Origin: Narcine bancroftii
Lineage: Eukaryota
Reading direction: 5' to 3'
DNA length: 64,000 nucleotides
NCBI RefSeq assembly: GCF_036971445.1
Contig: NC_091470.1
Coordinates: 189,782,001-189,846,000, forward strand
Numbering within the stretch: position 1 is the stretch's first letter; every line of letters begins with the position of its first letter. Under the pieces are notes generated by a model. That model was given only the letters and a program-made list of their open reading frames with translations, was not told the DNA's origin and searched no databases. Shown here piece after piece: positions 1 to 64,000 of the stretch. The position numbers and the translations under genes were made by a program.

Positions 1-360
1 TTCTCAATCAGTCTTGCTGATGAAATTTGCCCCCTTCAGAGTTCTCCAGATGGTCCTCCTTTTAGGTCACATTTCAGACAGCCAGTCTTCTCCTTTGACC
101 AGACAGTATTCCAAAAGTTTATCAGTTTTGTCCTTCTGGAACTGAATTCTCACTGTTTCACACCCTCCCGCTCTACGAGCAAAACTGTTCTCTCTCTGCC
201 TGCAAAGATCACGTACTACCAGGCAAGCTGCTGTTGATACTTGGTTGCCTCCTGCAAACAGCATTCTGGAAAAGTCCTGCAAATATTCTATGTTTTAAAA
301 TGTGTGTGTGCAAGCTGCTCTAACAATTCTTCCCAAACCTCCTCTAAATACTCTGTCACA
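1..360. mobile_element. Truncated LTR related to the ~990-bp solo LTR family
   Basis: TTGCTGATGAAATTTGCCCC...GTTCTCCAGATG shared with 10960-11000; ends ...TGTCACA. Confidence 0.65.
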
Positions 361-869
361 CGGTGAACCAGTGGCCGGTTAAGGAATCTGTTTTTGCTGT
401 TCACACTGGGCCACTGATAACCGGTTCTCTGTGTCCTTTCACACTCATCACTTCCCCAGGGATAGGGGATTCTCTCCTCCACTGGTGACGTCTGAGTGAC
501 ACATCGCGCGACGGTGGACCTGCCCTAAATCCTGATCAATGTATCATGATCTCGTATTTAAACCAAATTAATCCTGCCGAATTATAACGTAATGAAGGAT
601 TACGTACAGCACAGTCTGATTCCTTCAGACCCAGTTGTTGTGCTGACCTATGTAAACCTTTACAAACTTATAAAGTACTGTGGGAAAATGGTAGCGGCAA
701 GAGCAGACAGTTTATAAAGACCTTGGTAAAGAGCAATGGTGGACCTGTCCTCCCAGAATTCTGTGCAGCAGAGAAAAGGCTGAATGCACGGAACACTTGT
801 GGGGGGGGGGGGGTGGGGTGTGGGTATTTCTCTGCCGCACAGAATTCTGGGAGGGCAGGTCCGCCATCG

Positions 870-910
<41 letters not shown>

Positions 911-1179
911 ACTGCGACTTTCCCATGGTCCTTCAGAAATTTATAAAGGTTTATATAGGTCGGCAAAGTTTATACCTTTTTAATCTTTTGTTTCCTTCAT
1001 GTTCCGGCTCTCGTGCAAAAACGTCATCAACGCATCATTACTTTGTCCCTGGATAGTAAGTGTCCCTTTCACATTGGGCTAATTGGCACACAGGTGTCAG
1101 ATGACCCCAGGGATGATACTACCTACCTTGGTGGTACATCCCCGGTGCGATTTGAACCCTGCGTGCTGATTAAGGAGGT

Positions 1180-3950
1180 GTCATGCTGAACCCTTAAATT
1201 GGGCCGTTAACTATTAGGACAAGGTGCCAGTGTGAAAGGGGCTTTTGGCTTGAGATCCTTCATGAGGAAGAGCTCGCTTCCAGTGAGGTAATTTAATCAT
1301 TTAATTCAATTAGGAGTAGGTACGGGAGTCAGGTGGGGCAGTGAATCGCTCCGATTGCAGGATGTGGGGAATCTGGGGCAGCGTAATTGTCCCTGATGAC
1401 AGCAGCTGGAGAAGGTGCATCCAGCTGCAGCTCCTGGGAGACCGAATTAGGGAAATGGAGCTGGAGATGGATGAACTCTGGTTCATTCAATAGGCAGAGG
1501 GGGTGATAGAGAGGAGCTTCAGGGAGACAGTCACCCCCAGAAGTCAGGAGGGAGGTAGCTGGGTGACAGTCAGTAGAGAAAGGGAAAGGATAAAGAGAGC
1601 AGAGCATCCCTGTGGCCATTCCCATCAACAATAAGTGTACTGTTTTGGATAATTTTGGTGGGGACGACCTACCAGGGGCAAGTTGTCGTGGTCACGTCTC
1701 TGGACCCCCAGGAAGGAAGGAAGGAAGGAGGGAGGAGAGGAGAGCAGTAGTGATTGGGGATTCGATAGTTAGGGGAACAGATAAGAGGTTCTGTGGGAGA
1801 GAGCGGGAATCCTGGATAGCCTGTTGCTTCCCTGGTGCCAGGGTCCACAATATTTCGGACTGAGTTCTCAGTATTCTCAGGAGGGAGGGTGAGCAGCCAG
1901 ATATCGTGGTCCATGTAGGGACATGACGTGGGTAGGAAGTCCTGCAAAGTGAGTTTAGGGAGTTGGGTGCGAAGTTGAAGGGCAGATCATCCAGGGTTGC
2001 GATCTCAGGGTTGCTGCCTGTGTGCCACATGCTAGTGAGATTAGAAATAGGAAGTTAACGCAGAATACGTGGGAGAAGAGATGGTGCGGGGGAGGGGGGG
2101 GAGCTTCATGTTCCTGGACAATTGGGCTCTGTTCCAGGGAAGGTGGCATCAGTTCCAACGGGATGGTTTGCCCCTGAACTGGAGGGGGGGCTACAGTCCT
2201 GGAGGGTAGGTTGCTGGTGTTGATCCGAGGGTTTTAAACTAGATTGGAGGGGGGATGGGAACCAGAGTGTTAGAGTGGACAGTGGGGTGGAGGAGGGGAA
2301 AGGTCCTGTGAGGACTGCATGTTTAGACAGAAATTAAAGGTTTGCAATTGATAGAAATGTTCTCAGGTGTATTTATTTCAATGCAAGGAGTATTGTCGGA
2401 AAGGCAGACTAGTTTAAGGCGTGGATTAGCCCATGGGATTACGACATTATTGCTATTAGTGAGACGGCTGCAGGAGGGACAGCTCAACTGTGTAGAGCCT
2501 TACATAGTGGAGAAGATCTTAAATAGTTTTTGTGCATCAGTATTTTCTCCGGAAACTGATCTGATGTGTAAGGTAGGAAGGAAAACCAACAGTAGTTGCA
2601 TGGAATGTATAGAGATTGAAGAGGAGGAGGTGCTTGCTGCCTTACAGCGAATAAAGGTAGATGAATCCCCTGGTCCTGACATGATATTTCCTCAGACCTT
2701 GAGGAAGATGAGTGTAGAAATTGCAGGGGCCCTTGCAGAAATATTTAAAATGTCCTTCGCCATGGGGAGGTGCCAGAGGATTGGTGGGTAGCTCATGTAA
2801 TTGAATTGTTTAAAAAAGTGTCCAAAATAAACCAGGAAATTACACACTGACGTCAGTAGTAGGTAAATTATTGGAGGGTGTTCTGAGAGATCGGATACAC
2901 AAGTATTTGGACAGCCAAGGGCTGAGTCAGGATAGTCAACATGGATTTTGCGAGTTAGGTTGTATTTAATATATCTTACAGCCATTTTCAAGGAGGTTAC
3001 CAAGAAAGTGGATGAAGGAAAGGCTGTGGATGTTGTCGACATGGACTTTAGTCAGGCCTTTGACCAGGTCCCACAAGGGAGGTTAATTCAGAAGGTTCAG
3101 ACGCGAGGTATCCATGGAGAGGTTGTACGTTAGATTTGAAATTGGCTGAATGGGAGAAGGCAGAGGGTGGTAGAGGATGGTTGTCTCTCAGACTGGAGGC
3201 CTGTGACTAGTGATGTGCCTCAGGGATTGATGCTGGGACCATTGTTGTTTGTTGTCTCGGTCAATAATCTGGATGATAATGTGGGAAATTGGATCAGCAA
3301 GTTTGAAAGTTACACTAAATTGGAGGTGTTGTGGAGAGCAAGGAAGGCAGAGGGATCTGGACCATCTGGAAAAATGGGCCAGAAAGTGGCAGATGGAACT
3401 TAATGCAGACAAGTGTGAGGTGTTGGATTTTGGAAGGACAAACCAAGGTAGGACAGAGACAGTAAATGGTAGGACCCTGAGGAGAGGGGAGTAACAAAGG
3501 GATCTGAGAATACAGATACATTATTCCCTGAAGGTGGTGTCGCAGGTGGACAGGGTTATAAAGAAAGATTTTGGCATCTCGGCCTTCATAAATCAAAGTT
3601 TTGAGTATGAGTTGGGATGTTATGGTAAAATTGCATAAGACATTGGTGAGGCGAAATTTGGAGCATCGTGTGCAGTTCTGGTCACCTAACTACAGGAAGG
3701 TATCAATAAGATTGAAAGAGTGCGGAGACGATTTACTAAGAAGTTGCTGGGTCTTCAGAAATTATTGGGAAAGATTAAACAGTTAGGGCTTTATTCCTTG
3801 GAGAATAAGGGAGATTTGATAGAGGTTTACAAGATTGAGAGGTGATGGACTGGGTGTAGGTCAATGGGACTTGTCGAATGATGTTTCAGCACAGAGTAGA
3901 AGGGCCAAATGGCCTGTTTTCTGTGCTGAAATGTTCTTTGGTTCTAAGGG
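1180..3950 (+). mobile_element. CR1 LINE, internally deleted (ORF1 esterase plus ORF2 fragments)
   Basis: AVVIGDSIVRG...CCFPGARV (GDSL-like ORF1); SPGPD.IFP; VDVVDMDFSQAFDQVP; VPQGLMLGPLLF; LE.RVQFWSP. Confidence 0.9.
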
Positions 3951-5122
3951 TTCTGCCAGGAACGTGGCCCTGTTCTGGTCCGGGACCGGGGAAAGGTGCT
4001 GGTCGAACTGGGTCAGGTCTCATCTGGGTCTGGTCCGATTCTGGCCTGGAACTGGTCCGGTTCTGACCTGGATCTGGCCCGGGACTGGCCCTGCTCTCTG
4101 ACTGCTGTGTGGTTGGGGTTGGGGCCCCACTGGGTGGGCAGTGAGTTGTCGAGGGGGGAACTGACTGTCTCTGTGTTTTACAGCAGGGTCGAACGGCTAC
4201 AACCCAACCAAAAGTAAGTTCACTGCAAATCGCAGCTGTTCCCTGGGTAAGAACAGGGGGGAGTATCTCTGTCTCAGTCTGTGTGTGGGGGAGGGGCTCT
4301 GTGGGGGGGATGAGAGGATGACACTGTGTGGGGGGGGGGGGGAACCCTGTAACCCGTGTTTAGGCTTGGGAGATTCCATTTGTTGGGAGGGGAACCAGTG
4401 TGAGGGGAGGGGGAATCCCATGTGGGTGTCCGTCTCTGCCTGCGCCAGGGCGGGCGTGTGTCTGCAGGCATGTCTCTGCAGGTGTGTTCGCGACGTGTCC
4501 TTACACGCATGCCTGCCCGGCACTGGGATGGAAAGTTTAACGCCTGTTCTTCCATTCACAGCCTCGGAAAAGGGGGAATCATCGTCCAACTCGTCCGCCA
4601 CGGCCTGAGGTAGGGAGTGTGTGGGATGCTGGGTAGCACTGCTAGAGTGTGGCTGACCATGGGTTGGGCACTGACAACCCCCGGACCGGATCCAGGTCAG
4701 CTGTGACTGGGCCCCACTACCCCATCCGCTGGACATGGCCACCTGCTCAAATCCGTTCCAGGGAAACCAGTCCCAGTCTTCACTGTATCTCCTGTAGGAA
4801 ATGGGGTTTGTCCAGAGAGATACATTGGAGATGGGTTTTCCCTGCCTTATTTTCCCTGGGGAGGGGGGGATACTGGGGTTTTTTTCCTTGACCATTGTGG
4901 GGGGGTTTATTCCAGATCTGGAGGGGGTGTCTGGGTTTTATTCCTGAACTTGTGGGGGGTGGGAGGCATCTGTGAGTTTTATTCCTGCTCTGGGGGGGAT
5001 CTGTGGGTTTTATTCCTGGTCAGGAGTGGGGGGGGGGGGTGTGGATTCAGTCTGTTCGTGTTACTGCTGGTGGGGGTGGTGTGTTCTGTTTTATCCAAGT
5101 GGGGGGGGGTGTTATTACAGTA

Positions 5123-6721
5123 CAGGTTCTCCCCAACTTGCGACCGAAAATCTGTTTAAAAATATATAAAATGTACGTGGTTTACATTGTATTTGAGAAA
5201 CTCTTAACAGCAACACAAGGCATGGAAGAGCCAAAATGCGCACATCTTCCTTGTTAGTCAGTGTCCTGGGGGCCATAGGCTGGGCGCGACCACCTTGGTT
5301 CCTGTGCGCATGCACGAATCTTCGGTTGTTGCATGCGCAGTGGGTTCGCGTATTGGAGTTCGGTTGGTGTATGCGTGAGAGTTAAGGGCATGAATTCAAT
5401 ATCGGGATCAGTGGAACTTTGGCTTACAGGAAGAAAGCAGAGAGTCGTTGTGGAAGGAAAATTTTCTGACTGGAGGTCAGTGACTAGTGGAGGAACCGCA
5501 GGGGTCTGTTTTGGGACCCCCTGCTCTTTGTGATTTTTATGAATGACCTGAATGAAGAGGTGGAAGGATGGGTTAGTATGTTTGCAGATGAGACAAAGGT
5601 TGGTGGGGTTGTGGATGGGGCTTAAGGTTGTTGAAGGTTACAAGAGGATAGAGACAGGATGCAGAGATGGGCAGAAAAGTGGCAGATGGAGTTCAATCTG
5701 GATAAGTGTGAGGTTGTGTATTTTGGAAGGACAAACCAGAAGGCTGAGTTCTGGGTTAATAGTCGGTTACTGTGGATGAACAGCGGGACCTTGGGGTGAA
5801 AATCCAGACATACAAGGACACCGCACTGTTTGATAGGATAGTTAAGAAGGCTTGTGGGATGCTGGGATTCATTAATAGGGAGATTGAATTCAGGAGTGGA
5901 GGGGTCATGTTACAAATTTACACATCTCTGGTGAGACCACACTTGGAATATTGTGTTCAGTCTGGTCACCTCTTTATAGGAAGGCTGTGGAAGCAATGGA
6001 GAGGGGTCAGAGGAGATTGACCAGGATGTTGACTGGATTGGGAAACCAGTGTCATTAGGCCAGGTGAGCAGAGCTGGGACTTTTCACTTTGAAGTGTAGA
6101 CGGAGGAGAGGAGGCTTGATCGAGTTGTACAAGATTATGAGAAGGTGGACAGCCAGCACCTGTTTCCCTGGGCAGGATCAGCAAACATCAGAGGACATGT
6201 GCACAAAGTTAAGGGTTGGATGTTGAGTGGAGACATCAGGGGGAAGTTTTATTTTTAAAGAGTTGTGGGTGCCTGAAATACTCGCCAGGGATGGTGGAGG
6301 CTGAAACTTTGGGGGCATTTAAGAAACTCTTAGATAGACACATGGATGAAAGAAAATAGATGTTATGGGGCAGGGAAGGTTGAGTACCTTTTTTAGGAAG
6401 AAATATATTGGTCGGCACAACATTGAGGGCCAAAGGGCCTGTACTGTGCTGTGTAATTCTATGTTCAGGTGCTTAACTCTCGTGTGTGCACCAACTGAAC
6501 GCCGACGCATGAGGTAAAAATGGACCAGAGTGCGGAAAGGTTCACCAAGGTGAGTCAACAAATTCAGGAAGCTGTAATTTGTTATTATCAAATCTACGAT
6601 GAAAAAAAGATTTGGCTTTAAGACTTCGGAACTCCTGGCGTGGGCAAAATTCTGACGCATCCGTTTTGAGGTACAACCAATTCTTTGGTGCCAATTGAGG
6701 TCATAAGTTGGGGACTATCTG
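5123..6721. mobile_element. Tigger/pogo-like MITE split by the CR1 at 5385-6470
   Basis: TA|CAGGTTCTCCCCAACTTGCGACC ... GGTCATAAGTTGGGGACTATCTG imperfect TIRs. Confidence 0.6.
5385..6470 (+). mobile_element. CR1 LINE 3' fragment
   Basis: WLTGRKQRVVVEGKFSDWRSVTSG; LVRPHLEYCVQ; typical 3' tail. Confidence 0.88.
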
Positions 6722-7354
6722 TTTTTAAATGGGTTTGCATTCTTCATTGACCCACCCCCCCATTCTCTCCTTCCCCTCAGGGCCTCCCTGTCCCACAACC
6801 ATCCATGCAGGAGCTCCAATGGACAGCAAGACATTGGGGGATAGTGTGAGGGATGATCTTGTGTACGTGAGGAGGGGTGGTCGGGGTGTAATTGTGGTGT
6901 GATGATTATATAGGGGGTCGGGGGGGGGTCAGGATTAATCATGGGTGATCTAGGGGAAATAGGGGGAGGGTCGGGCTTTTATCATGGGGTGATGGTTGAT
7001 CTGTGCCTTTAAATTTGCTCTCTGATATCTGATTGTTCACTGATTCGCTGCGGGGCTGGTTTGTAACTTTGCTTTTCACAAGACAAGATGCTGAGCTGAA
7101 GTCGGTGGTGGGGTTTGAGGGAACAGCCCCGGATGGCAGATCCAACCCCGGTCAACCTCTGGAGAGTCACAGCTGGATGAATGGCACATCTTGATTGGTC
7201 TGGTTGCCTGTGACTCAGGACCACATCGTGGGTGAGGGTGGGTGGGAGGGAGGGGTGTTGACCCTGTGCTGCAGTAGGTGGGGGGAGGGGTGTTGCTGAT
7301 CACTGGGAGACCAGGAAATGTGTGTGTTTTGCTGATGGGGTTGAATTTTGCTTC

Positions 7355-7947
7355 AATAAGATTCAATAAAATAACAGAAAACAATATACCAAAGAATCCA
7401 GAGATCTTTCTCCTAAGTAACATAAAAAACAAAGAATTTGGAATTGATTTGGAGGATGCACAAAAAAGATTTGTTAAGATAGCCCTAGCCGTAGCAAAAA
7501 AATGTATTATGTCAACCTGGAAATTGGAAGATAATTTGAAAATACAACAATGGTATATAGAAATGAATAAATGTATTCCATTAGAAAAAATAACATATAG
7601 TTTAAGAAATAATATTGAAATATTCGAACAAGTATGGGAGCCTTACATTAAATACAATAGCGAAAACCTACCGGGGACAAACATTACCTAAGTTGATGGA
7701 AGGAGAAGGAAAGAAAAGAATGGACTCAGTAGAATTTCTGGTGTATTTTTGTTGAATGACAACATTGTCTGACGGGTTTAATGCAACCTAGATTGTATAC
7801 CTAAAATGGATGAGAGGGGGGTGGGGGGGTGGCTTGGGAGGAGGGAGGGGGAGGGAGAAAAAGTCACTGTATATGTGTGAAAAAGAAAAAGTGTATATCA
7901 TGGCTAATGTGATTTATGGTGTGAAAAATAAAAAATTTAAAAAAAAG
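7355..7947 (+). mobile_element. L1 3' fragment (ORF2 C-terminus, 3' UTR, A tail)
   Basis: IPKNPEIFLL...IALAVAKKCIMSTWK...IPLEKITY...VWEPYI; AATAAA and A-rich tail at ~7927-47. Confidence 0.88.
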
Positions 7948-7959
7948 AATACAAAACAG

Positions 7960-9150
7960 GGAAAAATTTAAAATGATAAAATCGTTCGGTGGAGGATCGA
8001 ACTCTCCACCTACAACTACTAGTCTACTAACCTTGGTCCCTCAATGAGCCTCCAGATGCCCTGTCCAGAGGAAGCTGTGCCTCTGCACACACAGGCCAGT
8101 TGCAGTCACTGCACAATGAGCTCTGCCATCCAGGCATCATGCAAATGACTCACTTTGTGAAGGCATGCAATTTATTCAAGTCAGTTGAGGACGCCAGGGA
8201 AATGATCAGGTCCTGCCAAGTCTGTGCTGAGTGCAAGCCACACTTCTACTGCCCCAACAAAGTGCACCTGATAAAGGGATCCCACCCCTTCGAATGACTC
8301 AGTGTCGATTTCATGGGCCCCCTCCACGAACAGGAACGTGTACTTTCTCACAGTCATCAATGAGTATTCTCATTTTCCATTCACCATTCCCTGCCCGGAA
8401 ACGTCCATGCCGTGCGTCATTTAGGGCCCTAGACTCCATTTTTGCCCTGTTCAGGTATCCCGGTTATATTTATAGCGACCGGGGCTCATCATTTATGAAT
8501 GAGGAGCTATGTAAGTTTCTGTTGGTAAGGGGCATCGCATCCAGCAGGATGACCTGCGACAACCCCTGGGGAAATGGACAAGTTGAGAAGAGAAGGCCGT
8601 AAAATTGGCCCACCAGTCCAAAGGACTTCCAGACTCATGCTGGCAGGACGTCCTACCCATGGCACTCCTTTCCATTAGGTCACCACTCTAAACTGCAACC
8701 AATGCGACTCCTCATGAGATGATGATTTCTCGAGAGAAAGTCAACATCAGGGACCACCCTCCCAATTTGACTCACAGCACCAGAACCAGCGCTGCTTCGA
8801 AAGCACGTGAGGAGGAGCAAAACCAACCCATTGGTCGAGAGACTGCATCTACTCCATGCCAACCTCACTTACACCTACATGGCAAACCCGGATGGCAGGG
8901 AGGACACTCTCAGGGATCTGGCACCAGCTGGAACTAGGGGTCCATTACCTCAAGGGAGCCAGAACCTACCCAGGGTTCCCTGGAGAGCACCAAGGGGCTC
9001 AGTGGTCCCAGCCAGCGCTCAACTAGAGCTGGATCACCCACGCCCCGAGGTCCTGAAACCTCAGGAGAATCAGGAAGCCCAGAAGCCGCCTGCACTATGG
9101 CGCTAGGCCCGCATCTCCAGATCTGCTGACAGGTGGAATGTGTAAATACT
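7960..9150 (+). mobile_element. Gypsy pol fragment (RNase H end plus integrase), degraded
   Basis: RWRIELSTYNY; PDALSR; LHNELCHPG...CQVC (HHCC); SVDFMGP; IYSDRGSSF; GNGQVEK. Confidence 0.88.
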
Positions 9151-9329
9151 GTAAAAATAATTTCTATGACTCCAGGAAGAATATTCCGTCCACTACTACT
9201 CTGCTTTCTACATACAAGCCAATGTTTTTATCTACACAGCCATGGTCAAAGTTAAAGAATTTCTTGTATGTTCCATTCTAAATGTAGTAATATGGGTCCT
9301 TTCCCTTTACCTTAGGTTGCACGGAGCTG

Positions 9330-9765
9330 ATCCCTATGACTTTCTGAATGAGTCTCATGAGGGACCTTGTCACATGCCTTACAGAAATCCATATAGATCA
9401 CATCTACTGCCCGACCCCCATCAATATCTTTTGTTACCTTCTCACAAACTCAATTTTGCTTGTGAGGCATGAGCTTCCATTCACAAAGCCAAGTTGACTA
9501 TCCTTGTGTAGATTGGACTTCTCCAAATGCTCATAGATCCTATCGTTAAGAATCCTCTCCAATACCCCCATAGTTTGCACACCACTGACATAAGACTCAC
9601 TAGTCTATAATCCCCAGAATTCTCCCCATTACATTTTGTAAACAAGAAGACTACATTTGCCATTCTCCAATTTTCTGGCACCTCCCTTGTGGCTAAAGAG
9701 AATTCCAAGATCATCGCCAAGGCCTCAGCTAAATCTTCTCTCCCTTCCCACAGCAAATGGGTGTA
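9330..9765 (-). mobile_element. CR1 ORF2 fragment
   Basis: VPENWRMANVVFLFTK...GDYRLVSLMSVVCK. Confidence 0.85.
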
Positions 9766-9925
9766 TTCAAACTGATGATTTTAAGTATCAATTTATTTTT
9801 ATCTCTGTGACAAATATGTGGCTTAAAATTAACAATAAAAGGAATGTTGGTCAATCAGCTGTAAACGAGGCCAGACATCCTGACAATGAAGGTCAGATAT
9901 GTAAACTGAGCCATCAGGATGATAA

Positions 9926-11654
9926 TACTGGGCAACAAATTTTGAACAAGTTTGCTTCTTGAATTGGGGATTATATCGAAAACTTCAAGGTGAACACAAA
10001 GATAATTTCAGATTTGCTGGATCACGTAGGAAGTTGGAGAAACGTTAGTCCTCTTGTTCACAAAATGTAATAGGGAGAATCCTGGGGATTATGGACTAGT
10101 GAGTCTTAAGTCAGTGGTGTGCAAACTACAAGGGTATTGGAGAGGATTCTTAACAATAGGATCTATGAGGATTTGGAGAAGTCCAATCTACACAGGGATA
10201 GTCAACTTGGTTTTGTGAATGATTCTGACACGTTGCGTCAGTTCAACCGACCTCAAAAGACTTTGCTGCTGATTTTCATTTGTACTCAGCATCTGATGCC
10301 TCTTGTGTCCATGACAAGCAATAGTCGGGCAGCAATGATGGATTCCAGTTCCCCTGATACTGTTGAACAGTCAGAAAGTCCCGGTGAAACCTTTCACCGT
10401 GTCCATCACTGACAGCACCAAGATCGGCAGGGAAGACATCCAAGGCCGAACGCAGGAAATGAATTTTCAGCGACACGTTGCCCCTCATGGTTTTGTGTGT
10501 TTGAAGTAGACATAAAATATGACAGGAAATAATGAAAATAGGTTATGTTACGAGCCTAAAGGACCCAAAAACCCAGCAGCAATAGATATTCAACATGACC
10601 AATAGTTGCTTAAACAAAAGTTGTTTTTATTATCTTTAAACATGAAAGCAGAATCAAACTTTAACTTCTCACTATTAACTTAACCCCTTTCTAATTCTAA
10701 GTGCACATGTATATAATGTGTGTGTAAATTTAGGAAAAGTTCTTGGGTTCACAGTTCAATTTCACTTCTCATTCTTCCAGGTTCACTGGTTACAGGCAAT
10801 TCTTATACTATGCACAGAATTTAACATGTATAAGTTCATCAGGCTTTGGTGCTTGAAAGGTCAATGTTTACCACTCAGGAAGGTTCTTGTAGGTTTGCAC
10901 AGAGAGATGTGTCGTTCCAGGATTTCCACAACCGAGGTACCACCATGAGTCACCTCAATGTCTCGCTGATGAAACTTGCCCATTCAGGGTTCTCCAGATG
11001 ATAACCTCTTTCTTTCAGGTTAGCGCAGAGTTCCTTTCTGTTCGACTTATTCCAAGAGAAACATCAGACAGATAGCACTTCCAGACATCTGCCGCTCTGG
11101 AGCTTCTGTTTCAGTTCCAACAAGTTTCTCCTGGCTTGTTACAGCTTTCTGTGTCACACACAGTCAAAGACTCCCTTCTGTCTCTCTCTTTTTCTCTCTG
11201 AGACTTCAACTGCCAGGCAGCATGTCCTTCTCTCTTTCACTTGCAAACCCCTGACCTTCTCCAGCCAACAATAAGAGTTCATCTTTTGGTTCATCTGTTG
11301 TTTTAGGTAAACAATAACCTCTCATGACCTTTCTGGGAAGAGGCATTAGGGGATGGCCTGTCTCTTGCTGTTGTTTTAAAGACAACAGTCCATTCATTCA
11401 CTTGAAATCTCCACAGCATTCTCCATAACTTCTGTAAAGTCACTGAATATGAATTCTTCAGTATTTCAAATATCTGTTTTAAAACCTAATTTTACTAATT
11501 TTTCTTCCAAAAACATTCCCAAATATTCCATCACAGTTATATCTAAAAAACAGTACGTGATAGGAAAATTCAAAAGAATTTTAGTGACCATCAGCCAAAA
11601 ATCTGTAAAATACACCCAAAAGTATTCAGGAAGCAAAATCTTTGTTGTCCAGTG
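9926..11654 (-). mobile_element. Non-autonomous Chapaev3-type (CMC) element, interrupted by an inverted CR1 copy and a solo LTR
   Basis: Transposase C-terminal remnant SLKIHFLRSALDVFPADLGAVSDGHGERFHRD...YQGNWNPSLLPDYC; TIR ...GGAAGCAAAATCTTTGTTGTCCAGTG. Confidence 0.8.
10546..11535. mobile_element. Solo LTR (~990 bp, Gypsy-like)
   Basis: TGTTA...TCACA termini with perfect 4-bp TSD GTTA; flanks rejoin the Chapaev consensus; paralog at 34391-35383. Confidence 0.88.
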
Positions 11655-12159
11655 TAGTGGGGTTGGCAGTGGGAAACTCACTGTTCTTTATCCTCTGATT
11701 AAACCTCAGTGATGCAATAGAATTCTTTCCGACTGGCAGATTTCGGACCCCTACATCCTGTGAAATGTTAACATGAGTCATGCCGAAACAGGCCCTTTGG
11801 CCCATCGAATCTGTACAGACATCAACCACTCATCCTGCTGAATTATGCCAGCATTCCCATCAGTTCTCTGCCAAATTCTGCCACTTGTCAACACATGGCA
11901 GAATCTACAACCACTCCTCGTGTCTTTGGGATGTGGGAGAAGACTCGGGGTGGGGGACATGACATCAGAGGAAGAACGTGCAAGCTTCACATAGACAGTG
12001 CCAGTGGTTGGGTCTCTGGAACAGTGAGGCAATGAATTGACCAATTATACCATTGTGATGTCTGCAATATTAACCCAGTATGAAATGGCAGTCAAGTTCA
12101 AGTTCATTACCATCTGACTGCATATACAACCAGAAGAAAGTGCTTTATCTGGAGCACTG

Positions 12160-12272
12160 CATGCACTCACGCGTGCACACACACACTCATGCACACACAC
12201 AAGCATACACCACACACACACACACCACACACATGCACTCATGCACTCATACAAACACACACACATGCTCAC

Positions 12273-12300
<28 letters not shown>
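12160..12300. repeat. (CA)n microsatellite
   Basis: Direct reading. Confidence 0.95.
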
Positions 12301-12303
<3 letters not shown>

Positions 12304-12639
12304 AAACTGGAGGTCGATGCTATTGCCATCCAGTTGGAGGGAGTCCAGGCGGAATATTTGTGAGAAAAGTTTAATATATTGTATATTTAAAATTCAATCG
12401 GGGGATTGAATTCAAGCGTGGTCACGAGTGTAGCAGTTTCATCGGGTTACACTTGGACAGAGGGATGATCGTTGAACTCTCCAGGACTGTCAGGTTGCGG
12501 AGGGTTCACTGTGGCATCCAGATATGCCGGGGGATGGGGGGTGGGGGAGTGTAAGGTCTTGGATTGGACCCCTCTGCTGCCCATGGGGTGGTATCCAAAG
12601 CCTTAGCAACCCTCCCTCCCCTTGGATCTGACCTCTCTT

Positions 12640-13140
12640 CCACCCCCCACCCCCGGCTCCAGACAGACCGAGAGCAATGGGTGGGGTCGCGATGCCTTTT
12701 GCCTAAGAGCTCGCCGCGCTGAGAGAGAGCAGCTCACCGGCCCCGTGTGCGGGCTCGTCTTCAGGGAGCCGCTGTCCCTGGCCGGCGGCCACACATCGTG
12801 CAGGGAGTGCGTGAGCGGGCTGCGGACGGACCAGAGCTCGACCGGCTGCAGCCCAGCGGAGGTGGCCGCCAGGATGGCGAGCACCCTGCGGGAGATCCCG
12901 GAGCTCGGCGAGGGCCAGCAACCGGGCGAGTGCGAGCAGCACAACCTGCCCTACACCGCCTTCTGCCTGGATGACATGAGGCTGGTCTGCGACAAGAGCG
13001 CCAGGGAGTGTCCGACGATCCCGGTGAAGGAGGCGGCCGAGCGATTCAAGGTGCCTGACACCCGCGGGTGGATCTCGGAACCGGGTCTTGGTGGTGCAAC
13101 CTTGTTCAAGTCAGTGGCTGATTAACCCGGACCGCTGGGC
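12640..13140. promoter_or_regulatory. CpG-island-like region over TRIM exon 1
   Basis: Visibly high GC and CpG density relative to the CpG-poor flanks. Confidence 0.55.
12663..13050 (+). CDS. TRIM gene exon 1: degenerate RING plus degenerate B-box; first usable in-frame ATG at 12874
   Basis: Frame of ORF 12622-13125 reads EQLTGPVCGLVFREPLSLAGGHTSCRECV (RING-like) and CEQHNLPYTAFCLDDMRLVC...IPVKEAAERFK (B-box2 end typical of TRIM exon 1). Upstream CTGAC + pyrimidine tract + AG at 12661-62. Donor AAG|GTGCCT at 13051 (phase 0, weak consensus). CpG-rich. Confidence 0.8.
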
Positions 13141-13304
13141 TGAGCTTTAGAAAGGCTTCCCCCGACCTCACCCCCCCCCCCCCCCCACACTCCGTTCAAT
13201 AGAATAAAGTGAATAACGTATTAGGGGGTCTCCAAAGTGGTCCATATGGATCGGTAGGGTGGTGGGGGGGACGAGATGGGAAAATCCAAGTGGTTGAAAG
13301 AATC

Positions 13305-13670
13305 GTTGAGCCCGAGGTCCCAGCCCCACCGTGAGCCCGAAGTCCCAGCCCCACCGGGTGTGCCCGAGGTGCCAGCCCCACCGGGTGTGCCCGAGGTCCC
13401 AGCCCCACCGGGTGTGCCCGAGGTGCCAGCCCCACCGGGTGTGCCCGAGGTCCCAGCCCCACCGGGTGTGCCCGAGGTGCCAGCCCCACCGGGTGTGCCC
13501 GAGGTGCCAGCCCCACCGGGTGTGCCCGAGGTCCCAGCCCCACCGGGTGTGCCCGAGGTCCCAGCCCCACCGGGTGTGCCCGAGGTCCCAGCCCCACCGG
13601 GTGTGCCCGAGGTCCCAGCCCCACCGGGTGTGTCCGAGGTCCCAGGCCCACCGGTTGTGCCCGAGGTCCT
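13305..13670. repeat. 27-bp GC-rich minisatellite, ~13 copies
   Basis: Unit CCCGAGGT(C/G)CCAGCCCCACCGGGTGTG; PEVPAPPGV periodicity in the ORF track. Confidence 0.95.
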
Positions 13671-13924
13671 AACTCTTCCACCCTGGAAGCCTGAGGTCCC
13701 CCCTCTCCCGCTCAGGAGCCCGAGGTCCCCCCTCTCCCGCTCAGGAGCCCAAGGTCCCCGCTTCTGCCTGGGAGCCTGGACGTTCCTGCTCCTGCCGTTT
13801 AACACCCCCTCCCCCCACCTTTCAGGCCTCTAGGCTTAAACCCACTCCGCCTAATGGTGAATATGTCGCAGGTCCAAGCCCAACGCACAGAACATAGTGA
13901 AACACCAAAGTCTGCAGATGCTGT

Positions 13925-14790
13925 AATGGAGCTCATCTTCCGTCTGGGCACCTTCCAACCGGATGGCATTAACATCAACCTCCCATTTCTATTACCTCAC
14001 CCCCATCTTCTTCCCCTTGTATCCTCCCCCCCTCTTCCCTTTTCCTTCTGTCTCCTTTCACAGAGCCAACATTAATTCTCACCTATCATCAAATCCCAGT
14101 TCATTGGTCTGGATTTCTTCCTCTCCCCCTCTGTCTTTATTGACTTTTTGCTTATACCTTGAAGAAGGGCTCAGGCCCGAAATGCTGGTAATATATTTTA
14201 AAGATGTTGCGAGATGGGCTAACTTCCTCTAGCATTTGCTGATGTCTTTCCGACAATCACAGTTTCTCACTCCTGAGGATCCGATCTTGGCCAAGCCTGA
14301 ACGCTCCCTCACCTCCGTTCTACATGTTGGAGGAACTCGGCCTGTCTGGCAGCATCTATATATCACCCTTCTTCAAGGAATAAGCAAAAATCAGGCAGGC
14401 ATATCAATAAAACCTGGGGAAGAGTAAGGAGGAAGAATGGGTGAGGGGTGAGGAAACCAGACAAAAGGTGTTAATTGAATATGATAAGAGGAAAGGTGGG
14501 AATTGATTTTGGTTCTGTTAAAGGAAACGAAGGGAAAAGGGAAGCGAAAGAGAGAGAAATAGAGGAAAGGAGACAGAGATGAAAATTTGGTGGGGGGGTG
14601 GGCAGAGGAGGGGAGATGGGTGTTTATCAGAAACCAGAGAAGTCGACGTTAATGCCGTCCGGTTGGAGGGAACCTAGACAGAAGTTGTTCCTCCAATTTG
14701 TGGATGGTCTCAGTCTGGCAGGTCTCCAGACTGAGGACAGGCATGTCGGCCAGTGAATGGGATGGGAAATTGAAATGAGTGGAATTTTAT
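13925..14790. mobile_element. Two Penelope-like (GIY-YIG tail) fragments in opposite orientation
   Basis: LIFRLGTFQPDGININ on + (13930-14260); reverse copy at 14360-14790; GAAGAAGGGCTCAGGCCCGAAA terminal motif. Confidence 0.7.
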
Positions 14791-15718
14791 TTCAACACAC
14801 AATTGTGCAGCAGGTTTCGACTTGACCCTACCAAACGTTGTTTCCTCCGACCCATGCCAATCACATTTGTGTATGGCACTCGACCCCAGCATCTGCAGAC
14901 TTCCTTGTCAAACTACTGCCCAAACCCACCCACGATGCTTTTGCAGCCACCTTGTATTTGCCCATTTAGTGCCCATATTCTGCTTTGTGGAGTAGCAAAC
15001 ACCAGAGGGGACATCTGTTAAAGGTGAGGGGAGGAACGTTCAGGGGAGACATAACAGAGAGAGTGGTGGGTATCTGGAATTCATTGCCATGGTTGGTGCT
15101 GGAGGCTGGAACAATAGGGACATTCAAAACTCTCAGTTTGGAAGATGTATGGAAGGGAACTCGAGTGTGAGGGAGAGAAGATGAGTTTGTTGTGGAGTAA
15201 GTCAGCAGAACATTGGCCTACACTGGGCTGTCGTGTTCTATTCCAGTACACCTTTTCCATCTCAATGCATGTAAATGTTCCAGATGGCCACCACCCTCTG
15301 GCTGAGAAAAACTTGGCACTCTGGTGGCCTTTTAATGTTTCTCCTCTCACTTTAAACCTACGCCTTCCAGTTTTAGACTCTCCTGCTCTGGGTAAAATTT
15401 AAAAAAAGGTTCTGATCATTTCTCTGTGTCTCATAATTATATGTACTCCTATCGTGTCCCCTCGAACTCCTCTGACACAAAGAAAACAATCACAGACAAC
15501 ATCCTGGTGAGTCTCCATTCATACCCGTGAGGTTCTTTCAGTGGGATGGCAACAAGAATTGCATATAATCCTCTGAACATTGGACATTTTGTAACACCAG
15601 AATACTGCAGGAAATGTCTGTTCGTAAATAATTAGTGTGGCCCATCAATTCTGAAACAAAATTGGGAAATGGGACTAATTTAATTATTGGATGGCCTGAT
15701 GGGATGAATCAGTTCCAT

Positions 15719-15851
15719 NNNNNNNNNNNNNNNNNNNNNNNNNNNNNNNNNNNNNNNNNNNNNNNNNNNNNNNNNNNNNNNNNNNNNNNNNNNNNNNNNN
15801 NNNNNNNNNNNNNNNNNNNNNNNNNNNNNNNNNNNNNNNNNNNNNNNNNNN
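15719..15851. other. Assembly gap (N run)
   Basis: Run of N bases. Confidence 1.
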
Positions 15852-16279
15852 AATATAATGTTTTCGTATGCATATGAGTATGTATACATGTGTGTGTATA
15901 TTTATCTGTACACACTTGTGCACACGTGTGTGTGTGGGGCCGCTTCAGCCAGACCCAAGGTGGAATTTATTCTGGCGAACATGGGGAGCAGGGCTGTACA
16001 GGAGTACAAGGGCCCCCAGTCTTTAGGTGCCAACATCAGTGTTTGCCAGGGATTGGAAGAGGGAACTGTATTTATACAGGTGTCAGGAAAGAGAGAGAGA
16101 ACGAGTGCTGCATTATTGTGGAGTTTAGGCGAAACACCAGGATTAGTTGGAGATTCCAACATGGGTAAACATTTATTGGACCTGCTTTAAATTGTTTGGT
16201 AATTCCACAAATAGTGGCTTGAGCAACAAGCAAATATTACTCCATTAATCTGGAAATAGCAGCAGTTCAGCATTAGAAA

Positions 16280-16690
16280 GAGAATTAGAATTTATTGCCA
16301 TGAACGAGCCATGAAATTCATTGTTTTGTGGCAGCATCACAGGGAAAACATTCATATAAATATAAACAATGAATAAAAATAGTGCGGGAAAAGTCGAAGT
16401 CAGGTAGTGTCCTTGGTTCATTGATTATTCAGGAATCTGATGACAGGGGGGAAGAAGCTATCCTTGTGCCACTGAATGAAGAGGACATGGCCTAGGTGGT
16501 GGTGGTCTTTGAGGATAGATGCTGCTTTAAGACACTGCCTCATGTAGATGTTCTTGATGGAGTGAAGTCTGGTGCCTGTGATGTCATAGGTCAAGATAAC
16601 AACCCTCTGGAGTTTTTCTTGCCCTGAACATTGAAACCTCAGTACCAGAGGGTGAAGCAACCAGCCAAAATGCTGTTTTCCTGCGGGTGA
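16280..16690 (-). mobile_element. Rex1/Babar-type LINE 3' fragment
   Basis: LQRVV...ITGTRLHSI..IYMRQCLKAASILKD.HH.GH.LF...SFFP..IR. Confidence 0.75.
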
Positions 16691-16964
16691 GATAGAATTA
16701 CCACTTATCAGTGGTGTAAAGAAACTGCACAATGTACACATGTAAACAAATAAAGGATTGTAAACAGATAACGAATTTAAACAAACTACAATACAGAGAG
16801 AATTTTTTTAAAAAATCAATGAAGTACACAATGAAGAGTCCTTAAATGAGTCCCTGGATGAGTTTGTTGTTGAAGGGTCTGATATTGGAGCAGTAGCAGC
16901 CAAGTTTAATGGCTACAGCACAGAAACAGGGGTTTTGGTCCTTCTAGTCTGTGCCAAACGATTA

Positions 16965-17553
16965 CAGGTTTTCCCCGCTACCCGAAAGTAGAGTGTTCCT
17001 ATGAAACCTTTCATCAGCCGAAATGGTGTCAAGAGAAGGAACAATTACCATTAATTGGGAAAATTAATTGTCATTAATGGGAAAATTTTTGAGTGTTTCC
17101 CAGACCCAAATAAATAACCTACCAAATAACGCATAAAGTTCAACGCACACACAATGGCTTTATTTCGTTCACTGCGATCGAAACACTTAATTGCGTCCAA
17201 TTTTATGCTAAGCTCTCTTCGGCTTTTCTGATACCTTGGGACGCATCTTGCTAACAGATGCACAAAATAAACTGAGGGAAAGCACAGAGCTTACAGGCTC
17301 CATTCAAAGGGATGGTGGCTTGTAGCTAAGTGTCGTTCCCGGGGAAGGAGCTCGGCAGCACTCTTGCTGCTCGGGGTGGACGCTGCCTCGATAAGGACTC
17401 GCTGCAAAACAAATGCTGAACACTATTTTTTCTTTTTGCCTTTGTTCGTAAAAGCAAAAAATTCTTTTCGGATTTCTCTCGGTTGGTGAAAGCAGGTACT
17501 AACATAGAAGCGAAGTGGCGTAAAACGAACTTTCGAAAAGCGGGGAATACCTG
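16965..17553. mobile_element. Tigger/pogo-like MITE
   Basis: TA|CAGGTTTTCCCCGCT...AGCGGGGAATACCTG|TA. Confidence 0.8.
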
Positions 17554-18599
17554 TATTCCTGAATATGCCTGGGATTGTCTCATCTCAGAAGCTAAAGAGG
17601 CTCAGGCCTGGTCAATACTTGGAGGGGAGACCTTCTGGGAACACCAGATGCCGTCGGTTTCTGTGAGGGGCGATGGATCAAGGGGAGACACTCTGTCTGC
17701 CTTGCTGTAGACAAAAGTTAAAGAATTTCATGTATATAACATTCTAAATGTAGTATTACGTGGCATTAATGGAACCTTTATCTTTATTCTGTCTAGTACC
17801 ACTGTAAAGTTACAATCACCTGTAACCTACTCCATTGCCATCTGCAGTCACAACTCACAAGTTTGGGGAATCTCACAATGAACATTAACAACGCTCAAAT
17901 AACCTCTTTTTCACTGGCCTCCTGTCCCAGGAATTAACAGGGAATTTACTGGGACATGGTCCAGTGGAAAAGGAACACTTCCCGAATGCCAGCGTCAACT
18001 GACATCATTTCATGCTGGGGATTGATGGCCTCTACCCCTACTTGGCTTTTGCTGACGCCAGCGTGCTGATAAAACCAGTGTAAAAGGGACAGTAGAAAGT
18101 CACCCATTTCCAGCTGAAGGTCGAACACTCCGATCCCCGGGGATGAGTTGTGTTCAGTGGAAAAGCAATTAGTGTCCCAGTTAAGGGGGGCCCAGTGGAA
18201 ACGGCACAAAAGGGCTTCCTATCCCAGGCAACTGCACGACCCATTAACTTGGATGCCAGTGGAAAAGGGGCTCATGTTTCACTGTATCATGGCCTGCACA
18301 ATTTGATAGTTTTAAAAAAAGAATCATTGTTATCCAAGGATAAAATAATCAGTTTGAATGTTACAAAACAAACTCGGAATTACCCGGAAATTGAACAGCC
18401 CATCAGTTACATTTTAAAATGTTTCACCATGTGAGATTAACAATATGGCTAAATTTCTTCAGATGACTGTGGTTTCAGCTGGATAACTATTCGGATAGCA
18501 TTGCTGGAACACTGATAATCTGGCACCCTCAGAACGTTGTGGGAAGCAGACTAGCGGATGTTGTGGACACCTCTTTTGAATGAGAATTAGGTTTTATTG

Positions 18600-18960
18600 T
18601 TAGGAATAGGCTCCTGTACCTTTTTCCCCGATGGTAGCAGAGTGAAGAGGGCCTGGTCTGGGTGGGTGGTGGGGGGTCTTTGAGGAGGGAGGCTGCTGTT
18701 TTAAGACCCTGTCTCATGTAGACGTCCTCGATGGAGTGAAGTCTGGTGCCTGTGATGTTGCAGGTTGAGATAATGACCCTCTGGAATTTATTCTTGTCCT
18801 GAGAGTTGGTGTCTCCACACCAGGCAGTGATGCAACCGGCCAGGATGCTCTCCACAGTCCACCTGTAGAAGTTTATGACAGTCTTCGGTGACGTATTGAA
18901 CCTCCTCAGACACCTCACAAAGTATAGCCACTGACGAGTCTTCTTTATGATCGCATCCTG
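18600..18960 (-). mobile_element. Rex1/Babar-type LINE fragment
   Basis: LRRF...NFYRWTVESILAGCITAWCG. Confidence 0.8.
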
Positions 18961-18999
18961 TTAATTCCTGTTTTCTTGAAATGCTGCTTAGAACAATAC

Positions 19000-19440
19000 C
19001 ATAGAGCTATAGAATGTGACAGCACAGAAAATAAGCCCTTCCGCCCCTCTAGTCTGTGCCTAGTCCCACTGACCTGCATCCATACACTCTTGCATCCAGA
19101 TACCTGTCCAATTTTTTTCTTGTGTTATAATTGAGCCTTCATTCATGATGTCAGCTGGCAGCTCGTTCTGTACTCCCACCATTCTCCGTGTGAAGAAATT
19201 CCCCCTCATGTTCCCCCTGAACATCTCCCCTTTCATCCTAAACCCATGTCCTCTGGTTTGCATCTCCCCCCACCTCAGTGGAAAAAGCCGATCTACATTG
19301 ACTCTGTCCGTCCCCCTCATAAACTTGTTTCTTCTCTCAAATGTCTCCTCAATCTTCCATGCTCCAGGGAATAAAATCCAAACCTGTTTAACCTTTCCCT
19401 GTAACTCAGTTCCTCAAGTCCCGGCAACATCCTTGCAAAT
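19000..19440 (-). mobile_element. CR1 3' fragment
   Basis: MRGTDRVNVDRLFPL...TRGHGF...RGNFFTRRMVG. Confidence 0.8.
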
Positions 19441-19880
19441 ATATACATTTTCGAGAGATTCACAAGTTTTATTTCAAAAGTAACTGGGAGTGCAGGTTAA
19501 TGGGGTGTAAGTTGGGTGGCTGGGCTCGTAGGGCCGATTTGGCTTGTAACCGTGCTGTAGGTGTAAATTTAAATCTAAAACCAACGCAGGTAAGTTTTAA
19601 AGAGAGCATGAGGATAGAATTAAGTTTAGAAGGCCATGGTCCAAATGCAGGCAGGTGGGACCAGTATGAGAGGGACACTTTGGTTGGTGTGGGAAAATTG
19701 GGCGAAGGGCCTGTTTCCACGCTGTTGGACTCTCATGCACTGGCCGCGCCTCTCAGTGTAGGAAAACCTGCCTCTCAGATTCTCCTTCAACCTTTCCCTC
19801 GCACTTGAAATCAATACCTGTTTTGGACAAACGTACTGTTGGAAAGGTTCCCCAATCACTTCCCCTGAACAGAGAATAAT

Positions 19881-20090
19881 CCTGAACAGTGACGAGTTTG
19901 CTTCCTAAACTCTAGTGGCTGGATTTTGACCAGTTAATCATGAAAAATCACCTTAACCTTTTCCTATCACGTTCCAGGTGTTTTTGGATATAACCTATTT
20001 TTGTGATTTCCTGTCATATTTTAAGTCTACTTCATGAGGTTCAACATGTCATTGAAAATTCATTTCCTGGTTTTGCACTTGGATGTCATT
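19881..20090 (+). mobile_element. Chapaev3-type fragment
   Basis: MRFNMSLKIHFLVLHLDV and the same subterminal sequence in the opposite orientation. Confidence 0.7.
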
Positions 20091-20450
20091 CTTTGCCTGG
20101 TGCTGCCGGCTCTGATTCTCCTGTATTTCTTTCACGACGGGAGCAGCTGGAAGATGTTGCGTGCGGGGTGGAAGGGGTCCTCATCGAATTTTGCACGCTC
20201 TCTTCAGACAATGATCCCGGTAGATCTCGTCGATGGTCGGGGGATGGAGACCCCGGTGATCCTCTCTGCCGCTCTTATGGTCCTGAGGATTGACCTCCGA
20301 TCCATTTGTCTGCAGCAACCATACCGCACTGTGATGTGGCCGGCCAGGACGCTCTCGATGCAGCACCTGCAGGAGGTTGGCGTGACGGTGGCTGGTAGCC
20401 TTGCCCGCTTCACGATTCTCAGGAAGTACAGTCGCTGTTGCAACTTCCTA
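20090..20450 (-). mobile_element. Rex1/Babar-type LINE fragment
   Basis: QQRLYFLR...CCIESVLAGHITVRYG. Confidence 0.75.
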
Positions 20451-20789
20451 CCCTGTCACCTGTATCCAACTGTTGACCTGTGCTCCTCTCCCTCCCACCC
20501 TCCCCCCCCCCCCCCCGCCTTTCTATTTAGGCATCTGCCTGTTTCTTGTTAGTTGTTCCTGGCTCAGGCTCGAAATTTTGGTGACCCTTCACTCCCCTCA
20601 GGTGCTGTGTGACCTGCTGAGTTTCTCCATTGCACCTGACCCCGGTGAATGCAGGAGTTCCAGTTAAACTCCATTGTTCTCTTTTCTGTGTTGAAATAGC
20701 ATCTCCAAGGGCACTCATTGACTTTGAGATGTCTGAGCATTCCGTAGACTAATTCCCGGGATGTGAGTGTGGTCTCATCACAAATGGGT

Positions 20790-21640
20790 TATGAAATTAG
20801 ATTTACTATGTTCTGTGCCCCCGTTGTGGCCTCCTCTACATCGGAGAGACTGGTTGCTGAGTGGGAGATACTTCGCTGAGCACCTTCGCTCCATCTGCAT
20901 CAGTGACAGGGATCTCCCAGTGGCCAACCCTTTGGTTCTGCGTCCCACTCCCACACTCACGTCTGTCTGTGGCCTTGTGCACTATCCCACCCAGACCACA
21001 CGTAAGTTGAAGGAAGACTAATTTTCCGTCTGTTCACCCTCCAGCCAGACGGCATTAACGTCAACTTCTCTGGTTTCTGCTAGCCTGCTCTCCATTCTCC
21101 CTCCTTTCCCTTCCCCCTCCCCTCCAGCTCTCCACCCCCTTCCCTCTCTATTCTCAGAGTCAACCTACCTCCCCCTCTTGGCTGCTGTGGCATCCCTCCC
21201 TTATCCACCTATTACCTCCTGCCTGTGGCTCCACGCTCCTCCCCCTGCCTCTCCCCCCACCATCTTGTTTGGACGACTGCCGACATTTTGTCAAGCTCAA
21301 AGAAAGCCCAGCAGTGCCTCTACTTCCTGAGAAGGCTGAGAAAAGTCCATCTCCCAATCCACTCCCCTCCCTATACTCACTACATTCTACTGAGGATGTA
21401 CCGAGAGCTTCCAGTGCAACAGCGTCACCACCTGGTTTGAAACCTGCACCACCTCGGGCCACAAGACCCTACAGAAGATGGTGAAGTCAGCGGGAAAGAT
21501 CATCGGGGACCTCTCTTTCTACCTTGAAGGAACATCAACGCTCGATGCAGGGGAAAAGCAATGAACATTGTGAAGGACTCTACCCCCCCCCCACCCCTCC
21601 ACATAAACTGTTCTCCCTTCTGGCATCTGGTAGGACTTGT
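20790..21640 (+). mobile_element. Penelope fragment followed by a Rex1-type fragment
   Basis: FAEHLRSIC..DRDLPVAN (GIY-YIG tail); KKAQQCLYFLRRLRK. Confidence 0.7.
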
Positions 21641-22254
21641 GTCCAGAGGGGCAATGGCTTTTACTCCCTGACTTGACCTGCTGAGTTTGTCTTGCATTGT
21701 GTTCTCACTTCAACCTTGGTGTCTGCAGATTTCGGCATTTTACTTCCTTGAGAACATAAATTTCTGACCTCGCATTTTTCTCTCATCTTTAGTCTCTCCA
21801 GCGCCTGGATCGGAAACGTCAGCCACCCCTTTCCCTCCACAGATGCCGGCTGACCTGCTGCGTTTCTCCAGCACGGTGTTTTTGTCTTATTGAGAACATT
21901 TTGGAGCTCAGTGGAAATCCTGTGGAGATGTGCACGGTCCTAAAAGGGGAATGAAAGGGTTGATGTCACAATGTTTTCCTAAGTGGGAGAGCTTTGAACA
22001 AGGAGATAGAACTGGGATGTGACTGAAAGATTAGGGGATGGTCAAAAATGAGGATGTGTTCGAAATGACATGTCACGGAGGGTGGTCAATCTCAGGAATT
22101 CTCTCACCCAGAATGCACCGAAAGTATTTCAAGAGGAGGGAGATGCCTTTTTGGGACATTGGGGTGTTTGCAGGGTCTCGGACACTGGCCTAGATAAGGT
22201 TCAACTCTATTATCATCAGACCGTTTATATTTACAACCAGTTTCTCTGGACCAC

Positions 22255-22945
22255 TGTGCATGTACATGCACACGCCCGTGTACACCCACACACACGCATG
22301 CACACGCAAGCACGTGCATATACAAGGGCAAAAGCACACACGTGCACACATGCTCACACCCGCACATGTGCACACACAATCACACATGCACAACACACAT
22401 ACAAACACACTCACAAGTGCACACACACAAACACATCAGACACATACCCACACAAACACAAACAAGCACAAATGTGCCTACAAAAAACACACACACAAAC
22501 GCACTCACAAACACATGGATAAGGACACGCACAAGCACATGCACAAACGCAGACACACACAACAAACACAAAGACACGAAAGCACAAAAGCACATGCGAA
22601 CACACACAAACACACCCACACACATGCACACACAAATCACACATGCACAATTGCACAAGTGAACGCACACACTCAAACATACACAAGCACATACACACAA
22701 GCAATTGCACTCACAAACACACATTCACAAACACACTCACAAACACAAATACACGCATACGTATGCATGCAAGGACACGCAGATGCACAACAGCACACAC
22801 AATCACAAGCACATACACACGCAGACATACACACAGGCTCACACAAACACAGACACACTCAAACATAGATACACAGACACACACACAAACACACAGACAT
22901 GCACACAAATGTGTGCACACACACGCATGCACATTACACAGCACA
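22255..22945. repeat. Cryptic (CA)n-rich low-complexity tract
   Basis: Degenerate CACA/CATA repeats; generates spurious H/T and C/V ORFs. Confidence 0.95.
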
Positions 22946-23535
22946 TAATAATCTCATATATATATAAAATCACCACTTAAAATAAATATATACTATTCAG
23001 TAAAATTTCAGTTATACGGCACATATGGGGGGGGGGGGGCTTGGTATACACTGAATAAGTGAATTTTCTGGTTGCTTGAGATTATATGTTGCATGATTGG
23101 TGAACTAATTGCAAGGGGACGCCAAATTTAAATACATTTTTATACCTATTTATTTTCCACGATTGTTCTTTTGTTTGAGGCTGACATTTGCTTGATTTCC
23201 TGATAATGGGGATATCTCTGCATATATATTTTGGAATGGTTTTCTCAGTATCAGGATACAGTTCATCAATCTCACAGCCTTCAGGAAGAAACCATTTCCC
23301 GGCCAAGCCGTCCTGATTTCGATGCTCCTGTACCTCCTTCCTGATGCTGTTCTCGATAATTCGTTGAGCCATGTTGAAGCAACGCTTCCCGTGAACATTA
23401 TCTGTAATGGAAAGGGAGACGACAGTGATCCGCAGTGATATTGAAAGCTGAAACAGGCTTGAGGGGCGATTGACCTCCTCCTGCTCTTAGTCATAACCTG
23501 AGATGATATATACGCTGCTAGTTCCTAACAGATAA

Positions 23536-25008
23536 CAGTGGACAATAAATATTTTCAAAAGATTTGTTTCCTGAAAAAAAAACATTGGGGATGATGATAG
23601 ACAACTGCAAGCTAATTTCAAATTTGCTGAATCATGGAGGAAATTGGAGACAAATTTAATTAACTTTTATTGAATTTAGCATTTTTAATCACATAGTGAT
23701 GTTGCGATAGTTGAACTGATCTCAAAATGATATGCCGCCAATTTTCATTTGTACTCAGCATCTGATACCTCTCATGTTAGTATCCAGTCGGCATTGATGG
23801 ATTCCAATTGCCCTGATACTGCTTTTCCATGGTCGCAATGTCCCGATGAAACCTTTCACCGTGTCCGTCACTGAGGACACCAAGATCAGTGGGGAAGACA
23901 TCCAAGTGAAAATGCAGAAAATGAATTTTCAGCGACATGATGCATTTCATGGTTGTGTATGCTTGAAATAGACTTAAAATATAACCCAAACAAAAGTGGG
24001 AACAAGATCTAAACATAAAGATAAAAAATGAAAATTGGGAAAAGCTATGCTCCAGAACTATGAGAAATACAATAAACACGAGGTTACTCATGATACAATA
24101 TAATTGGTTACAGAGGCTATACATCACACGCCAAAAGTTAAATAAATGGGACCCAACAGTATCAGATAGGTGTTTTCGCTGTAAGAAAGAAATGGAACAA
24201 CAGTACATGCAACTTGGGCATGTGAGAAAGTGGAAAAGTTTTGGGAAGATCTAAATCAGGTATTAAATAAAATCACAAAAAGCAACATACCAAAAAATCC
24301 AGAGATCTTTCTTCTAAGTAATACAAGAAGTAAAAAGTTAGGCCTCAAACTGGATGAAGTGCAAAAATGATTTATTATGATAGCCTTAGCTGTAGCAAAA
24401 AAATATATAATGTCAACCAGGAAGTCAGAAGAGAACCTGAGAGTACAGCAATGGTACATAGAAATGAATAAATGTATTCAATTGGAAAAAATAACATATA
24501 ATTTAGAAAATAATGTCACAGTATTCGAACAAATTTGGGAACTGTACATGGAACACAACAGAGAGGGCTTGCCTCGGACCTCCACCCCCTAAAATGATAA
24601 AATGAGAAGAAGACAAAATGACCTGATCCAGCGTGTAAAAGTAGATGACACAATTTTCTTGTTTATTTTCATTGTGTGATGACATTGTTTAATGGTTTTA
24701 TTGTATGGTATATGTTGAACATTTAATGGGTTTGGAAGGAGGGCGGTGGGAAGGAGCGAGGGAAGGTAGGAAGGAAAAAAGGGGAGAAAATGTTACTGTG
24801 TATATTCAAGAGGGAAATGATTGTGTGTATTTTGGTTAATATGGTTCATAGTGTGAAAATTTAAAAAAAAAATAGACTTAAAATATGACAGGAAATCACA
24901 AAAAAATAGGTTATATCTAAAAAATGGAAAATTTCAAGGTGATTTCCGAGATCAGCAGCTCAAAATCCATAAAATGCACCCAAAGTGTTCAGGAAGCAAA
25001 GTCTTTGT
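23536..25008 (-). mobile_element. Non-autonomous Chapaev3-type element, interrupted by an L1 3' fragment
   Basis: MSLKIHFLHFHLDVFPTDLGVLSDGHGERFHRDIATMEKQYQGNWNPSM; same termini as other copies. Confidence 0.8.
23983..24869 (+). mobile_element. 5'-truncated L1 with 17-bp TSD
   Basis: TSD AAATAGACTTAAAATAT at 23966-82 and 24870-86; IQYNWLQRLYIT...CFRCKK; LEKITY. Confidence 0.92.
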
Positions 25009-25114
25009 AATGGGCTTGATTTGAATCCCCATCAAAGTCTGAATTTCCCTGTCCACTTATCCTCAGGTCCAAATTCCATCTGCCCGCGCATGAGCGATTA
25101 TTATTTTTTAACAG

Positions 25115-25204
25115 GCAAAACTTCAACAAACCTTGGAATACCTGGAGAAGCAGGCAGCGGAAAACGTGGACCGCAACGAACAGACGAATCTCATCGACCT
25201 TAAG
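25115..25204 (+). CDS. TRIM gene exon 2 (coiled-coil, 90 bp, AKLQQTLEYLEKQAAENVDRNEQTNLIDLK)
   Basis: ttttttaacag| ... AAG|gtgagg, phase 0-0, open; size close to the usual ~96-bp TRIM exon. Confidence 0.8.
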
Positions 25205-26519
25205 GTGAGGCAGTGTGGCGGAGGCTCTGACTGGTGGTCAGAGGCTTTCAATCGACCCACTCAGCTTTCATAACCCATCAAATTGCATCCATGCCTGGGC
25301 CAATGGCTTTGATCATTGAAAGGAGCTGCTCCCCACCACACACAAGAGAGCAATTTACATCAGGGAAACCCAAAAATCTGCAGGCCCTGTGATTGCAGTA
25401 AAAACAGGCCAAAATGCTGATGGGATTCAGCCGGTCTTTCAGCGCACATAAAAGGCAAAGAGATATTGCCGATGTTTCATGGAACAAGCAGAATAAGCCA
25501 GAAGCAGGATTCAGACGATGTGACTGGGGAAGGAGTCCAGACCAGCAAAAGGTGTTAATTGGATACGATAAGGGACAAGGTTAGAATTGGTCATGTTTGT
25601 GCAAAAGGAAAGTAGGCCAATTGGCCCTTCAAGCCAGCACTGCCATTTATCGGATCATTGCTGATCTTTCCCTTTCAATAACCCGCTGTTGTTTGAATGT
25701 CCAAATAGTACCAGCCTCTACGTCCAACCCACCAATGAACCCACCAGGCACCCACCACTCTCTGATAAAAGATGCTTACCTCTGACATCTCCCCTAAACT
25801 TCCTCCACTCACTTTATACCGTACAGATGTCCTCTGGTATTTCTTGTTATCGCCCTGGGAAAATTGTGCTGACCGTCCACCCTGTCTAAGCCCCTCACAA
25901 CCCTCTGTGTCTCTATTGTCACCCCCCTCATCCTCCAGCACGCCAAAGAGAAAAGCTCCCCAGCTCCCTCGTCCTTCCCATGAGATGTAGGAGGAATTCA
26001 GAGCCGTCTGTGGTTGGGGGAGGAGGAGAGGAGGGAGGAAGGGGCAGGGGAGGAGCATGAGGTAGTAGGTCATAGAGAAGGCAGAGGGCTAAAGAATGGG
26101 GGGGGGAGCTCTCGGATAAGAGAAGGAAGGGAAAGGGGTGGGGAGCTGGAGGACGGGCAAACTCCACACAGACAGCAGCTGAGGTCGGGATCGAACTCGA
26201 GTCGCCAGCACGGTGAGGCAGTAGTTCTACTCAGCACTGCAAAAATTGTGTCTGGAACGGGATTTTCATTTTTATTCAACCACAACAGAAATAGAACTGC
26301 CACTTCACAGTTAGAATCGACCATGATGTCCATCTTTAACCCTGAGCTCTTTGTGGAATTAGGAAGATTCCTCTCCTGCCACGGTTACCATCTCTGGTTA
26401 AAGAACTTGTTTCCATGCTTTACAAATCTTTCATCCAGTCTCACACACCCTCCTCTCCACCCCTTCCCTGACCCTTCTGTTCTAAATGATATGCCCAATG
26501 CCCACAGTAACAGTTAATG

Positions 26520-26735
26520 CGCCGGTTAGCCCAATGCCATTACGGGGTCAGAGACCCAGGTTCGAATCCAGCGCTGTCTGTAAGGAGTTTGCACGTTCTC
26601 CCCATGACCTGCATGGGCTTTTTCTGGATGCTCCAGTTTCCACCCACCCTCCAAAAACGTTTGAGCATGGTCCTTTTAATTGGGAAGCACGGGCTAGCAG
26701 ATCAGAAGGGCCTGTTACCATGCTGTATGTCTAAA
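26520..26735 (+). mobile_element. tRNA-derived V-SINE-like element
   Basis: B-box-like GGTTCGAATCC followed by GCTGTCTGTAAGGAGTTTGCACGTTCTCCCC core; related copies at ~34250-34380, 35770-35930, 36060-36290, 56230-56340. Confidence 0.7.
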
Positions 26736-27129
26736 ATTAAATCTTTGCCGCACTGACTGGTCCGGTCCTGATATTCCCTGATCCCTCTCAATCTTTCCCA
26801 CCTTCTCCCTTGAATCATTATTGATCTTTTAAATTCTGGGCCTGGCTGGCAAAGCCACCCTTTATTACTTTTGAACTTGAATGGCCTTTGGGACCATTTC
26901 GGGGAGCATTTAAGGGCTGGCCACGAGGGTCAGATGTGGACCAGGCTGGAACCACCCAATCCCGCAAACCCATCTAACCTTTCCTCGGCTGAGCTGCTTT
27001 CCCCTCTTCTCAGGCAAGCCTTCCATATCCTTGACCCTCCCCTCTCACCACCCCACCCCCACCACCACCCTACTCCCACAAATCTGAATCAAACCTCCCC
27101 ATCTCCTTGCTTTTCGCATTCCCCTCCAT

Positions 27130-27760
27130 GGAGTCATGGAAGGTTACAGCATGAAAACATGCCCTTCAGCCCTTCTATTCTGCCTAGTCCCATTGCCCTG
27201 CACCAAGTCCATGTCCCTCTGTACCTTTCTTGTTCTTTTCTTCAACATGGAAATAGAACCCGCGTTCACCACTTCAGCTCATTCCACACCCCCACCATTT
27301 TCTGTGTGAAGTTCCCTGCTAAACTTCTCCCCTTTCACCCTTAACCCATGTCCTTTATTTTGTATTTTACCTACACTCAGTGGGAAAAGCTGACCTGCAT
27401 TTACTCTGTCCATACCCCTCATAATTTTAAATACCTCTATCAAATCTCCCAAGGGATGAAGTCCTAATCTGTTTAACTGTTGCCTCTAACTCAGTTCCTG
27501 AAGTCCCAGCAACATACTAGCAAATCTCTGCACACTTACTATCTTATTGATATCCTTCTTGTAGTTCGGTGTCCATAAACATGAGCAATATTCCACATTT
27601 GGCCTCACCAATGACTTATACCACTTTATCATAGCATCCCCCATCTCTTCTGACTTCTCACACAGCCTACCCCTCTGATCCTCAAGAGGCCCAATTTTAT
27701 CCCTCACTTTTAATGTACCTGTAAAAACCCTTCGGATTTATTTTTTTTTGACCTTGCCTG
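27130..27760 (-). mobile_element. Deleted CR1 fragment
   Basis: KINPKGFYRYIKS; YKSLVRPNVEYC. Confidence 0.75.
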
Positions 27761-28320
27761 GTGTGACAGTACTTGAGGCCATAGACAGACACAAGTATGG
27801 GAGTGGGGTGCAGACTGAAAGGGTTGGTCACTGGGAGGTCCCTGTCACTGATGTGGACAGAGTGAAGGTGCTCCGTGAAGTGAAGGAACAACCCCATATT
27901 TCCTGCCTGTGCACTCTCCAGCCGTCACCATGTGTCTAAATCTAAATCTCACTTACAACAATGGTCCCGACCACTTCTCAACCTGGTGTGGATACGGCAC
28001 CAACATTAAATAAGGAACGAGAAGCCCAGTTCGATGGTGGTTAATCAGTAGGCACCCATTACTGAAACACACCTTGATCTTGATTCTCCAGCGTCGTCTT
28101 TGGCTTGTGACCTGGAGTGGAGCTTGGGTTCATTCTTTGGGGAAAAGACCCAGCTTCTCCATGTGATGGGCTTTATTACCTCCCCCCCCCCCCGCTGATC
28201 AGTGGGGCCAACCCAGGTGATCCACAGAGCCAGTGGCGTCCTGTGTAATCTTTTGAAAAGGCCAATTGCAAGGTAAAGGCTAAGCCTTGTCCTTGATTGA
28301 TAGATGCAGTGGATTCCAAG

Positions 28321-28512
28321 CAGGTTCCCACCGGAGAGGTCACATGACTCTCCACAATCCACATTCCGACCAGGTTCTTGCCAGAGAGGTCACGTGACCC
28401 TCCACAATCCATATTCCTACCAAGTCCCTGCCGGAGAGTTCACATGACTCTCCACAATCCATATTCTGACCAGGTTCCCACCAAAGAGGTCACATGACCC
28501 TCCACAATCCAG
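28321..28512. repeat. 50-bp tandem repeat x4 with a palindromic E-box core
   Basis: Unit starts at 28321, 28371, 28421 and 28471; cores GTCACATGAC, GTCACGTGAC, TTCACATGAC, GTCACATGAC. Confidence 0.92.
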
Positions 28513-28675
28513 ACCACAAGTGAGAATGGTTCATAGGTACTCTCACCTTTTGTTGAATTAGTGTCTTTTTCCCCAGCAGTTACGATAGAACCAGACCCAA
28601 CATGCCTGTCGTCGTGTCACCCCTTTAGAACTGTTGTGGGTTGAACCATGCTTCTGATACGATTTTTTTCTCCAG

Positions 28676-28906
28676 AACCAGGGTGACACAGTTCGGGACA
28701 AGATCCAACAAGCTTTCGACTCTCTCCGGAAGTTTCTGGAGAAGGAGGAAAAGGCCATTGCCACAGAAGTGGAAGATCAGGAGGAGTACTTCCTAGGGCA
28801 GCTGGAAGACAGTAATGCTCAAACTGGAGGCAACCCCATCTCCCTTCATCACCTGATAATGGATATTAAAAAAAAGTTGCAGCAGGAGGAGGTTCCCTTA
28901 CTCAAG
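28676..28906 (+). CDS. TRIM gene exon 3 (coiled-coil, 231 bp, NQGDTVRDKIQQAFDSLRKFLEKEEKAIATEVEDQEEYFLGQL...QQEEVPLLK)
   Basis: tttttttctccag| ... AAG|gtaaga; exactly the characteristic 231-bp TRIM coiled-coil exon; F..LR.FL..EE motif. Confidence 0.93.
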
Positions 28907-29059
28907 GTAAGAAGTGGCTGTGGTCAGGAGCAATAAAATTGTTAAACTGTTTCTGGTACAGCTTTTGGTCCATTATCCTCCTAGCAGCTCAACAAAGTTA
29001 CTGGAAGTTCAGCTACAGGTTAGAACAACACCTTTACAGTGTCATAGACCCAGGTTCAG

Positions 29060-29720
29060 AATCGGAATCAGAATTGATTGTCATGAAGAAGTCACAAAAT
29101 TGGTTGTTTTGCGGCAGCGTCACGGTGCAAACATTTATATAAAGCTCCTTGCAACAGTAAATAAAAATAGTTCACGTAAAGTCAATGTGAGGCAGTGTCT
29201 TTGGTTAACTGATTATTCAGGAATCTGATGGCAGTGGGGAACAAGCTGTCCTTGTGCCGCTGAGTGCTCGTCTTCAGGCTCCTGGACCTTTTCCCCGATA
29301 GTAGCAGAGTGAAGAGGGAATGACTGGGTGGTGGTGGGGTCTTTGAGGATAGCGGCTGCTTTTTTAAGACACCGCCTCATGTCGATGTCCTCGATGGAGT
29401 GAAGTCTGGTGCCTGTGATGCGGCAGGCCACGTTAACAATCCTTTAGGGTTATTCTTGACCTGAAAGTTGGTGCCTCCACACCAGACAGTGATGCAACCA
29501 GCCTGAATGCTCTCCACGGTCCACCTGTAGAAGTTTATGGAAGTCTTTGGTGCCATATCGAATCTCCTCGGACACTTATAGCCGCTGGCAAACCTTCTTC
29601 GTGATTGTATTGACATCGAGGCTCCAGGACAGATCCTCGAAGATGTTGACACCCAGGAATTTGTTGTCTGCCTCCAGTGCGGAGCCCTCGATGAGGACTG
29701 GATCAAACCTGATGCTCTCT
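29060..29720 (-). mobile_element. Rex1/Babar-type LINE 3' fragment
   Basis: NFYRWTVESIQAGCITVWCG; RRCLKKAAAILKDP; TCTGA-type tail. Confidence 0.8.
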
Positions 29721-30049
29721 GTCATGAATTTGTCCATTCTCTCCATGACTGCTCATCCCTTGAGGAAGGACCCAGGCCTGAAACGTTGGTTAACCTTTCC
29801 TTACCAGAGATGCTGCTTGACCTGCTGAGTTTCTCCAGCACACTTATATTTGAAAAGGCAGGGCCTTTAATTCTGAGGCTGTACCTCCGTGCCCAGACTC
29901 TGCTATCACCAGAAATAACTTCTCGACCTCCACCTCATTTGGGCCTTTCAATATTTTACCTTTCGCAAACTCCTTCTGAGAAGCAGGACAAGTGCAGGCC
30001 CTGTGCTGGGCTTCAGCACCATTCGGCCACAGAAGAGTTGGTCACAGGG

Positions 30050-30980
30050 TGAGAGTCAAGTTTATTGTCATCCGATTGTACACGTACAACCTGATGAAAC
30101 GGCATTCTCTGGTCCTCGGTGCAAAACACACAGGCACACAACCAGACATAACACACCTACAGACAAACAATACATATACAGGACTAGTATTCATATACAC
30201 AAATAAATATTGAATTTTTTAAATTTGAGAGGGTTAGTGTGGGCAGTTCCTTTGGTCGTTCAGCATTCTCACTGCCTGTGGGAAGAATCTGATCCTCAGC
30301 CTGGTGGTGCTGGCTCTGATACTCCTGTATCTCATCCCCAGTGGGAGCAGCTGAAAGATGCTGTGTGCAGAGTGGAAAGGTGGTTCTCAATGACTTTGTG
30401 TGTCCTCTTCAACCAATTATCCTGATAGATGGGGGTGGGGGGATGGGAAGGAGACTCCAGTGATCCTCTCTGCCGCTGTTATGGACCTGTAGATTGACCC
30501 CTGATCTATTTCTCTGTAGCAACCGAACCACACTGTCATGCAGCTGGCCAGGACGCTCTCGATGGAGCACTTGTAGAAAGGTGACATGATGGTGGAGAGA
30601 AGCCTTGCCCACCTCAATCTAATCAGGAAGTCCAGTCACTGTTGCACCTTCCTAACAAGTGAGGAGATGTGTGTCCACAATAGGTTGCTAGTTAAGTGGA
30701 CTCTAGGGAACTTGGCTCCGCTCTCTCCACTACAGAGTTGTTGATGTGTAGTGGAGGATGGTCCTTCCTGGTCCCCCTGAAGTCCACGATCATTTCCTTC
30801 ATCTTGTCCATGTTGAGATTCAGGTTGTTACTCTCGCACCATATCACGAGATTTTCCACCTCCTCTATGTTGCGCGACTCATGTTGTGGCTGATGAGGCC
30901 GACAACTGCTGTCATATCTGAAAATTTCACTGCTGGATCTGGCGATGCAGCCGTGGGTCAGGAGCATGAACAGGAGCTCT
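30050..30980 (-). mobile_element. Rex1/Babar-type LINE fragment
   Basis: EEVENLVIWCESNNLNLNMDKMKEMIVDFR; FYKCSIESVLASCMTVWFG. Confidence 0.82.
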
Positions 30981-31344
30981 GAGGTGTGCCACTGCCCTGC
31001 ACGACGATGGTCTGCTACCATACAGGCTCCCTCCCTTTGTTTCAATGTGAAGTTGGTGCAGACATCCTGCCGCCGTCCGTTGCCTCTCCTCCGTACTGAG
31101 ACTCCACCCTGTGACCCCACTGTGCTCCTCCACGCCCCACAAATCACTGTGCAATCAGACTCTGGACTATGAAAATGAAACCCAGCAGGGGTGCCAGGCG
31201 ATGCTATGGGCGATCTTATTTGTTCTGATGGCAGATGAAGAGAATCATGTGATTATTATTTATTGGACAACACTAATAGGAGTATTGACTTGGTGCTATG
31301 TTTCTCTTCCCCTTCAGATACATTACTCGTGTCATCGTTGATAG

Positions 31345-31882
31345 TCAATCCCCACTTCTTTGGCCTAAAATTCATGTGTTTTCGTATGACCCGTATAAAA
31401 TTCGACCCTCCACCTATTTTTGGATGTGACTGCCCACCCATCTGAGCTCCTGACACCCTGACCACAGATCTTCAACCCCAGCTGCCCACCCACCTGAGCT
31501 CCCGACGCCCTGACCACAGATCTTCAACCCAAGCTGCCCGCCCACCTGAGCTCCCGACGTCCCAGCCACTCGCGCACCGGAGTTTCCAACACCTCGACCG
31601 CGTGGGAGTCACACCAGGGCTGCCCGCCCTTCCAAGCTCCTGATCCCCTCCCCCCCCCCCCCATGACTCTGGATCCTTGCCCCAGCCACCCATTCCTCCG
31701 AGCTCCCGACGCCCTGACCCTGCAGACTCACCACCCTGTCCCGGCCATCCAAGCTCCTGCTGCCTTGAACGACGCAGGTACTTACCGTGGTCAAAAGCAT
31801 GGCCAGTGTAAAAATTGACCCCCCCCTCCCCAAATTTGATCTGGAAAATTGGTCCAAAAATTTTTGATGATTACACAAGTAT
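31345..31882. mobile_element. Tc2/pogo-like MITE remnant with internal C-rich repeats
   Basis: CCCGTATAAAATTCGACCC-type subterminal motifs; repeated CTGCCCACCCACCTGAGCTCCCGAC. Confidence 0.45.
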
Positions 31883-31970
31883 TAATGGAAGATGTTTCTT
31901 TTGACAGTTGTGCTGTTCTGAGCTGGTTTGCCTCATTATTCAAACAATCTTCAATTCTTTCTCCTTTTAG

Positions 31971-31993
31971 AATATCGGTGCTATATTTGACAG
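31971..31993 (+). CDS. TRIM gene exon 4 (23-bp exon, NIGAIFDR)
   Basis: ttctttctccttttag| AATATCGGTGCTATATTTGACAG |gtatgt; 23 bp, phase 0-2, the characteristic TRIM micro-exon; restores frame into exon 5. Confidence 0.85.
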
Positions 31994-32095
31994 GTATGTG
32001 ACTTTTTCCAAGTTCCACTTCATTATTATCTTCATTATCAACCAGATGAAGCAGCATTCTTCCGGGACCAAGGGGCAGTTACTTACACAGAATAA

Positions 32096-32626
32096 CACTG
32101 GACAACAATTTTTCTCAAAAGGTTTGCTTCCTGAAAAAAAAAATTGGGGATTATGATCGAGAACTTCAAGCCAAACGCAAATATAGTTTCAGATTTGTTG
32201 TATTATGTAGGAAGTTGGAGAATCATTAGCTTTGATAGAATTTAGCATAAACCCACCTAAAAATGTTTTGCCACTGATATTCATTTGTACTCAGCATCTG
32301 ATGCCTCCCGTGTCACTGTCCAACAATAGTTGACCGGCGTTGATGAATTCCAATTGCCCTGATACTGATACAGTGTCCTGGTGAAACCTTTCACCATGTC
32401 CGTCACTGACGGCACCAAGATCAGCGGGAAAGACATCCAAGTGCGTGGTTTTGTCTGCTTGAAGTAGACAAAATATGACAGGAAATCACAGAAGTAGGTT
32501 ATATCTTAAAAAAAAAGAAAATGGTACATGTTTAGAAATCTTTAAGGTGATTTTTGTGATTAGCAGCCCAAAATCCATAAAATATACCCAAAATTGTTCA
32601 GGAAGAAAAATCTTCATTGTCCAGTG
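32096..32626 (-). mobile_element. Non-autonomous Chapaev3-type element (531 bp)
   Basis: TAA|CACTGGACAA...TTGTCCAGTG|TAA: TIRs and 3-bp TWA TSD. Confidence 0.85.
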
Positions 32627-33369
32627 TAATCCCATTCATAGACAAAAATATACCATAAAATGAATATTTATAAATATTCTGGAATAATTTACTCAATTTC
32701 ATTTATAAGAGTCCCAAGGTTTACAGGATCCAGTTCGTCAATCTCACAGCCTGTGGGAAGATGCTATTTCCCAGTCTGGCCGACCTGGTTTAGATGCTCC
32801 TGTCCCTCCTTCATGATGGTTGTGGATCAAAGATCCTTTGTGCTAGTTGGTTGGGGTCCTCAATCATCTATGAGCCTCGAGGAAAGGGAGACCCCAGTGA
32901 TCTTCTCGGCCTCTGTATGCTTTGCAGCTACCGTCCGACACCATGATGCAGTCAGACAGGATGCCCTCAATTGTCCTCCTGTGAAATGTTATCAAGATGT
33001 GTGCATTGGGGAGGAGAGGAGGATGGGAGGAGTGCAGGCTAACAGGTAAGAGGTGGCTCTGTTTGAAGGGTAGAAGAGAAAAAAGCTGAGGTGATGGGAG
33101 ATGGGATTGCTCTCTGAAGGGGGACAGGAATCTGGAGGAAAGGAGACAGAGATATAGGGAAGGAGAGAGACTCGGGGGAGAGGGAAATTAGAAATGTTAA
33201 GGCCATCTGGTTGGAGAGTCCAAAGATGGAATCCAAGGTATTGTTCCTCCAATCTGCAGGTAGCCTTGGTACAGACATGCATTGAGGACCTCCCCAGTGG
33301 CCACGCTCCTTTCCCACACCAACAAGTCCACTCATTACCTCAAAAGCACACCCAAACCGAGACTACTTG

Positions 33370-34190
33370 TAATAACCATATAACACCACAGCACAGAAAC
33401 AGGCAATTTGGCCCTTCTAGTCCATGTCAAACACTTTCTCCCACCTCACCCCACTGACCTACATTCAACCTGTAACCTACCTAATGATTGAACCTGCCTA
33501 ACAAACCTTCCCTGAGGAACTTTATCAAAGGCCTTACTAAAGTCCAGATATACAGCAACCACTGTCTTCCCCTCGTCAACTTCCTAGTAACCTCCTCAAA
33601 AAATTCAATAAGGTATGCCAAACATGATCTTCCCCTCACAAATCCATGTTGACCATGCCTAATCAAATCCTGCCTATCCAGATATTTATATATACCATCT
33701 CTAAGAATATTTTCCATGAACTTACCCACTACTGATGTCAAATTTACAGGCCTATAATTACTGGATATTCTCCCTTTTTTAAACAATGCAACCACATGAG
33801 CTACTCTCCAACCTCCGGCACCATTCCCATTACTAATGATACTTGATATTTTAAATATCTCCGTCCAAGCCCCTACTATTTCTACACTAACATCCCGCTA
33901 GGATCTAGGGAATATCTTGTCAGGGCCTGGAGACTTATCCACCTTTATTTTCATTAAAAGCACCAGAATTTCCTCTTCTTTATTCATCATTCTTTCCATA
34001 ACTTCCCTACTTAGTTTAAACAGATCAATAACTTCAAAATCTCTTTTGGCTGCACACATAGTCATCCCCTCTCACCCTCTTGGGGACCCATTTTATTCCT
34101 CCCTATCCTTTTGCTCCTCATGTATCTATACAAACCCTTTGGATTTATTTTCACCTTACTTGACAAAGCAACCTCATATCTCTGGTCAAT
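33370..34190 (-). mobile_element. CR1 ORF2 fragment
   Basis: NYRPVNLTSVVGKFME...QHGFVRGRSCL. Confidence 0.88.
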
Positions 34191-34390
34191 AGAGGAAAGG
34201 GAGACCCTAGTGATCTTCCTGTACACGTTGATGATCCTTTCTAGTGTGTTTTGAACAGTGGGAAGAAACTGAAGCTCCTGGGATAACTCCTTACAGACAG
34301 TGCGGGATTTGAACCCCAGTCCCAATCACTGTTGCTGCAATGGCGCTGGATTAACTGGCACCCCGACCTTGCTGCCCTTTTTTCCCCTTG

Positions 34391-35383
34391 TGTTACAAAC
34401 CCAAAGGACTCCAAAACCCAGCAGCAAATGACCAATGGTTAATTAAACAAAACTTGTTTTTAATTATCTTTAAACATGAAAACAGAATCAAACTTTAACT
34501 AAACGCTATTAACTTAACTAATGTAACTTAACCCCCTTCTAATTCTAAGTGCACGTGTATGTAATGTGTGTGTACATTTAAGAAATGTTCTTTGGTTCAC
34601 AGTCCAATCTCACTTCTCATTCTTGCAAGTTCACTGGTTGCAGGCAATTCTTATACTGTGCACTGAATTTAACATGTATAAAGTTCACCAGGCTTTGGTG
34701 CTCGAAAGGTAAATGGTTACCACTCAGGAAGGTTCTTGTAGGTTTGCAGAGAGAGGATGTGTTGTTCCAGGATTTCCACAACTGAGGTACCACCATTAGT
34801 CACCTCAATGTCTTGCTGATGAAACTTGCCCCATCAGGGTTCTCACTCTTTCTTTCAGGCTATCACAGAGTTCCTTTCTGTTTCACTTATTCCAAGAGAA
34901 ACATCAGTCAGATAGCACTTCCAGCCATCCACCAGTCTGGAGCTTCTGTTCCAGTTCCAACAAGCTTCTCCTGGCCTGTTACAGCTTTCTGGTGTCACAC
35001 ACAGTCCAAGACTCCCTTCTGTCTCTGTCTATGAGAATCAAACTGCCAGGCAGCATGTCCTTCTCTCTCTCACTTGCAAAACCCCTGACCTTCTCCAGCA
35101 GACAATACAGATTGTCTTTTGGTCAATCTGTTCTTTTAGGTAAACAATAACCTCTCAATGACCTTTCTGTGTCTCTTAGTGTTGCTTTAAAGACAATAGT
35201 CCATTCATTCACAAATCAATTAACAGCTACCTGTGAAATCTCCACAGCATTCTCCATAACTTTTGTAAAGTTACTGAATGTGATTCTTCAGTATTTCAAA
35301 CCAAATGTGTTTTAAAGTGTGTGCATGTATGTAACCTTCTCTCAAATTTATCTCCCAAATACTTTCCCAAACATTCCATCACA
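34391..35383. mobile_element. Solo LTR, same family as 10546-11535
   Basis: TGTTAC...TCACA; TSD CTTG/CCTG; colinear high similarity along its length. Confidence 0.85.
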
Positions 35384-36428
35384 CCTGTTTTTTCAACCAT
35401 TTTATTTATTTTGAAATGTGGTTTATACAAATGTTTGCACTGTCCTGCAAAACATTGTTTTGTCACATATTCATGATAATAAATTCTAATTCTTAATCTG
35501 AGATCGTCTCCAACCAGATGACATTAACATTGGCCTCCCCTCCCCTGTCTCTCTCTGTCCCTTTTCCTCTAGCTCCACACCCCCATCCCTCTCCATTCAC
35601 TCTCCCTATCATTTCTCAGCTTCTACCCCCACACATATCCACCTGTGACCTCTTACCTGCTACCCTGTCCTCCTCCCCTGCCTCTTCATCCCTCCTCTCC
35701 TGACCCTTCCTCCCTCCTCTCCCTTCCTCCCTCCTCTCTTCTCTCCTCCCCTGCCACTTCCTCCGTGCCGCCCAATTAAAACCCAATTAACCCACATCTC
35801 TGGTACATTTTGAAGGGTGGGAGAAACCCATGCAGACATGGGGAGAACATACAAACCCCTTACAAACCCTGGTCCAGATCACTGGTGCTGTAATGGCATT
35901 GCAATAACTGCCACATCAACTGTGCCACCTGCACCATTGTAACTTCCCTTTGAATTACCATCACAGTATCCGCAGGCTTTTGTGATTCACTCCAGATGTT
36001 TGGAACTTCCTTTTCAATCTTCATATGTGCGGTCCCAAGAACTAGAAGCTGTGTGGCTGAGATTTTATTTATTTGGAACATGGTAGAAGCCGGTTCCGGC
36101 CATTGAACCCCATGCTGCCCAATTATGCCCAATAAACCTGCACTTTTGAAGGGCAGGAGCATCCAGGGAAATCCCACGTGGGTCACGGGAAGAACAGAGC
36201 AACTCCATACAGATGACGGAGGATTCAAACCCGGGTCACTGACCCTGTAACACTATTGCTCTAACTGCGTCACCTGTGTGGCGGCCCATTTTCTGACTGT
36301 CCATTATGACTTGTGGTTTGCAGTCTAGTTTACAAACCAAGGTTAGTATCCCATTTCAAGAAGTTGTGATAAACCTAACTGCTGCACTTGTTCCAGAATC
36401 TAACTCTTGTGTACTCGGGTTTTCACAG

Positions 36429-36544
36429 GTCTGGTAACCTTTTACAGAAACCCAAGGAACTGCCTCTGGATTTCAGTCAGGGTGGATTCAATGTCCCACT
36501 ACAGTACATGGTGTGGAAGTTGATGTTAAAGCATATCAAACCAG
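36429..36544 (+). CDS. TRIM gene exon 5 (116 bp linker, SGNLLQKPKELPLDFSQGGFNVPLQYMVWKLMLKHIKP)
   Basis: tttcacag| ... CCAG|gtaaag, phase 2-1; PLQY.VW..M...I.P motif typical of fish TRIM35/A33-like genes. Confidence 0.9.
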
Positions 36545-36561
36545 GTAAAGTTCTTTAGTTA

Positions 36562-37155
36562 CTCTTGACATAAAAAAATTTCCAAAAGGTTTGCTTCCTG
36601 AAAAAAAATTGGGTATTATGATAGACAGCTTCAAACTGAACACAAAGATAATTTCAGATTTGCTGTATCACATAGGCAGTTGGAGAAACATTAAATTAAC
36701 TTTTATTGAACAATGCTGACACATTGTGTTAGTTCAACTGATCTCAAAATGTGTTGTCACTGATTTACATTTGTACTCAGCATCTGATGCCTCTCATGTC
36801 AGTGACCAACAAGAGTTGGGCAGCGCTGATAGATTCTAGTTGACCTGACACCGCGTTTACACAGTGGCAATGTCCCAGTGAAACTTTTCACCGTGTCCGT
36901 CACTGACGACACCAAGATCAGCGGGGAAGATGTCCAAGCGCAAATGCAGAAAATGAATTTTCAATTACATGTCGCCCCTCATGGTTTTGTGTGCTTGAAG
37001 TAGACTTAAAATATGACAGGAGATCACAAAAATAGATTACATCTAAACAACCATTTGTGAGAGGAAAATGTTACGGTGATTTTCGTGACCATCAGCCCAA
37101 ATTCCATAAAATGCACCCAAAAGTGTTCAGGAAGCAAAATCCTTATTGTCCAGTG
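36562..37155 (-). mobile_element. Non-autonomous Chapaev3-type element (~590 bp)
   Basis: TTA TSD on both sides; right TIR TTGTCCAGTG; same internal sequence as the other copies. Confidence 0.85.
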
Positions 37156-37708
37156 TTATCCGTCGCCATGGGGTAAGGCTTCTCACTAAGTGCTACTCTT
37201 CAAGGGAGACACTGCTTTGTTTGCCATGCAGTGCATGTGGATTGTGCATGATGCAGGTCTCCAGATATTTCCATGAGCTGAAGCACCCACAAACCTTCCT
37301 TTCCTTGGCCTGGAAGCTGCCCGCGCGGTGGCTCTGCCCGGCACCATATAACTACCTGGGATGTAGGAATAGTGCGGATTAGCAACTGGCCATTTGGTTC
37401 AAGTGTCCACCTATCACTTCTCAGCTTCTACCCTCCCACCTGTATCCACCTATTACCTCTTACCTGTTAGTCTGGGCTCTTCCCCTTTCCCCCATCCTCC
37501 CCTCCTGCCACCTCCCTTTTTAGAGCCCAGAAAGGGTCAATATTGGTTACCCTTCACTTCCTGTGGACGCTTCACGACCTGCTGAGTTTCTCCAGCACGT
37601 TTGTGTATTGGATTGGTCAAAATGGTTGGTTGCCTTTAAGGTGAATGTTATCTCTTTTTCTCTCTCTCTCTCTCCCACACACCCTAACACTGACTTTGTA
37701 TATTTCAG

Positions 37709-38271
37709 TTCCTACCCTCCTGACACTGGACCCAAAAACAGCGAACTCTCACCTCATCCTGTCACGGGATGGCATGGAGGTGCGTGTGGGCGACAAGCAG
37801 GAGGACCTGCCGGACAATCCGGAGAGGTTCAGTCACTGGCTCAGCATCCTAGGCTCAGAGGGCTTCACCTCCGGCAAGCACTGCTGGGAGGTAGAGGTGG
37901 CTGAGAGCTCCGTCTGGCAGGTGGGGGTGGCCAGGTCTGCCGTGCCCCGTAAGAGAGGCTTCGCTCCATTCCACTGGCAGGAGAGCCGCAAGTTCTTCAC
38001 GCCAGAACCCAATGCGGGGGTGTGGGCTTTGGCCTCACAAGATGGCGACTACGCAGCTCTGACCTCGCCTCCTGTTGAACTGCACCTGAAGGGAAGGTTG
38101 AGAAGGCTGGGGGTTTACCTGGATTATTCCGCCGGACAGGTGTCCTTTTACAATGCCGATGACATGTCCCACCTCCACACTTTCACCGACACGTTCACCG
38201 AGGCAATGTTCCCTTACTTCTACATTGCTCACAAGGGAGACTCACTGCGACTAGTCACACTGGGGATCTAA
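37709..38271 (+). CDS. TRIM gene last coding exon: PRY/SPRY (B30.2) domain
   Basis: tatttcag| then LTLDPKTANSHLILS...LPDNPERF...LGSEGFTSGKHCWEVEV...LGVYLDYSAGQVSFYN...HLHTFTDTFTEAMFPYF; stop TAA 38269-71. Confidence 0.97.
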
Positions 38272-39149
38272 TGAACCTCTCCTCTAATTGTCTCCCCTTC
38301 TCTCTCCCTATCTCACTTTCTCCCTGGCTATCTCTCCCCTCTCCCTCACTCCATCCTCTCCCCCCATTCTCCACCATCCCCTCTCCCCCTGGGATACCAT
38401 TGCTATGCTAGATTGGCCCATCAAGCCTGCTCTGCTATTCTAATCATGAGCTGATCCATCCTCCCACTCCCCGGCTTTTCCCCGGAACCCTTGATGCCCT
38501 GACTATTCAAATACCTGTTAATCTCTATGTTAAATCAACCCCACAACCTCGCTTCCACACCCGCCTGTGGCAACAATTTCCACAGACTCACGACCCCTGA
38601 CTAGAGCATTTTTTTTCCACACCTTGCTTTTATTCTCTGAAGTTATGCCCTCTTGTCCTGGACTCCCTGCCCATGGGAAACAACATTGCCACAATGTCTG
38701 GCCAGGCCTTCCTGCATTCAAAATGCCTCTGTGAGGTCCCTTCTGCCCTCCAGCCAGTGGCTCTGGGACTTGCTGAGTTTCTCCAGCCCACGTCAAGATG
38801 TGGTGTCTGCATTTACCCTGGTGTGTGTGATTGGAGGGGGGGTGGGTGAGTCTTAGCCTCTGACAGGCTGAATCCTTCCTGATGCAATGCTACAAATAAG
38901 AAGAACCCCCCCCCCCACTCCATCTATGTGCAGGGCCGGTCGGTGCTAGGAATTGCGGGGCCCAATTAGAAAATTGATAGAGGGGCCTCTACAAAAGACG
39001 AAATTGATGTTTTATATTTCGTATAGTATGCCACTCTTAGCCAAAAAGCATTAAATGCTTGATTTACTAAATATTGAAAGACAATATGAAAGTTTTATTT
39101 GTTTAATACAAGTTAAGACAATGGCAGACAAACTGTTTATGCACAGGTC

Positions 39150-41820
39150 TTTTAGAAACCGACTTTTCTGGCTTTTGTATTTGCAAAATCTTTCAAAATA
39201 ATTTCAAAGTCAATGCTTTTAGTAATGTCATTTTCTATAGATAGCATCGCCAAATTGTTTAGTCTCTCTTGTGAAATTATGTTTTAATCAGTTTTACTTT
39301 GGAAAAACTTCTTTCCCCCACCCCCCCCCCCCCCCACCTCACCCCCAGCCCGATGCGACTGTTACAGGCATTGTTAAGTAAACCCTCAAAGCAATAAAAA
39401 CATTAGGAACTGCTGTGAATCGGTTGTTTCCATCCAGGTATTCAAACAGAGCTTGAGGCTTAACCACACTGAAGGGAAGAAAAGTTTTCAGACCTTCAAG
39501 TTCTTCGGCCAACAGATAACCATCCACGTCTTTAGTGTGTTTCAGTAACTGCCCCTTCATTAGTGCTCTGTTTTAGTATGCTGTCAGTTAAAGCTGCTTC
39601 AAGGTCTGCCGTGTGTTTCCTTATTTCCACCTTTTCTAAGCTCTAAAAGTTATTTAAAAATCCAAATAATTTTACATGGCTTCTAAGCTGCTTAAATCTA
39701 GACTCTAAAGATTGAATAGCTTTGTCTAGCACTAAGCTGATCTCTGTGCTTCTTTTGGATCATCTAAAGCTCGATCTTTTGCCTCGTATGAAAACATTCT
39801 CTTCCTTCTACGTAGTTTTTTTTCTTGAAATTGTCTAAACTCCAATGGTAATTCAACAGCTTCAGCCAATTCATTTGCGCCTATTAGGACATCATTAAAA
39901 CCGCCCTCTCTATAAATTCTTAGCCATGATAATAGTTTTTCAAATGACTCAATGTCCTTTGTTTCACTTTGTAGTTTCTTGTTACATAGTTAACTTTAAA
40001 AAGTACTTCATGCCAAAATATCAAAGAAACTAAAAATTTGTAGCCTTTTAGCTGGTTTGCTAAAGATTCAGCTTCTGCTTTTACCTTGGGCTCATCTGTT
40101 ATCTCTGATATTTCCACAAGTGCATCATATACTTCTCCAACCTGATAACAAACAGCTTTAACACTATCAATCCGACACTCCCACCTTGTGTTGCTCAAAG
40201 GTTTCACTGATAACCCGGGTACATGTTTGGTAAAAACTGCCCACCTCTTAGTTGATGCTGAGAACACTATGTAGATCCTTTGCAAGATCCCAAAAAATGT
40301 TATAGCATCTGGACAACACTTGGCTACATCTCCGAGTAAAAGGTTATAATTGTGACATGCACAGGGTACAAAGAAAGCTCTTGAATTATCCTTCAACAGT
40401 CGTGCTTGTACTCCAGATGTGTGACCTTTCATGTTGCTTCCGTTGTCATAGCCTTGGCCTTGAATGTCTTTCACCTCTAAATTTAATTCCTTCAGTGTGT
40501 TTAATAATGTTTCATATAAATATTCTCCTGTGCTACTTTCAACCTGCATAAACTTTATGAAATGTTCATAAACACCTGAAGGAGCCAAGTTACCATCAGA
40601 CACATACCTGATCGTTAGAGACATTTGCTCTTGGTGGCTCATATCAGGTGTACAGTCTAAAATTATGGCGTAGTAATTAGCTGCTTTTACGCGTTTCAGT
40701 ATCTCATTCAAAACAGCTGTAGCCATTATGTCTAGTAGTTCATTCTGAGTATCTTTTCCTAAATAATGATTATGAATTTGGTGGGTTTTGACTTTTCGCA
40801 AATGTTCTCAAGAACAGGGTCAAACTTTCCAAACAGCTCAGCAAGACCTAAAAAGTTTCCACTGTGTACACTCTTATTACCAACTTTTTCCTCTGTTCCT
40901 CTAAATGCTAGATTTCTCTCAGCAAGAAACTGCGCTCTTGCTCCTAACCTTTTGAATACTTGGTGCCAGTGCTTTACATGTTCATTGACAATTATTTCAA
41001 GTTCTTTGTCAATTAGTGGGTCCACTACAAAGTCTTTGGTGTAACTCCCAGAAACTCCATGTGGCTTCTAAATGGTTTTTAGAATTTTCATGCTCATACA
41101 ACCTTGTATGAAGATTAGACCAGTTGTTGAATCCACTTGTTGATAATGCACTGGTTGTGTTCTTACTACAAAAATTTACAATAAAAGCAATAAATTCTAT
41201 CAGCGGACTGAGAGTATATAATCCAAGGTCTGTCAACACACTCCCCATTTGGAACTTTCCTCTTGCAGTGAAACTTGGAAAAACATAATCCCTTTTCATT
41301 TCGTGGAAAGTTGTTCACTGGAATAGGAGGACCTTTCATTGTTAAATAATCTCTTACATTTAGATATATATATATATATATATATATATATGCTGGCCAG
41401 TTGGCTGGGTCATCATAAATGTTAAATACAACTGTACTCATGGATGATCCATCATTGCGTGATGTTTGGCTTGGTCTTTTTCGGCTATAAGTGGACTTTC
41501 CGCTTTGGCACTGTCTTCTGGTGTAGTGAGATGGTCTTCAATTTAATTCACAGCTTCGTCATCCTTTTCTAACTTGTTTTCAATTTCATCATTGAATTCA
41601 ACACTGTAATTGGACTCAAGGCTGTATTGTTATTTTCTGAATTGTTTTTGTTTTCTTCATCTTCAATACATGGACGCTTCAAAGATGGAGTGACAGGTAA
41701 TTTGGTAATAGCACCTCTATGTTTTTCATTTTCAGCTACCTTAGCCTTGGCCAGTGCTTGTTTCTGGTTGCCACTTAAATGCTTTGGTCCTTTGTCTCTA
41801 TCTCTGCTTGTCCTTGCCAT
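39150..41820 (-). pseudogene. Frameshifted hAT transposase (TTF-type zinc finger, DUF4371 core, hATC dimerisation region)
   Basis: RPWIIYSQSADRIYCFYCK; FLAERNLAFRG...GNFLGLAELFGKFDPVL; YYAIILDCTPDMSHQEQMS; GQGYDNGSNMKG; VPCACHNYNL; LSNTRWECRID; PNVFIALRVYLTMPVTVAS, spread over several frames. Confidence 0.92.
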
Positions 41821-41964
41821 GTAAAATGACATACAAATTTTAAGCTGCTAATTCTCTGGGCTATATTTTTAAGGTAAAAAAGGTAAAAGAAGTATATTTT
41901 AAAATGTTTAGACTTAAAATTACACAAAAAACTTGACATTAGCAAGTTGTTATAAAATTGGACT

Positions 41965-42180
41965 CAACATCCCTGATAACATGTCTACGTTGTTCCAACA
42001 GTGGAACGATGTTGTCATCAACATCCCTGATAACACGTCTACGTTGTTCCAACAGTGGAACAATGTTGTCATCGACATCCCTGATAACATGTCTATGTTA
42101 TTCCAACAGTGGAACGATGTTGTCATCGACATCCCTGATAACATGTCTACGTTGTTCCAACAGTGGAACGATGTTGGCAT
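41965..42180. repeat. 54-bp tandem repeat x4 within the hAT 5' region
   Basis: Unit CAACATCCCTGATAACATGTCTACGTTGTTCCAACAGTGGAACGATGTTGTCAT; 18-aa periodicity in the ORF track. Confidence 0.92.
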
Positions 42181-44014
42181 CATTGTTGGTACAAGATAAG
42201 AAACCAACGTCAATCTCACATCATTTTGCTCATTAGCTTTACGTTGTTCCAACGTCAGCTGCTGACCTTGGAACAAGGCACCCAACTCTCAACTTGTGAA
42301 CGCCACCAAACAGCAAAACAAGTGACCGATTCTGGATTTGTTGAATGATGACAACTTCGAATAAGGTAAGAATTGCCTTTTTTTAGTAATAATTAGGTTA
42401 GTTAGGTTAGGTTATGTTAGTTAAGCTATCTCAATCTCATATTAAAGTACAAGTTCTCTTGTTGATCAACCTATAGCCTGTTTTGAGCTTGATAATAATA
42501 AGAGATGCTTCATCAGCTCCGGAATACATCTATCTCACTGGGACAAATGAATACAAAACATGACATTTTTGGCTAGGGAGACAAAGGAAGCCTACAGCCA
42601 GTAGTTTAATCGAAGACATATTTCCTAAAAATATTTCACTGAGATGATACGTTCAATTAAGGGCAATAACTTCATGAGTTCACTGACAAATCCCTCAGTT
42701 TATAAGGCCTATAGTATTATTATTTTCTTACCAGTTTAAACGAAGTCCGTCACAGTGTTCTCTGCTCAAGGCCTGGGCTCAAACACGTGCGCAGGGCCCC
42801 CTTGAGGCGTGGGGCCCAATTTAATCAAATTGGTTAAATAGGCTTAAAACCGGCCCCTGTCTACGAGCTATTTGGATCCAACCCACGCAATGGTTTCACA
42901 CCTGCTCTATCTTTGAACATCCGAAGGTGAAATTCCACCTCATTAGTTGTCCTGGAGCCAAGTGATGATGTCTCCGACATATTGAACGATCCAAAATTTA
43001 AAAATTTCATCTTAAAATTGCATCTCAAATACGGGCAGGAAAACAAATGAAGAAGTTCTACAAAGAATGAAAACAAAACATACATTACGTAAAAGAAGCA
43101 GAAAACATCAAGCAAAATTCTTTGGACACAAGTGGAAGCAAGAAGCAGGGGCTGGCAGAGAATGAAAGTGAGAGGTTGGTTAACATCGTGGTGAGAAACA
43201 CGGTCAGGGACCGTGATGGATGGAGACACATGGTGGCCCATGCCGAACAGCAGGGTCCCTGAAACAAGCGTCCTGTATGCCGGGTCTAACGTGTATCAAC
43301 GAAGTCTCAGCGTCACTCCGACCGACTTGACTGCTGTCGGCTCGCTACAAGCTTTAAGCAGTCTGTTGCAGGAGCCGATGGTAGTTTCTTTTAAAATATG
43401 CAAACAAAATTAAAACCTTTACAAGGTAGCTTACTAAAATGGTGTGATTTTGCTTTGAATGGTATCCACTGCTCAGCGTTAAGTGCCCAATTTTGGGTCA
43501 TCCTATACAAAGGGTATCGCCTGCATTTGAGGTGGAAATTCAGGGGTCATCCTTTACAGACTCGTCCCAGACGATGGAATATCTCAGAGGTTCTCTGAGG
43601 AAGAAGCCATCAATCACAAGGAAGGCCTGGTCCCTATATAGCACCGCTGACCCCTTGTCAAGCACCCTGAGGCCTAGAGCAATCCACAAAACCACAGGAG
43701 AAACTCTGCAGGACAGGCAGTATCGATAGGAAAAACAAGGCAGACGGCGTTTCATTTCCCGATGAAGGGCCCAGCACGAAACATTGGTTACCCTTGTCTT
43801 CCTAGGCTATTGACGCTGAGTGACCTGCTGGGTTTCTCCAGCACATTTCTGTGTTGCTTGAGTGGGGAGAGTTCCGTCTTCCCCAGTTCGAACCCGACTG
43901 CTGTTTTCAACCAAAGGTTTCAAACGAGCCTCCCTGCTCACAAGGTCATTGGGAGGTATTGAAGGGCAACAGTGGATGATACTGGAGATCTTCAGCTGGG
44001 AGAGGAATCATGGC

Positions 44015-44445
44015 TGGGATAGAGGACACGGCTGGGTGAGGGGATGGCTGGGAGAAAGGCACAACCCTAGGAGAAGACACAGGAATACAGCTGGGAGAGG
44101 GGACAGGGATATGGCTGGGAGAGGGAACACAGCAGGGAGAGGGGTCACAGCTGGGAGAGGGGCACAGAGACACGGCTGGGAGAGGGGACAGGGCAAGGCT
44201 GGGAGAGGGGACAGGGCAAGGCTGGGAGAGGGGACAGGGCAAGGCTGGGAGAGGGGACAGGGCAAGGCTGGGAGAGGGGACAGGATCACGCTGGGAGGGG
44301 GTCATGGCTGGGAGAGGGGCACACTCCTGGGTGAAAGCACAGGAATGCAGCTGGGAGAGGGGACACAGCTGGGAGAGGGGTCACGGCTGGGAGAGGGGCA
44401 CAAGGACACAGCTAGGAGAGGGGATATGGCTGGGAGAGGGCACAT
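44015..44445. repeat. G-rich GCTGGGAGAGGGG tandem array (~21-26-bp units)
   Basis: Core GCTGGGAGAGGGGACAGGGCAAG repeated. Confidence 0.92.
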
Positions 44446-44902
44446 GAACTGTTTGAATGAAAGGGTAACTTTGCTTTGGTTCTTCCTTCTCTGTGTTACC
44501 GAGGTATTTTGCAGATTCTGTCCCCTCCACTCCCCGACCCAGGACACTTGCTTCCAATAATCTCGACACACTAAGTGCAGTTTTCTACTCCTCCTTGGAT
44601 TGTAATGTTATGATCTCAATGTCTGTGCCGGGCTGAACTTGGATAGTTTGCTTGCTTAGCAGAATCTGTAAATACCACAGTGACAGCATCAGAATCAAAC
44701 AGGAAGAAAAGTGGTTCATATTTAGGATAATTGTGCAAATTAATCAAAGACAATATCATTTGGGGGGGTGTGGCAAGATGGCGTAGGGAACAGACATGCC
44801 TTCCAGACCTCTCCTGACTCTGATTTATTGTTTTGTCTTTAAGTACCTGTTAAAGTTCTTTTAAAAGTTTATAAATAATAAGAGGTGCTGGATTAGTGCC
44901 TA

Positions 44903-46168
44903 ATGGTTTATATGCCAAAAAAAGGTAAAAGAAAACATCAACAGACTGTTAAAAAACTACATTTTCCAAAATTGTCTGAGCCTACTTGTTTAAAAGAAGC
45001 CAGGACTCAGCGTAGAATGGATCCAGAGGAAGACGTACAGAGTTCGGCATTGAAACTCCGTTTTAAGCCGGTGAGGCTCTTTGAAGGTCGCATTCAACAG
45101 CTTTCAGACCAAAGAGCTGGACGGGTGCCAGTATTTCACACAACGGCCACTGTGAGTGCTGTTACTCAGACTTTGACAGTTGAATCAGCTGGGGCACCAC
45201 CAGTTGGAGAGTTAAGGAGCTGTCATTCGACTGCTACAGTGGTGGCGCTGCAAAATGCATCTTCAATTACAACGGTTTTTCCAGACATCGATTCAGTGAA
45301 GATGATTAAAGAGATTTGGCTTAAAGATAACCTTAATCTTCAGTCTCCTGGCATTGCTGGGGGGACTTTGAGAGGGATTTTTATACGAAGTCAAACTGCT
45401 AGAAAAGATACTAAATTAAGGGAAGGGACAGAAGATCCTGTGGTCTCTAAGGAACAGCAAGACCCCATTATGCCTGAATCTACTTCTGTTGAAATGTCTG
45501 TTAAGGATCTTGAAGATAAGATATATTCTGTATCGAGTCACTTAGCTAATTTTGTGAACCTGTTTATTTCCAAGATTAATGCGATGGCGGAAGTCATTAA
45601 TGGAGCTTTTAAGCTTGAAACCATTGAAAGATTTGAAATGTGTGATCAAGGCTTAGTCGATGCACAGGATCAACTGCAAGATGAAAATAGAATAATTGAA
45701 ACATTGCAGATCCAAAATAAAAATTTAGCAAAAAAGGTTGATTATTTGGAGAATCAATCTAGATGGAACAACGTGAAAATTGTTGGTTTGCCAGAAGGCA
45801 TAGAAGGACCAGATCCAAGAAATTTTTTTACTGAATGGATTCCACGAGTGTTAGGACAGGATAAATTCCCTGAAGGTTTAATACTGGAACGTGCTTATAG
45901 AGTTTTAAGAAGAAAATCTTTTTCAGGACAGAATCCAAGATCTGTTTTGATCCGTTGTTTAAACTATTGTGACAGAGAGACAATTTTACGTACGGCTATT
46001 AGAAATGCCCAGCAAAATAGATCTCCTTTGATGGTTCAGAATAATCCTGTTTTCTTCTATCAAGATTTGAGTCAAGAAATTATGTTTCAACGACGCAAAT
46101 TTAATCCTGTGAAAGAATGGTTGTGGAAAAAAGACATAAGGCAACATTCAGGTATTCTGCGGTACTGA
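44903..46168 (+). CDS. L1 ORF1p (coiled-coil, RRM, CTD); frameshift near 46130 and stops in the C-terminal tail
   Basis: LENQSRWNNVKIVGLPEGIEG...ILERAYRV...PRSVLIRCLNYCDRETIL...FFYQDLSQEIMFQRRKF; continuation KATFRYSAVLKIF in a shifted frame. Confidence 0.88.
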   Translation: MVYMPKKGKRKHQQTVKKLHFPKLSEPTCLKEARTQRRMDPEEDVQSSALKLRFKPVRLFEGRIQQLSDQRAGRVPVFHTTATVSAVTQTLTVESAGAPPVGELRSCHSTATVVALQNASSITTVFPDIDSVKMIKEIWLKDNLNLQSPGIAGGTLRGIFIRSQTARKDTKLREGTEDPVVSKEQQDPIMPESTSVEMSVKDLEDKIYSVSSHLANFVNLFISKINAMAEVINGAFKLETIERFEMCDQGLVDAQDQLQDENRIIETLQIQNKNLAKKVDYLENQSRWNNVKIVGLPEGIEGPDPRNFFTEWIPRVLGQDKFPEGLILERAYRVLRRKSFSGQNPRSVLIRCLNYCDRETILRTAIRNAQQNRSPLMVQNNPVFFYQDLSQEIMFQRRKFNPVKEWLWKKDIRQHSGILRY

Positions 46169-46784
46169 AGATTTTTTAGGATGGAAATTAGCCAAAGTTC
46201 TTTGACAATCCTAAAGAGGTTATGGATTTTGCTCAGTCTCTACCAATCATGCAGTTTCAGGAACGATGTAGTCCTTCAAGGTCTCCAAAGAGAGTAGAGA
46301 TGTAAGGTGGGATCCATATTTTTAAAAGAAATGGAAGCAATGGTGACCGAAGTGGTAACGTTGATTTAAAAAAATTAATCTTTTATCTTTTTTCTTGAGA
46401 AGAGTTTAAATAGTTTAAATAATGATGATAGTTTAATGAAATGGGAGTTGGGAGAGGGAACTGGGTGGGCACTAGTTTCCAGAAGTCATCAGCTACCTGT
46501 GAGTTATCTCACACCCAATATTTTGGGGGAGTTACCGCTTTGGGCGGTTTAAACAGGAGGAGGTAGTTGTGACCTCCGACCTGTTTTTTTTTCTTTTTAA
46601 TTTTTGGGTTAAGAAGTGAAGGTTTTTTTTTATTATTTTTTTAAATAAATATTTTTTTTTAACTCTTTTTGTTTTCTGATTGTAATTGAGAGGGAATTAG
46701 GAGGTTTTTTTTCTCTCCTTTTTTTTCTCTTTTTTGGGGTTTTTTTTCTCTTTTTTCTTTCTTTTTTAAGAGGATAATATCACA

Positions 46785-46979
46785 GAAGATAATAAGTCAA
46801 AAATTGAGGATGTTGAATTAGATGAAGAGGAAGATGAGGGGAAAGGTGATAAGAAGAAAAAGAAGAAAATTAAGTACAAATACATTGAGGGAGAAGAGTT
46901 TAATAAAATTAAGTTAATTTCGATAGAGAATTTTGAAGATGTTATAAATGAAGAATATGGAGAATTTTATAAGAGTTTG
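46785..46979 (+). pseudogene. HSP90AA1: Captured fragment of cytosolic HSP90 (alpha-type charged linker / start of middle domain) inside the L1 derivative
   Basis: Hand translation [65 protein letters not shown] versus recalled HSP90-alpha [64 protein letters not shown]. Confidence 0.88.
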
Positions 46980-47004
46980 AACTTTTTTTATATAAGGGGA
47001 GGGG

Positions 47005-47145
47005 AAGGGAATAAAAAGTTTATCTGATTGTTTTTCTAAGGGATGTTTTTGTTCTCTTGATGAATTATAAAGGAAACTTGGTATTAATGGAAATTCTGTA
47101 TTTATGTATTATTAATTATGATTTTTTGTATAACAGATATGTGGT
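47005..47145 (+). pseudogene. Residual L1 ORF2 (post-RT region) fragment
   Basis: [43 protein letters not shown] resembles the fish L1 ORF2 KGI...DCF..G.F.SF..L..K.GI.....F.YYQLR.F motif; stops fall where CAA/CGA are expected. Confidence 0.7.
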
Positions 47146-47588
47146 TGATATATGATTTTAATATTTGAACTTAGTTTTAAAGTGGATTTCATTTGTTAAA
47201 TACATGTATTATGTTTGATTTAAATATATGTTTAAGGGTATTATTTTAGTATTGATATTTTTTTGTTAATTTTTTTTGTTGTTAAGTTTTATCCTTTTTT
47301 TTGTAAATGGGTTTTTTTCTATTTTATTTACAACATTGTTAATTAATTCTTCACTCTTTATTTTGGGGGGAGGGTTGGACTAATTTTAAATTAGATGATT
47401 AATGTTGTGTTATAATTATTGGGAGGGTTAATTTGTGTAGTTTAATGATGTAGTATTCTAATTTTTATTATCTTATTTTTTATTATTTCTTTAAATGTAA
47501 TTTTTATTTTATTCATGTCATAAAATTTTAAATAAAGTTTAAAAAAAAAGACAATATCGTTTACAGTCTACGCTTCCAGGACTAATTA

Positions 47589-47742
47589 CACTGGACAATG
47601 AGTATCTAGCTTCCTGAACAATTCTGGGTGTATTTTATGGACATGGGGCTGCTAATCACAAAAATTGACAAACATTTTCCTATGTTGTACCGTTATTTAG
47701 ATATAACCTATTTTTGAGATTTCCTGTCATATTATAACTCTA
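47589..47742 (+). mobile_element. Chapaev3-type 5' fragment
   Basis: TTA|CACTGGACAATG...GCTTCCTGAACA...ATATAACCTATTTTTG. Confidence 0.65.
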
Positions 47743-47999
47743 CTGGTGTGTTGCCCACAAAGCAAGCTGCTTTAGTCAGTTCAAGCATGCCTGGGAATGC
47801 ATTCAGTGCAGGCACTATGCAAATGTCGTCTTAGGCCAGGGATTGCTAAATCAGGATAAATGCAGATTGGTTCTAAAAGCAGCTCGCATGTATAGATGCT
47901 GTGCATTGCACTGATATGGACTGATCGCAATTTTTTTCAGGCAATTGCATGGTGAGTGAACTTAACAGTAGCATTTGCTGTCTTCAGGAAGATTCAATA

Positions 48000-48520
48000 C
48001 AGCAGAAATATCTTGTGAATATCACCACATAAGGAGTATCCAACAGATGGATGGGTGACCAGCAGGAGAGGCAGGGTGTGTAAGCAGACAGTGTAAGGTT
48101 CTGCTGGAGCTATTCCCCTCACTTTGGGTACTGATTGGGGGAAGGCCTTTCAGAGGCGAGCAGCAGAGGCATTTGAGTTAGTGGCAGGTAAGGGTGTGGG
48201 CGGGGAGATGGTGGCAGGAGAGACGATGGTGAGGGCGCTGGCAGGAGATCCACCGGGTCTGGGGAATAGAGGCCATGCCTGGAGGACTTTCTCAATGGGG
48301 AGGGTGAACAGCCAGAGGTCGTTGTACACATTGGTACAAATGACATAGATAGCGGTCCTGCACAAAGAGTACAAGCAGCTGGGTAAGAGGTTGGGAAGCA
48401 GAACCCCAAGGGGAGTGATCTCGGGATTACTCCTGGCACTACGTGCTGGTGAGCTCAGAAAAAAGACAGGTCAGATGAATTGGTAGGGGCCAGGACCAGG
48501 TTTTCAGATCACCGGGATCT
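48000..48520 (+). mobile_element. Degraded CR1 ORF1 fragment
   Basis: GEGEQPEVVVHIGTND-like; ISGLL. Confidence 0.65.
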
Positions 48521-49492
48521 CGTTCTTCCCTCTTCCTTACTACCAAGCACCTGCCTGCTTTTTGCAGGAACATAGATCATCTTTGCACAACTATATTAGA
48601 CTTTCCCGAGTTGTGGTCACTCACTCTGAAGGTTTTGTCATCGTCGACAGTGGTTGAAGGGGGAAGCTTATGGAGAGGAGCATTTCACTCCCAGGGTGAT
48701 TGCGACTGGTTCAAAATCTGCTCCTCATTCGATGCATTCAAGTGGCATCACCCTGAGCTGTATGTTCCCAATCTACATCTATGTTTCCTGTTCCCACCCA
48801 CAGCACAGAATCGCTCCATTGTTGCTCCAAAGTTCACCTTGGCGGTCTTCTTGTTCACTCCAGATTTCAATCTGAGCACCCCTTATATCTGAACTGGTAC
48901 CCACCGCCTCCTGGTTGAAAAAGGTTGTCTCTCTGATCTCCTTAAAATCTTTTCCCTCTCTCCTTAAATCGGTTGGATGTTGAACATTGAGTACAGCATG
49001 AGAAACAAGAGCAGCTGTCCCGTCAAGCCTGTTCCACTATTCAATATGAATGTGGCTAATCTCAGCTCCACCTACTTGCCATTTCCCTATCATCCTCAAA
49101 TCCCCAACTGTGCAAAATTCGATCTCTCTGTGTCTTACCCAGGCAGCCTCTACTCATTCCTTGGGCAGAAAGTTCCACAGATTCACTACTCTCCCAGAAA
49201 AGCAGTTTCTCGTCCTCCCTTGTCCAAAATCCGTTCCCCTGAATCTGGAGTAAATGCACATAAATTGCTGGAGAAACTCACCAGATCACACATCGTCAAT
49301 GGGATGTAAAGATATCAGACCAGGATTGCCTTTGTATAAAGGTCCAGAGCGGGCAGAATTCTGGAACTTGGTATCCAGGAGGAGGAAGAAAGTTGAAGGT
49401 GGAAAAGGGAGTGTGCAGTGGGGGTAGAGAATCCTAGTGGAAGAGGTCGACAGGGAGACGGAGCCGACTGGAGATCTTGGCATCATGGCATA

Positions 49493-49785
49493 CGTTACGT
49501 CAAACCAGCAAGCACAAAGAAGGCATATTACACAGGGGTAAAGATGAACGATTACTTTATTAACAAAAAATTCACCAAACTTTAATTCAAAATCCCCCCT
49601 TTTATAACAATGCCCATTGGTTACCATGTAAATCTCTATAACAGTGTAAAACTAATAAATTCCCCAGCCTAAATATAACATATGTAATTAAAGTCTAAGT
49701 TATATTTCCAACCAGGCCACAGAAAAACTTAGACACAAGACTCACAAAACTTCGATCTCAACCGAAGCACTGAAGCCAAAAGATC

Positions 49786-49841
<56 letters not shown>

Positions 49842-50181
49842 GGGAGGTTGTCTTGTGTTGCTGCAGAGAGAGGAACCACGGGCTTGGTCCAGATCCTTCT
49901 GGCTGCCTTCGGAATGTTCATCCCTTTTAAAATGCCCAACATTCTAAACTGTCCTCCAGACCATGACTCATGCTCTGGGCCTCCTTCCGCTCCACATCAC
50001 CACCCAGTGGTGGTTTATCGTCCAAGTCCAGAAATTTTTAGATCATTTTCTGCACATGCTCAGTCCATCTCCCACTCCTTCAGCAGTCCACCTTCACCTT
50101 GGCTCTTAAAGGCAAACTGTCACTTTCCAACACAAAACCACATGACACATAGGTCAATACACAACACAGAACCCTGTAACA
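49493..50181. mobile_element. Solo LTR (~690 bp) containing a (GA)n tract
   Basis: (C/T)GTTAC...GTAACA inverted termini; TSD CATA/CATG. Confidence 0.7.
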
Positions 50182-50309
50182 CATGTACGGAACTCATAGT
50201 GAGGGCTCGGGCCCAAACCTTTGCTGATGTATCTTTACCTCTCACGGATTCTGGGTTCTGCCAGCATTTTTGTGTATTTACTACAATCTGTCAGACCTTC
50301 TTGTTTCAC

Positions 50310-51160
50310 ACTGTATCCTGAGGCAACATCTCCTCTTTCTAATCTCTCAACCCCGTGAAACAACTTTCCTGAATATATGTTGTCTGTTCCTCTCATAATT
50401 TATATGTTTTTTTAAATCTTAATGATGATGTTTACTCTCAGTCTCCTAGTTTCAAGTAACTTCATCTCTCCTTGCAGGCTCAACCCCGTATCTCTGGATG
50501 AACATCAAGTCCAAAACCATTCATTCTCAAGGAAGGAGACCAGAACTGCCTACAGAACTCCAGATGCAATGCCACCTGTAGAGTTGCCGAAGAATCTCCC
50601 TGCTCTTAAATTCAATCCCTCTGCCAATGAAGGCCAACATCCCATTTTATTTCCTGATGACCTTCAAACCAACCTTTGGCAATTCATACTCAAGCCCTCT
50701 CAGGTCCCTTTGCACAGCAATGTGCTGCAATCTTTCACCATTTAAATAATAATCAGGTCTGCTCATTTTTTCCTTCCAAAGTGGATGGCCTCACATTGAC
50801 CAACTCCATCTGCCAGAACCTTTCCCCCTCACTTAACCTATCAATACCCCTCTTCAGACTCTCCACATCCTCCGCAAAATTGGCCTTTCCACTCAGTTTA
50901 GTGGCATTCGCAAATGTGGATACACTGCGCTTTCTTGCTCCTTCCAAATTGTTGATGTATACCGTGAAAATTTGTGGTCCAACACCAACCCCTTGACACT
51001 CTGCTCACTACTGATTGCCAACCACATTACCCCCAACTCTCGGCTTTCTATTGGTTACCCAGTCCTCGCTCCATGCTAATATATGACCTCCCCATGCATC
51101 CTTATCTTACAGATAAATCTTTTATACGGCACCTTAACAAACACCTTCTGGAGATCCAAT
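50310..51160 (-). mobile_element. CR1 RT/3' fragment
   Basis: VSTFANATKLSG...LKRGIDRLSE..RFWQM. Confidence 0.75.
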
Positions 51161-52009
51161 TTCATTGTGTTCAGCTGGGTTGATGATACAACATTCTTAG
51201 AGTTGGAGACTTTATCTGTGAAGCTTTATTTCATGATATCTTAGACCAGGACTGGAGCTCTAAAGAGTAACAATATTGCTTCGATATTTATAATGTTAAA
51301 GTAAACAACTATTCCAGAACACTGTGGCGATACAACCACTCCACTGGCCACACTCCTACCAGACTACTGCAGGGGGAAACCACTGTACCTGCAGGTAGGC
51401 AACCTGGGAGGCTGACCCCATCTGCCCACTGTCATTCACCAGCCCATATAAAGACTTGACTGGCCCCTTTGGGAGCAGTTAGGCATGTGGAGTCAGGAGG
51501 GTACAGAGACCTGGTGTGTACAGGTTAAAGCTGATTTAAGCTGTTTGTACAGTCTGTGGACTTTGTGTCTGAATTCTTCGCACAGCAGTGGAAAGATGAG
51601 AGAGTTCTGAAGGGAGCAATCCCTATAAAGGTGCAGAACTGAGGAAAGGAGAAGATATACTTGGTTGTGAAATCACTTTATGGTTGACAGAAATTATGCT
51701 GAATGTGGTGGCTGGTGGGATGGTGCATGAGGACAATGGGAATCCTGTCGGTGTTGGGTCCGGGACAGAATGGGTTGGGACATGTGTGGGAAATAGAAGG
51801 GATGCAGTTGAGGGCTGTAGATGGGAAGCCACATTTTTTGAAGGAAGCTATTTTTGATCTTCTGGAATGGAGGGCCTCATCCAGGTAGCAGATGTGATGA
51901 GTTCAGAGGAATTGAGGGAGATGAAGTGAATCCTTATGAGGGATTGTGTGTGAACATATCTGTGAGATATCTATGGAAGATAGTGCTTTTCATAAAATAT
52001 CTAGATCAC

Positions 52010-54655
52010 AAGAAAAAGGAACAAAAGCAGGCCATTTGGTCCATCGAATCTGTTCTGTGAAACCTCCCTGAGCTAAACTGTTTTTGCATCTAGTTCCAAG
52101 TATCAGTCTTGTCCCCATATCCCATGATACCCTGACTAATTAGATAACTAACAATTTCCTCTCCAAAGATCCTGCCTCCACAGCTGCATGTGGCAACAAA
52201 TTCCATAAATCTACTACCTTCTGGCTAAAGAAATTTCTCCTCAGCTCTGTTGTAAATTGGTACTTTTTAATTCTAAGACTGTGCCCTCTTGTCCTGGAAT
52301 CACCCAACAGGGGAAGCGTCTAATTTACATCCACTCTGTCCAATCCAGTCATTATTTGAAATGTTTCTAGGAGATCCCCTCTCATTCTTCTATATTCTAA
52401 TGAATAGAGTCCAAGAGCCGCTAAGTTTTCCTCATATGTTAGCCATCTCATTCCTGGAATCATTCTGGTAAACTTCCTCTGTACCCTCTCCAACCTTGTT
52501 ATTTCCTTTCTAAGATATGAGGCCCAAAACAGCACACACTTACTCCAAATGAGGTATCACCAGTGTCCCATAGAGTCTCATCAACACCTCTTTATTCTTA
52601 TACACAATCCCCTTTGAAACAAATGCCAACATAGCATTTGCCGCCTTCACCACCGATCCAACCTGACAGTCAACTTTCAGGATATCCTGCACGAGGACAC
52701 CTCCATCCAAATAATAATCTGACCATTTATTTCCTCAACCAAAATGCACAACCGTACATTTCTCAACAATATATCGCATATGCCATTTCTTCACCCATTC
52801 TCCTAAGCTGTCCAAGTCTCTCTGCAAGCTTTCGATTTCTTCTACACTTTGTACTCTACCACCTATCTTGGTGTCATCTGCAAACTTTGCCATGAAACCA
52901 TTTAATCCACAATCTAAATGATCAATATATATTGTAAAAAGAATCAGCCCCAACACCAACTCTTGTGGACACCACTAGTAACCGGCAACCAACCAGAACA
53001 GCATCTCTTTATTCTCACCCTTTGTTTTCTGCCTATCAACCAATGCTCTATCTGAATCTATTATTTTTCCAGTAATTCCATGTGCTCTCATCTCACTAAG
53101 CAGCCTTTTATGCGGCACCTTATCGAAGGCCTTTTGAAAATCCAAATACACAACATCCACAGCCTCTCCCCTGTCCATCCTACTTGAAAATTCCTCAAAA
53201 ATGCCAATAGGTTGGTCAGGCAGGATCTTCCCTTCATTAAACCATGGTGGCCTGCACTTCAAGGTATTTCATAACCTCGTCTTTGAGGATCGAGTCCAAT
53301 ATCTTTCCAACTACTGAAGTCGGATTAGTAGGCCCATAATTTCCTTTTTTCTGCCTCCCTCCTTTCTTAAATAGCAGAACTACATTTGCGACCTTCCAAT
53401 CCTCCGGAACCATGCCAGAATCTATTGATTTCGGGAAAAACAATTCCAATGCCTTCACAATCTCCAAGGCCGCCTCCTTCAGAACCCATGGGTGTACCTC
53501 ATCCAGTCCCAGAGACTTATCTACTTTTAGACCATTCAGCTTACTCTTGTAATCCTGACAGTACTTAATTCTATTCCCAGAGACCTTTGAGTGTCAGGTA
53601 TATTCCTTCTGTCTTCCACAGTGAAAACCGGCACAAAATATCAATTTAGTCCCTCTGCCATCTCCTTGTTACCCATTATAATTTCTCCAGCTTCATTTTC
53701 AATTGGTCCTATATCTACCCTTGCCTCTCTTTAACTTTTTATATATTTGAAGAAACTCTTAGTATCCTTTTGTATATTATTTGCCAATTTCCTTTCATAA
53801 TTCATCTTTTCTTTCCTAATGACTTTCTTTGTTTCTCTCAGTAAATTTTTAAAAATTTCCCAGTCCTCTGTTTTTCCAATATTTCTTTCTCCCCTGTCTG
53901 CCCTCCCTTTTGCTTTTGTTTTAGCTCTTGTTAGCCACACCTGTGGCATTTCACCATTCATACTTTTTTCATTTCCTTGGAATATATCTATCCTGTGCTT
54001 TCTTTATTTCTTGTAGAAATATCAACCCATTCTGTCCTGCTGTTCCCCCGCACCCCCCCCCCCCCCCATCCAGCTTACTTTTCCAGTCAACATGGGCCAG
54101 TTCCTCTCTCATCCCACTATAATTCCCTTTATTCCACTGAAATAGTGACAGGCCTGATATCATTTTTCCCCTTTCACATTGGAAGCTGAACTCCATCATG
54201 TTGTAATCACTACTCCCTAAGGGCTCCACAACCTTTAAATCCCGAATCACCTCCAGTTCATTACACATCGCCCAATCCAAAACCGCCGATCCACTGGTAG
54301 GCTGTTCCAAAAAAACATCCTTTAGGCATCCTTCTCCGGGGATCCTGTACTTTCCTGACATTTCAAATCCCCTTTCATATTAAAATCTCCCATAATTATC
54401 TTGACATTCTCCTTCTGACTTGCTCTTTATATTTCCCAGCTGCATCTTGCATTCCACCTCCCAGCTGGTGTTTGAGGGACTGTATATTACGGCTGGTAAG
54501 GTCTTTTCTTTTACCCTTGCCATTTCTTATTTCAACCCATAAAGATTCCACAATTTCTGTCCCTCTGTCCCTTCTTTCAAGTGATTTAATGGCACTGTTT
54601 ACCATCAGGGCCACGCCACCCCCTCTACCTACCTGCCTACCTTTCCTATGCATGG
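52010..54655 (-). mobile_element. CR1 LINE ORF2 (EN to RT to 3' end), frameshifted
   Basis: RGGGVAL..; VPEDWKVANV; VDVVYLDFQKAFDKVPH; KFADDTKIGG; LERVQRKFTRMIPG. Confidence 0.93.
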
Positions 54656-55250
54656 TGGAGTCAGAGAGATCGAAAGAGTGAAGGTTGTCGCCAGAGATGG
54701 ACCAAGTGATCTGAGGTCAGGGTGAAAGCTAGCAGCAAAAGTGCATAAACATGAGGAGCTCATCATGGGTGCGGGAAGGAGCAGCAACGTAGTTGTCAAT
54801 ATAGCGGAGGAAGAGTTATGAGCCTTGCCTGAGGAGGCATGTATCATGGATCGCTCCACATAGCAACAAAAAGGCAGGCACATCTGGAACTTTGGTGAGG
54901 ACCGAGTGGATGTAGGTCAGGGAAGGGGATTTTTTTTTGGATGATCTCGCATGGCAGAGCCCCTCCTGTGAGCAGATGCCACAGAAACGGAGAAACTGTA
55001 GGAAAGGAATGAAATCCTTTCAGGTAGCAGGGTGGAAAGAAGGTCGCTGTGGGTGTTGGCATTGGGGAGGAGCGGGGAGTCAGTGATTGGGGCAGTTTGG
55101 TGACTGAGCGTGGAGTGAAGGGCTGGACATATCTGTGCGTCTTGAAGGATTTCTGCACAAAATGTTACAGAGCAACGGTGAATATTTTCCTAATGGGAGT
55201 TTCCTGGGCTGCAACTCTCATGAAGGGGCGTCTGACAACTGGATACGAGG
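54655..55250 (-). mobile_element. Penelope-like RT fragments
   Basis: ACLF..YVERSM; RYIDN; FHPDL. Confidence 0.65.
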
Positions 55251-56529
55251 AAAAGAGGTTGTGTGTCTGCCTCAGTTGTAACACACTCGTTCACCTGGCC
55301 TCTCCCACTCACCGCCCGATTCTGTTATAAAAACACTCGGTTCGTTCACAGAAACATAAAGCGAAAACTGCAGATTTTGGAAAGAGAATCTACATGTAAA
55401 AGCTGAAACAGGGAATGAAGCAGCGTCAGTTGGGGAGACAAAGATTTCATCTTTCAGGTCCAGACTGGGTTTTTAGCCAAACCTCTCCCATCTTAAACAT
55501 CCTCTCAGCCCTCGCGATGTTGCATAACCACGAACGTTCAGTGAACACATTTCTACTTGTGCTTGTGGGCTGGAGAGATTGCCTGTGTTTTTGCTAAACT
55601 TTCCCTGTCCGAACACGGGAGGGAGATTTCTCCCCCAAATAAATTTTACTCCAAAATAAATGATTTACTCATAAGGAAACCATTCTAGGTCTCTTCGCAG
55701 CCTTTGTGCCATGTCACAGGCTAGTTCCCTGCTGAACATCATGGGTCAGTGACCTCCCGGCAGATTCACACCATCAACTATCACCTGCCCCTTCTGTAGA
55801 CAACACCATCCCAAATCAACGATACAAAGTTTCCACGGATCCCATGCCTTGTGACTTTCGGGATGACATGGAGAACCTTGACATGCCCCTTATTTAAATC
55901 CATCTGCATCTTCTGGAAAAACTTCCGCTCTGACAAAGTGGGGTTGGCTGTCCCTAAAACGGCGATTCTTCTCCCAATGCTTGAAATCCTGTCCGTAAGA
56001 ATCCGCTCCAATATTCAGACCACGGATTATTCTGACTCTCTGATCTAAAATTCCCAGGATTCTGAATATTACCTTCAATGAACATGGGAATTACAGCTGC
56101 CATTCTCCAATCCCCAGTTACCACCCCTGGAGTCATGGATGGGATCGTCAATGCCCCAGGAAGCCCCTTTCTGGCTTCCCGTAATAATTTAATTTTTCTC
56201 ACTGTATCAGGCCATTCAGCCCCATTCCTCCCAGGGGAAATCCACACAGAGACTGGGAGAACATGCACATTCCTTACAGACTGCCAGATTTAAACAGGGT
56301 TGCTGGCACCGTAATGACATTGTGCTAACCGTTATTTTAGGGTAACGGCCTAATAATCTGGGATATATCCCATCCAGCCCTGGGGACTTGGTTCCCACAT
56401 TGGTTACTAGGATAACATATCCATCCTGTTGACCCAGCGTACAGACGTAAGCCAGTTCGCAGGGAGACCAGTAGTGGCCGGGAGCAGCCCTTTAGGTCTG
56501 CTTTGAAACCGCAGACTGGAGATGTTTCA

Positions 56530-58395
56530 GGGAGGCGGCCACTTGCAATGGTCATGTAAACAAGAGGAATACACCAAGCTCAGTGACTGGCTACATCAGA
56601 AGTGCATTGAGGGTGTCACCAAGATCAAATGCTTCACAACCAGAGCTAACCAGGAACCATGGTTGAACACAGGTCTGAGCACTTCTCAGAGCTCATGATT
56701 CTGCCTTCAGGACAGAGTGTAGGATGGCACTGAGATCATCCAGGGCTGAACTGTCCATGCAATCCGGAAGGCAAAGCAGGGGTATGCACAGAGAATCCAC
56801 TGACTGCTGAAGGACACCAGCGACGAGGCGAATGTGACAAGGGATCAATGACATGAGTCAACTTGGAGATTTAAAGATAATTACACCTCCCTTCTGGACG
56901 GACTAAACATCTCCTATGGATGGCTTGATGAGAAGAACGGGTTGACAATGAAGAAAGCTCCATGTCCCTCTGATGAACGGGCCCCCTGCATAGCCATGAC
57001 CATGGTGAGGAGAACCCTATCTAAGGTGAAGCCACACAAGGTGGAGGAAGCAGACAGCCTTGTGGTCTGATACTGAAAGACAGCACAGACCAATTGACAG
57101 AGGTCTTGACAGACATCTTCAACACCTCACTGAAGCAGTACATCATTCCTACAGGGTTCAGGACAGCTAGCAACATCACGGTACTAAATGGGGTGACAAT
57201 AATAGGCCTCAAAGACTACTGCCCTGTGTCACTGACCTCCGCCATTATGAAATGCTTGGAGCATTTGCTGATACACAGAGATGCTGGGCCCATTTCAATT
57301 TGCATGAAGAATAGACCATTCCACAGCCGATGATATAGCCTGTCCCTTCACTCCACACTGACTCACCTGGAGAACAAAACCTCATATGCCAGTCTGCTGT
57401 TCATCGACTTTGGTTCAACATTTAAAACGGTCAATCCCCAGAGGCTGTCTCTGCTGGGACTCAACACCACTCTCTGTACCTGGATTCCTAACGGAAAGAC
57501 CACAGTCTGTCCAGGTCAGTAGCAGAGCACCCAACACCTGAGCATCTCAGGGCTGTGTGCTCAGCCTGCTTCTGTTCATGCTACTGACCCAAGGCTGCGT
57601 CGCCAGACCCAGCTTCAAAGGTGTCATCAGGTTTGCAGATGACACAACAGCCGTCGGCCTCAGCAGCCAAAGGACGAGTCGCCCTACAGAGAAAATTTCA
57701 TGAAATGGTGTGAGAGTAACGACCGGAGTCTCACCATGAAGGAGATGATCGTGGACTTCAAAAGGAAAAGTTATGACCAACCTATAATACCCACCAACAA
57801 CTCTGTAGTGGAGAGTACCAAGTTCTTTGGAGTTCACTTAACTGGTGAGGTATTGGACACATAACATCTCATCACTTCTCAGGAAGGCACAACAACGACT
57901 GCATCAAGAGCATCCTGGCCGGCTGCAACACAGCTTGTTACCTTTGCCATAGAGAAATGGATCGGAGGTCAATCCTCAGAGTAAAAGAGAGAATCATTGC
58001 TATCTCCCTCACCCCCCCCCCCCCACTGCCTGCCCCCCCCCCCCCCCATCAACGATATCTACTGGGAGCGTCGTCTGAAGAGGGCACGCAAAATCATTGC
58101 GAACCCCTTCCACCTTGCACACGTCGGGGAAGAGATCCAGGAGGATCAGAGCCTGCGCCACCAGGCTGAGGAACAGCCACGGGCAGGGAGAACGACCAAA
58201 GGAACTGCTCACATTAAGCATCGGATCCTACTCATATTCACGAAACAATATTTATGGAAGTATTTGTACGTGACCCGCATGTTTATCTGTATTTGTGATA
58301 TGACTGGCTGTGTGTCTGCGTGTTTTGGACTGAGGACCGGTTTCATTGGGGTGTCCTTGTGTCATCGGATGACAATAGACTTGACTTGATTGATT
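56530..58395 (+). mobile_element. Rex1/Babar-type LINE, degraded
   Basis: DIFNTSL; DYCPVSLTSAIMKCLE; LLFIDF; QGCVLS.LLF; FADDT; GACTT tail. Confidence 0.85.
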
Positions 58396-59676
58396 TGACA
58401 ATCTTTTGAATATTGTTCAGAAGCTCGAACACAACCCCAGGACATATGCACCCGTACATTTGCAAGTTCTTCAATGACCTCATATTCATCAAGGTCCCTC
58501 TCTCTCTGGTGAATACGGAAGAAAAGTATTGAGTTTGGACCTCCCATACCTCCTCCACGACCAAGCACATATCTGTATATATCCCCGAGCGGTCCTATCC
58601 TCAATTCATCTCTTCAGGTGAATGTTGAACGCCTTGTGTTTGCCTTAAAATCACTTTCTCAAGTCCAGCTCTCCGCAGTCCCTCCTTAATGTCCTTCCAG
58701 GCTACATCGTATGTCTCCTAACTTGTGCCCGATTTTGCTTCCATAGTCGTATACATGCACGCTTCTTGTATTTGACTAGCCGTTCTACTTGTTTTATCAA
58801 CCATCGTTCCTTTAGCCTATCATCTTTTGGTATCTCAATGGGGTGAAATTGTCTGGAGCCTCGTCGATGTGGTCCCTAAACATCATTCAGGTTTCTGCTC
58901 TGCAGTTTCCAGAGGACAGCGCCCTTTCCAAATTTGCACTCGAGTCGAAAAGCGTGGAAATGGACCCTTCGCTCCAAAAATCGCACGGCGACTAAACTGT
59001 CTCACCATCGCCCATTCCCCCCCTGCCTGTGTAAGGTTTGCATACTTCTCAATCCATTTATGTTCTTGTAGAAACCACGTCCTCTGACAGCCTGTTACAA
59101 ACACCCACAACCCCCTGTGTAAAAAAATATTTGACCTCTGGTTCCTTTACAATCTCCCCCGACACCGCATCTGAAACCTATATCCTCCTCTAGTTACGGA
59201 TTCCCCTTACATTGGCCACAGAATGTTCACCCAAGCTGTGATAGCTCCATTTTGTTTTCAAGTAGATATTCCTGCCTCATACCATCGCAATTAGTCCTTC
59301 ACCATTTAAGCTCTTCCCATTTCCTCCGCACCAATCCCTGTCCATAGCTATCCAAAAAGTCACAGAGTTGAGGTTACTATCTCCGAAATCTTCGCCCACC
59401 GAGAGTCTGTCACCTTCCCAAGTTCATTGCCCAGTATTTCATGCAGTATGACCTCTCCACTCATCGGTCTGTCCACATACTGTACCAGCAACACTCCATG
59501 AGGACCAGTAATATGTACTGCTCCATCTAAACTTTTTGAACCAAGAGTGTGATTTCTTTTCCCCCCAATCTTTAATTAATTATATTATAGGCAAATAATA
59601 CATGAGGAGAATAAAATACATCATCAAAAAGGGAAAATATCACTAAATGATATCATATGATATAACAATTTGCATT

Positions 59677-60851
59677 CTTTCTTTGGCTTGGCTTCGCGGA
59701 CGAAGATTTATGGAGGGGGTAAAAGTCCACATCAGCTGCAGGTTCGTTTGTGGCTGACAAGTCCGATGCGGGACAGGCAGACACGGTTGCAGCGGCTGCA
59801 GGGGAAAATTGGCTGGTTGGGGTTGGGTGTTGGGTTTTTCCTCCTTTGCCTTTTGTCAGTGAGATGGGCTCTGCGGTCTTCTTCAAAGGAGGTTGCTGCC
59901 CGCCAAACTGTGAGGCGCCAAGATGCACGGTTTGAGGCGATATCAGTCCACTGGCGGTGGTCAATGTGGCAGGCACTAAGAGATTTCTTTAGGCAGTCCT
60001 TATACCTTTTCTTTGGTGCACCTCTGTCACGGTGGCCAGTGAAGAGCTCGCCATATAACACGATCTTGGGAAGGCGATGGTCCTCCATTCTGGAGACGTG
60101 ACCCACCCAGCGCAGCTGGATCTTCAGCAGCGTGGACTCGATGCTGTCGACCTCTGCCATCTCGAGTACTTCGACGTTAGGGATGAAAGCGCTCCAATGG
60201 ATGTTGAGGATGGAGTGGAGACAACGCTGGTGGAAGCGTTCTAGGAGCCGTAGGTGATGCCGGTAGAGGACCCATGATTCAGAGCCGAACAGGAGTGTGG
60301 GTATGACAACGGCTCTGTATAGCTTATCTTTGTGAGGTTTTTCAGTTGGTTGTTTTTCCAGACTCTTTTGTGTAGTCTTCCAAAGGCGCTATTTGCCTTG
60401 GCGAGTCCGTTGTCTATCTCATTGTCGATCCTTGCATCTGATGAAATGGTGCAGCCGAGATAGGTAAACTGGTTGACCGTTTTGAGTTTTGTGTGCCCGA
60501 TGGAGATGTGGGGTGGGGGGCGCGCTGGTAGTCATGGTGGGGAGCTGGCTGATGGAGGACCTCAGTTTTCTTCAGGCTGACTTCCAGGCCAAACATTTTG
60601 GCAGTTTCCGCAAAGCAGGACGTCAAGCGCTGAAGAGTTGGCTCTGAATGGGCAACTAAAGCAGCATCGTCTGCAAAGAGTAGTTCACGGACAAGTTTCT
60701 CTTTTGTCTTGGTGTGAGCTTGCAGGCGCCTCAGATTGAAGAGACTGCCATCCGAGCGGTACCGGATGTAAACAGCGTCTTCACTGTTGAGGTCTTTCAT
60801 GGCTTGGTTCAGCATCATGCTGAAGAAGATTGAAAAGAGGGTTGGTGCGAG
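59677..60851 (-). mobile_element. Young 5'-truncated RTE-clade LINE
   Basis: VLAPTLFSIFFS...LLFADDAALVAHS; LRWVGHVSRM..HRLPK..LYGEL; C-terminal CxxC...H zinc knuckle; (AAAG)n tail; TSD AACA(A/T)TTTGCATT. Confidence 0.93.
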
Positions 60852-60864
60852 AACATTTTGCATT

Positions 60865-61920
60865 ACAGCACAATTAACGAATCTGTTCTCATCTCCTCAA
60901 ACTGAAATCTTCAGAAGAATTTTTTTTAATATAAAACCTCACCTAATCCATAAAAAAAAGAAAACGACTGGCAGCCTATCCTGAGAATTTATTGATAAAA
61001 ATGCATTTATCGGGTCTTCACCAACAAGGAGAAAAGATTTAGTCCAGAAGGGAAAATATTTCTACTAACTAAGTCATGTGGAAATAATTTATAAAAGGTC
61101 GCCAAGTCTCTTCAAATTTAACAGACATATCAAATGTACGACCCCTAACTTTCTCTCAACTTAAACATGACGTAATTTGAGAGAGCCACCGAGTCAAAGT
61201 CGGTGGATTAGAATCTTTCCATTTAAATCAGATCGCTCTTCCAGCCGACAGTGCAGGAAAGGACACAGCCCGATGTGTGGAAGTGGGAACTCGTCCGACT
61301 TCTGGAAGTTTCATTTCAAAAAGAGCAGTCAACGTGTTAGGCTGAAAACTGATGTCCAGTATTGCTGACAAAGTCTTAAAAATATCTATCTCAACTTCTC
61401 CAATGCAGGACATGACCGAAACGTACGAGTTAGAGAAGCCACTTCTGATTTACATCTATCACAAATAGAACTAATGTTAGAAAAAAATACAGGCCAATTT
61501 GTCATTCTACTCATGAGCCCAATTAACCATTTTAAACTGAATCAAAGAATGACGAGCGCATAATGAAGAGGTATTAACCAATCCCAAAATCTTCTCCCAT
61601 GATTCCTCTGGAAAATGTAACTGAAGTTCCTTTCCCAGGCACTTTTAATTTTTTCATTAGAATTTGATTACAATCTTAAGAACTCATTATAAATGTTTCC
61701 TATTAAACCCTTATGAGATGGGTTTAATGAAAATAATTCGGTTGGTACAATGTTGGAAATTGGGCAGTGAAGTGTTCAGAATATGCAAATCAGCACGAAG
61801 GAAGCTGAAGTTACCCATGACAACAAACACTGATATTCTTGCATCTTTCCAAAATATGCCGACTTATCTTCTCTTCTATGGCCATGTGGACATTTGGCTG
61901 GCTATATTAGTATGGTCCCA
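60865..61920 (-). mobile_element. Old L1 ORF2 3' fragment (its tail at ~59560-59660 is separated by the RTE)
   Basis: SLPNFQ motif; C.RC motif; LIQFK; degraded. Confidence 0.6.
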
Positions 61921-63274
61921 AGAAAGTGGTTGATCCTTTCCTGTTTCTTACTCCCACCCACCCCCCCCCACCCCCCAACTGACTCAGTAGACATCCCCTC
62001 ACGACCTCCTCCATTTGTCCAGAGGTGATGCACTCCCCGATGAGCAACACTACACTTGCCGCACCATTTTCATGATTCGATGTCAAACGAGAGGTACACA
62101 GGTGGGTGCAGTGACCCTGCCCCCACAACTGACCTAACGGTGAGCAGGGTTTTGCAGGGCACCTTTCAAACGATTCTGAAAGTCAATGGGTGTTACTGTG
62201 GTCGCAGGACCACTTTTCGTGGAGTTATGCGTCGTAATCCGAGCCTGCGGTGTTACAAAGTTCACAACATTGTGTCCTTTTGGTGCCAATACTGTTGAGT
62301 GAGTGTTCTCTGCCTCTTCTTCCTCCCCGGTTTACTAGCCATGTCCGTAAAGTCTGCGCGTTGCAGATCCTAGCACCACCACCACCACGAGGCCAGCTGT
62401 TCTGTTTTCCTTTTAGTTGGTCTCCCCCAGGATCTGTGAGGTTTGCCTGCTCAGGCAGATAAACGCCTCCCGGCATGAATACGTTTTCCTTGGATTGATA
62501 TCGCCTACCCTGGATTGTCGGCCCGATCACGGTTTTACCGATTCTATAAACCGTGCACGGTTCCCCCAGAAACCTCCACCTGAGAATGCAGAATTCTCTC
62601 TCACTGCTCTCTAATCAAACGTCTATATTGTGACCCTAAATCTTTAGGACCAGGAATTCCGCCTCCTTCCGCGTCTGATCTGGATGCAAATTGCTTTTCC
62701 TTGATAGGCTGTTATACAAAACTCAGGATGAGACACGTCAACTGCATAAATGATAACCTACAGGGTGACCTGGCTTCGTGGCACAAAGCTCACACGATCC
62801 TGGCTATCCTGGCCACAGTGAGTGACCGATTGTAAGGTCCGTCGATAGTTTATTTTCGCCCCATCACTCATAAGCTTCTCTGAGACAAGAGGGAGGGAGG
62901 GGGGCAGAGGGTTGGGAGTTGGGGGCGGTGAACCACGTTTGGGGAGTGAACGCACTAAAAGTGGGGAAACCTGATTGAGTGACTGCTCTCGGGGTTCGCC
63001 CCTTCATGACGTCCTGCCCAATGCACCGCGCAGCTTCATCGGGACTCGTTATTAAATCTCTGAGCTTCCTTTAGCGCGACCATCTCCCTGCACGGTGATT
63101 TTGACTCTTAAACGATGCACAGAGAGGGAGTATGAGCAAAGTATCACAAGGTTGGTTCCGAATAAATGGAAGGAAAGGTTGTTTTGTCATTCACCAGAAA
63201 ATCCCACAGGGATCCCATATGATGTGGAAACCGCTAATGCAACGTGCAAAATTATGGGTTCATCAATCGCTCAG

Positions 63275-63410
63275 CCCTCTCTCTCTCTCTGTTTATCTCT
63301 CCTCCCTTCTCTCTCTCTCTCTCTCTCTGTCTGTTTACCTCTCCTCCCTTCTCTCTCTCTCTCTCTGTCTGTTTACCTCTCCCCCCCCCCCTCTCTCTCT
63401 CTCCCTCTCT
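63275..63410. repeat. (CT)n compound microsatellite
   Basis: Direct reading; a similar (CT)n lies at 877-908. Confidence 0.9.
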
Positions 63411-64000
63411 GTGTAATGAAAGTGATCATGGGCTGTTGACATCAACCTTTTCCTTCCCGTCTGTAAGAGCTCACACATAGGAATGCAAGAGGAACCAGTG
63501 TGCGAGCCCTTACTCCCAAGTGCGTGTTTATGACGGTATCTATGTTTTTTTCTGCGTCTCCAGTGCCCGTGTGTGGGCGCACACGTGTCTCTTTCTGTGC
63601 ATGGCTGGGTGTTTCTGTGTTGGGGGGGGTGTGTGTTTGCTGGGGGGGGGGGGTTGTTCGACGGAGGACAAAAAGAAGCGTTTGGTTATTTCGGTTTATC
63701 AACTCTAATTGGGAACATGTTTGAATGCATCCTGAAGGTGCGCACGGAAGGACCCCACAAGAAATTTCGAAACCAGGCGCAGTTTTATTCGAGCGGGTTA
63801 GAGTTTGTCGTATCACATAAAGTTTACAAAATAGTAGTCCGATTGCTCTTGGAGTCACGCGTGCACACGTTCCCCCGTACCCACTCCTACACACACACAA
63901 ACGCACGTACACATACTGGCCTGGAAGTGGGGTGACGAATAGATAGGACATGCTTTAATCTCATTGGCCTCATCAGTCAAAGTATTGAGGTCTATTCCCT

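What the first reader, a model, noticed from the sequence alone, without database searches (positions are those of the whole stretch)
12677..13050. TRIM gene with a disabled RING start but an intact RING-less reading frame (candidate decoy TRIM)
Seen: the apparent ancestral start (ATG 12677/12692: MPFA*ELAALRE) has an in-frame TAA at 12704 and a 2-bp excess in the GAGAGAGAG run (12721-29) before QLTGPVC. RING Cys1 and Cys3 are Gly (GGC) and the last CxxC pair is missing; the B-box lacks its distal C/H ligands. Yet ATG 12874 sits in GCCGCCAGGATGG (near-perfect Kozak), and exons of 177+90+231+23+116+563 nt give an uninterrupted 399-aa B-box-remnant/coiled-coil/PRY-SPRY protein. Known: RING-less TRIM isoforms can dimerise through the coiled-coil and act dominant-negatively. 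Inference: either a ligase-dead, uORF-regulated TRIM or a young pseudogene.
Basis: partly seen in the sequence, partly recalled or inferred. Interest (0 to 1): 0.7.

Follow-up and report, generated by a model that had tools for sequence, protein, structure and literature searches.

The report
Ray TRIM gene shed its RING
In an electric ray, an immune-region gene whose counterparts in other sharks and rays carry an intact ubiquitin-ligase (RING) module has let that module decay, yet its first intron is spliced out and its other 399 codons stay intact and conserved, so it likely makes a ligase-dead binding protein from a later start codon.

Summary
Observation confirmed: TAA at 12704, a 2-nt frameshift, Cys16/Cys31→Gly, a deleted last CxxC, and a 399-codon six-exon frame from ATG 12874. 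That protein equals RefSeq XP_069775816.1 (Narcine bancroftii, named 'E3 ligase TRIM39-like'). A probable-RNA contig carries exon 1 without a difference, and that run shows exon 1 joined to exon 2, so this is no assembly error. The gene is single-copy, 14 kb from an MHC class I gene. All 12 full-length orthologue models keep an eight-ligand RING; 7 more species have models without exon 1. Decay is concentrated 5' of the Met: 16 of 34 otherwise invariant residues changed there, 19 of 226 after it. So this is likely a living RING-less TRIM, with the RING left as a fossil in the 5' leader. Corrections: the Kozak context comes from an old Ala-Ala-Lys-Met-Val stretch; part of the B-box defect is shared by all 12 orthologues; the decoy idea lacks a close partner (nearest paralogue coiled-coils ≤33% identical). 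Protein production is not shown, and very recent death is not excluded. RING-less TRIMs are known (TRIM14, TRIM16).

The parts
12672..12873 (+). Likely 5' leader holding the fossil RING-coding sequence (old codons 1-73); 71% G+C
   Evidence: Probable-RNA contig begins at 12672 with nothing joined 5' of it in the tables shown (contigs cannot prove a start); alignment to 12 orthologues; G+C
12677..12706 (+). Short uORF MGGVAMPFA*; ATG 12692 is the orthologous start (4 codons), TAA 12704-12706 stands where orthologues have Glu5 (Gly in the two Mobula)
   Evidence: contexts -3G/+4G (12677) and -3G/+4C (12692)
12721..12729 (+). GA run with a 2-nt excess: frameshift between the old start and the RING remnant
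   Evidence: same length in X5 and X3 contigs
12730..12873 (+). RING remnant: Cys16→Gly (12739), Cys31→Gly (12784), C19/H33/C36/C39 kept, 24-nt deletion removing C53/C56, 15-nt deletion
   Evidence: Pfam zf-C3HC4_4 22.5 bits, under the cut-off of 30
12874..13050 (+). Coding part of exon 1: likely start Met (old Met74, GCCGCCAGG ATG G) and B-box2 remnant (C20 H23 C31 D34 C39 C46; His deleted)
   Evidence: zf-B_box 18.7 bits, under the cut-off of 24.1; donor at 13050 joined to exon 2 in X5
25115..25204 (+). Exon 2, coiled-coil
   Evidence: its first letters appear as the loose end at 13051 in X5
28676..28906 (+). Exon 3, coiled-coil
   Evidence: weak TRIM_CC match, E 0.038; helix 51-138
31971..31993 (+). 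Exon 4 (23 nt), linker
   Evidence: RefSeq model
36429..36544 (+). Exon 5 (116 nt), linker helix
   Evidence: RefSeq model
37709..38271 (+). Exon 6: PRY-SPRY (B30.2) domain with a 12-residue insertion shared by orthologues; stop TAA
   Evidence: (PRY E 2e-20, SPRY E 3e-21)
12189..12359 (+). Alternative first exon of RefSeq isoform X2 (CA-repeat-derived, joins exon 2, also RING-less); probably minor
   Evidence: an X5 contig of depth 47 reaches 12494 and runs off the laid stretch at 12310

Best explanation
This is the single electric-ray copy of a conserved shark-and-ray TRIM gene whose RING-coding sequence is broken in this species, and it likely still makes a 399-residue RING-less protein that would pair through its coiled-coil and would bind a partner through PRY-SPRY without ubiquitinating it. 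Shown: the lesions, their presence in a probable-RNA contig, the exon 1-2 splice, intact RINGs in orthologues, and constraint that resumes at Met 12874. Inferred: ribosomes translate or bypass the 4-9-codon uORF and reinitiate, or scan on, to the old internal Met74, 167 nt past the stop. That Met already had a strong context, so one early stop could have removed the RING at a stroke, leaving the RING DNA to decay as 5' leader; the order of lesions is not known. Inferred: the product is a ligase-dead adaptor or shield for the ancestral SPRY partner, not an enzyme. The partner is unknown.
For: Exon 1 contig in run X5 (RNA is the tool's guess): 0 differences, depth 1045 against 11 for the intron contig, loose end equal to exon 2. 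All 4 of 4 RefSeq isoforms lack the RING. Eight-ligand RING pattern in 12 of 12 full-length orthologues. Residues invariant in those 12 but changed here: 16 of 34 before the Met, 19 of 226 after it (Fisher p 1.7e-7; substitutions only p 6e-4). Branch lengths 0.69 (pre-Met), 0.40 (B-box), 0.19 (coiled-coil), 0.15 (SPRY). Differences from Pristis in coiled-coil+SPRY are conservative (mean BLOSUM 0.63 against -0.39 neutral; none of 20,000 draws as high); before the Met they do not differ from neutral (p 0.12). Chance that frame and splice sites survive 0.08-0.15 neutral substitutions per site is 0.006 to 1.5e-7. Orthologue clade support 100; the next own-genome SPRY is 54% identical to the Pristis protein against 85% here. 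The model has a confident B30.2 fold and a long helix 51-138. Reinitiation after early nonsense codons, over gaps of 6-243 nt and with escape from decay, is reported for p53 (PMC6614817, abstract seen).
Against: No protein or ribosome evidence. ATG 12677 has a strong context (-3G/+4G) and the leader is 71% G+C (predicted fold -93.9 kcal/mol, no shuffle control), which may cut output. Coiled-coil and SPRY also changed faster than in other rays (0.15-0.19 against 0.02-0.04 for Pristis), with 7 of 79 and 7 of 118 invariant sites changed, some radically (G153D, R280L, L397S). The conservative-change test alone is not significant for the coiled-coil against Rhinoraja (p 0.10), and it was also non-significant before the Met in 2 of 3 control pairs with intact RINGs. 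A neutral phase of up to 0.02 substitutions per site is not excluded (survival 0.12-0.52). No dN/dS was possible (no orthologue DNA). Only the exon 1-2 joint was seen in reads. X7, of the same study, has no contig on exon 1.
Confidence: 0.62

Rival explanations
1. A transcribed, dying gene: RING loss removed the function, the rest is now drifting or untranslated, and the open frame simply has not been hit yet.
For: Electric-ray branch several-fold longer than Pristis even in coiled-coil and SPRY, His118 of the B-box lost, some radical changes at invariant sites. Both stingray models (Hypanus, Hemitrygon) hold only the SPRY exon, which could mean the gene is dispensable in some rays. TRIM genes degenerate repeatedly across mammals (PMC2533329, passages seen).
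Against: Sharp contrast at the Met. Five own-genome paralogues that group with shark sequences have SPRY end branches of 0.22-0.55 against 0.11 for this gene, so fast change looks lineage-wide (quick tree, pairs not proven orthologous). Spliced exon 1 contig at about 90 times the intron contig's depth (depth is a poor measure of expression).
Confidence: 0.2
2. Dominant-negative decoy: the RING-less protein pairs with RING-bearing paralogues of the MHC cluster and blunts their ligase activity.
For: 45 of 68 PRY-SPRY matches lie in the same 13-Mb cluster, and 16 of 18 cluster first exons examined keep an eight-ligand RING. TRIM17 binds and inhibits TRIM39, TRIM41 and TRIM28, possibly through inactive hetero-oligomers (PMC8157266, passages seen).
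Against: No RING-bearing copy of this gene exists to be inhibited. Nearest own-genome exon-3 matches are 29% and 25% identical; paralogue-type coiled-coils from other species are 24-33% identical over full length.
Confidence: 0.1
3. A longer protein is made from an upstream exon spliced in at 12663 or from a non-AUG start in the open frame 12607-12873, keeping a RING remnant with some function.
For: The frame is open from 12607 and an AG precedes 12663.
Against: X5 shows no contig over 12495-12671 and no extra depth in the 12687-12715 bin. No RefSeq isoform uses it. The remnant has only 4 of 8 zinc ligands, so it would not be a RING in any case.
Confidence: 0.05

Closest known systems
'Incomplete' RING-less TRIMs of mammals: TRIM14 (B2-CC-PRY-SPRY), TRIM16, pyrin/TRIM20 (PMC2533329, passages seen)
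   Same: B-box2/coiled-coil/PRY-SPRY without RING; best fold matches are TRIM20 CHS-B30.2 and TRIM72.
   Different: Independent origin within one ray lineage from a RING-bearing single-copy gene. The RING fossil is still readable in the leader, and the B-box is also degenerate (6 of 8 ligands).
Elasmobranch orthologue group named 'E3 ubiquitin-protein ligase TRIM39-like' (e.g. XP_051899673.1 Pristis, XP_078271995.1 Rhinoraja, XP_041068268.1 Carcharodon)
   Same: One clade (support 100); 81-85% identity to the Pristis and Rhinoraja proteins in coiled-coil and SPRY; same 12-residue SPRY insertion and same missing sixth B-box Cys.
   Different: Orthologues have 463-509 residues with an intact C3HC4 RING; here 399 residues and no RING. 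Orthology to human TRIM39 was not tested and the name is automatic.
N-terminally truncated proteins made by reinitiation after an early nonsense codon (p53; PMC6614817, abstract seen)
   Same: Stop close to the first AUG, downstream in-frame AUG within the reported 6-243 nt range (167 nt here).
   Different: Here it appears to be an evolutionary state of the species' only copy, not a disease allele; reinitiation itself is untested.
MHC-linked TRIM clusters of birds, reptiles and mammals (PMC10445537, passages seen); zinc-finger genes around elasmobranch MHC-Ia-like genes (PMC10751288, passages seen)
   Same: PRY-SPRY TRIM cluster beside class I and PSMB8/PSMB9-like genes.
   Different: This member is slow-evolving and single-copy rather than a recent duplicate. 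PMC10751288 has no occurrence of 'TRIM' in its main text; its supplements were not read.

Membership tests
Canonical TRIM E3 ligase (RING-B-box-coiled-coil) | C3HC4 RING with eight zinc ligands in the translated frame | tested here: not met
   4 of 8 ligands, cut off from the old start by a stop and a frameshift, and upstream of Met 12874
Canonical TRIM E3 ligase (RING-B-box-coiled-coil) | Complete B-box2 | tested here: not met
   6 of 8 ligands; Pfam 18.7 bits under the cut-off of 24.1; orthologues have 7 of 8 and also fail the pattern
Canonical TRIM E3 ligase (RING-B-box-coiled-coil) | Ubiquitin-ligase activity | not testable with these tools
   needs an in vitro assay
Incomplete (RING-less) TRIM, B2-CC-PRY-SPRY type | No RING in the protein | tested here: met
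Incomplete (RING-less) TRIM, B2-CC-PRY-SPRY type | B-box present | tested here: inconclusive
   recognisable remnant (E 0.002, under cut-off), modelled at pLDDT about 73, zinc binding doubtful
Incomplete (RING-less) TRIM, B2-CC-PRY-SPRY type | Coiled-coil and PRY-SPRY intact | tested here: met
   helix 51-138 (pLDDT 62-73), PRY and SPRY over cut-off, B30.2 fold matches at E below 1e-21
Incomplete (RING-less) TRIM, B2-CC-PRY-SPRY type | Protein is made in cells | not testable with these tools
   only a spliced exon 1-2 contig in a probable-RNA run
Unitary pseudogene | Loss of constraint over the whole coding sequence | tested here: not met
   19 of 226 invariant sites changed after the Met against 16 of 34 before it; conservative changes; protein-level test only, very recent loss not excluded
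Dominant-negative TRIM decoy | A RING-bearing partner close enough to co-dimerise | tested here: inconclusive
   no twin copy; nearest coiled-coils 24-33% identical; binding not tested

The most novel reading that the evidence does not exclude
A ubiquitin ligase conserved across sharks and rays and lying beside MHC class I was converted in electric rays into its functional opposite. One early stop plus a ready-made internal Met turned the degrader of its SPRY partner into a protector of it, with the old start kept as a uORF that sets the dose. A sister paralogue 1.3 Mb away has lost its start codon and has a perfect-context ATG at the same internal Met, so the cluster may be built to flip this way repeatedly.
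Probability: 0.15. Interest if true: 0.7.

Novelty: new member of a known kind. Interest (0 to 1): 0.4.

Why it matters
RING-less TRIMs such as TRIM14 and TRIM16 are known, but as finished products. Here the before state (12 orthologues with a RING) and the after state (a fossil RING in the leader) can both be read, which gives a natural, testable case of how a ligase becomes a non-catalytic adaptor. It also shows that the SPRY and coiled-coil of this conserved MHC-linked TRIM likely have a job that needs no ligase activity. In practice, the database name 'E3 ubiquitin-protein ligase' is misleading for this protein.

Tried and rejected
Assembly error: rejected, since X5 and X3 contigs match exon 1 with 0 differences. 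X5 has another sample and study code but could be the same animal, so fixation in the species is not shown directly. Run X6 (organism B, depth 3) matches 12835-13074 with 0 differences, including the B-box deletion; it is a very close relative or stray DNA and of no use as an outgroup. Joints of exons 2-6 were not seen in reads; they rest on GT-AG sites, orthologue alignment and the RefSeq model. Kozak context as evidence of a selected new start: rejected. B-box decay as specific to this species: half rejected. Independent RING loss elsewhere: 7 of 19 other species have models lacking exon 1 altogether (Hemitrygon, Hypanus, Amblyraja, Stegostoma, Chiloscyllium, Heterodontus, Cetorhinus); they could be gaps or real losses and were left out of all counts. 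MHC class II beta search found nothing, controls included: uninformative. No complex prediction was run: a TRIM coiled-coil homodimer would pass by likeness, and no full own-genome paralogue protein of the sister clade was at hand. Literature: 9 searches; 'Narcine'+'TRIM' gave 3 papers whose titles and abstracts are unrelated; none listed describes this gene, but the library lacks most subscription journals and no supplements were read.

Full report
Observation. ATG 12677 and ATG 12692 are in one frame that ends at TAA 12704-12706, and the RING remnant lies in the frame of ATG 12874, shifted by the GA run at 12721-12729. Six exons (12874-13050, 25115-25204, 28676-28906, 31971-31993, 36429-36544, 37709-38271), all five introns GT-AG, give 399 codons. 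Pfam finds sub-threshold RING and B-box remnants, a weak TRIM coiled-coil match and strong PRY and SPRY matches. The protein is identical to RefSeq XP_069775816.1 of Narcine bancroftii, named 'E3 ubiquitin-protein ligase TRIM39-like'; all 4 of its 4 isoform models lack the RING.

Not an assembly error. In run X5 (RNA by the tool's guess; other sample and study codes than the possible source DNA) one contig covers 12672-13051 with 0 differences and 0 gaps at depth 1045, a loose end at 13051 reads as exon 2, and the intron contig has depth 11. DNA run X3, possibly the assembly's source, also matches exactly. Nothing is joined 5' of 12672 in the tables shown, which fits a start there but cannot prove it. 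X7 has no contig on exon 1. The joints of exons 2-6 were not seen in reads.

Setting. The window is C5:189.78-189.85 Mb. 45 of 68 PRY-SPRY matches in the genome lie at C5:178-191 Mb. An MHC class I gene (alpha1, alpha2 and alpha3 exons) lies about 14 kb upstream on the same strand. PSMB8-like and PSMB9-like exons lie 1.8 Mb away. This fits the elasmobranch class Ia region, where Ia-like genes are said to be surrounded by zinc-finger genes (PMC10751288, passages seen).

Orthologues. Searches found this gene in 19 other shark and ray species. Twelve have full models and all 12 match an eight-ligand RING pattern. Seven have models lacking exon 1 and were left out. A quick SPRY tree of 73 rows groups the 15 orthologue rows with support 100, apart from all 28 own-genome paralogues included. 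In the own genome only this locus matches the Pristis protein closely (63% in exon 1 and 85% in SPRY, against 38% and 54% for the next best). The gene is therefore single-copy, and among the species whose exon 1 could be read the RING loss is confined to this one.

What broke. ATG 12692 is the orthologous start, and TAA stands at residue 5. Then come the 2-nt excess, C16G, C31G, an 8-residue deletion taking C53 and C56, and a 5-residue deletion. In the B-box the sixth ligand is absent from all 12 orthologues; this species also lost His118 in a 3-residue deletion but keeps the last Cys (ligand numbering follows the recalled B-box2 consensus). The new start is old Met74. Seven of 12 orthologues have AAKMV there, and the genetic code alone then gives A at -3 and G at +4, so the strong context predates the loss.

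Alive or dead. Residues invariant in the 12 orthologues changed at 16 of 34 sites before the Met and 19 of 226 after it (Fisher p 1.7e-7; substitutions only p 6e-4; gap placement near residue 70 is ambiguous by one site). Branch lengths on a fixed species tree are 0.69 before the Met, 0.40 in the B-box region, 0.19 in the coiled-coil and 0.15 in SPRY. Differences from Pristis in coiled-coil plus SPRY are conservative (mean BLOSUM 0.63 against -0.39 for neutral single changes); before the Met they are not distinguishable from neutral. That test is weak on short regions: it was also non-significant before the Met in 2 of 3 control pairs with intact RINGs. A Poisson model (44.6 nonsense-target sites, 20 splice bases) gives survival of 0.006 or less at 0.08 substitutions per site, but 0.12-0.52 at 0.01-0.02. 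So the rest of the gene stayed under selection while the RING decayed, but a very recent death cannot be excluded. Against my reading, coiled-coil and SPRY also ran several times faster than in Pristis. In its favour, five own-genome paralogues that group with shark sequences have longer SPRY branches (0.22-0.55) than this gene (0.11) (pairs not proven orthologous). No dN/dS was possible without orthologue DNA.

Likely working. The leader holds two uATGs in one 9-codon frame that stops 167 nt before ATG 12874, with no other ATG between. Reinitiation over 6-243 nt after early stops, with escape from nonsense-mediated decay, is reported for p53 (PMC6614817, abstract seen); its use here is inferred. 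The AlphaFold model (mean pLDDT 72.6, pTM 0.49) has a long helix 51-138 and a confident B30.2 domain, and its best matches are TRIM20 and TRIM72. From general TRIM knowledge (recalled) it would dimerise and present two SPRY domains. A 12-residue SPRY insertion (FAPFHWQESRKF region), absent from the four paralogues aligned, is unchanged here and nearly invariant across orthologues (missing in one Mobula model), which suggests a retained partner. I put 0.62 on a living, ligase-dead adaptor or shield, 0.2 on a dying gene, 0.1 on a paralogue decoy and 0.05 on a longer product.

Decoy idea. Potential targets exist: 16 of 18 cluster first exons examined keep eight RING ligands (18 of 23 first-exon matches, a set biased towards intact RINGs). 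Hetero-inhibition among TRIMs is described for TRIM17 (PMC8157266, passages seen). But no close coiled-coil partner exists (25-29% for exon 3 in the genome; 24-33% for paralogue proteins of other species).

Comparison and verdict. Six human B-box proteins lack the RING, including TRIM14 and TRIM16 (PMC2533329, passages seen), so the architecture is known. This is a new, independent and traceable case. Nine literature searches listed no paper on this gene; coverage is partial and no supplements were read. The look-up of earlier notes returned 2 items, neither on this gene. Novelty: new member of a known kind. Interest 0.4.

Noticed in passing
L042:4328-8500 (G000:C5:189.776-189.780 Mb, +), just 5' of the window: MHC class I gene with alpha1, alpha2 and alpha3 exons; best PDB match 6lup (E 1e-33). 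By eye it keeps the peptide-anchoring residues of classical class I (positions recalled). Further class I matches at C5 190.37 and 191.08 Mb.
   Followed up: partly
L047 (G000:C5:188.509 Mb, -): Sister paralogue with an intact eight-ligand RING but no start codon: its shark relative P0112 begins MASERELE, here the frame reads FASERELE with a stop five codons upstream. The next in-frame ATGs are inside the RING and at the same internal Met (GCCACCATGG). Possibly a younger parallel case; an upstream exon is not excluded.
   Followed up: partly
window 37709-38271: 12-residue insertion in the SPRY domain, nearly invariant across sharks and rays and absent from the paralogues aligned; low pLDDT in the model.
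   Followed up: partly
P0124, P0125, P0141: Both stingray models (Hemitrygon, Hypanus) contain only the SPRY exon on long contigs: annotation gap or a second, deeper loss.
   Followed up: no
L052, L057 (C5 180.86 and 188.69 Mb): Two cluster paralogues with damaged RINGs: a stop inside the RING, and first Cys→Arg.
   Followed up: no
window 13310-13669 and 13659-13759: 27-bp tandem repeat (13.4 copies, 95% matches) and a related 29-bp repeat in intron 1.
   Followed up: no
window 39920-41537 (-): Fragmented transposase-like frames just 3' of the gene; DUF4371 match over cut-off.
   Followed up: no
window 44897-46168 (+) and 59732-60896 (-): A 423-codon frame resembling a LINE ORF1 (recalled likeness, no Pfam match) and reverse-transcriptase-like fragments (recalled likeness, not searched).
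   Followed up: no
window 12310-12494: X5 contig of depth 47 upstream of the main exon 1, overlapping the RefSeq X2 first exon; minor upstream or divergent transcription.
   Followed up: no

What the first reader, a model, noticed from the sequence alone, without database searches (positions are those of the whole stretch)
46560..47540. Strand-specific C-to-T conversion across the non-coding half of the element
Seen: only 6 C in the ~210 nt at 46771-46980. Changes relative to HSP90 are those expected from C>T (TKP to IKL, P to F, T to I, S to L, L to F). In the ORF2 remnant YYQLR has become YY*L* (CAA>TAA, CGA>TGA). G is retained, the losses are not restricted to CpG, and ORF1 stays open for 421 codons. 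Known: APOBEC3-type editing of first-strand cDNA gives G>A on the sense strand, the opposite signature. Inference: recurrent C-to-U deamination of the element RNA (or of the exposed sense DNA strand) over many retrotransposition cycles, with purifying selection protecting ORF1. The HSP90 insert would act as a built-in mutation reporter for a deaminase-retroelement interaction.
Basis: partly seen in the sequence, partly recalled or inferred. Interest (0 to 1): 0.82.

Follow-up and report, generated by a model that had tools for sequence, protein, structure and literature searches.

The report
Sense-strand C-to-T loss in ray half-L1
A retrotransposon copy in the electric ray Narcine bancroftii that keeps only the first LINE-1 gene has lost almost all cytosines to thymines on its RNA-sense strand in its last ~0.8-1 kb, and a captured piece of the host HSP90 gene shows that mutation caused this, on the opposite strand to known APOBEC3 editing.

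Summary
Window 46771-46980 has 6 C in 210 nt. Window 46560-47540 is 5.3% C and 47% T, and C/(C+T) is 0.09 against 0.46 in the rest of the window. No other ~1 kb stretch of the 64 kb falls below 0.32.

The HSP90 origin of 46770-46979 is confirmed (E=6e-14). At conserved HSP90 codon positions 1 and 2, about 8 of 10 ancestral C became T. Only 2 of 20 G became A (p=3e-4), and the changes are not at CpG.

Three points qualify the finding:
- **Sharp 5' edge.** The depletion starts abruptly. Non-coding 46169-46581 keeps C/(C+T)=0.31.
- **T-tract.** In 46582-46769 the low C is mostly long T runs.
- **ORF1.** Synonymous sites show the same skew more mildly (0.19 against G/(G+A)=0.37), while positions 1 and 2 are normal (0.46).

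The best reading is an inherited, lineage-long, sense-strand C-to-T(U) pressure filtered by selection. It is near saturation only in sequence that has long been unconstrained. Whether an enzyme drives it, and whether it acts on RNA or DNA, was not shown.

The scan had already reported this family with the same reading 4.59 Mb upstream (s1-876405).

The parts
44749..44761 (+). Left target-site duplication (gacaatatcattt)
   Evidence: Read. It matches 47550-47562 at 12 of 13 bases, and the one mismatch is at a CpG.
44762..44902 (+). 5' UTR of the element; starts with a G run
   Evidence: C 22 of 137, C/(C+T)=0.32, so not strongly depleted.
44903..46168 (+). ORF1, 421 codons, L1-type (coiled-coil, then RRM/CTD-like part)
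   Evidence: Open frame. Relatives of 91-94% identity in Narcine bancroftii. Weak collinear match to human L1 ORF1p, 2ldy, E=0.14. Atlas look-alikes carry PF02994. No Pfam hit. Synonymous C/(C+T)=0.19 against G/(G+A)=0.37, and positions 1+2 give 0.46. The last ~11 codons are frameshifted relative to P0001 and P0003.
46169..46581 (+). Post-ORF1 zone with near-normal C content; its first ~90 nt are the recently disabled C-terminal tail of ORF1
   Evidence: C/(C+T)=0.31. After the stop, 16 of 19 residues still match the C-terminus of P0003. The family stop 'LKIF*' is CAG>TAG and is shared with P0001.
46582..46769 (+). T-run-rich tract, ending in a T/C tract plus AG (a possible splice acceptor)
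   Evidence: C/(C+T)=0.105, but 0.33 once T>=5 runs are removed. The change point of C content is at about 46582.
46770..46979 (+). Captured HSP90 coding fragment (charged linker to '...EYGEFYKSL'), sense orientation, 6 C in 210 nt
   Evidence: PDB HSP90-alpha/beta E=6e-14. 221 HSP90 fragments at E<=1e-3, 120 of them spanning the insert. C>T 85% per site against G>A 10%. Two-fold pyrimidine sites are T23:C3. The frame stays open from 46770 to 47024.
46980..47540 (+). C-poor, T-rich tail of unknown origin with AATAAA at 47533-47538
   Evidence: A157 C26 G92 T285 for 46981-47540. C/(C+T)=0.084, or 0.107 without T runs. No relative was found in the window even with C and T merged.
47541..47549 (+). 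Poly(A) tail
47550..47562 (+). Right target-site duplication (gacaatatcgttt)

Best explanation
This is one copy (44762-47549, flanked by a target-site duplication and ending in poly(A)) of a multi-copy, ORF1-only L1 derivative ('half-L1') of Narcine bancroftii. Along the replicating lineage that gave rise to it, cytosines of the RNA-sense strand were repeatedly turned into thymines, while guanines were largely spared. The likely routes are C-to-U deamination of the element's RNA, or deamination of the displaced sense DNA strand of transcribed source copies.

Selection removed changes that damage ORF1, so there the skew shows only at synonymous sites. Sequence that has been unconstrained for a long time (the captured HSP90 piece and the tail, 46770-47540) has drifted to about 5% C, close to saturation or equilibrium. 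Sequence released from coding constraint only recently (46169-46581, the ex-tail of ORF1 and what follows) is still near normal. That difference explains the abrupt 5' edge. The copy inherited this state; it is not a scar acquired at this locus.

Shown here: the direction, the strand, independence from CpG, the sharp edge, and the ORF1 codon-position contrast.
Inferred: inheritance across copies, many cycles, and deamination as the chemistry.
Unknown: whether an enzyme is involved, and whether the substrate is RNA or DNA.
For: - HSP90 reporter: C>T at 8.3 of 9.8 ancestral C, against G>A at 2 of 20, A>G at 1.5 of 49.5 and T>C at 0 of 14.7.
- Composition: C/(C+T) 0.09 and G/(G+A) 0.38 in the module, against 0.46 and 0.46 in the background. 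The module is an extreme outlier in the window.
- ORF1: synonymous C/(C+T)=0.19 against G/(G+A)=0.37 (p=1e-4), with positions 1+2 at 0.46. A hAT-like ORF in the window is AT-rich but symmetric (0.34/0.31), and host TRIM exons are symmetric (0.68/0.66 and 0.79/0.84).
- Amino-acid changes on the branch leading to the family: 7 C>T against 2 G>A.
- The ex-coding ORF1 tail: 4 C>T (two Q>stop, A>V, T>M) against 1 G>A, and still 16 of 19 identical to P0003. The CAG>TAG stop is shared with another copy, P0001.
- Changes private to single copies are about symmetric, C>T 2-4 against G>A 2 each. Ordinary post-insertion decay would give that.
- Low-coverage runs of about 2 Gb hold 0.61-0.63 of this copy's 31-mers, and two other organism labels hold 0.57 and 0.32. 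My estimate is that this is more than the 5' two-thirds alone could supply.
- Other readers flagged the same architecture at several other places in the genome. These are leads only.
Against: - No DNA of any other copy could be read, so sharing of the converted sites is inferred and not seen.
- The abrupt step at about 46582 could instead mean a different history for the 3' module (a chimera) or region-limited editing.
- The 5' UTR and 46260-46581 are non-coding yet keep C/(C+T) near 0.31. That needs either constraint or recent origin, and neither is shown.
- ORF1's T-rich third positions could partly be the ordinary codon habit of ray L1s. No autonomous L1 was available for comparison.
- The HSP90 piece may be under selection (85 open codons, a phase-compatible splice), which would bias it as a reporter.
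- The host HSP90 CDS was not available, so ancestral codons are parsimony guesses from protein conservation.
Confidence: 0.55

Rival explanations
1. One or a few hyper-editing bursts, limited to the 3' module, hit an ancestor of the family. An enzyme acted on a stretch that was single-stranded or exposed, and all descendants then inherited the result. ORF1's milder skew would have a separate cause.
For: Abrupt change point at about 46582, from 0.31 to 0.09. Uniform depletion across the HSP90 piece and the tail, 0.10 and 0.08-0.11. GpC is completely absent, 0 of 57 (p=0.004), which hints at a sequence preference.
Against: About 85-90% conversion in every context except a residual ~11% is far above known single-event hypermutation. 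ORF1 synonymous sites and the recently disabled ORF1 tail show the same directional bias, which argues for a continuing process. The context signal is weak after correction for multiple tests and is absent at ORF1 synonymous sites (6 of 26 after G).
Confidence: 0.2
2. The module was built in the opposite orientation. It would be an A-rich, G-poor stretch of a retroelement that had undergone classical first-strand (G>A) editing or the usual A-rich LINE bias, and that carried an antisense HSP90 piece. It was later incorporated inverted (nested insertion or twin priming), so it now reads as C>T.
For: The C-poor block begins with a T10 run and holds many T runs, which are complements of A runs. 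The edge is sharp.
Against: The module runs without a break into the element's own AATAAA and poly(A) on the + strand. HSP90 lies in the sense expected from RT template switching. ORF1 synonymous sites and the ORF1 tail carry the same + strand skew. No internal target-site duplication is seen.
Confidence: 0.07
3. The composition is selected and not mutational. A U-rich, C-poor 3' region would be favoured, for example for RNA stability, for binding by the partner's machinery, for avoiding CpG or C-targeting defences, or as an intron and second exon.
For: G runs are kept. The T/C tract plus AG before the HSP90 frame, together with an 85-codon open frame, could be a functional intron-exon pair.
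Against: Selection for composition would not by itself give a spectrum in which essentially only C>T is raised at ex-HSP90 sites. The same bias appears in the dead ORF1 tail, including nonsense changes.
Confidence: 0.08
4. The pattern is a private scar or an artefact: this copy alone was deaminated after or during insertion, or the assembly is wrong here.
For: None directly. It cannot be formally excluded because no read or copy alignment was obtained.
Against: The composition switches exactly at the element's ends. Private ORF1 changes are few and symmetric. Words of this copy are held by many runs of several organism labels. Other readers independently described the same HSP90-bearing, C-poor architecture at other loci.
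Confidence: 0.04

Closest known systems
APOBEC3-type DNA editing of retroelements (G-to-A clusters on the sense strand; Knisbacher & Levanon 2015, PMC4866542)
   Same: Strand-biased transition hypermutation of a retroelement, kept as a fossil in the genome.
   Different: The strand is the opposite one. Here C>T is on the sense strand with G spared, and that study uses C>T clusters as its noise control. The pattern is family-level and near saturation, whereas APOBEC3 editing leaves clusters in single copies. APOBEC3 is reported as specific to eutherian mammals (abstract of PMC5399452).
Directional C-to-U change of plus-strand RNA genomes (coronaviruses; Simmonds & Ansari 2021, PMC7831814)
   Same: C>U on the RNA-sense strand only, accumulating over replication cycles and leaving a C-poor, U-rich genome. 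This is the closest match in how it would work.
   Different: Those are RNA viruses. Here the carrier is a nuclear retrotransposon whose changes are fixed as DNA. The depletion is much deeper (5% C). RNA-level editing is not shown here.
HAL1 / half-L1 elements of mammals (ORF1-only L1 derivatives; mentioned in PMC5753468 and PMC4161310)
   Same: Non-autonomous element keeping an L1-type ORF1 and lacking ORF2, with a target-site duplication and poly(A).
   Different: The host is a cartilaginous fish. The element carries a captured HSP90 fragment. The extreme sense-strand C loss is not a described HAL1 feature, as far as my searches reached.
Transcription-associated strand asymmetry of germline mutation (excess C>T on the non-template strand; own knowledge, not checked in a paper here)
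   Same: The same direction on the same strand, with deamination of exposed sense-strand DNA as the proposed cause.
   Different: In genes the known effect is a skew of a few percent. It does not approach loss of about 85-90% of cytosines.
RIP of fungi
   Same: C>T conversion of repeated DNA to the point of saturation.
   Different: RIP prefers CpA and raises TpA. Here CpA obs/exp is 0.85 and TpA 0.76. RIP is not known in vertebrates. ORF1 is spared here.

Membership tests
APOBEC3-type first-strand cDNA editing footprint | Excess of G>A over C>T on the element's sense strand | tested here: not met
   C>T 85% per site against G>A 10% at conserved HSP90 positions. G/(G+A) 0.38 against C/(C+T) 0.09.
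APOBEC3-type first-strand cDNA editing footprint | Clusters private to individual copies relative to their subfamily | not testable with these tools
AID/APOBEC-like deamination of the sense strand (any enzyme) | A dinucleotide preference at the edited C (TC, CC or WRC) | tested here: inconclusive
   Residual C is never preceded by G (0 of 57, p=0.004). It is equally frequent after A, T and C (11-13%). No such effect at ORF1 synonymous sites. Near-saturation hides preferences.
Half-L1 (HAL1-like) non-autonomous retrotransposon | L1-type ORF1 protein | tested here: inconclusive
   No Pfam hit. Weak collinear match to human L1 ORF1p RRM-CTD, 2ldy, E=0.14. A profile search of the PDB found nothing. 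Atlas look-alikes carry PF02994, score 0.93. The structure model failed, pLDDT 35.
Half-L1 (HAL1-like) non-autonomous retrotransposon | No ORF2 / reverse transcriptase, yet hallmarks of target-primed insertion (target-site duplication, poly(A), AATAAA) | tested here: met
   The only ORF of 50 aa or more on the + strand of the element is ORF1. 13-bp duplication, AATAAA and A9.
CpG methylation decay | C loss confined to CpG, symmetric on both strands | tested here: not met
   Lost C were followed by C, A or T in the inferred HSP90 codons. G is spared. CpG is additionally low, 2 sites.
RIP-like repeat mutation | CpA>TpA preference with raised TpA | tested here: not met
   CpA obs/exp 0.85 and TpA obs/exp 0.76 in 46560-47540.
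Sense-strand RNA C-to-U bias (as in plus-strand RNA viruses) | C>U only on the RNA-sense strand, accumulating over replication cycles | tested here: met
   Direction and strand. Accumulation under selection is inferred from the ORF1 codon-position contrast.
Sense-strand RNA C-to-U bias (as in plus-strand RNA viruses) | Editing visible in RNA relative to the DNA template | not testable with these tools
Runs X6-X9 are only guessed to be RNA.

The most novel reading that the evidence does not exclude
A cartilaginous fish, which lacks APOBEC3, has an activity that deaminates cytosines of L1-derived RNA, or of the displaced sense DNA strand of transcribed source elements. It could be AID-like, another AID/APOBEC-like deaminase, or an RNA C-to-U editor. 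It acts in the germ line, cycle after cycle. That would be a heritable retroelement-editing footprint of the opposite strand polarity to the mammalian one, with the captured HSP90 piece serving as an internal clock of its action.
Probability: 0.2. Interest if true: 0.8.

Novelty: new variant of a known kind. Interest (0 to 1): 0.6.

Why it matters
Strand-biased hypermutation of retroelements is the main genomic trace of deaminase-based defence, and it is known almost only as G>A on the sense strand in amniotes. A family-wide loss of about 85-90% of sense-strand cytosines in a fish half-L1 would point to a different substrate (RNA or non-template DNA) or a different mutator. A host-gene fragment inside the element proves the direction of change. 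The element also offers a natural system in which mutation pressure and selection on ORF1 can be separated site by site. If the cause turns out to be spontaneous RNA deamination or reverse-transcriptase bias, it still sets a useful upper bound on how far such a bias can drive a nuclear element's composition.

Tried and rejected
- Second copy in the window: none.
Local base counts do include them.
- Word search with the 85-aa HSP90-derived frame, to find other copies' versions: only genuine HSP90 exon fragments, at most 68% identical. They served as the reference set.
- Findings search by sequence: blank.
- Autonomous L1 in the window as a codon-usage comparator: none. Pfam on ten ORFs gave TRIM exons and a hAT-like ORF.
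- Structure of ORF1: pLDDT 35, unusable, so no fold search. PDB profile search: blank.
- ORF2-remnant claim (YYQLR): no reference and only short stop-riddled pieces, so not tested.
- Open frame of the HSP90 piece as proof of selection: rejected as weak. Shuffling gives 3e-5, but that is the wrong null for a sequence that began as an ORF. My rough estimate is a 5-50% chance of staying open.
- RIP, CpG decay and classical APOBEC3 polarity: rejected on context and strand.
- Literature searches found no description of sense-strand C>T in LINEs or of this family.

Full report
**What is there**

The finding lies in the 3' part of a 2,788-nt insertion, 44762-47549 on the + strand. A 13-bp target-site duplication flanks it (44749-44761 and 47550-47562, one mismatch at a CpG). 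It ends in AATAAA (47533-47538) and A9.

The insertion has one long frame, 44903-46168, 421 codons. The closest relatives of this frame are 'uncharacterized proteins' of the lesser electric ray Narcine bancroftii: 94%, 91% and 89% identical, plus a 64% relative, P0003, with a longer C-terminus.

The evidence that it is an L1-type ORF1 is modest:
- Pfam finds nothing.
- The best PDB match is human L1 ORF1p RRM-CTD (2ldy), collinear over residues 290-412 but only E=0.14.
- A profile search of the PDB is blank.
- ESM-Atlas look-alikes carry PF02994 at score 0.93.
- A structure model failed, pLDDT 35.

There is no ORF2. The element is therefore an ORF1-only ('half-L1', HAL1-like) derivative. Other readers of this scan noted the same architecture at several other loci of this genome. 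One follow-up, s1-876405, 4.59 Mb upstream, reached the same overall reading as I do. Those notes are leads, not evidence.

**The observation**

It is correct.
- 46771-46980 holds 6 C in 210 nt. 46560-47540 is A290 C52 G176 T463.
- C/(C+T) is 0.09-0.10 against 0.465 in the rest of the window. G/(G+A) is 0.38 against 0.456.
- No other 959-nt stretch of the window goes below C/(C+T)=0.32.
- The composition returns to normal exactly at the poly(A)/duplication border.

**Did it arise by C>T mutation?**

The frame 46770-46979 is an HSP90 fragment, from the charged linker through '...[11 protein letters not shown]'. It matches PDB HSP90-alpha and -beta at E=6e-14 and 221 HSP90 exon fragments in the protein collection.

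I used the 60 best-scoring of the 120 fragments that span the insert as the reference set, and took only columns conserved in at least 90% of them (47 codons, positions 1 and 2). The fates of the ancestral bases are:

| Ancestral base | Sites at risk | Main change | Count |
|---|---|---|---|
| C | 9.8 | C>T | 8.3 (1 kept) |
| G | 20 | G>A | 2 (16 kept) |
| A | 49.5 | A>G | 1.5 |
| T | 14.7 | T>C | 0 |

- Fisher p for C>T against G>A is 2.9e-4. With the closest single fragment, P0008, as reference over 69 codons the result is the same: 10 of 14 against 6 of 34, p=6e-4.
- The lost C sat in Pro (CCN), Thr (ACN) and Ser (TCN) codons and were followed by C, A or T. CpG decay therefore cannot explain them.
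- At two-fold pyrimidine sites the insert has T23:C3.
- Other changes exist too: about seven transversions and A>G changes, such as W>S, E>Y and D>E. The capture is old and the sequence is not purely 'converted'.
- Limit of this test: the ray's own HSP90 coding sequence was not obtainable, so ancestral codons are parsimony inferences from protein conservation.

**Where the depletion starts**

A two-segment likelihood scan of C among pyrimidines puts a single sharp change point at about 46582. Non-coding sequence upstream (46169-46581) has C/(C+T)=0.31 and downstream it is 0.09 (2dLL=46.7). 'The non-coding half' is therefore not uniformly affected.

Within 46582-46769 the low value comes mostly from T homopolymers. 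Without runs of T>=5 it is 0.33. 46770-46979 and 46980-47540 stay at 0.10 and 0.107. The demonstrably converted block is 46770-47540.

**The rest of the element**

ORF1 shows the same skew in a milder form, and only where selection allows it (Fisher test):

| Sequence | C/(C+T) | G/(G+A) |
|---|---|---|
| Element ORF1, synonymous sites | 0.19 (37 C / 156 T) | 0.37 (Fisher p=1e-4) |
| Element ORF1, codon positions 1+2 | 0.46 | 0.40 |
| hAT-like ORF, synonymous sites | 0.34 | 0.31 |
| Host TRIM PRY-SPRY exon, synonymous sites | 0.68 | 0.66 |
| Host TRIM RING/B-box exon, synonymous sites | 0.79 | 0.84 |

The comparators are symmetric and ORF1 is not.

- Amino-acid changes on the branch leading to the family, polarised with P0003 and P0006/7, are 7 C>T against 2 G>A.
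- The family's ORF1 is cut short relative to P0003 by a CAG>TAG stop ('LKIF*'). Another copy, P0001, shares this stop.
- The 19 codons beyond the second stop are still 84% identical to P0003's tail, so this part lost its coding role only recently.
- The changes in that tail are four C>T (two Q>stop, A>V, T>M) against one G>A.
- Changes private to single copies are few and roughly symmetric: C>T 2-4 against G>A 2. That is what ordinary decay after insertion gives.

**Reading**

Together these point to a sense-strand-specific C>T(U) pressure that acted along the replicating lineage.
- Selection filters it in ORF1.
- It is near saturation in sequence that has long been free to drift: the HSP90 piece and the tail.
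- It is barely visible yet in sequence released from coding constraint only lately (46169-46581).

This accounts for the sharp edge without a special mechanism.

That the state is inherited and not a scar of this copy is supported indirectly by:
- the codon-position contrast, which needs selection over many generations of copies;
- the shared stop with P0001;
- the symmetric private changes;
- the fact that low-coverage runs of about 2 Gb hold 0.61-0.63 of this copy's 31-mers, and two other organism labels hold 0.57 and 0.32.

From the private divergence of ORF1 (about 0.85% per site) I estimate that at most about 0.5 of the words could be held if the 3' third were private. This is a rough inference.

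**Mechanism**

The polarity excludes the classical route, deamination of first-strand cDNA, which gives G>A on the sense strand. PMC4866542 uses C>T clusters as its negative control. The remaining candidates are:
- C-to-U change of the RNA, enzymatic or spontaneous, as argued for plus-strand RNA viruses in PMC7831814;
- deamination of the displaced sense DNA strand of transcribed source copies;
- a reverse-transcriptase misincorporation bias.

Nothing here separates them. The only context signal is that no residual C follows a G: 0 of 57 against about 11% after A, C or T (p=0.004). This is suggestive at best after multiple testing, and ORF1 synonymous sites do not show it. CpA and TpA frequencies rule out a RIP-like preference. 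Sharks have AID (PMC5931798, abstract) and APOBEC3 is reported as eutherian-specific (PMC5399452, abstract). No deaminase inventory of this genome was possible.

**Rivals**

- A region-limited burst of editing in an ancestor. It fits the sharp edge, but it does not fit the about 85-90% conversion or the continuing bias in ORF1 and its dead tail.
- An inverted origin of the module, that is, a classical G>A history read backwards. It fits the T runs at the edge. It does not fit the module's continuity with the + strand AATAAA/poly(A), the sense orientation of HSP90, or the ORF1 skew.
- Selection for a U-rich 3' region.
- A private scar or an assembly artefact.

**A point that weakens the 'neutral reporter' idea**

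The HSP90-derived frame is still open for 85 codons (46770-47024). It is preceded by a long T/C tract and AG at 46769-70. A donor-like CAG|GTATTC sits at 46151|46152, where ORF1 is in phase 1, so exon 2 from 46771 would continue in the HSP90 frame. The phases fit only because this copy's A-run near 46126-46131 is one base shorter than in P0001/P0003-type copies. Another reader raised the same idea on another copy (s1-878724). I did only the phase arithmetic. An open frame is weak evidence by itself, since the piece began as an ORF and had few codons at risk.

They were masked in the local search and are included only in local base counts.
- The ORF2-remnant claim (YY*L* at 47107-47121) was not testable.
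- The large representative-protein search was not used.

**Verdict**

Novelty: a new variant of a known kind, namely strand-biased deamination-type hypermutation of a retroelement but on the sense strand, family-wide and near saturation, in a cartilaginous fish. The scan had already found it on other DNA of the same genome.

Noticed in passing
window 46151-46152 (donor-like CAG|GTATTC), 46700-46770 (T/C tract + AG), 46770-47027 (85-codon frame + stop): In this copy ORF1 could be spliced in phase to the still-open HSP90-derived frame. The phases match only because of a 1-nt shorter A-run near 46126-46131. If the splice is real, the HSP90 piece is a coding exon and not neutral sequence.
   Followed up: partly
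window 46117-46305: The family's ORF1 is truncated relative to the 64% relative P0003 by CAG>TAG ('LKIF*', shared with P0001). The sequence after the stops is still 16 of 19 aa identical to P0003's C-terminus. This copy also has a private frameshift that changes its last ~11 codons.
   Followed up: yes
window 46560-47540: The dinucleotide GpC is completely absent: 0 of 57 pyrimidines after G are C, against about 11% after A, C or T. This could be a sequence preference of the mutator or chance.
   Followed up: partly
window 48280-48400 (+): Just downstream of the element, a frame reads '...PEVVVHIGTNDI...'-like sequence. It is reminiscent of the esterase-type ORF1 of CR1/L2-like LINEs, so it is probably another retroelement fragment.
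   Followed up: no
window 43862-44560: G-rich repetitive stretch with strong GC and AT skew just upstream of the insertion. It has long frames on both strands that encode 'GRGDR/AGRG'-type and 'PSPS'-type repeats.
   Followed up: no
window 39923-40801 (-): 293-codon frame with a DUF4371 match (E=1e-8), a hAT-type transposase remnant. It is AT-rich but strand-symmetric at synonymous sites and was used as a control.
   Followed up: partly
window 12622-13122 (+) and 37645-38268 (+): TRIM-type exons (RING/B-box; PRY-SPRY) with GC-rich, strand-symmetric third positions. They were used as the host baseline.
   Followed up: partly
runs X6-X9: Four small runs guessed to be RNA hold 45-51% of the element's words, so the family may be expressed.
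   Followed up: no
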